Below, in pieces: positions 1 to 64,000 of a DNA stretch of 64,000 nt. The stretch is from Octopus vulgaris (lineage: Eukaryota): NCBI GenBank assembly GCA_951406725.2, contig OX597822.1, forward strand, positions 108,686,001 to 108,750,000, written 5' to 3'. The notes beneath the pieces were generated by a model that did no database searches, was not told the DNA's origin, and saw only the letters and a list, made by a program, of their open reading frames with translations. Position 1 is the stretch's first letter, and each line of letters begins with the position of its first letter. Position numbers and translations under genes: made by a program.

Positions 1-30
1 TATAATATATATATATATACATATATATAT

Positions 31-144
31 CACGTGATCACGTGACCGACCAAACCATCAGATGCAGCTACACATCGCTGGTCACAATGCGTTTGCATTG
101 TTTTAGCCTTCGAATGACGCCACCCCGCTGGCTAAGCGAGCAGG

Positions 145-148
<4 letters not shown>
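31..148 (-). mobile_element. Internal/3' fragment of an Octopus SINE-type repeat between (TA)n tracts
   Basis: GC-rich island (cacgtgatcacgtgaccgacc...gctggctaagcgagcaggccaa) embedded in TA repeats. Family and strand come from recollection of Octopus repeats only. Confidence 0.4.
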
Positions 149-215
<67 letters not shown>

Positions 216-418
216 AAGTAGATAAATGAATTATCTTATTACGGATAATTCAAATGATAACCGATACCTGGGTAGCAAAAATCACAACAGAAAAGGCACG
301 GTTGAGGTTACGACCATGGGGCCTAAAATCCGTGCCTTTGTGCGGAAAATTGAAGTTTATATATTTAGTGTAGGAAGAAATGGAGCTGAACGAAGATTTA
401 ACAAAATTCCTTTTTATT

Positions 419-504
419 ATTTACTACTTATGTTTCAAAGGCTGCAAAGTCTCTAATTCGGATTTAATAAGGAGTCCATTTTGCAGCCTTCTCTTCAGGA
501 AAAT
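419..504 (-). ncRNA. Type I hammerhead ribozyme (left arm)
   Basis: Minus strand reads attttc-CTGAAGA-gaaggctgcaaa...tttgcagccttt-GAAA-cataag-TA-gtaaat. The core is intact and stem II is long; stems I and III each carry one mismatch. Confidence 0.75.
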
Positions 505-742
505 CCAGGAACTTAATTCTCCAACAAAATGCACAGCAAGCTTTTCAACAAACGCTCACGAGGAGCCCATGGAATAAATGGCACAAACTGTCTATCTATA
601 TGCCTTGACGCCAGGCTGGGTGAAAGCAGACGAGAAGGTCCGTTGAGATAGATAGACAGTTTGTGCCATTTATTCCATGGGCTCCTCGTGAGCGTTTGTT
701 GAAAAGCTTGCTGTGCATTTTGTTGGAGAATTAAGTTTCTAG

Positions 743-826
743 ATTTTCCTGAGAAAGGCTGCAAAATGGACTCCTTATTAAATCCGAATTAGGGACTTTG
801 CAGCCTTTGAAACATATGTAGAAAAT
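743..826 (+). ncRNA. Type I hammerhead ribozyme (right arm, 1-nt core deletion)
   Basis: attttc-CTGA(-)GA-aaggctgcaaa...tttgcagccttt-GAAA-catatg-TA-gaaaat. Stem I is attttc/gaaaat, stem III is the palindrome ACATATGT, and the cleavage triplet is GUA. Confidence 0.75.
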
Positions 827-866
827 AATAAACAGGAATTTTGTTAAATCTTCGTTCCTACACTAT

Positions 867-1229
<363 letters not shown>

Positions 1230-3974
1230 CATGCGTTCATGCATACATAAATATATGTATGTATATACGCATTGTTATATATCTACAACATGTAATATAT
1301 ATATATATATAGAATATATGATAGGTATCCATCTATGTTCGTAATTTATAAATACAAACATATATCATAATCTAAACGGAAACTATTGCTTCATAAAACT
1401 TTACATGTTATACATTATAGAGATTAAGTTTGCCGATAAAGTATCAAAGGGTTGTAATATAATCCAGTTTCAAAGAGAACAAATATCTACATTTGATAAA
1501 GGAAAAAATCGTAAGAATTAATATAAATGTTTACAATTGCACCAAGCTTATTCCTTCGATTCCGTACTGGATATCATTAGACAAAGCGAAAGTGTTATTT
1601 TAGAGAAGGAATTATGTTTTATATTAGTGTTCAAAATAGTTTATTTTTCTTTGTGAAAGAAAATATTAAAAGGCAGTAATATAGTCCACAGCGTTATATT
1701 GTTTTTCTTAAAGGAAATGGGGGAAAAAATCAATAATGGATAAACATTGGTAATGTTGAATAAGAATCCCATATATTTAGTAACGATAAACACTAAATAT
1801 CTACTTTACTGTGTTTAGATACAGGAAATCCGGTGCCTTTCGCATCAAAGCTAATGTTGGTTTTATTTTTAGAACTTGCTTATATTAATATCCTTCCAAG
1901 CAAGACAAGAGAAATGAAGCATTCTTTTGTTGAATTATTTCAAGGAAAAAAAGCAGATGTGAGATTCTTCAAGAAAAAACAAAACAAAACAAAGACAAAA
2001 AACAGACTAATGCAGAAATCCTTTAGAAATGGAGAAATAAATTCGTCTACAAACGGATATCATTATGAAGACATAGAGACATTGACGGAAATTGTGGAGA
2101 GAGAAAAGTAAAGTGCGTTTATAGAAGCAAAATAATCCCTTTAAGTCTCTTTTCTTTTCTTAAATTCAGTGAGTTATAATTATTGCATCGGAATGGTGTA
2201 AGAGTATTTGTCTTATACTAAAGGATAATCAAGAGTTCAATACTCAAATTTTGCTATTTCTTCCTGTACTTGAAACTGTTTACCTATAATCTCAAGTCTA
2301 TTTTCGACTGTTTTCTGGTTTTAAATAACTTTACTAGATTTCGTGGCACAAATAAATCTCTAAATCAATATTCATATTTATATTTTCAACGTGCTTTGTC
2401 TAACACCGGTCAATTGAGTTTGTTAATGTGTGTTTTACCATAGAAATTTCAATGAGTCGTAGTCTATTGAAATTTGAACCTGATATGATGTGATACAAAC
2501 CGATATATTTCAACAAACAGGCATACAGCAATTGACTCATCTTCAGGCACTTGTAGTAGATACATTACAGGGTGATATATAATATTTTATTATGGAGTTA
2601 CATGAATCTGGAAGAGATTAAGGGACACAGAAAACACCATCGTTAACAAAATAAAAAAAAAACCATTAACTGAATCAATCTGCACATGATCTTTTAGAAT
2701 GATTTCTGAAAATATGAAATATATTTGAATATTTCAAAATATGGCTTTAATTGTGAAAGACTCATGGTTCATTTTGTCTGGGATGAGTGTTTAACCTGTC
2801 ACTATCACGTCTCATTTTCTTAGGTGATACGCATTCGCCTCGTGTATATGTTTCACTTCTCTCTATCATACAAGACAACGATGTAGTGTTGTAGACCATA
2901 AACATTAGCTCGTCCTGTGCAATTAAAAAAACGTAAAACAAAACAAAAAAGACACCGAATCCTTGAAATCTCCTTTTCAGCCTCAGAGCTGTTAAATCTG
3001 AGAACTAACGATTTGACTTACTACTACTCGGTGCTGGAAAACGACTAGCGATTGCTATTTTATTAAAGTATAACACTTACTTGTATCTCCTTCTTCATAA
3101 TTAGGTTTCAATTTGTTTTTCTTCGGAGCAGAAGATTTTAGGTTGGTCTTAGCTTTATAGCCACATGTAACATCTACACCTTCAGCCATACAACTTCACT
3201 CTGAATGATACTCTCCTTCTTTATTACAATTCAGAAATGGGCTAAATAGCCTGTTTTCTGGATTCGTTACGACAGAGAGACATATGGAGACTGTCATACG
3301 ATTACCTTCGGATCTCAGGTAACTACTGTGTGCTCAGAACGTCGCTGAGTTTTTGTTTTACGGTAACGAGTAATGAAAGGTAACTTCTGTGCCAAAATTT
3401 CTGCCAGCCACTATATTATCTGAAATCTAACAGTGTACGTTTTACATGTTTCATCTGCTGCCAGAATTAAATCCTCCAGAAGCTGAAAGAATTCATGCAG
3501 AATGTTTCTATTGCTTATTGCTGTTTACCCCGAATTGGTTGTCTTTAACTGGAGTGATGTTTAGGGAGCTATAACTACAAACTGCCCGTATTTATTTCGT
3601 GCCTGAAAAACATCCAGATTTGGGCTTTCAGTTGATCATCGACGTTGCTTTTACTATTCACTTGTACGTCAACACCATTATCTAGCATTCCCTCTCCACT
3701 GAACTATAATACCATCAGCGTTACTCCACCGGTAGCATTTCAGATAACTAGAAGAACATTTAAGTCTTCTCAAAACAGAAAATGATCTGTGAGAATATAT
3801 ACCAATAACTGTTATTAAAATATTGATTATATATCCGCCAGACACTTCTGTCTGAGACTACACAATGGGTATCAGCAGCTGGATATTCCCAACTGAATTA
3901 CGCCCAAAAAATTGGTCTTCTGATTATAATACAGACCAATTATATATTTCTATGTATAAGCTGACATGCAAACA

Positions 3975-4092
3975 AATATACACACATATAGAGGCACATG
4001 TACACACACACACACATCTACCTATATACACAAAAACGTAGACGCACTCACATACATATAAATAAATATATATATATACATATATATGTATA

Positions 4093-4182
<90 letters not shown>

Positions 4183-4188
4183 TATACA

Positions 4189-4231
<43 letters not shown>

Positions 4232-4306
4232 GCATATACACATATATATATATATACATGCATATACACACACACGCACGCACACACATATACGTGTATG
4301 TATGTA
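3975..4306. repeat. Compound (TA)n/(CA)n microsatellite
   Basis: Directly visible; explains the YIYI ORFs. Confidence 0.95.
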
Positions 4307-5389
4307 TTTCCTTCTTTGTGCATGAGTAACCATAAGGCTTTGTTTCATAAGATTGTGTCAGACGCATTCAAGAAGGAAAAACAATCGATTAATAACGGGT
4401 CGTATGTCATAGGGTACAGGGGCCAAATTTGAAAAAAAAATCAATATGAACAAGATTATTAGGAAAAGCCATTGCAAAAACAATAAACGAAAGAGTAAGT
4501 GTCCTGAAAGAGATATGGAAACCAGTTTTGCTTTCGTCGTTCTATTTCTCATCTTAGATTTATTTGTCTGCCTCAGCTGTTATTACAGACATTGCTGCCG
4601 GCAAAACATGCACCTTTGGAAACAAGCACATGGTTACTGTAATTTATTTTTCGAAATTTTTAAAAACAAAACTTTAGATTAATTTTTCCATTATCGATTT
4701 AGAATATTGGAAAGCATGTGTTTACATCAGCTGATCTTTTTATCGAGAAAAGATAACAAAGCTATTTAATTTTCAATCCGTTTTAATCTGTTTTCAAACT
4801 AGCCATTGACGACTGTGTAAACAATAGTTGCAAAAGTTCTCTTTTATTTTCAACTATATACTTAACTCTATTGTTATTGCAGCTGAGATATATCTTTTCT
4901 GTTCACAAAATGCCCTGTTACGTCAGATTGTTTGGACAAATGTTTTAAGACGTTCTTAGAAACAATCCTGTGCCTACTTAATATTCATATTCTTTTGTCA
5001 CAATAGGTTTCAAATCCTATCAAGACTGAATTAGTCTTCTATCATTCAGGGCTCTATAAAGTAACGTATCGAGCATGGACTAAGTCTAATTGAATGAATA
5101 TTATTTCCGCCTAATATAATATAACCGTATACAAAAGTTATGAATCAAATTTTACAAAATGGCATCAATACAAAAGAATAAAATATATCATGTAATTTGA
5201 ATTAAAAGTATTCACCCAATCATCCTACATAAGGGAATCGCAATGGGAGTAAATGGGAAGCTCATGTCAATCTCCCAAATGTTTGTTGTAAATGATTAAA
5301 CTAAGCAAAATATGGAAACTGGTTTAATGTATGTATGTATTCATGTAAGTATCTATCTATCTATCTATCTATATATCTATCTATCTATC

Positions 5390-5555
5390 GGTGTTTTTAC
5401 CACATCGTAATCTACCGGTTCGGCAAAAGACTAAGATTACGGCAGGGTTTACCAAACCCCTCTCCTGCCGGAACCTTCTGGAGCTTTAAGTGTTTTCGGT
5501 CAAGAAACACTCACAACGCCCGGTCTAGGAATCGAAATCGCGATCTTATGACCAA
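5390..5555 (-). mobile_element. Deleted tRNA-SINE fragment
   Basis: Matches 25750-25840 (cctgccgga...aaacactcacaacgcccggtct.gaatcgaa) and contains the ggttcggcaaaagac motif shared with the 46001-type SINE. Confidence 0.6.
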
Positions 5556-6624
5556 AAATGATATTGATAAATGGATGAATGAAACTTAATGACTGCGTAT
5601 TAAAATAAACATAATGTACAATTCAGCCGATTTTAATATAACCGTATTTACGTTCCTAACTATTTACCTCAATAGATTTATATATATCAATCCGTTGTTG
5701 TACATAGTCAGTTGTATCTACCAATCTGCCTCCATATCTGTTCCTTTTATCAAATACACATGATTTAATTTTCAATACTTGAGCACCATGTATCTTCGCT
5801 TTCAGTCTTGTTGAATCGTTTTGTCATTTGATTTTCTTCTTCCCTGCTATTGCTTTCAAGTCATCCGTTACCTATGACATCATATTCTTCCTATTGTTTC
5901 ACGTCATCGATTTCGCTTCATAGTGGGATCTATTTAAATGAGAAATACGAAAACTGCGGAATATGCATTTGAAGTTAGGATTAAAAACGCCGGTTACAAA
6001 ACAAAAGATACAGGTGTTTAGAAAGATAATAAGACGCAAAACTGTATTGCCCTTGCTGTCTCTTCAGCATGATTTAAAAGAAAAATATTTCTAACACTAA
6101 AGGATGTCTTTTAAAGCAGAATGTACTTTCAAAAACTGTTTGTGATATTTGAACCTACATTGTATAATATTTAGTCCATGGTATTTGCAAACATATTTAG
6201 GTATATTTCGCATATTGTTTAAAAGCGTAGACATCCATATTTAAATGTTCTGCCAAATCACCAAAGTATAGGCTTCTACAACATTTTAATTACTTATTTT
6301 CAGAAATTTCTTCACATTCTCCCTTTATATTCTTGAGTGTCGCTAAAAAAGAATATACTATTTTACCTCTTTGATTAATATACGTAATGTAATTAATTCA
6401 GAATATGGTCAAATGCAGCATTCAGTACAACCTAACTAACTGAATTATCTAAATCCATGTCATTTTCCCATTTCATTTCTTTTCTTGCAGTTCATTTTAT
6501 GGTAGAATTTGACGGTAAATTTTATACGTCTCCAATGGTTCTCCCGCTGTGTTGGCATATCCCTGAGAAGTGTTAGTCTCTCATTCTCTAACATAAATTC
6601 CGTATAATATTACTCGTTTAATAT

Positions 6625-7001
6625 TTTAGTTTTTATTTGTTTCAGTCATTTGACTGCAGCCATTCTGGAGCACCACTTTTAGTCGAACAAATCGACGCCA
6701 GGACCTATTCTTTGTAAACCTAGTACTTATTTTATCGGTATGTTTTACCGAACCGCTAAGTTACGTGGACGTAAACACAACATTGGTTATCAAGGGATGG
6801 GGGTGGGTCAAACACAGACACATACATTTAAACACACGACGTTGATTCTTTCAGTTTCTGTCTACCAAATCCACTCACAAGGTTTTAATCGCCCCGAGGC
6901 TATAGTAGAAGACACTTGCCCAATATGCTATGCAGTGGAACTGGACCCGGAACCATGTGGTTGGTAAGCAAACGACTTACCATACATCCACTTCTGCACA
7001 T
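6625..7001 (-). mobile_element. Octopus tRNA-derived SINE (46001-type family)
   Basis: Reverse-complement match to the copies at 42009-42380 and 46001-46400 (gtctaccaaatccactcacaagg, gtttcagtcatttgactgc). Confidence 0.9.
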
Positions 7002-8364
7002 TTGCTAACATCTATTTTCTCTAGCTATTTCACAATTATATCAAATTCCTGTAGACCCCTTAAAATGAAGACTTTTCTTTTCTCTACGTCTGACAAATCA
7101 ATGTCATTATGGTTAACTTTTCCTTTTCCTCCTTCAAATAATCTTTCGTTGATTAAATGATGCTATTGCATTACATGCATGTGTTACGCTGGAATGCAAA
7201 AAAATGATGCAAACCCAACAGCTGAATAATGCATATATTTTAGCTTTACATTTGGCTGTGCTTCCGCTACTACGACTAGGGTTAACAACCAGTAATCCTA
7301 ACCAAATAGACATTCGGGCATTACCAGTTTCAGATAAACTCCACAGCCTGGAAGAGCCTATAACAAATGCTCACACGTGATAACACCATACTAAATATTC
7401 TCCACTCAATTCGAAGGAGTGTTGATTTGTGAAACTTGATCGAACAGCTGAAGTCTCTTGAAAATGGCCGCGGTTGCCATAAGGATCAATGCGCCGAATT
7501 TCTTTCGCGGGTAGGGAGGAGAAGCTTGTCACTTTTAATATTATTACAGAAATGGATGTTCAGAAGTGCACGCAAGAAGCACATATAGCCGAAATTCATA
7601 CCCCTGCTCTTAATTAGGGTCTATACCCAGAAAATCGACACCTAAGAGAGCTATCTTACCATTGACGCTGAGGGGAAGTTGGTATTAAGTCAATTCCTGG
7701 TTGCATCATGAATTATATTTGCTGAAGATGCAATGGATGATACATATACTCACCATACACAGCCAAGTTAAAATAAAATGAAAACCATTTCCACACACAG
7801 GCAAATAAAACAAAAAAAAAACATTCTCTGATGTAAATGCAACAATGTAAAGTTTGAAACAAAGACTTGGTACCCTTGAGGCAGGATTCAGAGCTACTTC
7901 ACCTCGCAGGAAAGGAAACGTTGTTGTAGAGCAAAAAATATCGACATGCAATTATATCGTTTCTTGACCTCAGAGTACAGTGGCCTGTCAACATAACGAA
8001 GTCAGTCGTGAGGCGGTATTCAGAATATAAACATTGAAATGACGGGTATGAAAGATTCTCATGCCACTTGTTTCCTTGAAATTACAGTGAAACAGTACTT
8101 AGCACAATAGAATTCTCGTTGAGATCAAATATCCAGTGAGGCAATTGTTCTTGAATGCATGAACAAAATATCTCTTCTCGTCTATAATTTCATTTGTCAG
8201 CGATTCCTATAAAGAGCATAACAGAAGAATAAAAATATAACTGACAGTGATTATAAGGAAGAGAACAAAAGCTATGGACATTATACTCGCTCTTCTATCT
8301 CTAATTCTTTCTCTCCCACAATCTCGTCATTTTCTTTTTTATACATATTTTGTCATGCAATTCA

Positions 8365-8575
8365 TACATTCATATATAAATATATATATGCATGCATACA
8401 TACATACACACATACACACATTCATATATAAATATGTATACATACATGCATACGTACATACATGCATACATACATACATTCATATATAAATATATATATA
8501 TATGCATGCATACATAAATACACACATCCATATATAAATATATATATGCATGCATACATACATACATACATAAAT

Positions 8576-8606
<31 letters not shown>

Positions 8607-8815
8607 CATAGATAGATATACATACACACACTTATATATGTATGTATATACTTATTTAAGCATGCATGCAATCACCCATGCTTTCAGGTATGTATGTATG
8701 TATGCATGCATGTATGTACTATATGTGTGTGTGTGTATGTATGTATGTATGTATGTATGTATGTATGTATGTATGTATGTATGTATGTATACATGTATAT
8801 ATGAATATGTATGTG
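8365..8815. repeat. (TACA)n/(TATG)n compound microsatellite
   Basis: Directly visible. Confidence 0.9.
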
Positions 8816-10334
8816 ACTAGAGATGGTGAAAAAGTGAGAGAGGTTTTCTGAATGATATTTATAGAGAAATATACAGCTCTCCAATTAGAAACTGATATAA
8901 ATCACTACTCACACAAATATTCACGCACATACTTCGTTGCATGCATTTACGCTTGCACAATCAAACACGTACACAAGTACACTGACACCCGCTAACAAAT
9001 ATTTATTTACGCAGTACAGAAATATTTATAATGAGATCTTCAATTCATTACCATATTTGCGTGTGTGCTACAATTCCGCTTTGTTTTGTAAGAGGAATTA
9101 TGCATAGTCTAAAGTTATTAAGACGGCTAATGAACAAACATAATCAGACATGCATTCGCCTCATTAAATAAAATCAATAGATGCTGAAAGAAAACTTGAA
9201 GAATTTCTTCAAAACAAAATAAACCAGAACATGCAAGACGACAAATAAGTAAAAATACAAAATAAAAAATAAACGATAAAATGATGAGATATATCCAATA
9301 TTAATTCAGAACTGAGTAAATGGCAATTTCTAATGCTGCCATTACCGCATCAGCAGATCAGTTTGTTTTAAAATTTTCCGTCGTTAACAGTTTTTAGCAA
9401 AGAAGAAAGATGAAAGAATGCGCAAATGCTAATATTTTTTTTTTTCATTTACTAGTGTTGGTTTTACTGTGCTTTTGTTGCTATTTATCTCTGTTGTTTT
9501 TTTTTCTTTCTGGGAGGGTAGATTTGGTGAGATTCTCATAGCAAAACCAATTTCTGCTTCTTCCTGCAGGGCTTACGTTGCAATGCTTGCTTAATTAAAA
9601 GAAATATTGTCTCACTATAGCCTGCAGCTATCGTACTTTGCATTTACTGATCGAATGAAAAGGATGAAAGATATGAGCAAATAAACCAAGAGAGATATTT
9701 GCCCAACTTCACTATGTCTTACTTCAATATCAGCATGATTGTCTGTTCTTTAATATATTTAGTTATTAGCATTTTATAATTCATTAGAGTCATATCACGA
9801 TTAACGACGACAGAAATTTTTGACAGCATAGAAATTATCATATATATATATATATATATATAATTCCTAGTGAGCAGAAATCTGCATGAACAGAGAAAAT
9901 ATCTCCCTCCCTACCTTCATCAATCCATCCATGCATCCATCCTTCTCTCTAACTCTCTCACTCTCACACCTTCTCTCTCTTCTTCTTTCTCTCTCTCTCT
10001 CTCTTATATTCTCTCTGCTAATCTCTCTAAATATGTAAAAATGTACACACCCTCCCTCCCACAAAAAATACCACATCATTCTGATTTTTCACGTTCTATC
10101 ATCTGCAAGTTTTACAATTTTACAATATAGAAATAAACTAACAATCTCATGCGTTATGCAATCATGAGATTTATGGTGTGACAGTCGTCTTCCACAATTG
10201 ACCACAGTGGTGAAAGGTTAGATTTATCCCAACGTAACGCATAAATGTACTAGTTCATTACATATTATAAAATTGCCAAAATTGCTAATAATAAAACATA
10301 AAGATCAGCCTTCATTGGAGTTCCATTGATTTAT

Positions 10335-10366
<32 letters not shown>

Positions 10367-10884
10367 ATGTGTGTATGTACGTAATTATGTATATATATGT
10401 ATGTATATGAGGTCCATGGAGGGTAGAATGATAGGGCATTTCCAATGCTGCATTCAACCCCAATTTTAGCTCATCTGCCCTGTAGTATTCCAGACTGCTG
10501 TCGAAATTTCTCAGGTGTTGAAGATTCAGTTTTCCCAACGGTAGAAGCACAGAATATTGGCTCAGCGAAGAGTCAGATTTAATTATAATAAGGGGAAAAA
10601 GAATGACATTTGCGCATCTTTCATGATTAGTTATGATTATTTCTGCGTTGACTCTGACTTCAACGCCAGTTCACAGAAAATTTCCTATTGGAAATGTACG
10701 TAATATTTGCCGTTTTAATTATCGGTATGGCACGTCTTCTGACCTGCATCAAAGATGTGATCTCGCATTGTTCATCTGTCAGGCTTTGCGCTTTGCTTAT
10801 ATGCTGAGTAAATAAAGATCAGAATGCAAATAAACCGTGAAATTGGATAGGGCTAATACATTGCCTATGTTAAAGTAGATAAAT

Positions 10885-10949
10885 GTATGGTTAGGGGATG
10901 AAGAGGCAGTTGATGAGGAGAGAAAGGACACATGGTGATGAGGATGATA

Positions 10950-10981
<32 letters not shown>

Positions 10982-11200
10982 TGAATAAAAAAAGGAGAAT
11001 AAGAAGGGTGGGGAGGAGGTGGTGTAGGAGCAAGAAGAAGAAGAAGTAAGACAAGAAGTGGGAGTCCAGGAAAGAGAGCAGGGAGAAAATGAAAGGCGGA
11101 TGAAGGAGGATAAAGAAAAGGAGAAAGCAAAAGTGATGTGTTGCAAGGAAGAGGATAAGTAGGGAAGAAAATAGTAAGTGATCCCACCATCACCAGTATG
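10885..11200. repeat. Purine-rich low-complexity tract with (GAT)n
   Basis: Directly visible. Confidence 0.8.
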
Positions 11201-11469
11201 AAATAGCAATGTTCAAGTGATTAGAAATTTTGGTGTAGAACGGTAAATACCTGTTGACAAAATAGTAAAAAATGATAAAGAGAAAAGAAACGATGGCAGT
11301 AAAAGCAATACGAAAAACGATAACCTCAGTAAGAACAATAATAATAATAGGTAAATAATAAGAAAATACCAATACAATAATATTACTAATATTAAGAATA
11401 GTAATAATGGTAATTCTACTAATATCAAAGATAATCATACATCGCAAAATAAGCTGAGAGTTTTTCAAG

Positions 11470-11483
11470 TAATAATAATAATC

Positions 11484-11555
<72 letters not shown>

Positions 11556-11570
11556 GTGATGATAATAATT
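11470..11570. repeat. (AAT)n microsatellite
   Basis: Directly visible. Confidence 0.95.
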
Positions 11571-11573
11571 ATA

Positions 11574-12104
11574 AATGCCCAGACGTAGTACCAGGTAGTG
11601 GCACTTGTGGCTTCTGATCTTAACTGATTGGAAATGTCATCATGAACATTGTTTTGTCTTGGTATAAAAGATGGGCTACAGCAAATGTTCTGCTCAATAC
11701 CTCAGATTTGCTCGTCAGTTATTTGACATTAACCAGTCGACCATGTCCCTTAGTGGCTGACGATATGTGCATCTCTGATCACGTGCAGAAGTAGCGGGGG
11801 AGCATTAGAGCCGTGTGTTGAAAACATCTTTGGAAACATGAGTGGTTCGTTCATCATCCTTAAACAATCATTTTTAGCGACCTTTTGAGTGGGATGGGCA
11901 ACTCGACCAGAAGAAAATTCTAAATGGGCTCCACCTGCAAGGTCATGCGCTGTTTATATTGCTATGAGATCACCATTTCGCGCACACATGGTTGAGATAC
12001 AAGTGCCTGGTGTAACCCTATCAGACGGGTTGTCATGATGGTTATACTGGACTTCGTGTATTTTACCCTAGCGTCACTTTGATGGCATGCGCTGCTCTCT
12101 CACT
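11574..12104. mobile_element. Non-coding ~530-bp interspersed element inserted in (AAT)n
   Basis: Sharp GC-richer island with (AAT)n on both sides. It resembles a recalled abundant Octopus repeat. No ORF. Confidence 0.7.
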
Positions 12105-12480
<376 letters not shown>

Positions 12481-12519
12481 CTCTACAGAAAGCAAAACGC
12501 TTGAAATTAGTAGCAGATT

Positions 12520-12650
12520 AGTTGATTATATATACCCCAATCTTTATTTCGTACATATTTTACCTAGATAGTATTTGAATTCAAAACGTGAACACGAACG
12601 AATTGCCTCTAAGCATTTTGCCCGTCGTACTAAGGATTCTGACGTCCTCG
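12520..12650 (-). mobile_element. Degraded SINE fragment (13714-type)
   Basis: ctaagcattttgcccgtcgtactaaggattctg is the approximate reverse complement of the 13714 SINE head. Confidence 0.5.
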
Positions 12651-12689
12651 TCAAAACACGAAGAAACCGGTGGTGTGAAAAAGCGCTAA

Positions 12690-13460
12690 TGTTTCTTTGA
12701 ACAAAACAAACAGTTTAACTCCTGTCCTGAGAGGTTCTACCAAGAATTTGGCAAAAATAAAATACAGATTAATGCAGCACCAACAGCAGTTGTGAAAGAA
12801 TTTTAAAATGAAATATGATCGGAGAAGGACAACCTCAAAAGATCTATCGAAACAACAAAAGCAGCAACTAAAAAACGCCAGACACCTATTACAACTGAAG
12901 AGGTCATCTAAGCACTAAGAAAAGCTAAGCAACTGGAAGGCACTCGAACACGAAAACATCTTCAACTTCTGGTTAAAATATCGAACTGTTTAGCATGTCC
13001 GATAAAAGTGTCAGTGCCAAGCAGGAAAGGAGTGGAGAGAGCGTGTCGCCCTGGAATTTCGTCTTGTAAAGGCTTTGGTTTTTATGAGTCTCACTTTTGT
13101 CTGGAGCAGTAGCAGTGTCTGCCACTTATTAATAGAATGTTTTATATATTTTATAATTATGGGTGCTACTGTTTCTAGGATCAATTTGTAGAGAATACTA
13201 TGAAAAACCTTTCCATAGTCGATCCAAGCCATACTTAGACACGTCTACTTTCTTCGGCTGCCTTCAGGTGTGGCTTTATGGATCAGTTACTAATATGTGT
13301 CATCTTTATGAGCCCTTGCAGCATTCCATCCGCACTTGTGGAAACGGGTTGTTTTCTTCCAGATGTTTGCTCTTTCTCTGTGATACTATTGCTGTAAAGG
13401 CTTAGAAGTTGTAGTTATCGGTCTGTAAGTTTGTGGATTTTCCTATGGGATATTCATGAC
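12690..13460. pseudogene. R4/Dong-clade LINE RT relic with internal inversion
   Basis: Plus 12700-12985 encodes ...SNWKALEHENIFNFWLK (pre-RT region). Minus 13011-13460 encodes ENPQTYRPIT...KHLEENNPFP...LSMAWIDYGKVFHSI (RT motifs). Confidence 0.7.
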
Positions 13461-13713
13461 AGGGTTAGAGTTTCTCAGCATGCACGGAAATAACACGTTA
13501 TTGCAACTTCGCTTGCTGATCTACAACTTCGCTTGCTATTTTTATGTGACGTAAGCCATTCAAAACTTGTTCTTTTCTTAGAAACAATAGCACATCTTTC
13601 GTTTGAGTTGCCAACAAAGAACGACAATAATGTGAATGAGATGGGCTAAATTCTTTCACAACATATCAGTGCTAAAAGCACAACAGTGTTTACGGTAATA
13701 TTGTGTTTAGTAA

Positions 13714-13921
13714 AGGGCGGCGAGCTGGCAGAATCGTTAGCACACCGGGTGAAATGATAGCGGTATTTCCACTGCCGTTACGTTCTGATTTCAAATTCCG
13801 CCGAGATCGACTTTGCCAAGGTCGATTAGATAAGTACCAGTTACGCACTGGGGTCGATGTAATCGATTTAAACCCTTTGTCTGTCCCCTCTACGTTTAAC
13901 ACCCTGTGGGCAATAAACAAA
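13714..13921 (+). mobile_element. Octopus tRNA-SINE with 18-bp target-site duplication
   Basis: Head ggcggcgagctggcagaatcgttagc, B-box-like ttcaaattcc. TSD taatattgt(g/a)tttagtaa at 13696-13713 and 13922-13939. Confidence 0.9.
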
Positions 13922-13974
13922 TAATATTGTATTTAGTAAGGAATTATTAACTGTACTAAACTGCATCGAAGTAT

Positions 13975-14059
13975 GTATGTGCATATATATAAATACATAT
14001 GTATATATATATATGTGTGTATATATGTGCATATATATATACATACACATATATGTGTA

Positions 14060-14150
<91 letters not shown>
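13975..14150. repeat. (TA)n microsatellite
   Basis: Directly visible. Confidence 0.95.
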
Positions 14151-14153
<3 letters not shown>

Positions 14154-15713
14154 CATGGGGTGGTACAGGTGTATGTATATATGTATGTGCCGAAATACAT
14201 TGGCAATATTTAGGCAGTAATTATTTATCGCATTCATTTAACATTTACGTTTCCTATTTTTCGCGTTTGTATTGCCAGCGTTCTGATGGATTAATATTTG
14301 TTTCTAATAAAGCTAAATCTAATTTTAGTGTTTTCTTTCCAAAATAAGTAATAAAATGCATAAATTGCTATAAAAAATCGGTAAACTTATAGAATGACTT
14401 TGCAATTCAAATCCGTTTAAAAGTGCTTCACAAAATTATGAAACTTGTTAGGAAGTGTGGGAGATTAGAAACGAATAATATGTGACAATTTTAGTGAAAC
14501 ATATTGATTTAACTAGCCTGAAAATGTTTGAATTAGTTTGAAACGTATCAAAACAATTACAAATAAATACTTCAGTCCCAATCCTGAAGGCATATCATTA
14601 ACGAGCAATACCACAATATGGTTTCCGAGCAAGCTAGAAATAGCAGGTATATTAAGCTTCACTTTTCTGGAAGATATGGGATGAAGTTGCGAATGCTGAC
14701 CTCAGATTGCTGAACTTAACGGGTGATATGATATATGCTTCTGGTGCAGCATATGTAGACACTGTTGACACACAAGAGGACAACCACTTTCTTGCAACTG
14801 GAAACCAAACATGGAATCGTCCAGTCGCAGAACTTATTGTTGGTGCTCCAGATGAGAATTTGGAAACAGTACAAGTGCAAAGAATTCTAACCACGTAAAA
14901 TGTCTGTTCCGGGTTAATCTCCACTTCAAAAAATAATGAATTCAATGGATCCAAATTATAACCTCCTGCAGTTTGCATTGCTAGGGCATGGAGAGTCAGC
15001 TGAACTTCTGACATTGGAGACATGAGTAAGAAAACATAACAGATGGAGTTTTACAAATGTAGGCCTATGGCTTAGCAACGGGGTTTTCATTTCCTTCGTT
15101 TAGCTCAGGGCTCTTATAGAGCTACAATTATATATATTCGAAGATTGAAGAAACAGGCTTAAAGTGGATTCGTTATAATATATAAAAAAAAATAAACAGA
15201 AAATATTCATAATTACATATATTCCCACGCCTCAAATTTTTGTAAAAAAAAAAAAGTCAGCCATACCTCCAATATTCATAGGAGACTGACAATAGATGTA
15301 GAAATTCTACCAGGGCTTGATTGAAAATGTTCGAAAGTTAGATAAACTACATTTCTTCATCATTTTCAACTCTAATCACCAAGGCACTTTATGCAAGATA
15401 GACAGAAGTTGACAGACCAGAATTAACTGACAGAATACTGAATATGAAACTTAGGTATCGCTTACATGACATTTTAGACAGAACATTTCGGGAGAGAAAG
15501 CAGGGAACATATGGATTACAGAATCTCAAAAGCGTGGAGTAATCCATTGCCATATGTTGCTTGTATTTAATAAAAAAAATGAATACAGGTTAGGACAGAA
15601 TTAGGAGTTGTTTTATGTTTGGTGTTGATAGATTTTAAACTATAGACTGACAGCAAACTACGAGTGACAAAAGATATTTTCGTTTTTCTGTCTCTACCTC
15701 CTCTTCTCAAATT

Positions 15714-15752
15714 CACGCGATCTGATCAATAAGTGTCCGGACTGTTCCTATA
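15714..15752 (+). mobile_element. Possible mariner-type terminal inverted repeat remnant
   Basis: cacgcgatctgatcaataagtgtccggactg resembles mariner TIRs; no partner TIR found. Confidence 0.3.
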
Positions 15753-15898
15753 GTTCATATGTGTGACATCCGATGTTTAGCCCACCTTTTCTAGGTCCTT
15801 CCTCATTCGAGATGGTCTGTAGGAATCATAAACAGGTAGCCCAGTCACGAACACGCCCTTAAATTTTTGAATTTTTGAATTCAATTGTGTTGTTGATG

Positions 15899-15900
<2 letters not shown>

Positions 15901-15982
<82 letters not shown>

Positions 15983-16042
15983 TTATTATTACTATTATTC
16001 ATCATTAATATTATTATTATTATTACTATTATTCATCATTAA

Positions 16043-16106
<64 letters not shown>
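15901..16106. repeat. (ATT)n microsatellite
   Basis: Directly visible. Confidence 0.95.
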
Positions 16107-16108
<2 letters not shown>

Positions 16109-16945
16109 ATTTATCCTTCATTATATCAGTACTGCTCCGTACAGCTTCAAATAACTGCTATTGCGTGTTGATATCATTAGGGTCTGGCCAGCATAATAAA
16201 ATGTTTGTTTTTTTTTATACGCACATTCAAAACGTTTCCCGTATCCGTTATATATCAATTTAATAGCGTGCACGCACACACTCACACACAAACACATACA
16301 CGAGCACAAAGTTTATACTTGTACGTAGGAATGTGCGTTTTCTATGCTTAATTTCAGCATACTTTAATTTGACTATTGTCATCCTAAGGCTCGTAGGTAT
16401 GTTTTTCAATCATATTGTAGAAACTTTATGGTAAAATCCCGCATTCAGAATTGTGAGTGTTGAGGAACAGACATATGCAAATGATTTTGAAATATGCTGT
16501 TATAAGATGAATACAGTTAAGCGCGCTACGGAATTTCCCCAAGTATTAATATTCATAAGTGTTAAAATATCTCAGTCTTCACATTGTATCATTTAATACA
16601 TGTTCCACCAGTATTCACTCTCCATGAAACAAGGGATACTGTTTTAATTTTTGCATACACGTGTGCATACATGTAGATACATACACACACAACACACACA
16701 CACTTTCACACTCACACACATTCATACTCATTCATACACACACATATATGTATTCATATATATGTCACTGTGTATGTATATGTATATTGGTATCTCTTAC
16801 AATAATTTAATCGTTATGTGCATAAATATACACGAATTCGTACTTGGAATCGTAAATATGTCACACTTCGTTCATATACGCATAGCTATCGAAATGCATA
16901 CACACACACACACACTCACAGATACATACAAACGCACATACACAC

Positions 16946-17021
<76 letters not shown>

Positions 17022-18329
17022 GCGTGTGTGTGTGTGTATGTTTTCATCAATAGTTTGATGCATGTGTAACGTCCCTAAAAATTCATAATACTGAATCGAT
17101 TAGCTTGATATCTGTATTGGTGTTCCGATCAGTTTTAATTCCATGATGCATATAGACTATACTGTCACAGTTCATACGTTCTTTGTTCTTTTATATCTAA
17201 TTACTTTCAGGAACTTCTGTTTCATATCACCGAATATATATTTTTTTGATTCTTCCCTTGAAAGAATTAATGTGAATTATAATACTTCATTGAGGCAATG
17301 GAACAATGTATTAAAATGGGACAAAACTGAATATGTTTTCTATGCTCTACTGCATAAACATTACGGAGGAGTGAATGCATATTATTATTGCTTTAACCTG
17401 TTAGTATGCCCATATATATGCCCACGGTCTTTTTTATATTCACCCGGCATATACTTGTTATTCATGTATTTTTTCTCAGAAATATCCTCTACATATATTC
17501 ACTATTGTATATATGTTCAGTATTAGAAATTCATTGATTTCTTTTTTCATGCATATTCAGTAGGTGAATCGACTTTGTGCTCAAGTTTATAAGGTCAACT
17601 AATATACTGTAAAGACTGAATGCATATAAATCGCTTCAATATTTTAACGGAAGGTGAAACAAATGAACATGTGATGATAATGCAATCGACAATAAAGTCC
17701 TAATATCTAAAAGTACATTTAAATCTAAACGAAGATTAACATACAAAACAAAAGCGTGACATCTAACTATGAATCACATGAATTTGCACTTATACAATTT
17801 CTTATAATTGGAGGCTTAATTCCGTTTTGCTTCAATGATTTATCCATGCCCTCAGTTCTATACTATGAAAAGTATTCAATGTTAGCTTATTAATGCAAAT
17901 TGATTGATGTCAAACAATCAATATTACAACTACTACAGAACATTGTCCTCGTTACAATGAAGTTGAATGTTAACATATTCATCGGTATGTACAATAAAGT
18001 CATATTCGTTTCCTTTTGCTCAAAGTCTTGATAACAATGTGTAAATTTCGCCGGATAAATGTTACGGACAAAGTTCTTTTCATTTGATTTGATGGATAAC
18101 CAGATATCTCTTTTGTTCGTTGACTTGAATTATTGCAGATAGGTAAAATGTCACAATGATTCTTAAGATACTGATATATTGTTGTGGAATGTGTCGTTTC
18201 TGTTGTTTAACCACAGGTGAGTCCTAGTCGATATGATGTATTATAAAATGCATTTTACTTATGACAAATCCAATAAATTCTGAAATCAATTCTCAGTTTT
18301 TTCTTTGTTTTTTTTTTCCAGTAAAAATA

Positions 18330-18520
18330 TGATTCCTTTTAGCTAAGCTTTTCAACGAGATTTAGATGATATACGGTTACATTTGACCGATAGTTGAACG
18401 GTTATCGTTTAGGAATCTATTTGTAAATGCTTAGAGTTTTTTTCCGAGCGCCTTGATATTCTTCAGGGCCTTCTTTAACTCATATCGGGCTTCTCATTTC
18501 ACCGATGATAAACGATGGTC
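18330..18520 (-). pseudogene. Highly decayed LINE RT-upstream fragment
   Basis: Minus strand gives ELKKALKNIK...LVEKLAK-like segments typical of the region preceding LINE RT; weak. Confidence 0.25.
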
Positions 18521-19083
18521 ACTGCTTTTCAGGTTTGTGAATTACAGTAGCTTTCAGAACTTCTGGGTTTGCTTTAGCTAAAGAATGAAACCATACTTGA
18601 TACGCTATCTCCCTCAAGCAGATGTGAAATCTATTAATACCCTTAACGATATAGAAAAGGCAAGCTTTCGTAACATAGTTATGGATATAAGGTCGAGACT
18701 TGATAGTTACCAACTGTACTTCTGATTATTGGGACTTTTTTATCCAGAGTGAATAGGAGCTAAACAACAAACCACAAAGCAAAAATAAATATTTGCAATT
18801 TCAGTGGGTACTTAATAATATGTAGTCATCGAATGCCGTTCAAAAACCTTCTGCAACGTCAGGAATAAGTTACATAGCTATACACCCAGTATTAAATTCA
18901 GGTTCTGGAAGTCTGGGGGATGAGTGAATGTTTATAGCTTGCTCATTTGGTTTAAAGTCTCATTTGGTTCATTCTTTTCAGTATGACCTTGTTGTTTATG
19001 TATTTATATTATACTATCTCATTCTGAGTTGTATATTTTTCGACTGTACATACGCATATCCCTGACGTAGAAATACTCACGGG

Positions 19084-19139
<56 letters not shown>

Positions 19140-20154
19140 AACACATAATGTTCTTAAATTTTCAGAAGTAGAAAATGTCACAAATCTTTCAAATTTATAT
19201 TTTTCTGTTATCGAACGTCTTCATGAGTCGCATTCAAATTACTTGATTTAGGTCACTCATTCACACATAATTTAGTAATACACCCAAAATAACCTATTAT
19301 CTTTCTGTAAATTGAATGATTGATGATAAAGGTTATTTCTCGGTTAAAATGATTACTCGGTTTTAACTAAATATTTATACAATTTCCATGGCCCGTACTG
19401 CATAAGTAACTTTATATTATCCTGGATTACACTGCTTACTTAGTAGTTACATATTAGCTTTAATAAGATAGTCAATGACTTCTTTTTAAAAGAAATCGGT
19501 TTGGACCACGCAAAACCGCCATATTAGAGTGAAATATTAATTGGTTAACTTAATTTTCAAACTCAAAGGGCCATGGAAACATCCATGATGTGAATATCAT
19601 TATTTTACTCCGACTCCATTTTCAGTTCTGATTGTGTATTATTAATTTCAATATATTTAGAGTACTTCTATATGAAATCGGAGCGAACATTTATTGACTA
19701 GTATAAGCGGTCGAATCTAGATCAGTAGGATTTGAACATTAATAGACAGCAAGGCGAACATCTACTGTAATATCTACAATTATTTCACTTCCTAAAAAAT
19801 CAGTTCCAGTATTTTTTTCCGTATGAGATACGAAAATATTGTCCCAAGAAATTAAGATAATATTAAAGTAAAGAAACAATATAAAACAGGAAACCCGACT
19901 TTAAAGGATATGATATATATTCTGGTAATTGAATTTAAAAGGTCATTAATCGAAATGATTAAACAGAACGAAGACAACAAAGAAAAAGAGAAACGATTTG
20001 CTGATCTCATAAATATTTTCCTACGTTCAATCAAATCATTTAATCAGTAGTTTGATTAGTTGCCATCGATACATTCATCTGTCAGTTAACTTCAATTTGA
20101 TATTCCGCTTTGCTGATTCCAGCTTTCATTCATGCTATTCAAATACAAGAAGTG

Positions 20155-20192
20155 TATATAAATACATACATATCTATATCTATATCTATATC

Positions 20193-20242
<50 letters not shown>

Positions 20243-20265
20243 TGTATGTGTATATATATATATAC

Positions 20266-20347
<82 letters not shown>

Positions 20348-20382
20348 GTGCGTGTGTGAGTACGTGTGCCTGTGTGAGTGTA
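20155..20382. repeat. (TG)n/(TA)n microsatellite
   Basis: Directly visible. Confidence 0.95.
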
Positions 20383-21092
20383 TCCCAAATTTTAATATCA
20401 GGAAGAGTTTAGCAACAATTTATTAAATAACAACTGAAAATGAAAGTATCAATATCTTCTATTAAAATATGTACTGATACTACAACAATAATATCTACAA
20501 AAATAAAGAAATGTATTCGAAAACAAAACGTAAACTAAAGACATTACAAGAAGATAAATGGAATTAATTGAGTGTTTACGGAAGTTTAACTATGTCGAAA
20601 ACGCTTTGGACATAAATAGTCCGAATAATCGATGAATACTTTGTGAGTAGAAGAAATAGCATAAACGTGTAGAACACTGCAAAAGAAACAAAAATAAAAA
20701 AAAGACCATAATATTTTTTAATATAATATATGATTCTGTGAAGAATAATTTAATGTACACATACATTCATATATACACTAACTTACACACATAGGCACAC
20801 ATACACATACATAAATGTTACATTGACCATATGGAATTAAACAAAACTAAAAATAACAAGATCTGTGCTTATATTGATTCTTATAAATTGAGATGGCACC
20901 TTGGATCTTATCGTACTTGATGACCGGAAATGTTTCATGGATGAAGATAAAACCACATCTGTTTATATCAGTATTACAATAATGAGACCATCCTTGGTCA
21001 CATTATTTCCAAAGCAATGTCGCCTTTCTTGTGAGTGTTGTGTCTGTTTGCGATATAGAATCTTACAATGGGAAATATATTGGTAAAACATT

Positions 21093-21430
21093 TCTATCTT
21101 CTATCTTTTACTTCTTTCACTCGTTAGAATGCAGCCATACTGGTACACCACCTTGAATAATTTTAGATGAGTGACTCGGTCCCAGTACTTTTCGTTGTAA
21201 GCCTGTATTTATTGTATCGATTTCTTTTGCCAACACAATTTACTAAGTGGTGATGGGTGAAACAAACGCAGGGAGAATGTCACACACACACACACAGACA
21301 CACATACACACATATATACAAAGGTCTTCTTTGAATTTCCGTCTACCAAATCCACTCACAAGAATTCGGTGGGCCTGATGCTATAGTAGGACATACTTTC
21401 TCAAGCTGCCTCGCGGTGGAACTGAACAAG
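21093..21430 (-). mobile_element. Degraded tRNA-SINE (46001-type)
   Basis: Contains ccgtctaccaaatccactcacaag and a similar tail. Confidence 0.8.
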
Positions 21431-22049
21431 GAAAGCTAAAAAATATTCAAACATTATTGGAGGTGAAAGTATTGAATATAAACAATACAAAATGCAGTAC
21501 TTATTTTATGAGCTAGACAGGTACGTGAAGTGTGAACGGTGAGGAAATTTATTTGTGTAAATTTGGAGCAAGTTTTCCATAACCATTGGAACATGCAAGT
21601 TTGCTATATATTCGCATATATTCTACATTTAAGCGTTATTCCGAAAGCAAATATGACAGTATAATGCTATGATTGATTAATGAGGTGTATATTAAACGTC
21701 AAACATGTTACTCTTTTTAAATGAACGATTAACAGTGAATAATGCAAGGAAATTTTACTTTAGACGTTTTCAGAAATGAAACATAATATACGACTTCAGA
21801 TATAATTAGGTGCTTAATTTAAAATGACCTGAAAAAATTTTCCTCTCTTCATATTGTTTTCCTGAATTCGTAGGTGTAAATAATAGGAAACGAAGCAGTA
21901 ATTATTTTAAGATTTATAATGTGTGTGCTTTGTATTGTGTTTCTTAAATCAATAATCTGTCAGATGATGTTTTGTGTTATTCTTTGTAGATGGGTATATA
22001 ATTAACGTGGCATTTGTGTTTCATGGTTCTCTCTGTAAAAGGAGCTACT

Positions 22050-22220
22050 GCCACCCACTTCCCCACCACCACCTAATGCATCGATGTGTACGGCGTCCAC
22101 AGATGCTGCGCTGACGATACTCTGGTTACAGACCTTACTGTTTACCTCATACAGGCACAGGAACAGCTGCTAAGCTACGGACCCAAATTCATTCCAACGC
22201 AACAACTTACTACAATAGTT
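22050..22220 (+). pseudogene. Penelope-like element ORF N-terminal fragment
   Basis: DLTVYLIQAQEQLLSYGPKFIPT resembles the NLS..LT..E..LLSKGLKF.PT motif at the start of PLE ORFs. Confidence 0.5.
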
Positions 22221-25200
22221 GGTAAGCTATCCGACAGAAGTTGGTCTCTATTTCCAGTTTCAATTTGTCATCATCTAAAACACTGGGAAAGCAATTTCGA
22301 TAAAGTTCAAACTTTTAGGGATTCTTTTTTATTTCCTATTTGTTGTATATTCGTAATCTAATTCGTAGGAATCCGAAAAAGGCTTTTTTCAAAAATATGC
22401 ATTTTTCAAGCAGAGGTGCGAAACAGCGTTAGCTCGCTATTTATAGTATGTACAATAATTTTATGTTTCATTTGTTTGTTATTTATGCAATGCTGAACAC
22501 ATATACACGTATCTTAAATACGTTGTTAATCCTCACCTAATTAATAACTTTTCCCTTTTTTTTTAAAAATCGAGCCCATCACTTAGCAGAGACTTATGTA
22601 GGAGGTTTATGAAAGAAATCACTGTTTAAATATGTGTAGCCGGGGTTTTCAGTACAAATGGATATTTAATAGAACTTTCACAACGTATTTTCAATCCTAG
22701 CATTTTGCTCCTTGGCATATCCTTATACTACTGTTAGATTAGGTTTATGATTTTCCGTGGATATTTCAAGATTAATATTGCAGCATGTGGTGGTCGAATA
22801 AAACGACCCCCGTTAAGCTGGACATAAAGATTATCTTTTGCTACTAATACTACATCCGCCGGTAATAATTAATTTATTAAAAGCTTTCGAGCTCACAGGC
22901 ACGCCCGTGTTTAGTTTATATTGAAATGTTAAGTTTTACTTTCCTTCGGGCAATTTATTAACATAATAATTATCCGCTAATAAATTTATTAATATAATAA
23001 TTATCCTCAAACAATTTTAAAACGGTGACTCGTATTAGATTCGAAATGAAAGACACTACTACTTCTCATGAATAAATTTCATTGTAGTTATTTATAATTA
23101 CTCATTAATGGTTTTGATCTGAATTTTATCAAAATAGCATTCATAAGGATATCGTAATCCCTCTTCATGGAATGTAATACATACTTTATTATTAACTTTG
23201 TTCCTAGCGTAAAGTGTGAAATTACCACTTAGAAATTGGTATGAAGATTATGCGCTTTTGAATGTTAAATTAATATTTGAATATAATACAAAATTTAATT
23301 TATTCTATTCAGCGCCTACTTAGTAATTTAATTTAGATTCATGATATTCTTTTGAAGATGAAGATAATACATTAGAATATGCGACTATGAAATTAAGAAT
23401 CATATTTCTTGAGAGTGTTACACACAGAAGAACATTCAGTAATTAACCCAATTTAAATTGAATAATTGTTTATTAATATCTAATTTGATATATGTTTATT
23501 AATATGCTAATTTATGAGCTTTACGTTCAGATTTTGCTGATCACGACTTAGCTGTTCAGAATTCGGAGTTAATAAATTACGAAGTTAAGTCTTAGAGTCT
23601 ACGTGACCAACTGCGATTCTTCCCTTAAGATATTCAGCCTTCTCTCTATAATAGAGAGCGTTAATATTCATGAAAATAATTTGATAATATAATTGAAGAA
23701 TTTAAAGTAGTGTAGAGGAAATACCTTTGTTCTAAGTCAGTCTGGCAAACGAAATAAATAATTGCCTTCAATTCGTAGAATATTGCTAGAAAAATGTCTT
23801 ATAAATATTCAATTAAAGTGTGCTTTAAATCTTGATGTTTAATTCATTTCAAACGTTCCTTTTATTTCTATAGTGTGATATAATGCTATGCAGAGAAATA
23901 CTCGCCGGCCGTTTGTGAACCGTACAAATTGCAGTGTTGAACATATAAGAACTCATTTAAAAACAAAAAAGGAACCAAAGGTATTTTGAGTAGATAGTGA
24001 TCGATAAGGCAATGGCTAGTAGGAAAATTCTTTGTTTTAGATGTCGAAGGCATCATAGCATCGATAATGTGTTAATTTAGTAACAATGATAATGGTCACA
24101 GCCTACTGCGAACTATAATTTCCAGTGAAATGGTTAAAAAGCAGGCCTCTATGACGGGAGCTACCCCCACTTGGAATATAGCCATTCCTATGTTTATCCC
24201 CCCACATTGATATTTTTGGAAATGGTAATGGATTTAATGGACGATCATTCCTGTCGATACGGTACACAGTCACAAATTACTGGTTTTCAATCTAATGGAT
24301 CATTGGACTTATGCAAGTAGCATAAAAGTATTTGATGACTTTGGTTTAAGTGTAAATGTACCAAAATCTGTAAATTTAACTTTAAGTAGGATGAAAATTA
24401 AGAAAGCAAGCTACTACTTGCTTTGAATAAGAACGCCTACTCCATCAACTTATTACTTGCTTCCTAAGATATGTACTTTCAGTCATCATGATTAAAGAGT
24501 TATATCTGTCATAAACTAACATGACACCAGTTGCATTCAAGAACTAATTTAACCAATTCATATTATTCAGTTAAAACATCTCTGCTTATATTTACTGTTC
24601 ATGTTCGAGTTTTAGGGTTTTACGCAGCAAGCCAACCTTCAGCACAAATCGCTTGTACCTATTACTTTTCATAACCAAACGTGATATTACTTGAATGGTA
24701 TGGACACACTCACACAGAGACACACACTCACTCACTCATACTCACACACACGCACACATAGATATTACAATAAGAAAGGAATTAAAAATAATATATATTG
24801 TCTACGTCATCATTCATAGTATATGCAACTCTATAGACAATTTGGAGAATACCATATACTTTATGAAAAGAGGTAAATCTGTCTTACCTTTGGAATTATA
24901 CATATAATCGTCATACAATAAACTCAAAATGAATTCCTTGTTAAATTTTTTGTAGCAAGTATTTTAATACAAACTAAGAAGTAATTTTGTTCGTTAATGA
25001 TTTACACAATTTAAAAGAATACATATATTACATCATTATTTACGGAAAACTAATATTTATCTGATAAGGTTTTAGCAATGATGATCAATTTAATATTGTA
25101 CTCACGTTTTTCAAGCTTTTCCAACACGAGATAACTGCAAATACCATACGTCGCAAATTTTCGGACACATCTTGCGCAACTATTAATTTCCTATCCATAC

Positions 25201-25497
25201 ATTATGAATTTTTGCCATTCATAGATATTAAGACTTAAGGCATTATAAATACAATTATATATTTCAGTGCGTTTAATGCAATTTTCCTGTTAGACACATT
25301 CAGAAATTTACAAAATGGGATTCATCCAAGATCTTTAACATTCCATTTATTCCATAGCTTTTACATGTTCAGTGATACAGAAGAATACAATTCTGTTTCA
25401 AAACTTCGTCCACCTTACCTCTATACTTGTTCAAATTCACCGTTTTATGTTCAAAATTGTTTTCTACAAAAGCTGAAAATCTATTCTAATACAGAAT

Positions 25498-25881
25498 GGG
25501 AAGCACTCCGTAGGTTACGACGACGAGGGTTCCGGTTGATCCGAATCAACGGAACAGCCTGCTCGTGAAATTAACGTGTAAGTGGCTGAGCACTCCACAG
25601 ACACGTGTACCCTTAACGTAGTTCTCGGGGATATTCAGCGTGACACAGAGAGTTACAAGGCCGGCCCTTTGAAATACAGGTACAACAGAAACAGGAAGTA
25701 AGAGTGAGAGAAAGTTGTGGTGAAAGAGTACAGCAGGGATCACCACCATCCCCTGCCGGAGCCTCATGGAGCTTTTAGGTGTTTTCGCTCAATAAACACT
25801 CAACGCCCGGTCTGGGAATCGAAACCGCGATCCTATGACCGCGAGTCCGCTGCCCTAACCACTGGGCCATTGCGCCTCCAC
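25498..25881 (-). mobile_element. Near full-length tRNA-derived SINE
   Basis: Minus-strand head gtggaggcgcaatggcccagtggttagggcagcggactcgcggtcataggatcgcggtttcgattccc with A and B boxes. taatacagaat flanks both sides (likely TSD). A related copy is at 52030-52328. Confidence 0.9.
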
Positions 25882-27039
25882 AGAATAATACAGAATAATT
25901 TAGTGATGAAAGTGATTAAGATACGTTTTAAATTATTGACAGACATTTAGACTGCATACTGGGTGAATATATTGTAGTTTATTTACTTGTACTTATTTAA
26001 CCGAGGGGAGTATAATGTGGTTACAGCACAAGAATGAAAGGAGAAGATTAAGGTGATGAAAACATACATGCATAGCTATTCTGATTAGATGCCACTGCGT
26101 CGGCACCCTGTCTCTCAATACAAAACTTATCTGCATTTGAAATAATAACAAGGATATATTTCTAAGTGTTATTTCTAAATGAATGCCGCAAGATAAAAAC
26201 CGGCAATAAATATAGAGGTTTTCAGTTATCAAAACCATACACTGTATAATAAAATTTATGTTATGATATACTCACAATATATCACTGCTGAGCATAAAAG
26301 AACTAAAATTATACCGTTGCAACACATAAATTATCTTTAACGCCTGTAGAATTCCTGTTTCCTCTATTTTTATTCATTAAATCTAAACTGAGCAATAAAA
26401 TATTCTCACATCGATGCATTCTGTGAGTTTAAATTATTAACCTCTAATATTTCAATAAGTGTGAAACATAGAGACCTCACATAGTGACCTATAAGCCTTT
26501 CCCAACTAAGCAACATTCAAACATATGTGTAGTGTACCTAGAGTCGGACAATTCTTTATATAATAAATTTTCTCTAACAAATATTTATTGCTTAATGAAA
26601 ATACATTTACGGAATAAATGTCTAAACTCGGACATACGAACTGCTAGCCACACATCCAAACAATTTTGTTTGACTGAGAATTTCCCTGTGCTTAAAAATA
26701 TAGGGCTGGTGCGTTATATTTCAGGAGAGGATACTCCATTTTAAGTAAGAATGAATTAGGATTACCATAATTAAACGACTCGGATAAAAATCTGCAGTTA
26801 ATTAGATGTGAGTAAAATATATAAAGGAACAGGGAAAGTAAATAGCATTGAAAATACTTATAATAAAGGGTCATCTACACACAAATGGCAGAAGTAAATT
26901 GACACATTTATAATTGTTAAATTTTATTTTAATTTGAAATTATGCATTCAAATTATTTATTAATTATTATAATGTGAATATCGAATATTTTCAATGCAAG
27001 GACTCTATTATGTATGCGACTGATCAGATGAAGAATATT

Positions 27040-27720
27040 CCCCTGCGGGATTACTTGTCAAATTTCATGCAGCAATCTCATAAGATCTGCTTTGAGGATG
27101 CTTTTGTGAACATTTTACGAAGTGTTCTGTCTATTATGCCCCCACATGTGTTGAATAGATTTCATTTCTGGTAACTGTCTATGCCACGAAAACTTTTTAA
27201 TGCCATTTTAATCTAATGAATCTTGGATCAGTTTTGATGTGTGACAAGGAGCTCCATCTTACATACATAAAGAGTCTTATTTAATCATTTCAGCATTGGA
27301 GAAGGTTAGACGGAATCCTTTCAGCAATATAGGCATATATTTCTCCGAGTTTATGTTTCCGTCACACTTCACCAGCTCTGATCGTCCATTACAAATTGCG
27401 CCGCAGACCATCACAAAACAGATGCTTTATTTCATTGTTGGCCGCAATTTTTCCGGTCAAATTCTTCATCATACAAAACTGGACTTATCAGAGAAAGTGA
27501 CAGTGTCCAAAAATTCTAGTGACCACTCGACCATCCCGTTGGCACATTCTTTTCTTTGCTTGATATTGGTTGATCGGCGAAGTGCAAAGAATGGAATTTC
27601 ATTCATCCTAAACGTAACAAGACCAGAAGCATCTTTTAGGTGTGCAACAAGTTGCGTAATCTATATTGTTTCAGGACCTGAAGCAATTGTGTCTGGGCTT
27701 AACCTCTTCCATGCCTTCCA
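27040..27720 (-). pseudogene. Tc1-family DDE transposase relic
   Basis: Minus strand: [18 protein letters not shown]...[30 protein letters not shown]...M*DGAPCHTS, matching Tc1 FSDES / VMVWG / QDNAPCH motifs, with stops. Confidence 0.85.
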
Positions 27721-27721
27721 T

Positions 27722-27727
<6 letters not shown>

Positions 27728-27776
<49 letters not shown>

Positions 27777-27844
27777 TGTGTGTCTCTGTATACAAATATA
27801 TGCAAATGTATAAATGTATATATATATGTATATATATGTATGTT

Positions 27845-27942
<98 letters not shown>

Positions 27943-27980
27943 TATATATATATTTATACACTCAGACATGTATGTATATA

Positions 27981-28048
<68 letters not shown>

Positions 28049-28050
28049 CG
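27728..28050. repeat. (TA)n compound microsatellite
   Basis: Directly visible. Confidence 0.95.
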
Positions 28051-28333
28051 TACATGATTACGTGTACGTATACACATTAAATGAAATAGATTCGCATGTA
28101 CGCGTGTATGCGTGTATACATCTATACTAAGGGCGTCATCATTGTTCCGTGTGAGGATGCAGGCCTCTATGCATATACAGAGACATCTAAATATCATGAC
28201 ATAATATGAAAAAAAGAAAGACGACATTGCTCGATATTTACTTGAGTGTCCTAATATAATCTAATTAAAGTAGAAATTTCAAATATCGTGATTCTCTGTC
28301 ACGAATCTGAATAGCAACACCCATCCACACTCA

Positions 28334-28400
<67 letters not shown>

Positions 28401-28724
28401 TTATATACATACATACATTAAAAAACAAACGCACATACACACACAAAAGACAAGCTGACAGACATCACAGTGTTTGCATGTATGTGTGTGTATATATTTA
28501 CACACGTGTATCTTTATGTGTATATATTTAAATATATTCTGGCATTGTTATATCTATCTATTTGTCTATGGCACGCTGTTTTTCTCTGTCTGTATCTCTC
28601 ACTATATGTATGTGTGTGAGCGTGTGAGTGTGTCTGTGTGTAGTTTTGTGTCCATGAGTATGTGTAAATGTGTGTGTGTGCATTTGCGTGTGTATGTATG
28701 TGTGTACGTGCACATATCTAATCA

Positions 28725-29092
28725 CATGACTGTGTTGTAAGATGCTTGCTTCTCAACCACATAGTTCAGGATCATGTCCTGCTGCATGTGATGTTGATTG
28801 TCTTCTTCCATATCCTCGGGCCGACCAACACGTTAGGAGTCGATTTTCAGAAAGAAACCGAAGTACGTCGTATATACATATGACTGTGTGTATTTCCCTA
28901 CATCTACGCGCGTGAATCTTTGTGATTGTGTTTTTCTTCGACTGACTCCTGGTGGCTGGTGTTGGTTTTATACATCCACACACCGTAGCGTTTCGCCACA
29001 ACATCTTGATAAATTAAGTAAAATACTTTAATAAAACTATACACTCATGTAGGTTTCTTTGCGGCAGTGCTCCGCCATGGCTGCATTCCGAT
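28725..29092 (+). mobile_element. Old diverged tRNA-SINE (46001-type)
   Basis: tgcttgcttctcaaccacatagttcagg...cgggccgaccaac...cagtgctccgccatggctgca is collinear with 46001-46400. Confidence 0.7.
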
Positions 29093-30567
29093 GTGATTTC
29101 TAACTGTGTGTGTATGTATATATTTCTTATATGTTATAGATTATGACTTTTTAACAGAGAAATTTCATCAGAATAATTCTATCAAATATCAGTAATGAAG
29201 TGGAAATTTCCTAAACCAAAGACAGGCATATCAACCTAGACGGGAATGGGCGAGAAGACAGCCTTAACGGTACAAATTGCTCTTTATCAGAACACAATTA
29301 GTTTTTAATTTGTTCCAAATTTTCAGTTCAGATACGTGTGTGCGTAACTAATGTGGGAAAATAAATAGCTTTATTTTGTTGATTTGAGTGTAATAAATTC
29401 CGGTATGATTTTGAATAAATTTAGAACTTATGACAGATAGAGTTAAAGTAGCATATTACGCCTGGAAAAAATTTCCGTAGAATGCAGGGTTTCGTCTTGG
29501 GGGAGGTGGAATCTTATGTTGTATTGCTATGTTAGGGTCACCACTATCGGATTTTGTAGAATTAAGGTCAATAGCTGTTGTAAGTGAAATAGTTTTATTA
29601 TTTGAGAGTAAATGAAGGTCACAGACGTTTGATTGGGAGAAGTTGCCATACATTAATATTTTACCTGATCAACTGTGACATGTTTAGTTTCTTTGGCATT
29701 GTCTCTTTATGCGTTAGAGAAAAATCCAATGTATGAATATTTATCGAGCTTCTGTGGACGAACGATTTTGTCAGAATTCACTTGATCGTTATATGGATAT
29801 CTAATATCATTTTATTTTAGGTTCACATATGTTAATGGAAGGATTATCTTTTCTCGGATATCTAAAGTTTTTAATTATCGGCTACGCCATCTACCAAAGG
29901 TATTAGAAAAATGTTTGTATAAATTTCCTATAGGCTTTGAAACCAAAGTATAAAGGCTCGAATTAGCTTCATTCTTTTAAATAAATAGCTTTGTATTAAT
30001 AGATGTTAAGAGAGCTGCGTGTTTGCGACTGCTATATAAATAGCGGAAATGTTTAGGCTTTGATTCCACATCGTGGAGATCTACTATAACGACTCAATAG
30101 AAGGAAAGCAGTAAAACTATAAAAAGACGGCGCTCTCAAAATTCCTCTGCGATAAATAAGATTAAAAATGGACATAATATAACGAAATGAAGGCAAAATA
30201 TTATTTATGGAGAAGAATATTGAGCAAGTGTTCACTCAGTTCAGTGCTATTATATTTTGTGAATGATAAGAGGTACAAGAAAGCAGTTTAGTATGTATAT
30301 AATAGCACGCTAAGAGAAAATGCAATATTTTATGAAACAAAACTTTTTAATTAGCCTGAGCTCGAAATACAGGGTTGTGAAAACATGTATGGAAGCGTTA
30401 ATGGAATTTATAGGAAGTGACAGATTAAGGTATAAACATTCATAAATGCATACATGCATCAATGTATTCAGTGTGGGCTTACATTGCACACACGTATGTA
30501 TATATGTGTGTGCCTGTATATATATATACATACATATTTATATATACATACATACATACGTACATAC

Positions 30568-30647
<80 letters not shown>

Positions 30648-30790
30648 GTGCTTTCACACTTACGCATATAAAAGGAAGGTAAGATTAACTCAAAAGTTCC
30701 ATAAGGCGAAATCACGTAAAGTGCTCTGGCCCGTGAGAGGATGTAAAACCGAATATATATAATTCAAAAGTGTCTTTCGTAATCCGGTAC

Positions 30791-30830
<40 letters not shown>

Positions 30831-32002
30831 CTACCAAATCAACTGCCTTCAATTATGCATGGAGAATTCACTTGTTGCGTGTACGATATACATATGCTTG
30901 AATCGTACAGAAATTAGCAGGGATTTAAATATTTATACGATGTCTCTGGATGATAAGTATATATCGTCTAATTTTCCCCTAGAAATTTGTGTCAGTTTAT
31001 GGGCAAATCAAAGTAGTGACATATCGAATTATAATCATTGAACTTTGTGTGTGCAAATGAATTAGTTTTTTTGTGTTTGTGTATAGTCTTAATTCACTAT
31101 AATTTTCTGATTATCTACTTTCCAGCAAGTTTAGAATTGCTTAAAATATATTGTCTATTTTAATGTACATTTGATGAAACCAATTTTCTTTATATCTAAG
31201 TGTTAGCACAATCTCTTTTGATATATTTAGCTTATTGCATTTGTGATATCATGCAATACAATGCTGCTTGTTTTATACGTTATTGATTGTATTCACACAT
31301 GCGCTAGCTTTCGTATATCACGTTTCTAGTTAATTTCATACATAGTTCTAGAGAAAAAAATAGGAACTATATTCACTCAAGTTATTTTAATCTATTTTGA
31401 GATGTATCTTACATTATCACATCTTCAATAGCTGTTTATGCACAAAACCGAAGTACGCTGATTGTGTTAAAAATAATCACTCATGATTTAACGTTGACAT
31501 ATAACGGCATATTTTCTGTAAAATGCATTCTTGTTTACTCATAGATATTTTATTTTAAATTTCACTTCGTAATGCACGCGACGACATATTGAATTTGAAT
31601 AAAGTAATAAATAAGAGATTTTGCTGTGATTACTTATTTCATTATGGGACATTTAATTGAATCAATACACAGACTTCTAAACTGGAAATAATCATAGTCA
31701 TTTATGAAATGGAAAATATATTTTTATGTATATTCTAATTTGATGTTTTTAGAATTAACGCTGTGAAAAATGTAACCTGATTTCCGATTAACTATGTATC
31801 ATTAAAAACAATGTAATAAAAGTCAAAGCATACGTCAGTTTGCACAAGTTCAAGGCCCTAAATCTCGGATTAATGCCTGTTCGTAAGGGACAAATTAGAA
31901 GAAAGAATGAATCTGCAATCTATATCTGTATTTATATCTATCTATATATGTACATATATGTACATATATAAATTCATACACACACACACATGTGTGTGCG
32001 TG

Positions 32003-32070
<68 letters not shown>

Positions 32071-32512
32071 AATACATATATGTATATATGATATATAAAA
32101 CACAAATAAGTCTATGTGTGTGAGCACATGATATATGCAAAATATCACACAGATACATATGAATACTTGCTATTGCATGCTGCATTAATTATTTTCTGTT
32201 TTAGTTTAATATTTTAGAAATCGAAATGTCACTGCAACAATTAGTTAAAAGACGAATATTCTTTCTAAAAGCATAAAGTTAAGCTACTGTTCAAATACAT
32301 CTATCATTCTTGCGTTTACTATTATATATCTAATTTTCACGGAAGTTCTAATTCTCAATGCATCCTCCTAAAAAGATGATTAGCAAACATTATATATTCA
32401 ACTCATTGCATAGAAAAAAGAAACATTCTTCAATTCACATTATGCAGTTTATAGATTATTACTATTCAAAGAAATCTATTGAGAATTGGAATGAAATGTC
32501 TTGTTCTATAGA

Positions 32513-32591
<79 letters not shown>

Positions 32592-33540
32592 TGGGTCTTT
32601 CTAAATGTCTGCATTGTAATACAGATTATGCCTTTCCAGCGATCCATATACACATTCATGCATCTATATATACGGTCGTATATACATACGGACATATATA
32701 TATATTTATGTTTGTTTTATGCTGAATTCTAAAAAAAAAAGACAATTTTACATTAAACTGAAGGAATACCCAATACGTTTTGTAGAGTACATACTTAATA
32801 TTCTTTAGCAAGCATAGTATTATCATTAATTTTAAAGTTACGGCTTACTAAATGATTCCTAACATTCAAACATAATATCTATAAAATCTTTCTAATATAA
32901 ATTTACACTCAGATATAAACATACACGTATGCCAAGAGGATGGAACGTTAACCAAGCCTAGAATTTTCTGTATTTTTCATTTTTTCTTACTTTTTGTCAG
33001 TCATTTGACTACGGCTATGGTTGAGTATCGTGTTTGTATAAATTTTACGAACATAGTTTTATGATTTCTCACATTTATAAATAGTCATAGACCCAAAATA
33101 ATATATTGTAAAACGCCTACGCCTATAATTGAATTGACAAAAATATTTATAAAAATTATGAGCCAAAAATACTACCGCCTGAAGTCACAAAAATTGAATC
33201 TTTTAAATAGTAATCAGATGAAGTATAGAAAAAAATCTGTGTTACCCAACTGACATTTAGAACTACTTTTATCCTTCTTGTTGATATTGAATCAAAATAA
33301 GCAAATTACTATAATTTCAAGGATGAAACAAATAACATGGCTGACACACATAAATCAACGCACAATCATTGTGTACCGTGCTCAAACAATAACCTCCACC
33401 TACCCAAATGAAATTGGTGAAACCCCTCAATAAGAACAGCAGCAGGGATATAAGTATACTGACGAACTAACCACCCCACCTAAATGCATTCCTTTGTGAA
33501 CCCTAAAAATATTCAAATTTATATATATATATATATATAT

Positions 33541-33860
33541 GAAGTCGCATGGCTCAATGGTTAGAGCGTAAAGCGTAAATCATAAGGTTGTAAGTTTGAT
33601 TCCAGGTCCGGGCCGGGCTATGTGTTGTTTTCTTGAGCAAGACACTTTATTTCACGTTACTCCAGTTAACTCAGCTGTAGAAATGAGTTGCGAAATCACT
33701 GGTGCCAAGCTGTATCGGCCTTTGCCTTTCCCTTGGATAACATCAGTGGTGGGGAGTGGGAAGTCTTGTATGCATGGGCGACTGCTAGTCTCCCACAAAC
33801 AATATTGCCCTGACTTGTTCCTCGGAGGGGGACTTTCTAGGTGCAATCCCATGGTCATTC
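33541..33860 (+). mobile_element. tRNA-derived SINE
   Basis: Head gtcgcatggctcaatggttagagcg...gtaagtttgattcc with A and B boxes, then ttcttgagcaagacactttatttcacg. Flanked by (TA)n. Confidence 0.85.
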
Positions 33861-34810
33861 ATATATATATATATATACAGAGAGAATCAAAGAAAGAATG
33901 AATGAAGTATAGTTTAATTGATAGATAGTGTTATTTTACTGTAGTTTTAAATTTCAGTATATCTCTGCAATAGTACAAAGTTCAGTAGAAAAGCATATAC
34001 TAAGTAATTATCTCTGAATCAATTTTACTCCTGATAAATATGTTTGTATAAAGCATATATGAAACATAACGCTTACTTCTGCATGTATTAAGTTTATGAA
34101 CAACACGTGACGATGATTAATTTATTCAATATCCACATATAAATGGGCCCTGATAATAATTTGCACAATGTATGTTAATATATTTTTACTCACGTAAATA
34201 AATGGAATTTACAGGTAAGTAGATGTAATGACTTCAATTGAGTTTAGTGTATTTAGTGGATTTTCATTTACTACTGAATTGCGTAAAAATAATACACAAC
34301 AATAATACACAAAATCGTTAAAAGATCTCAAATAACTGGGCGAACTAAACTTTTCATTTACTTATATTCTTTTGCGAACCCTTAAGTCATCCATGTCCTG
34401 AAAGATGACAAACCTAATTTCTTAGGTTCAAATACTAGACTGACCTGTGAAATATAACTTCAAAACAACCCTAATGACACACCTCTTGAGCTACTAACAT
34501 TCTCACGTATCTACATTCTTTTGTGAACCTTCAAGGCGCAATCACAGATGTGTCTATCTCCGCTAATATGCCCAAATAAACACAGCTGATTACAATGCTA
34601 TATAGGCACAGCTGAATTCTGAACAATAAAACATCTTCACGTTTCATCAACAAAATCCTCCAACACAACCTACAATATTATCATCGTAAAAAGTGCGCCT
34701 TCTACCACAGCAAACTTTAAATTAATTGCGACTATATAAGCCAATATGAACTCGAAGTATCACAGTCAATACTACTTTTATTAATTTCCGATACTATGAC
34801 ATTAGTAACC

Positions 34811-34853
<43 letters not shown>

Positions 34854-34856
34854 ATA

Positions 34857-34903
<47 letters not shown>

Positions 34904-35160
34904 TTTATTTAAAGCAGCTGAAAATAAAATTAGAAATAAAGAGTTATATTCCTGTTTGGATTCGCTGACATAGAAATTAATTCATTCCATTTAAACACTT
35001 CCTAAAAAAAATATTGTGTGAAAAACCAGTAAAGAAAAAAAAAAGATTCAGATGTGGCTGTCCATGTTGTTGTTGTGAAGCAGCTGCCAGAATATCAGGT
35101 GCCTTGTACAAGGTGGAGCCCTACTAAAAACCATCGGAAATATCGCCAGGTATACAACAG

Positions 35161-35395
<235 letters not shown>

Positions 35396-35511
35396 CAATT
35401 AAGGAACGGCCATAATGGCCATTCACCCACTAGAAATAACAGCCAAAGCTTCTACCGCAAATAAAGATCAATTCCGTAAACAGGAGAAAATTAAAAAACA
35501 TTTACCCTGTA

Positions 35512-35618
35512 ATTTCTTGTACGGTATACCGTTTCATCTGCTGTTTAATGGCAAACTAACCTGATTAAATTAAATCAAGCCAATCTTCCATAAGCCCTCA
35601 GATTCTTCAGCAAGAAAT
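35512..35618 (-). ncRNA. Type I hammerhead ribozyme, unit 1
   Basis: Reverse complement of 36908-37014. Confidence 0.9.
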
Positions 35619-35995
35619 AGCTCAAGTCGGAACAGATATTTACACGAGGCATACCCAATCCTGCCAAGGCAATATCTGACCTAAAATTTTCAAATCGTCG
35701 CACTCGCGCCAAATTTTTCGGCAGCAAATAAATCGTCGATTCCATTACGGAATTAACCAAAAAATTCATAATTAATCAATATAGGGTGGCAAGGAAAATT
35801 TTGTAGAATTTTTTGCCACCAGCGGCCCAGTGGGAAAAAATTAAATAGTCATAGACCATTTTTAAGTTCAACATTAACAATTAAGGAACGGCCATAATAG
35901 GCCATTCACCCACTAGAAATAACAGCCAAAGCTTCTACCGCAAATAAAGATCAATTCCGTAAACAGGAGAAAATTAAAAAAACATTTACCCTGTA

Positions 35996-36102
35996 ATTTC
36001 TTGTACGGTATACCGTTTCATCTGCTGTTTAATGGCAAACTAACCTGATTAAATTAAATCAAGCCAATCTTCCATAAGCCCTCAGATTCTTCAGCAAGAA
36101 AT
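35996..36102 (-). ncRNA. Type I hammerhead ribozyme, unit 2
   Basis: Reverse complement of 36908-37014. Confidence 0.9.
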
Positions 36103-36480
36103 AGCTCAAGTCGGAACAGATATTTACACGAGGCATACCCAATCCTGCCAAGGCAATATCTGACCTAAAATTTTCAAATCGTCGCACTCGCGCCAAATTT
36201 TTCGGCAGCAAATAAATCGTCGATTCCATTACGGAATTAACCAAAAAATTCATAATTAATCAATATAGGGTGGCAAGGAAAATTTTGTAGAATTTTTTTG
36301 CCACCAGCGGCCCAGTGGGAAAAAATTAAATAGTCATAGACCATTTTTAAGTTCAACATTAACAATTAAGGAACGGCCATAATAGGCCATTCACCCACTA
36401 GAAATAACAGCCAAAGCTTCTACCGCAAATAAAGATCAATTCCGTAAACAGGAGAAAATTAAAAAAACATTTACCCTGTA

Positions 36481-36587
36481 ATTTCTTGTACGGTATACCG
36501 TTTCATCTGCTGTTTAATGGCAAACTAACCTGATTAAATTAAATCAAGCCAATCTTCCATAAGCCCTCAGATTCTTCAGCAAGAAAT
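36481..36587 (-). ncRNA. Type I hammerhead ribozyme, unit 3
   Basis: Reverse complement of 36908-37014. Confidence 0.9.
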
Positions 36588-36907
36588 AGCTCAAGTCGGA
36601 ACAGATATTTACACGAGGCATACCCAATCCTGCCAAGGCAATATCTGACCTAAAATTTTCAAATCGTCGCACTCGCGCCAAATTTTTCGGCAGCAAATAA
36701 ATCGTCGATTCCATTACGGAATTAACCAAAAAATTCATAATTAATCAATATAGGGTGGCAAGGAAAATTTTGTAGAATTTTTTTGCCACCAGCGGCCCAG
36801 TGGGAAAAAATTAAATAGTCATAGACCATTTTTAAGTTCAACATTAACAATTAAGGAACGGGCAGGATTGGGTATGCCTCGTGTAAATATCTGTTCCGAC
36901 TTGAGCT

Positions 36908-37014
36908 ATTTCTTGCTGAAGAATCTGAGGGCTTATGGAAGATTGGCTTGATTTAATTTAATCAGGTTAGTTTGCCATTAAACAGCAGATGAAACGGTAT
37001 ACCGTACAAGAAAT
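36908..37014 (+). ncRNA. Type I hammerhead ribozyme, inverted copy 1
   Basis: Stem I atttcttg/caagaaat (8 bp); core CTGAAGA at 36916-36922; stem II atctg/cagat with an extended hairpin; GAAA at 36991-36994; stem III ACGG-TATA-CCGT; GUA cleavage site at 37004-37006. Confidence 0.92.
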
Positions 37015-37392
37015 TACAGGGTAAATGTTTTTTTAATTTTCTCCTGTTTACGGAATTGATCTTTATTTGCGGTAGAAGCTTTGGCTGTTATTTCTAGTGG
37101 GTGAATGGCCTATTATGGCCGTTCCTTAATTGTTAATGTCGAACTTAAAAATGGTCTATGACTATTTAATTTTTTCCCACTGGGCCGCTGGTGGCAAAAA
37201 AATTCTACAAAATTTTCCTTGCCACCCTATATTGATTAATTATGAATTTTTTGGTTAATTCCGTAATGGAATCGACGATTTATTTGCTGCCGAAAAATTT
37301 GGCGCGAGTGCGACGATTTGAAAATTTTAGGTCAGATATTGCCTTGGCAGGATTGGGTATGCCTCGTGTAAATATCTGTTCCGACTTGAGCT

Positions 37393-37498
37393 ATTTCTTG
37401 CTGAAGAATCTGAGGGCTTATGGAAGATTGGCTTGATTTAATTTAATCAGGTTAGTTTGCCATTAAACAGCAGATGAAACGGTATACGTACAAGAAAT
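37393..37498 (+). ncRNA. Type I hammerhead ribozyme, inverted copy 2 (1-nt deletion in stem III)
   Basis: As above, but ggtatacgta replaces ggtataccgta. Confidence 0.85.
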
Positions 37499-37720
37499 TA
37501 CAGGGTAAATGTTTTTTTAATTTTCTCCTGTTTACGGAATTGATCTTTATTTGCGGTAGAAGCTTTGGCTGTTATTTCTAGTGGGTGAATGGCCTATTAT
37601 GGCCGTTCCTTAATTGTTAATGTTGAACTTAAAAATGGTCTATGACTATTTAATTTTTTCCCACTGTGCTGGTGGCAAAAAATTCTACAAAATTTTCCTG
37701 CACCCTATATTGATTAATTA

Positions 37721-37782
<62 letters not shown>
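37721..37782. repeat. (TA)n microsatellite (right flank of the HHR array)
   Basis: Directly visible. Confidence 0.95.
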
Positions 37783-37784
<2 letters not shown>

Positions 37785-37820
37785 ATGTATGTATATATGT
37801 ATGTGAGTATATATGTATAG

Positions 37821-37913
37821 ACTTTTTTGCTGCTTTAAATAAAGCATATTACTCTACCACTGGTATTGAGTACTCTTTTTGTCCACCTTGTTTCACATTT
37901 ATGTGTTTACTCC

Positions 37914-37916
<3 letters not shown>
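37821..37916 (+). mobile_element. Short terminal fragment of a TA-associated repeat
   Basis: Island between TA tracts; shares a 16-bp inverted match with 34903-34918. Confidence 0.45.
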
Positions 37917-37948
<32 letters not shown>

Positions 37949-38501
37949 CAGAAAGGACGTTAAATGGGTATTGTAAATAGGAACTACACATAAGCTAGTG
38001 TCTGGTATCGAAGCACTATTTAAAGAAAAGTATTGAAAGAAAAGAAAACGTTATCGTTTCTTAGATTTTCTGAATGAAATATGTTATAATCAGGAGCTAA
38101 GATGAAGAAGAGGTGGGTAAAGGCTGAATAGGGCGACTATAATATCGAATGCGTAGCTAAGGCAAGTAAATCATAGGAGTGTTCAACAGAATTAATATAC
38201 ATAGAATCATCCCCAATTTTGAGCTGGAACATTGCCAACATATTAAATATATATAGTGTCTTTCAGAAGACAAATATGGGAACGTGTGTGAGTGTGGGAG
38301 TGTATGTGTCAGTACATCTCAGTATTTGCTTCTTTCTTTGTCTGTGTGTGTGAGAAAGTATAAAGGGATTGATTTGTATGTACATATGCATATACGAATG
38401 GATGGTACATCAATTTAGCAGTATTTTCCCAGTAGGTTTCCTGCAAAAGTTTAAATTACAAAGAATATGTATTTCTTATATAATATTATTTTATTCATTC
38501 A

Positions 38502-38911
38502 ATCTTTTATTCTATTTGTTTCAGTCATTTGATTGCGGTCATGCTGGAGCCCCGCATTTAGTCGAGCAAATCGACCCCGGGACTTTATAAGCCTAGTAAC
38601 TATTCTATCGGTCTCTCTTGCCGAACCGGTACGTGGCGGGGACGTAAACACAGCCGCATCGGTTGTCAAGCGATGTTGGGGGAACAACACAGACACACAA
38701 ACATATAAATACATACATACATACATACACACATGCATATATTTATATATACATATATATATATAAATATATATAAAATATATATATATATATATATACG
38801 ATGGGCTTTTTTTCAGTTTCCGTCTACCAAATCCACTCACATGGCTTTGGTCGGCCAGAGTCTATAGTAGAAGATACTAGGCCAATGTGGCATGCAGTGG
38901 GACTGAATCTG
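38502..38911 (-). mobile_element. tRNA-SINE (46001-type), head truncated
   Basis: Reverse complement of 46060-46400 with an internal TA/CA expansion. Confidence 0.9.
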
Positions 38912-39764
38912 AAGGAACTCTTTGGAAAGGGGTAACTGAAAATAATACAAGCACAACCGAGTTTAATTTGTAGCATTTGGTAAAAATATATGTTTAATTC
39001 TCATGAATTCGCATTGAGGCCGAATAATTTTGTTGTTATTTAATCGATTAAAGATAGGAAGAAATATTAACGACAAAAGTATGTAAACTTTAAAAATGGG
39101 AATAAATTGACCTAGTACCAGTGATATTCGTTGATTCCAAACAAAACTATTTTGCATTACATATATCGTGGATCATGGTGAAATGAATTGCTGAATACTT
39201 GTAAGTATCAGTTGTTATGTATCCGTTTAAACATGTATCACTATTAGAGGTTTTAGCAAAGTGATATTCAATCGACAAATATTAAGATTTCCAAAGACGT
39301 TTATGAAATTAATATTTTTTGTGTAATTTACAGCGCGCTTATATGATTATTGCCACTGACGTAGGTTAGAAAGGTGGCTTCATAATGATATTTTTCTACG
39401 TATTTCTAAACGAGAAAAAGCAGCTGCTGCGTTAAAGACGGAGAATGAATCTTAGACACGTGTGTTCAAGAGTCCTCTTGTTTGCAGACAATCGGTCTGT
39501 TTTCATGAATGTAAGAAAATGTTGGAGAATTCACGATTCGTCGGGAGACTGTTCATTCCTTATATATTATCTCAACTGTCCCCGGGCAAATGTTTTAACT
39601 TCTCAGGAATTGAACTAATTTCCATAAATCAATAACCTATACTGTATCGTTATTCATATTCAGGCGTCCGTCTTTGTTAAAAAAAACTGGCCTCTCATAA
39701 TCTAAGCTCCATCCTTTCCATAATTTTCGTATATATATACATACATACACACACACACACACAT

Positions 39765-39805
<41 letters not shown>

Positions 39806-39982
39806 CATATATATATATCATATATTTTGTATCATACACACACACTCACAAACACTCCACACACACATTCACCTACACGTGAGCGCACATACGTATATAT
39901 ACACAAATAAATGGATGTGTGCACGGTATTATATGAGAGTTTTGTTACTTAATATTCAAACAACTTTATATGCATTCATGTA

Positions 39983-40047
<65 letters not shown>

Positions 40048-40731
40048 ATGTACATATATATCTGTGTGTGTATGTGTGTGAGTGTCTATATATATATGTG
40101 TGTGTGTGTGTGTTGTGTGTATATATATGCGTAAATATATGTACATATATATGCATACATACTAAGTAGATATATACGTGTGCCTATATTTGGGTCGGAA
40201 GGGGTTGTACTCACGAAAATAAAGATATTTGTTTATGTAGTAACAAAACTGTCATATATCACAGTTTACATTCTAAGCTTTAGAAAATCGTGTTCTATTA
40301 TTTACCATACTGCACCAAAAAATATTATTGCCACTTAAAATAATATGAAATACGATGCAGCATCAATCATTTACGCCTATAGGCTAGATACAAATGTATA
40401 ATTCATGAAATATTTTTTGAAATATATTATTTTAATACATATAAATGGTCAGCAACGTTTTACGACTTATTAGACGCAACTTTTAAGTTGGACTGAAGAG
40501 AAGTAGAAATAAGAAGTGAAATTATTGAAAGAGACACCGCGTATTCTTAGATACCTAGTATACAGACGTACGGCAAAAATACAGCTATAAGGACAAACAC
40601 GAAGAGACACTCGAAACTGGGGCATATGACTTTAAATACATACCCAGATATATGTATGCATATACTTATAAAGGCAAGTAGATACATAAACACATACGAA
40701 CATGATATACATATATATATATATATGTATA

Positions 40732-40784
<53 letters not shown>

Positions 40785-40832
40785 AATGCATGTAAGTATA
40801 TAGGTATGTATGCATGTTTGTATATTTGTATG

Positions 40833-40887
<55 letters not shown>

Positions 40888-40938
40888 GTATTTCTAAATT
40901 GAATTTTTTTCCTTGTAAGTTTGAATTTTATTCCCTCA

Positions 40939-41000
<62 letters not shown>

Positions 41001-41098
41001 TAATAATGATAATAATAATAATAGTAGTAATAATAATAATAATAACGATAATAATAATAATAACAACAACAACAACAACAATAACAATAATAATAATG

Positions 41099-41165
<67 letters not shown>

Positions 41166-41172
41166 CAACAAC
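40939..41172. repeat. (AAT)n/(AAC)n microsatellite
   Basis: Directly visible. Confidence 0.95.
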
Positions 41173-41177
41173 ATATA

Positions 41178-41300
41178 TACAGCGTACTCACGCATATTGT
41201 TGGTTCGGCATTCCTGGACCCGCTATTCGTGAAACTAATAATATTTCGTAGAAACCACCACATATTCGCGAAATTATAAATATCGTGCGTGATATTTTAT
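41178..41300 (+). mobile_element. Possible Tc1/pogo-type DNA transposon end
   Basis: TA-cag start with repeated tattcgcg/attcgtg subterminal motifs; no partner end identified. Confidence 0.3.
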
Positions 41301-41626
41301 TGTATTTTTCTTGGCAATATATACTCTTTCATACTTGTCGCGGCTCAAGCTCCCTCTAATTAGAATAGCCGCTCGTTTGAATTTTTTTAGATTCAAATAC
41401 AGTTTATCTTGCATCTCATATTCTTGCTTTCCTGCTGTGCTAAGTAGAACGGTGACATCGATCTATATTTCATACAAGAACACTTTGTCTCCTTTTCTCG
41501 CCCAACAACACTAACCTCTCACTGTAATGAAAGTATAGCAAATGTTTGTTTTTACGTTTACGTTTCTCGCTGAGTTCTACGTCTATTTGTGGTCTCCTGT
41601 AATCACATATATATATTTATATATGC

Positions 41627-41689
<63 letters not shown>

Positions 41690-41807
41690 TGTAGATGTAG
41701 GTACGTACATATATGTATGTATCTATGTATATATTTTATTTATTAATTTATTGCATGACTGAGCGCCCTCGCGTCGTCTGGTTTCTTTTCTGTTCTTCAA
41801 GTAAGTT

Positions 41808-41875
<68 letters not shown>

Positions 41876-42008
41876 CCCACACACACGCACATATATATAT
41901 ATACGGTATTACTTGGGTTAGCGATGACAGATCAAAGATATATACAACACCAGGCTGATCGTTAAATTCAGAAGGTATAACGTGAAGGAAGAAGCAAGAA
42001 CCACATAG

Positions 42009-42380
42009 ATGCAGGAGTGGCTGTGTGGGTTCAGTCCCACTGCGTGGCATCTTGGGCAAGTGTCTTCTGCTATAGCTCCGGGCCGACCAATGCCTTGTGA
42101 GTGGATTTGGTAGACGGAAACTGAAAGAAGCCTGTCGTATATATGTATATATATATATATATGTGTATGTGTTTGTGTGTCTGTGTTTGTCCCCCTAGCA
42201 TTGCTTGACAACCGATGCTGGTGTGTTTACGTCCCTGTCACTTAGCGGTTCGGCAAAAGAGACCGATAGAATAAGTACTGGGCTTACAAAAATAAGTCCC
42301 GGGGTCGATTTGCTCGACTAAAGGCGGTGCTCCAGCATGGCCGCAGTCAAATAACTGAAACAAGTAAAAGAGTAAAAGAG
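42009..42380 (+). mobile_element. tRNA-SINE with internal deletion in the tRNA head
   Basis: Highly similar to 46001-46400 but lacks ~35 nt between gtgtgg and gttcagtccc; (GTAAAAGA)n tail. Confidence 0.92.
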
Positions 42381-42419
42381 GAAGACAAAGTGTGGTAATG
42401 TTGCTGTCTTCATGATTAA

Positions 42420-42700
42420 ACCAGGATTTCTGACGTCATATTCACATCCTCTCCTGAAGAAGCTGACGGAATATTCACGACGTCAATGACAGGGACATGA
42501 ACATAAAGTTCATAATAGAACATCCCGACATCACTGGATCACTATCACTACCTGAATTCAAACTGAATATGACCGAAGTAAAACAGATCCGCACCAAATT
42601 CTACAGGAAAGCAGCCAGTAGAGATATGATTGTCCGATACATTTCGGCACTTTCACTCGGTGCCAAAATAGGATACGACAGAAATGAACTTGCACTTATT
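42420..42700 (+). pseudogene. Penelope-like element RT (YxDD region plus thumb) relic
   Basis: RISDVIFTSSPEEADGIF (decayed RYVDD), then a frameshift to NIKFIIEHPDITGSLSLPEFKL...TKFYRKAASRDMIVRYISALSLGAK, matching the PLE IKFT.E....L.FLD...T..YRK.T....L.Y.S.HP pattern. Confidence 0.75.
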
Positions 42701-43544
42701 TATCTCTTCAGAGCTTTCAAATTCTATGTGAAAGGATGGCCCGATCGTAAAATTATTAATTCAAATGTCTATGTATATGAGCGATCGTGAGCGTCAAATT
42801 TTCACATACATAACCATAACATAGAAAAAAAAACAACAGAATTATAAGAGACAAAATAATTAAGTAAATAGTATCAACACCTATCGAAATATATTTCTAT
42901 ATATCTCAAATAATATTAATCCATATAAGTATATAAATTATGCATCATAGTCTAAAACTGTAATAAAACGTTTAAATAAATAGAAATGATAATACAGTGC
43001 TATATTAGTAATATATACTAACTCTTCTCTTTTATTTACTGATATAAAAAAATATTTAAAGCAACAGAAAAAAGTGTTCTTTATTTACTTAGTTTATCGG
43101 AGGGCGAATTCCGTAATAAATATGAAGAGAATATTAGAGCTACGATAACTACTAACTATATTACCTCATAAATATAGAGTTAAGCTATAATAATGTATAT
43201 CGAAGCATTACTATTTTTTCAGAAGTACAAAATAATGAAGTTACGTAAATAAGGGTTATTCACAGTCACAAACAAGTAAATGTCTATATATATACCTATA
43301 TTATATAAGGGAGGACTCAGTGAATAAAATAAAGTAACATATACGAAAACAAGGATTGAGAACCTATCCACGATAAGACCTAAACAATATTATATTTTAG
43401 ATAAAGGACTATAAATAGAATATATCCAAATATTATTGATTCTTTCAGAAATAACACAATTATATTGTTGAGATAAAAATAAAGTTATAAACTATATAAT
43501 ATACAAGAATTATTACTGTGGTTATTAAATTTAGTATGTTTAGT

Positions 43545-45345
43545 TTAGTATGCTGTCTGGTCCGTCCTCCAATTCGCCATATTTTTCCAAGCAATCGCTC
43601 AACATTCGATGCAATACCAAATAGGTTCATACATTCCATAATCCAAGAATGTGGGAACATATCGTACGCCTTATGATAGTCGATTCGCGACGTGGCTAAG
43701 TTACTTTTCTTCCTCTTGCAGTCTCTAAGTAAAATTTTGTCAATCAGGAGCTAATCTTTGGTACCTCTGCACTTAAGCTTGCAACCTTTCTGCTCATGTG
43801 GAAGGACTCCTTTTTTCCCGATTCTCGTGCATTGACTCTTTGGGTATTCCAGTCAATAACATCCACATAAGTAGCAAACAGGATATCGGCCTGTAATTAT
43901 CTATCGTATTGCCTTTTTCGATGTTTTTTCATGTACAGCACTGTCCTATCTAATGTCAACCACTCTGCTGTTACTTGGTCGTCTTTTAATAAGATGTTGC
44001 TCATTTTTTTAATAATCTCCTTCACTTTCCTCATTCAAATAACTAGTTCTGCCTGTTTTGGACAGACACCTATTTGTTTCAGTTCTTGCAACCATTCAGC
44101 ATCCTTCTTGTGCTCCTTGTCTTTGCTCCAGATGTCACTCCAAACACTTGAATTTCATTGTTATCTTGTATTAACTTTTCATCTGTACATTCTCCATTTA
44201 CTTCTTTATAGAATATCTTGTGATCTACTCTGAATAACCTATTCTGGTGGTAATCCTTCATTCTTTGGTCGTATCTTACCATCTCTGATTTCTTCACAAC
44301 GAGGCGCTGTTTCAGTTTCTTCATTACAACTTCCAGACCCTTTCCTTCAATATTATAATTCCATTTAAGCACCCTGTATTTTTGGTCGTTTTTAAGCTCC
44401 CCTTTTTCGTTTCGGTTTCTGACAGAGATTTCCTTCGAGAGCATGTCTAACTCTGTTTGTATTCTTCTTTTCCACCATGAGTCTTTTCTTTTGTCACTCC
44501 CATTATATTTCTTTTCCTTGACATCAACATTCACGTTTTCTGCTACAACAATACTTGCTGCATTGATTAAATTATGTTTCTGTGATGTTTGGTCTGATGT
44601 ATTTCAGAATTTCATTGGCATTTTTCGTTTCATGGTTCAATTTCCATCGATCAACCTTTTTAAGGTTGCAAATAATGTCGCTATCATTCTTCTGTAGTCT
44701 TCTCTCGTAGATTGCCTTTTTTTCATCTGTAATGAACATCATTAGTTTTATTGTCTTCTTTTAGATCATCTATATGACCCCCATCAAGTAAACTACCACT
44801 GCTCTTTTACACTGCTATGAGATTACTCTTATTTAGAAGTACTGTATTTTCATCGTTATCCCTGTTGCATTTTCCAAGACCCGTCTTTTGATAGCTTCGA
44901 ACTCTACTTCTGTGAACTAACGATTTTTTCTTATTGCTCTTGCTTGATCACATAGTCTCTGTTCCGTGAGTTGAAACAATCTGTTTCTCTCCAATTATCA
45001 TACATATGTTGTCGATAACCCCTGATTTAAGCAACATGTTGACCTATCGGGCTGCTCAAGTAGTAACTCTCCATGTCCACAGCATTAATTTGCTTGCTCC
45101 ATCTACGCCACGTGTGGTGGTCCCTTTCTGGATATCGACAAGCTGGAGCCGAACCAGAATATCTGAGCCCGCCGGGTGGAACACTGTCACCATCATAGGC
45201 TTCAGTTTCCTTACCACTGTTATTCACAATATTTTGTCTTTTCATTGCCACTCTAATGAGGTAGGGATTACCAGTGTTTTTATTGTGATACCATCACTAG
45301 GTGTATCGCTAATCAGTCCTTGGTAGTCTCCACCCGTTTCCTGTC
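43545..45345 (-). pseudogene. R4/Dong-clade non-LTR retrotransposon, 5' part to mid-RT, decayed
   Basis: Minus strand: QRLCDQARAIRKN, WWKRRIQ, YHQNRLFRVDHKIFYKE, NYRPISCL, EQKGCK...GTKD, IDYHKAYDMFPHSWIMECM. The 5' end abuts (ATT)n. Confidence 0.9.
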
Positions 45346-46000
45346 ATTATTATTATTATTGTCATCATCACTGTTATCGCTGATATTATCGTTTACATGT
45401 GTAGTAGTAGCAGTGGTTGCAGCAACAGCAACCATAGCAGGGGTGTGGTAGTGACAAGTAGCGTGGGTAGTGGAGGTAAGTTCGGTAGTTGGACCTCAGA
45501 TTCCTGTACTCTCACAATAGTAGTAGTTGTAACATTAGCATCGGTAGCTTATTATTATTATTGGTGTTGTTGTTGTTGTTATTATTATTAACATTATCAT
45601 TATTATTATCATTATCACCTTAACCACCACTACCATTGTTATTATCATTATTACTGTTTCCATTTATTATTAAAATATTTCACTAAATGTTCTTTATTTT
45701 CAACTTTCGTCTTGTACTTGAGATAATCATAATTATGTGGTTGTTGGAGGAAATAGGTGTGTAACTGCATGGTGAAGATATCATATTCTCCAGGTTTATA
45801 GATAGATCTGGCAGATATTGGTGGAGGTCATCCATAGAGACAATAGAAACTTGCAGACTTTGAGTCAGCAGGGGCCAAATGTGTTTACTACTCTCTGTGA
45901 TCACTAAGATCGCTACCTTCAAAAGAAGCAATCCAAACCTGTTGTATCTGTAATTACGGGTAGAAAAAACAATACCACACACACACATACACGCACATAT

Positions 46001-46400
46001 AGGTGCAGGAGTAGCTGTGTGGTAAGTAGCTTGTTTACCAACCACATGGTTCCGGGTTCAGTCCCACTGCGTGGCACCTTGGGCAAGTGTCTTCTACTAT
46101 AGCATCGGGCCGACCAATGCCTTGTGAGTGGATTTGGTAGACGGAAACTGAAAGAAGCCCGTCATACATATATATATGCGTGTGTGTGTTTGTGAGTCTG
46201 TGTTCGTCCCCCTAGCATTGATTGACAACCGATGCTGGTGTGTTTATGTTCCCGTTACTTAGCGGTTCGGCAAAAGAGACCGATGGAATAAGTACTGGGC
46301 TTTCGAAAGAATAAGTCGCGGGGTCGAGTTGCTCGATTAAAGGCGGTGATCCAGCATGGCCGCAGTCAAATGACTGAAACAAGTAAAAGAGTAAAAGAGT
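46001..46400 (+). mobile_element. Full-length Octopus tRNA-derived SINE
   Basis: Head ggtgcaggagtagctgtgtggtaagtagcttgtttaccaaccacatggttccgggttcagtccc; central CA/TG tract; (GTAAAAGA)n tail; at least 5 related copies in this window. Confidence 0.93.
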
Positions 46401-46429
46401 ATACACACACAGACATATATACTGATATT

Positions 46430-47000
46430 CACCTCGTTGGATCTTTGAATTTCTGAATTCAGTTGTGTTGTTACAATAAAATGTATGTTTACGTATTTGG
46501 GTAATATATTAAAGTTCTCTTGAGTTGTTCGATTGCCTCTCCTTGGAGAATCCAGTAAGATTTTTACAATAAAAACGATGTTTACATTTTCGAATTCTCA
46601 GGGAGGAAAAAAAAGAAAACGTGTTGTAGATAGTAAAGTAGTGTTCTTTTTTATTGTTGATAGATTTATCTCCGGGTATACATTGTTGTGGTGTTTTTAA
46701 GCTTATGACTTGTTCACTGTGTCTGTGTTAGTCCGAAAAATGAAAAATCAATTTGTTTTGCTTCGTTTGTGACACGTGTTTTCATATGCGTGTATGTTTG
46801 TCCAGTAAATTTCACGTATTTGTGTAAACATTGGGATGTCTGTTTGGTCTTATGCGTATTTTATTGGACATATGATTGTGTAGACATTAACGTGTATGCG
46901 TAATTACTGAATTTATGTACTTGCTGTTTAGTTCCATTTCTATTTTGAAATATGTAAACTTTGCGTTGTTGATTTCCCGTGTGTGTTACGCACATGTTTC
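46430..47000 (-). pseudogene. Decayed PLE GIY-YIG endonuclease region
   Basis: Minus strand: NVYTIICP (46865-46888) ... KFTGQTYTHMKTRVTNEAKQI (46750-46812), resembling PLE IY.I.C...YIGQT...L..R...H..QI. Confidence 0.45.
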
Positions 47001-47211
47001 ACTGAGACAATAGGAGAAACTGTGCTTTGTATGGTAGTAAATTTGTTTTTTCATGATTATTTTCTTTAAAAGCCGCTTTCCTTCAAGTCGTTCACAGGTT
47101 CCTTTATCCCATTCCACCAATGTCATTAGATTATTTTTGGAATGGGATAAAGGAAGAAATAGAAGACTTGAAAGAAACTGTTTTTTAACGAAAATAAGCA
47201 CGAAAACGAAA

Positions 47212-47213
<2 letters not shown>

Positions 47214-47275
<62 letters not shown>

Positions 47276-47333
47276 TTTGTTATTATTATTATTATTGTTA
47301 TTATCATTATTATTATTATTATTACTATTAGTA

Positions 47334-47379
<46 letters not shown>
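47214..47379. repeat. (ATT)n microsatellite
   Basis: Directly visible. Confidence 0.95.
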
Positions 47380-48364
47380 GAATTAAAAAATAAATTGAAT
47401 TAATGTATTTATACATATAATTAATCAGTATAATGCTGATAACTTATTTGTAATTTGTAATAAAGATTAAATTGATAATATAATGAAGTATTTTAAAATA
47501 ACTGCACATATTTGCGCCAGAAAGATTCCAAATATTCTGAAGCAATCCACTTACAAATTAATGTTTCAAATTCTACGTTATCATATAGATAACTACCACA
47601 ATACTTAAAGATATGCATAGATATACATACGTATAGATACATATACATACAAATCTATCTATCAATCTCACTCTCTCTCTCTATCTATCTATCTATCTAT
47701 TTATTTATCTATCTATGTATCTGTCGTGAATTATCTATTTACTTATTTATTCATATCGACGGGAAAATTTAGTGTTTTCCTTGAAGGTAGCCATTTGGAA
47801 ATAAATTAATTTCTTTTTATTTTCTTTTTAAATCATCATATTATGGTATTTATTGCGTTGTAGTGGATCTAATATTAGTTTTTAATTTTTTAATCTTTTA
47901 ATTTGTTAAGAATTAACTAATTCTTATTAGTTAGTAATTTTTTGTTGCATTAAATTTATCTGTTGATTAGACGTTAATGGCAATGGTCGCTATAAAATAT
48001 TTATATATTGTGAATTATTATTCCAATCAAGGCAGGAGTTGGATGTTTATATATATATATATTATTCTGTTTTTTTTATGGTCTGGCTTCCAGATACTTC
48101 CTTCTATCAGAAGTTAATCGTTTGATCTTGTTTCACCTATAAATGTCATTTATATATTTTTCCTATTTTCATGGTCGAATCTATTCACTCAAATAATTAA
48201 TACCTGAAGAAACGCCTAATTTTGATTTCGAAAGGGTTATATCTTCCGCATTGTTTTTGGAATTAATTAGGTTTGGATGAAATTTATAGAATCTTTATTG
48301 AATTTGTACCACACTTGGATTAAAGTCTACCCTGTATATGTTTTGTCCATTCCTTATGGCTTAT

Positions 48365-48433
<69 letters not shown>

Positions 48434-48625
48434 TGCATATACATATATACATATATACACATATACACGTACATATACTCATACACATACATAGATATAC
48501 AAAGCTACATATAAATATATATATATGTATATATATATGTATATGTATATATACGTATATATATTCATATCTTTGTATATATATATATATATATATATAT
48601 ACTTATATGTATGTATATAGATATA

Positions 48626-48679
<54 letters not shown>

Positions 48680-49038
48680 CATATTTACACACATATATAT
48701 ATATATATACTCGCATTATCGATAAATGATACATGCACACACACACACATATATATATATATTTGTGTGTGTGTGTTTGTGTGTGTGTGTGTTTGTGCGT
48801 GGGTGTGTGTGTGTGCGTGTGTATTTAGTGTGCTAGATGTGGTGTACAGATATTGAGTATTAGAAAAATTCACGAAAATTTTTGAAAACAGACCTTGTAT
48901 TTATTCGTTATTATTAGGGCTTTCGTTCTTCTTTTGAACCTGTAAAATGGAATTCTATTTTACAAATTCGATAAACGAACGAAAGCGGTAATAATTTTCC
49001 ATAACGTTGGTGACCTTTTTGTCTCTATCTCTCTCTCC

Positions 49039-49082
<44 letters not shown>

Positions 49083-49097
49083 TACACACACACACAC

Positions 49098-49139
<42 letters not shown>

Positions 49140-49954
49140 AGAGAGAGAGGGGTTTATGAGAGTTTATGGTGTCAGTAAAACCAAATGTGTCAGATAATGT
49201 TGTGTAAGCGGTATGGATAGACCATAGTTAAGCTCCAGATTCGGTTACATAATGACATAAATATATATATATATATATATATAGCATTAGATATGCATAT
49301 ACACATATATATGCACACATAAAAATGCATACATACGAGTACAAATATATACACACTTAATAAAAGTTTCTAAACACACATTTAAAATAGGGTGTACAAG
49401 ATAACACACTCTCGAGTCTTTCATTAATAATTTCTTCTATGTCAGTTTCTGATATAATTCATATACTCATTACTTGCATCTAGCATCATCAATTTTGTGC
49501 GATGTGTCATGACTAAGTATTTTCCAATTTATGTCGTAAAATTTCATATCATCCTTCAATTTCCAAGTTTCAGATTAGTACTGTTAAACCTCTCTCTATT
49601 CTTAAAGGTGTGCTCATGCTTTCCGATTCAGTTTTCATAAAATGCACCGTCGACCACATGTAGAAATAATTTTCCATTCCGAATCACCCCCCACCTCTAT
49701 ATATAATGTTGTTTTGTAAACAAAATTATTAAAATAACATTTATCTTTATATTTACAATCACAATTTATAGCCAAATTTGAAGTCACTGAGATGAAGATC
49801 ATTCACAGAAACTAACGAGGAAATGTCTCTATATACGTATCTTATACAAGGGAGAACTCAGCAAAGAAAATAAAAGAGATAAGGAAAAACAAGTATTGAG
49901 TACCGATATGATCAAATCAGCAGTATTTTTTTAAACAAAGGACTGTTACAATAT

Positions 49955-49987
<33 letters not shown>

Positions 49988-50082
49988 AATACATATATAT
50001 TCACATATATATATATACATATATATTCATACATACACACATACACACACGTATATATATGTATATATATATATATATACAT

Positions 50083-50168
<86 letters not shown>

Positions 50169-50354
50169 CAGTTCATACTCAGTGCAAAGAAAGTGTATAG
50201 ATCAATTAATTCATATAGCACTGCATTAAGTGTTTGAATAATTTGAAATCCAAAATATAAGTATACTTTAAATAGACTAAGATCCTTTAATCTGAATCTG
50301 ACAGTAAATATCTTGTCCAGAACACGTGATTCTGTTTCAGCCCGCCCAGTAAAT

Positions 50355-50580
50355 GTAATCCTACTTTCTATTTCTGGCGTAATCCTTAGAATACCGTACA
50401 AAATTCTCAGCGTCCTTTCATCCGCCTTTGTGCTCTTAGTTCAAATTTTGCCGAAACCCACTTTGCCTTTCAAACTTTCGGTGTCGATTCGATGAAATAT
50501 GTATCAGTTGATCACTGGTGTCGATGCAATCGACTTAACCCCTCCCTCGTAATATTGCCTTTGAGTCAGTATTTGACACC
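50355..50580 (+). mobile_element. Degraded SINE (13714-type)
   Basis: gttcaaattttgccgaaacccactttgcctttca...cactggtgtcgatgcaatcgacttaaccc matches 13790-13880. Confidence 0.75.
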
Positions 50581-51570
50581 ATCACTACTATTTAGTAAAA
50601 ATTGCTACTGTGTAGAAAATTGTATTCTTAAAAACTTGCATAGAAATAGATCTAGCATGGTTATCCATTTGTATAGCTTCATTCATTTATTTTACGCTTC
50701 AAGATATTTTTCCCTCTGAATATTAAATGTAAATTATATCAATTATTTTACATACAACACTGACTCTTATCTACTTTAGCCATTATATTTAGTAGCAATA
50801 TTTATTTTTCATATATGGTTAAAATATTTTACTTATACTAATTTACCTAGTATGCACCTATGTGTGTGTGAGTGGTGTTTGTGTCCGATGGGCATAAGCT
50901 TAAGTATATTGGAAACCTATATTATGTTCCTGAAAGCGTTTATTACCCACTATACAATCCCTGAAATGTCATATATCAAACTCTATCCTAAGTGTGTATA
51001 TGTTTTTTATTCATATACATATTTCCAATGCCTCAGATAAGATATTGTTTTTAGAGGAGAGGTAAACAATAACAGGGAGAACAATCATTATTTACCTGTA
51101 CGTTTTCTTTACCTCCCTATATGTACACACACACACACACGCGCGCACACACACTCACACATACACACGCGCGCACACACACTCACACACACATATATCC
51201 ATTTAATCAGTTTATATAGATTCTTATTTATCCTATGATAATCTTTAGATTCCAAAATCTATTCATTTGGCAAGCGTATTAGTTTGCAAACCAGCAGCTC
51301 TGTTATATTAAATATAGCTTGAAGATAAGAATGTTTCGTGTCAAATTTAGTTATTCTTTGTATCAATATTCATATCTCTTAAGCATTCAGTGTTAGTGAA
51401 CATTGATGATTCTACCTAACTTTTATTTTATCTACTATTAGCAACTTTTAGTTTCTATATCATAAATGGTACTGATATGTTGTGCATGTATAAGAAAATA
51501 TTGTTTGGAAAAGAAATATTTACATACTTCACAGTAGGTAGGACAGCATTGAAAATTATTACTATTATTA

Positions 51571-51758
51571 TTAATGTGATATGAAATTCTGGTATGATAA
51601 TTAAAATCTTATGATTAAAATATAACCTACATACAGTAGAACTAATATAAAAGCCTTCATTGTTCACAATGAAGGTTTTGATATTAGTTCTACTGTCTGT
51701 AGGTTATATTTTAATCATAAGATTTTAATTATCATGCCAGAATTCCATATCACATTAA
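51571..51758. repeat. Long near-perfect palindrome (93-bp arms, 2-nt loop)
   Basis: 51571-51663 pairs with 51666-51758 with ~5 mismatches. Confidence 0.95.
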
Positions 51759-52029
51759 ACAGATTCCAATAGTGTATGCTTGCATGTACATATGAATGAA
51801 ATGATCACCATGGATATATATCGCAAACGAACAGTATCTCTCTCTTTAAACTTATCTCATACCTAAGTTTACAATTACAAAGATGAACATAATATATTTT
51901 CTCTTTTGGAATCTTCTTCATATTGTACGAATTTTAATTGTAATCTTGTATTGCGGAAGAGATTGTCGAAATTGTCGTCACACTCTTCTCTGAAATCAGT
52001 GAAATGTTTATCCAAACTACAATACACCT

Positions 52030-52328
52030 GGCACTGCGTCGGGTATGACGACAAGTGCTCCAGTTGATCCGATCAACGAACAGCCTGTGTGGGGAAATTC
52101 ACGTTGATGTGGCTGAGCACGCCATAGACGCATGTGCCCTTCACGTAGATTTCAGAGAGATTCAGCGTGACACAGTGTGACGAGACTGACCTTTGAAATA
52201 CAGGCACTACTGATTTTCGCCAGCTGAAATAAAATCTCTTCGTGAAGGACACAATGCGACTCCGGGAACTGAACTTACGACCTTGCGATCGGGAGACGGA
52301 TACTCCTAAGAACTATGCCACGCGTCTT
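52030..52328 (-). mobile_element. Diverged tRNA-SINE related to 25498-25881
   Basis: gttgatccgatcaacgaacagcctg...gattcagcgtgacacag...tttgaaatacagg is shared with 25530-25680. Confidence 0.85.
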
Positions 52329-54046
52329 CTCAGAATATATCTTAATTGCGTTTAGCTACGATTTCATTCTCCTCTTGCTAAAGTATTGAAGTGGAAGCCA
52401 CTAAGCAATTGCTAAAGATCATAGATTCTAAATAAACATTTTCCTTTTTCAACAGGTTTACCAAATTCTCATTCAATTCCATAGTACATATTCAGGCATA
52501 GTTGTAGTAAAAATAAAAATTATAGAAGTCTTTCTGTAATGCTGTAATTTTCCTCAACTGTTAAATATTTTAGTTGATTTTTAATGAACTAACGTTGACA
52601 CGAACTCTTATGTCATTAATCCATTAATACTAACACATTGTTAAAAGCTATTACTTAACAGTCAGTAATTATTTATTGCATGGGTCTTTAAGGCTGTAAA
52701 AGTCTAACTAGATACAACTATTGAAGACAACACAATGTTAATCGAAACATAATTCGTTTCTATTTTCTATGCTTTTATAGGAGAAAGCTTCTAACATATT
52801 TTATTATTAGTAAACTTCATCAATAACTCTTCAAAGTCACTCGCTGTAACTTAAGACTTGAGAATGACAAAGTTTAAGAATTTAAGCTGTCTGGAGAGAA
52901 AAAACTGAAGGTGTTTAGAGAGTCAATGCCGTAGCAACCTAATGCAAGTTCTTAAGCTTGTAAATGTAGGTGCCACAGTGTTATAAATACAAGATAATGC
53001 ATCAGTAGAATGTTCAACATTTATCTTCCTGGTTTATCTACCTTGAAGATTCTCATATAACTCGTAATGATAAAAGATCACCAAAAACCAAATATAAAAT
53101 AAATTTATCCCACGCGGAATACAAAGTTTTTCTGTGTTTAAATAACATTTGTATGGTGTCAAAAATTAAACCTGAATGTGTGCGTTTTTTGGTACTGATT
53201 TTTAGCGTAGCAAAATTTTCATGGTTTAGATAATTCAAATGTCTATCAAACAATAAGACATCAGCATTTCCCATACTTTACTAACATTTGACAAGTCATT
53301 AACCGACATATTTACACAGCAGTGACTGACATATCAGAGAACTACATACTATTACCAATAGTACAGTTTATTCATATGTGTTCCGAGAACATTGGAATGC
53401 CGACCATTTCGTTGGTTGTAAATGCGAGTTCAATTTCCATATCAACTTATTAGTTCGAATTTGACAAAGTTCACATGCAACGGGTGAAGTTAACGTCATT
53501 ATAGAGTTATTATAGAGTCGTCTGCCAGACGTAGATTTCGTCTGTATTCAAGTTTGTATATTGTAGATGACAGCTCTTTCGTAGGAATAATGTGATATCC
53601 CAATTAATCACTATTTATCGTGCCGTGACGTGCAGACAGAATATATTGGTAAAATATAGATTTTAAAGCGTATGTGATTTGATACTAAGAGGGTAAAAAA
53701 AAAATGCGTATGTGATTTTGATATTAAGGCGATAACAAAAATAAAAATCGCATGAGATTTTGATACTAAGTGCATAACGAAAAATACTAAATAGGGAAAG
53801 GAAAGCAGTTGATTATCATTAAAAGATAAATTTCTAAATATTGGGAATTAATAATAGTTGAAATTGGTTGTCTACTCATGTTCGATAAATCACTTCTCCC
53901 TGTCTGGCTTACCTATTAACTATACAATCTAACATGTGTTCCTTGTGGTTGTAAAGCTAAAAAATAATGCAGTTCTATATTTAAGAGATGATGAGTTATG
54001 TATATTATTTACATTTGACGGGTATTTTTCCTCATGTTGATGTTTT

Positions 54047-54092
54047 AACACAATGTTTTGGCTGATATATCCGCCAGCCCTCATCAGGTGCC
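54047..54092 (-). ncRNA. Degenerate minimal hammerhead (left arm)
   Basis: Minus strand: ggcac-CTGATGA-g-ggctg...cagcc-AAAAC-ATT-gtgtt. G12 and the stem III G are mutated, in a CpG-decay pattern. Confidence 0.55.
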
Positions 54093-54309
54093 TTGGGGAA
54101 ATTTCGAACCTGGGTTCTCCTTCCTAAGGTATTTTTCGATGTTATTATTATTATAGAAATTATTATTATTTTTCAGGTCACTGCTTGGTATCGAACTTGG
54201 AATCTTGGGGCTGGTAGCCCACGCTCTTAACCGCTACAGGTATATGGTGTAGAAGTTAAGAGCACGGGCTACTAACCCCAGGAATCCGAGTTCGATTCCA
54301 GGAAGTGAT

Positions 54310-54355
<46 letters not shown>

Positions 54356-54444
54356 TTAATAATAATAATAATAATAATAACGATAATAATAGTAACTTCG
54401 AAAAATACCTTAGGAATGAGAACCCAAGTTCGAAATTTTCCCAA

Positions 54445-54490
54445 GACACCTGATGAAGGCTGGAGGGTATATCACCCGAAACGTTGTGTT
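54445..54490 (+). ncRNA. Minimal PLE-type type I hammerhead (right arm)
   Basis: gacac-CTGATGA-a-ggctg...caccc-GAAAC-GTT-gtgtt. Stem I gacac/gtgtt; palindromic AACGTT stem III; stem II has one mismatch relative to the left arm. Confidence 0.7.
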
Positions 54491-55254
54491 AACAAACAAG
54501 ATGAGAACAAATATCCGTCAAATGTAAATAATGTAAAATATTAATAATCCCCTGATCGTCTTAAACAGCAGATGCACAACTGTAAAATTGTGTGATGCTC
54601 AATACCCTTACCATTTCAAATCTTCATTTCAAATATATTTTCGGTGGTGTGGTGTTGATTCGTTTAGCAAGAGAAAAACATTATCTAAACTGCTGGACTA
54701 AGATTTGTTTTGATTGTGATATAGATTACCTATATATATATATAACCCTGTTCCTACATAGTGGATAACGCAATTTGATTCTCATCTATAAAGTAACATT
54801 TAAGTTACTTAAATTACAAAAGGAAGCGAAGTAAAAATATTAAGGCAGGAGTCTTCACGCTTTGCGAAGCATGCTGTGAAAGGAAGTTGCGACCAATGTT
54901 CTCATTTCACACTCTGCTCCCATTAAAAAACAATTACTATATTGTTAATGAAGTTTGCAACGCACTTCGCGAAAAAAGGATGACAGGAATGTCAATGACG
55001 GAACCCCTCTTTACCAGTGCAGTGTTCCATCAAAACGGCGATGGTGTAATATAGCCGAAAGAAATTAAATTTGTCCTTGAATTGTAGCAAATACTACTCG
55101 ATTGCGCTAAATGAAAAACGAATCAATCTATTTATATACAACTGATCTTTCCGTATATCATGCATGCCATCGCAAAATATTTGCATTACTAGACTACATT
55201 TTTGAGGTAATCTATCTGATATGTTGATATAGTAAAATATCTAAAACCAGGTTC

Positions 55255-55520
55255 CTATGAAAAATTACTAGATAAGTGTTCACATGGTTTCAGTCATACG
55301 GCGCAATGATTTTTTTTTACTCATGGACATCTGGGTAGACATGTTCTCCAAACGTGAATATACATGACTAATGTCCAAAACATTTTTTCTCCATCGCAAC
55401 AACCATTCAGCTACTTTGAAACATGAATAATTCTTTTTGGCCTTCCACAAATCTGTAAATTTTTGAAATTTAATTTCTGTATCATGCATAAAAGAATTCA
55501 CTTCTATACATTGCCATAGA
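55255..55520 (-). pseudogene. Possible hAT transposase C-terminal relic
   Basis: Faint likeness of ...LENMSTQMSMSKKKSLRRMTE to the hAT dimerisation-domain end (E..FS.M...K...R.RLT). Confidence 0.2.
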
Positions 55521-55937
55521 CAAATAATGTTACTTGCCGCCTATTAGTCTGGTACAGTTGCAGGAGATTGAACGAAAATTCAGGTCTAATTATATAAACA
55601 TTGCTGATGGGTATTCTTTCCCGCTAATTCAACTATCGTATTATCCGGAGAAATATTGATATGCAAATATGAAAGAGATTTGTGAGCCGGCAGAATGGCA
55701 AACACAAGCCTGTATCAAGATAATCATTCCAGGTGATCCGAGCTTTCATAAAATTTGAGTAAACATATCAATCAGTATGTTTCAACTGTCGTAGCTGGAG
55801 CTGAAAATTAACGTTTAATTCCATATCGTATCAGCTAAAACTATATACAAACGTCTCTCTTTGCACATGTGTTACTGTGTATAAGCTGCTACATTAGTCG
55901 AATATTTGTTTAAGAATAGGCTTTTACATGACTAGCA

Positions 55938-55956
55938 ATATATACATACATACATG

Positions 55957-56037
<81 letters not shown>

Positions 56038-56126
56038 GTATATATATATGTATATATATGTATATGTATATGTATATATATATGTATGTATATATATATG
56101 TATATGTGTATATATATATGTATATG

Positions 56127-56158
<32 letters not shown>

Positions 56159-56202
56159 TGAATATATATTTATATATGAATATATATATATATATGAATA
56201 TA

Positions 56203-56240
<38 letters not shown>
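55938..56240. repeat. (TA)n/(TATG)n microsatellite
   Basis: Directly visible. Confidence 0.95.
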
Positions 56241-56242
<2 letters not shown>

Positions 56243-57159
56243 GTATGTGAAGAAATGAATTTAGGATTTTCAAGTTATTTGCTACATAATTCCCTTTTAT
56301 TTCTTTAATATAATTGAAATTATTTTATTTTATTAAAACGAAAATCTATAGAACTTTACATATGAAAAGAATGATTCTCTGCATAAATTTTTATCTTCCA
56401 ACTTAAAAGCAAAAATGAATTGAAAAAAAAAAATTATTTATTTAGTTGGTCCCATTCAATGTTGGACCGTGCTTTAAGTAACGATGAAAGCACGACCTGG
56501 CGTCTGGTGGGCATCAGTTAAATATTTACAATCGAAATAACATGAATGCTTGTCAATTTTAAGGATTATCATATGTTGTATTATTAAACATATTTAAATA
56601 AATACTTGTAGGAAAAATATTTTCTTATAATAATTTCATGCAATTTGCATATTGTCTAAGTATAACGTTTTACTTTACGTTGCGGAAATTCTTTATCCGG
56701 CCGATAATTTACTTTCCAATTTATTAAAATGAATTCTTAAGTCGTAAAATGCTTTTAATTCCATTTCTCAATCACGTTGCAATAAAAAATAATTTCAGAG
56801 GAAATCTACTATACTGTGATTTATTTTTTTCTATGAAATTACATCCGTTCTTCAAAGCACACAATATTAACTAGCCTGATAATCAATAAAACTATCACAC
56901 AGGCATCGGCATGCATATTTACTTGTGTGTCTCCTAAGGACTGTTTTATTTATTTGAATTCCCCAATTGAATTATAAGATTACCTGAAATGGATATTAAA
57001 AAAAATTACATTAATATCTACAGATGCATCACTTTAATACGGATTTGCGAATTCGGTATTCGCATTTACATTCTTCTATATAACTTATTTTTTCTCGTAC
57101 CAAGTTATGCTGGGTCAAGCCATACAATGGCTAGTCGAACAGATTTGAACAGAAAATTG

Positions 57160-57190
57160 TCATCATCATCATCATCATCACCACCACCAA

Positions 57191-57231
<41 letters not shown>

Positions 57232-57281
57232 CCACCACCACCATCACCATCACCACCACCACCATCATCATCATCATCACC

Positions 57282-57342
<61 letters not shown>

Positions 57343-57380
57343 CCATCATCATCATTATCATTATTATCATTATTATTATT
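57160..57380. repeat. (CAT)n/(CAC)n trinucleotide microsatellite
   Basis: Directly visible; explains the poly-S/P and poly-D/G ORFs. Confidence 0.95.
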
Positions 57381-57875
57381 AGACAACGAGCGGATGGAAT
57401 ATTTAGCACGCTGGACGAAATGCATGACACTATTTCGCCTGCCGTAAGAAAAGAACTGGAAAAACAACTGAGCACATTTTTTTTTTTTTTCACCAAAGGT
57501 GAACTATTCAAATGGAACCTGCAAGGGGGGGGGTTAACACGCCCTTCATAAAGCACTTCTTAAACACCCCACCGCCCTCGAACTTCTCTCTCAATTAATT
57601 ATCTTCTTTTTAATGTACACTACTTTCTTATAACTCTTGTTCATCAAGAACCCTTCTCTTAAAAACAAAATTCTCAACCCCTCCCATGATATAACCAAAT
57701 GTCCCATACATAATATTACAGAGCACAACTCGGCTCGCGGTCAGTTTGTTAACTACCACCACCGTAGTTAACAAAGAACTTACTAGCTCTACAAATCAAA
57801 CTGTAAATTACATGATTAAAAAATTGAACGGTTTAGAATTATCTGTGAAGTAATTCTTTTCTTTTTCATATATAT

Positions 57876-57953
<78 letters not shown>

Positions 57954-57959
57954 TGTGTG

Positions 57960-58750
57960 TGTGTGTGTCCTGTACCATGTCTGTGGATATATTCTTGCAT
58001 AGCCTGCACTTCACGACATATTCTGTAGTTATTTTATTTTACTCCATTATGTGTTTTGGGCAGGTCCTGTTGGAGAGGGATCTTGTGCCACAATAAAAAA
58101 AAAAAACTTTCACTTTCTGTTTTGAGTTCGCAACTACTCACCCGGTTTTGAGATGTTTCTTTTTTACTTAGCTTTTCCCACTCTTTGCTATGTAAGGATT
58201 TTTCTTGCATTGGTTTAACACGTTATTTCGTATTACCAGTTTTATCTCAGATTGAATTAAAGTTTTTGTTATTTGTTCTTTTTCGTGTTAGTTGTCAGGT
58301 GTTACCATCTCCTTCTCTCTATTTTTCAGCTTCCTTGATGATTCATACCTATTAACTTTTTCTCTCCATTGAGCTTGGTTTAAAGCATTAATATAACTCG
58401 TCTATAGAAAGCCTTCTTTAACTTCCCTTTCATCAGAGTGTGTTGTAGAATATCTAGTTCAGTGAAGTATTTGTATGACTGTATTTGGTCTAATACTGTT
58501 ATTTCATTTTTAAAATCTAGTTTGTTCTTTTTCTTCATAGTTGTCAGGTGTTACCATTTCTTTTTTTTTTTTTTTTCTGCTTCCTTGAAGACAGAAAATA
58601 TTTTGTCTCATGTTTTGCGGCTATTTCTACCAATGTTCCTTGGTTTAAATGAGATATTTCTTTTAACCAGTTTTCCTATTTTCAAGTTTGCTTTGGAACG
58701 TTTCTGTAAGTCAAAGTTCGGAAAAATCCATGCACTATCTATAGAACAAT
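57960..58750 (-). pseudogene. R4/Dong-type LINE C-terminal relic
   Basis: Minus strand: YKYFTELDILQHTLMKGKLKKAFYRRV (late RT), IVAQD, KCRLCK (CCHC start); heavily decayed. Confidence 0.65.
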
Positions 58751-60799
58751 TTTGAGATGTTTGTTTTTTGCATCATATAATTTCATATCTTCAATACGCA
58801 AGAGATAGTTAATTATTGTACTATAGTATTTGCATATACCTCCAGTTTTCTTAATTGATTAGCATGCAGGGTAAGATATAAGTGTATGTGCAATTATATA
58901 TGTATGCATGTGCTTGTGTGTTCGTGTGTGCGTGCCTCTGTGTGTGTGTGTGTGTGTATGCGTGATATATATACTATAATGTATAGGTTTTGTTTAACCC
59001 TAATTACCACAGCTGCGTTGTGGTAAAAGAAAAATCTACTGCAGCAAGTATGTTATTTTGTATATTAGATATTTCATTATCTATCTATACTTGAGTTGAC
59101 GGGATGTGAGCAACGTCAAATTTTATTGCTCACCCAATTGCAATCATTGAAAACTAAAAAGGTCAGCAGCTTTGAATTTGCATCACCATTTATTTCACAT
59201 TATGCTGTGTCCATTTCGCTAATAATTTCTCCTTTTCACATGCTTACGATAAATGACAATGATACAAAATACATGTAACGACTATATTTTGAATTGTAGC
59301 GTTCCAATTTTAATGTGGCATATTGTGATTTGCAGAAAATTTAGCTGCGATTTCTATCATAGTAACTTACAACTTCCATGCTTCTCTAGCTGTTGCCAAA
59401 TTTCAGATGAATTATTTTCCAATCCTCTATTATACAAACATCACTGCATCAATGCAAAAGTGAAACAATTTTATTATGAATATATCAAGTATATTTTAGT
59501 GTATATATTTTGTTATAATATTTAGCTTAACAGTTATTGATGAAATCATCAAAATTTCTCTAGACACGGTACTTCATTGATTTGATGATATTCTTTAAGC
59601 AGAATTATATCCACGTTTATAACGAGTACTAGAGATTTAAATGTTTCACAGATACGAGCAAATTTGGTAGTATTTATGTCAATATTTCTAAGCAAATAAT
59701 GTAGCATCACCTGATTCACATTTTAGTTACTCAAATATTACAAATTAAATAAGTTATACAAATACCGTTGGAATATATATGTAGCCATTATTTATTTATT
59801 TCTTAAAAAAGAAGGGTACTTTTGTCGTATTTTTCGCGCTATCTACTTGAAATTCTAAATTAGATTCGTTTCAACATGGTCATCGAAAGAATTCCATACT
59901 TTCATTGGTAATCTATAAACCTCCTATTTGAATGAAAGGCTACATCGAATGCAATGATTTATAACACACTGGCATCCGAGTGACAGGAAGAAACTTTGCT
60001 ACGTTTTCCCTCCAATGAATAATGTCACCAAGATATCGCAGACGTAATTTACGTATTCTTTGAAATAGAGCAATCTTCTGCAGAGGTCAAAGAAGATATC
60101 GCTATGTTTTTACAGAGTGACGACACAATCTGGAACCTCATGAACATTATTTAAAACAATTTATATTGATTTTTAGTGTGTTTACGCTCCATCATTGCGC
60201 AGCACATTAAGAATACCAAAAACCATTTCATATTGATTTGTTTGCTTATTTACAGAACAACATATTATTGAGAACAACAAGAAGAATACTTGAAACAATT
60301 ATATACAGTGAATCACACGGAATATAGAAGCAATTTATAGTAAGTGAAATATTGCTCGTTTCACTAAATTATTATGTTATAATTTTTGAGAGAATGACAG
60401 TAAAATATCTAGAAACAGTTGTACATAACTTACAGGTATAAATTATAACGTGTTGTAATATTTAACAGTACGTACCGGTGAAGACTTCCTTTTAATAACT
60501 GATAACTTAGTAATTGTTCTATATACATTCTTCATCGATGTTTAAAGTATTTGAATAACTGGAGTTTATTCTAAATTTCAATCCAAACTTAAGCATTATC
60601 TGTGAGGAGCATAAAGATAATCTCAGAACTGTTTTCTATAATCCTTGTCACATTTTCTAGTGTGCCTAGCGTCTCATCTCAGGTAAGAATCCTATAGCTT
60701 TTATATCATACTATTTTTCCATTACATCTTTGATATATATATATTCGATCTGGATGATATTTCCTTCCACATATATGTGTCAAGTAAATGAAAATATAT

Positions 60800-60803
60800 C
60801 ATG

Positions 60804-60889
<86 letters not shown>

Positions 60890-61061
60890 GAGAGAGTGAG
60901 AGAGAGACATTGATTGACAGATAGATAGATATGTAGGTAGATAGATAGAGAGATAGGCATGTGTATATGCATATATATATATACATAGATAGATATATAT
61001 ATACATGTATATATATGCATATATATGTATATATATATATGTATACATGTACATATATGGG

Positions 61062-61136
<75 letters not shown>

Positions 61137-61192
61137 GCATACATACATACATACATACTTACATACATACTTACATACATACATATACACAC
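60800..61192. repeat. Compound (TA)n/(GA)n/(TACA)n microsatellite
   Basis: Directly visible. Confidence 0.95.
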
Positions 61193-63569
61193 ATTTCAAC
61201 CGAACAGACTAGGTCCACACTATGAATTCTGTTCTTACTCTGACCAGTATTTATTAATGTTTATGACGCTAAGTAAAAATCCGAGACCGTAGGTTTATAC
61301 ATCATTGTTTAGCTGTAATCTAATTTTAAACCAACAAATTTATCCCGTCCATTTATATCGTAATTTCGCAATAGCATGCAGAAATTACTAAGCATTGACT
61401 CCTGTACCTTCACGTTTAGCATTCCTTTAATGAAATTCGTGCGTGCTCTATGCTGTGTCTTCACTTAATGAAAATATTTTGTTAGATTTATAGTCATTCT
61501 TATAAGTATAAGGATAAAAATATATCCCTGGGAATTCCAGTATGTCGATGGTAGCTGGGCATTTGTAATATATTATATCTATTTCAATTATGAATGAGTG
61601 TATTCCCTTGGGAAACATTTCGCAGTTGCTAGAGTAACTAAAATCACGGTTGATTGGAATTTGGCGGACGTGCAAGGAACTGCTCTTTTGTCTTTCGCGT
61701 ATATAATTTTCTGTAGGCTTTATTGTAATGTTAAATAAATGCAAAAGCAAAAATCCATTGTCAGCTTGAAATAAGGTTGGCAGGTATACAGGTAAATTAT
61801 TTATTGATGAGCGACAGAGGCTTGTGAAAAGTTTTCTTTATCGCTATCATAATATCAAATTTTCAGCTATATTTTCGTTCAGATTTTATTGCGGAGAAAT
61901 TTTCATAATTTCATTCTGTTTTATATTCGACAATGATTTATAACTGTTATTTTCGATAAAAGCGTTGTGTTTATTTAGATCATTAACAGCAACATAGAGA
62001 TATTTCATTAGCAAAGCCTCGGGTTAGGCACACTCTCCATTGTATTTAGATAACACGAAAGCCATGGTGGTACGAAACAATATCTTAGCATTAAATTCCG
62101 CCCGCGAATCTATTTTGCTTGCATCATAACATGTTCTAATGTTATGTAACAAAAGCAAAATATAATTACAAAATGTGTGTGGTTTACCTTTATATATTTA
62201 CATGAATATTCCATTAATAACTTTACTTCGGATATTCGAGGAGATAATATTCTAAAAGTTATTATCCAAATATTTTGAATTATTTCTAATAAAAATATTT
62301 GATATTTTATTAATTCCATTGTCGGATGTAGATACAAGATAAATAAACTATTGGAACGTGCGATAGAACGGTGGAATTGCATATTGTTTCATTTTTAATT
62401 TTTTTTTTTTTCCTGTATCTATGTAAACTATCAACATAGGGTGTATAGATTGTGATACTTGCATTAAGCCGGTTTTGCAGAAAAATACCTTGGCCCAAAA
62501 AATATGCAGTACATTATGGCATGTAATACATACTAAAATAGGGTGCAGAGGTGTAATAAGGCTGCCATTGTTTTCATGTTGAGAAAATATCTTAATGATT
62601 ATTGAAATCGATCATAGAGAGAAATTGGTGATCGTTTCTTGGATTAAAAGACGAAAACCAAAACACGAGAATTCACAACATATCGTCACGAGAATTATTG
62701 GTAAACAAAAACAAAAAATCAAAGGGGTAATACTTGGGTAAGAACTCTTGAATGATTTTCTCTGTTGGGTTTCACATTTGGAAAATATTGTGCAGAATGA
62801 ATAATTTTGTTTATATTGTGTAGTGTCCTAGGTATTTGTAATCTTTGCATGTTCGTTTATTGAGAGATGCGTCTTCTTTCTGCAGAATTCATGAGATATA
62901 TATGAAATGTTTTCGTTAAAAAAAAAAAAATTATCGGTGGTGGTTCCTCTTTGAAATGTCGGAGTATAAAACATTGATTATATATGCAAAAATGCAAGGT
63001 TTCATCGCTAATGTTTAAGATGATATCTTTTCATTGGATGATGTTCAGTTTTACAGTAATGCAAAACTCACATTTGACACCCTGTCCCCTGTATTTTTTG
63101 CTTTAGCAATAACCCTCCAGTTATCTAGGAGTTGCTTACAGAAACACCCATTCACATTGTTCGATATTTACGTATATATACACGTACATACATACATACA
63201 TACATACATACATACGCACTCATATATATCATACATACATACATACAAACCTATATATATATATATATATCCCAGAACACTGTGATGTATCTTTAGGAAA
63301 TGATGTATTGTGAATCAAAAATTGACTTGTTATCCTATCAATAGTTTCTTTTAACTAATTCGTAGTCATACCAAGAGATTTCAGATAATATATCGGTAAA
63401 CAGGAAACGTCAATAGATTGAATTTCAAATAACCTTAACTTGTTTGATTTTCCTCCGATGTAGGACGATGAATATTATGTTTTCTCATACCGTAAATAAT
63501 TGACATCTCTCATATGTTGAAGTCATATTATCGCATCCCTAAAATGGTATTTTTCATCTTTTCATCTCT

Positions 63570-63745
63570 AACATAATTCGCCAACACTACACCTGATTTT
63601 CTCCCCTCCATACACATGCAAGCATGTATCTGACTCATACACTGTTCACTTTCCAGACATTTGTACATTATTGCATATGCTTTATACGCACCTTTGACAA
63701 GTTGTGGTGCACCTGAGCACTGTATACAATAATTTCATTATTATG
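63570..63745 (+). mobile_element. LINE 3' UTR/tail (CR1-like, Octopus)
   Basis: Ends ...gtggtgcacctgagcactgtatacaataatttcattattat with a short (ATT) tail; family from recollection. Confidence 0.55.
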
Positions 63746-64000
63746 ATAAATTTAGGCAACGGTACACACAATTTTAGATGTGTTTCCACAGAACAACATA
63801 AGAATGTAATGTCTGTGAAAAGATATTCATTTCTCAATCACCAAATTATTTTTGATTAACATCTATCCTGTATATATGCGACTGTTACTCCATGAGTACG
63901 AAAACCTGATCGGAAACATGAAATGTAGTATACAAAATTGATGTTTCTTTAGAAGATTCTCTCCGATAAAGGTCGTACCAGACGCGCATTGGGTTTCTGT

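Follow-up and report, generated by a model that had tools for sequence, protein, structure and literature searches.

A head-to-head pair of hammerhead-bearing tandem arrays within (TA)n of the Octopus vulgaris genome, possibly formed by priming from both ends of a break

The stretch of Octopus vulgaris DNA analysed here (the window; 64,000 nucleotides of contig OX597822.1) is AT-rich and dense in microsatellites. In the assembly sequence as given, it contains an insertion built from a 485-bp non-coding unit, which is repeated in two near-identical arrays joined 5'-to-5' at position 36861 (Table 1). Taking window positions 35878-36362 as the reference unit, numbered 1-485, we measured arms of 3.03 and 1.78 units, in agreement with the roughly 3.0 and 1.8 rounds proposed in the initial annotation. 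The arms are 99.7% identical over 757 bp; the inner copies differ by a single substitution, and the outer copies show single-base losses, mostly at homopolymers. The GC content is 0.37 in 36001-37000, with a unit period of 485 bp. No stop-to-stop frame of at least 100 aa lies inside 35403-37720, and the unit is thus non-coding; the frame scan also found no ORF in the insertion of the kind that encodes the reverse transcriptase (RT) and GIY-YIG domains of an autonomous Penelope-like element (PLE), and no poly(A) is present at the insertion. Outside the arrays, two pieces of a 27-bp motif, 89% alike, lie at 34898-34924 and 37820-37915 and point inward from both sides, the outer end of each piece being at a (TA)n tract. 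These pieces are probably fragments of another microsatellite-targeting family.

Table 1 Features of the window, with positions counted from its first letter.
Feature	Position	Strand	Details
(TA)n microsatellite with TATG interruptions	35165-35394	.	Left flank, presumed target
Left arm	35393-36861	RNA sense on -	3.03 units, 1469 bp; 3' end at unit 483
Overlap of left 3' end with (TA)n	35393-35394	.	TA, 2 nt; unit 483
Type I hammerhead core, copy 1	35520-35610	-	Predicted cut after 35520
Type I hammerhead core, copy 2	36004-36094	-	
Type I hammerhead core, copy 3	36489-36579	-	
Unit position 159	36521	+	C in 5/5 copies covering it; family mostly T
Head-to-head junction	36861	.	Unit 14 meets unit 272, with a single G in common
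Right arm, inverted	36861-37721	RNA sense on +	1.78 units, 861 bp; 3' end at unit 375
Type I hammerhead core, copy 4	36916-37006	+	Three-way junction fold
Type I hammerhead core, copy 5	37401-37490	+	Stem III one base short (37487; GG read as G)
Overlap of right 3' end with (TA)n	37719-37721	.	TAT, 3 nt; unit 375
(TA)n microsatellite	37719-37819	.	Right flank, presumed target
Older head-to-head pair, other hammerhead-like family	214-864		Arms 369-599 and 648-864, ~90% alike
Minimal hammerhead-like motif, by eye	926-1100	-	3' side at (TA)n 864-929; missed by the scan
Older inverted pair	54001-54535		Arms 54001-54238 and 54248-54535; 87% and 77% alike in parts
Short palindromes	51571-51758, 47035-47219, 48910-48995		Arms 93, ~87 and ~45 bp; 73-93% alike
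SINE-like dispersed family or families	6603-6999, 21116-21433, 28730-28895, 38484-38907, 42027-42362, 46003-46381		68-95% alike
107-aa frame	42467-42787	+	By eye, resembles a decayed PLE-type RT thumb
174-aa frame	44079-44603	-	By eye, decayed non-LTR retrotransposon protein; Pfam 0

A motif scan recovered one type I hammerhead per unit, three on the minus strand in the left arm and two on the plus strand in the right arm, and of the five cores four are intact and one is a base short in stem III. In copy 4, stem I has 8 bp, stem II has 5 bp and carries a long hairpin insert, and stem III has 4 bp; the local minimum free energy (MFE) fold is a three-way junction, and the centroid lacks stems I and III. 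Rfam at the gathering score gave 0 hits. A relaxed hammerhead scan gave seven matches, five of them in the array, compared with 0-1 in each of ten shuffles. The predicted cut falls between unit positions 127 and 126, and all five predicted cut sites are crossed without insertion, one of them with a one-base loss 3 nt away. Folded as a circle, the ribozyme strand of the unit has a predicted MFE of -145.5 kcal/mol (z -6.3, 60 shuffles), the opposite strand reaches z -3.3 (60 shuffles), and a hairpin at unit 11-29 has z -3.6. Since the hammerheads lie on the minus strand in the left arm and on the plus strand in the right, the outer ends correspond to 3' ends and the junction joins two 5' ends, as had been proposed for a pair of cDNAs joined at their 5' ends. 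That the strand which folds well also carries the hammerhead suggests an RNA intermediate and makes a DNA rolling-circle (HUH) origin (compare PMC10288648) less likely.

The two outer ends lie 108 nt apart on the unit, at distances of 129 and 237 nt from the hammerhead cut on its 3' side, which bears out the earlier description of ends about 100 nt apart, neither at the cleavage site and both AT-rich and merging into (TA)n. Their overlaps with the flanking microsatellite measure 2 nt and 3 nt; at random ends, overlaps of at least 2 and at least 3 nt have probabilities of 0.225 and 0.067, jointly 0.026 for a pair of features chosen post hoc. The AT content of the 15 nt at the two ends is matched by 18% and 3% of unit positions, and both ends fall within predicted unpaired regions (a level reached by 8% and 11% of positions). 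The ends had also been called permuted, which stands insofar as they map to different unit positions, although two ends of one locus cannot show permutation. Unequal outer ends are akin to the "tail" described for PLEs (PMC8557442), but the difference here is 108 nt and the PLE tail, an optional feature, measures 30-40 nt.

At the inner junction, different unit positions were said to meet with at most ~1 nt of microhomology, and we indeed find only G36861 common to both arms, an overlap (at least 1 nt) expected in 45% of random joins and hence at chance level. A 3-nt GGC overlap lies one register off, requires one extra G and is likewise at chance level (0.17 over three registers). The 226 bp beside the junction (36635-36860) have no mirror partner, and both inner ends are within predicted G+C stems, with P(unpaired) at most 0.01. 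The left arm stops ~16 nt past exactly three rounds (36846-36861), within the hairpin at unit 11-29 and just ahead of its own start site, where synthesis may have been blocked.

The unit belongs to a large, varied, high-copy family. At least 20 of the 24 sequencing runs listed, from nine studies with three organism labels, hold part of it, and none of those listed is recorded as RNA; four of the 20 unit-holding runs (X1, X2, X3 and X5) were aligned to one unit, X1 and X5 being covered to about 76% and 80%. The aligned contigs number at least 6192 (X1), 13292 (X2) and at least 3756 (X5) and contain many variant sites, their depth being no measure of copy number, and the runs may stem from other individuals or species. 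Contigs at least 99% alike to the unit number at least 1251, 3331 and at least 1350, respectively, i.e., 20-36%. At unit position 159, T makes up 99.6, 93.9 and 91.9% of the summed depth in X1, X2 and X5 and 94% in X3, percentages that express summed depth rather than copy number, in runs that may represent other individuals or species. All five hammerhead copies of the insertion share the family-minor C, and both arms therefore derive from one template lineage; they are clearly not two random family members. Either they go back to a single RNA molecule or a single source locus, or one of them served as the template for the other. In the run contigs, a joint stepping back by 485 reports only tandem or circular continuity of the unit. 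Scans for other loci gave 0 exact matches in metagenome contigs (two patterns), viral contigs and genome contigs.

In X3, which we take by guess to be RNA, 13 of the 27 changed places are T>C on the plus strand, equivalent to A>G on the ribozyme strand; the three large runs have T>C at 20 of 97 changed places (Fisher p 0.007 versus X3, with thresholds that differ with depth). The A>G changes of X3 cluster at window positions 36541-36672 and 36288. Eight of these T>C sites have one and the same depth (22.8, as in record 24), and seven of the eight are below 0.2% in each of the three large runs. ADAR enzymes prefer U or A as the 5' neighbour. All eight equal-depth sites have a 5' U or A, as do 68% of all A, and pairing of the candidate edited sites shows no clear excess (6/8 above 0.5, versus 0.60 for A in the span). 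The cluster looks like candidate A-to-I editing. The change at unit 159 likewise reads as A>G in the ribozyme sense and follows a U, a single transition that proves nothing.

The window also contains older elements of related layout. The pair at 214-864 lies between (TA)n tracts at 148-213 and 864-929, with a 48-bp spacer and a 14-bp deletion in the right arm; the hammerhead motif matches on the left arm and is degenerate on the right. The left arm of this pair may extend to 214, repeating the unequal-end layout. In the pair at 54001-54535, a hammerhead-like motif faces outward by eye only, and the arms contain an (AAT)n tract. We counted these two older head-to-head pairs with outward hammerhead-like motifs in favour of double priming. 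No ribozyme motif was found in the three short palindromes, of which that at 47035-47219 ends in (TTA)n. No tRNA genes were called for the SINE-like repeats. The 107-aa frame returned no match in Pfam or the PDB; in Atlas it matches PF26215 clusters at 0.93, but recognition is low and this is a lead only.

Judged by its unit, ribozyme motif and copy number, the insertion belongs to the non-LTR retrozymes and to a family with many copies. We favour, with a probability of roughly one half, mobilisation of its non-autonomous RNA in trans by a Penelope-like RT/GIY-YIG enzyme that primed from both ends of a break. Beyond the observed layout, ends, ribozyme motif and shared allele, the enzyme cut, priming, RT passage and joining are steps that we infer. 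The enzyme would cut both strands inside the (TA)n tract, and each 3'-OH would prime a cDNA at an internal, AU-rich and poorly paired RNA site (unit 483 and 375), helped by at most 2-3 base pairs between primer end and RNA. Each RT would then run past more than one unit, a monomer circle being a somewhat likelier template than an uncut multimer transcript, until both stop at G+C hairpin stems (unit 14 and 272). The two cDNA ends would finally be united by end joining with a 1-nt overlap. The two cDNAs would share a template, either a single RNA molecule or the transcripts of a single source locus.

Several properties described for PLEs are relevant to this proposal. In vitro, both DNA strands are cut and extended by the anole PLE protein, which prefers AT-rich DNA and starts internally, by subtraction ~85-92 nt past its hammerhead cut (PMC11167929). 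According to the same source, the start site used by this PLE in vitro has no homology to the cut DNA, and uncut RNA is the main template. In many PLE insertions an inverted 5'-truncated copy is present and one end bears a tail of 30-40 nt; (TA)n is a favoured target (PMC8557442). A proposed retrozyme cycle has tandem cDNA made from circular RNA by a PLE RT (PMC7229834; its Figure S9 presents the retrozyme model and may bear on double-primed circles), and retrozymes co-occur with and resemble the pLTRs of PLEs (10.64898/2026.07.22.740005), where eight of nine Xenopus dimers were reported without cleavage in vitro. Since the PLE tested needs no homology and mainly uses uncut RNA in vitro, and since eight of nine dimers remained uncleaved, neither AT microhomology nor a circle is required. 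Of the initial annotation's claim of double priming by AT microhomology, the geometry and the shared allele fit, but the microhomology amounts to only 2 and 3 nt, and a fold-back fits too. Among the 6 joints and the 12 of 17 gapped joints listed for the aligned runs, none changes strand and none corresponds to 36376 joined to 36634, and none of the 24 of 218 loose ends listed reaches (TA)n; this search is weak because the contigs are ~80 nt long (mostly 70-110), the family is high-copy, and rare variants drop out. No autonomous PLE partner was found in this analysis of one locus.

A possible, though on balance doubtful, origin of the right arm is a fold-back, in which the left cDNA of 3.03 units would have turned at unit 272 (36634), copied 861 nt of itself and joined (TA)n by microhomology. 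The identity of the arms and their shared minor allele would follow automatically, and the right arm is indeed shorter than the copyable stretch (mirror range 35774-36634). The sole left-arm variant in that range, a T7 run reduced to T6 at 35809, has a counterpart at the mirrored position 37682, as expected of a fold-back, although the A7 run of left copy 1 is also shortened, and the mirrored T6 may be a consensus error; the remaining differences of the right arm have no mirror counterpart. At the turn itself, a 3-bp GGC/GCC pairing is available one register away and the right arm begins beside a TGCC-NN-GGCA mini-hairpin, but the in-register overlap is 1 nt only, the 3-nt overlap is at chance level (0.17), and the junction has no palindrome, its spacer of 226 bp being unpaired. 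The copy would also end 380 bp short of the left end, at what in this reading is the AT-richest spot. For PLEs, head-to-head repeats have been interpreted in print as products of self-priming (PMC3846280).

Returning to priming from both break ends, a stricter form would have the two ends primed in turn on one circular retrozyme RNA, with multi-round RT by strand displacement and the A-to-G change at unit 159 as a fixed A-to-I edit; as a combination, we regard this as unlikely and hold it tentatively. If one circle was used, the left RT would have started first, because it covered 608 nt more than the right one and would have been unable to pass it.

It is improbable that the structure is an assembly artefact, i.e., a fold-back chimeric long read that joined two separate family loci. 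The single-base losses of the outer copies do resemble a noisy long-read consensus, and the junction was unseen in four runs, whose contigs are short; the best run holds 72% of the sampled words. However, the 2-kb flanks are unmirrored except for 27 bp, and the minor allele common to both arms argues against a two-locus misassembly: the second locus would have to share this allele and be 99.7% alike over 757 bp, where 20-36% of family contigs reach 99%. The older head-to-head pairs in the window, with 87-94% arm identity, cannot be read chimeras.

Later growth of a short head-to-head PLE-type insertion (~1.03 + 0.78 units), each arm being expanded by unequal crossing-over or slippage, appears quite improbable. 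Local tandem amplification of pLTR-like units is discussed in 10.64898/2026.07.22.740005, and the copies are alike enough to recombine, but both arms would need to have grown separately before diverging (1 substitution among the inner copies), and the left arm would still exceed one unit. Under such expansion, the unit counts would carry no information on the number of RT rounds. Twin priming of the classical L1 type would use one linear multimer, the second primer annealing at the point where synthesis of the first cDNA had ended. This reading shares the arm orientation and microhomology at the second priming site (PMC11702581), but we consider it very improbable: L1 breakpoints are often close (1-10 bp deletions in 22/32 and duplications in 10/32; PMC11702581), whereas the locus has a gap of 210 or 360 nt, or an overlap of 125 or 275 nt, and no poly(A), and the abutting form is largely excluded by the 210/360 nt gap.

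Compared with known systems, the insertion shares with the animal non-LTR retrozymes described in PMC7229834 and 10.64898/2026.07.22.740005 a low-GC, non-coding unit that is repeated in tandem and carries a single type I hammerhead, a self-paired circular fold and many copies. Its 485-bp unit exceeds the 150-450 bp of PMC7229834 and is within the 51-972 bp of 10.64898/2026.07.22.740005. Unlike the animal retrozymes described in these sources, it has a long stem II hairpin and two arrays placed head-to-head; the main text of PMC7229834 nowhere uses the word "inverted". With EN+ PLE insertions (PMC8557442, PMC3846280, PMC11167929) it has in common an inverted 5'-truncated copy in head-to-head orientation, a (TA)n target, an RT start that lies inside the RNA and downstream of the hammerhead, outer ends that differ, and a target duplication that is unreadable within (TA)n; it differs in the absence of an ORF, in having multiple units in both arms, in the 108-nt end difference and in the lack of a junction palindrome. 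L1 twin priming and two-L1 bridges (PMC11702581; 10.1101/2024.08.27.596794) extend both break ends by RT and end-join the cDNAs at their 5' breakpoints, as proposed here, and two L1 cDNAs joined in this way are on record (10.1101/2024.08.27.596794), but here poly(A) is lacking, the breakpoints do not abut, and the template is a repeated unit. Non-autonomous elements of Chlamys such as MRC1 (PMC8557442) are likewise non-coding PLE parasites with multi-copy head-to-tail insertions, although most Chlamys elements lack hammerheads and they belong to another kingdom.

The head-to-head layout is typical of PLEs and in itself no surprise. What is new is that five hammerhead copies share a family-minor allele, and in the literature searched (few subscription papers, no supplements) we found no multi-unit two-armed retrozyme insertion and no double-primed circle. 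The text of PMC8557442 states that the origin of tandem and inverted PLE insertions is unresolved, and a circular retrozyme template is so far a proposal (PMC7229834). If the two cDNAs were read in turn from one circle, the locus would preserve in the genome the trace of double-primed rolling-circle RT by a PLE enzyme, and the head-to-head repeats of PLEs would be explained without self-priming. One locus is insufficient for this distinction; start sites, arm lengths and arm haplotypes across loci separate double priming from fold-back, and a circle from a multimer. A young, high-copy family that keeps both its outer ends and its inner junction makes the mechanism testable by counting across loci.
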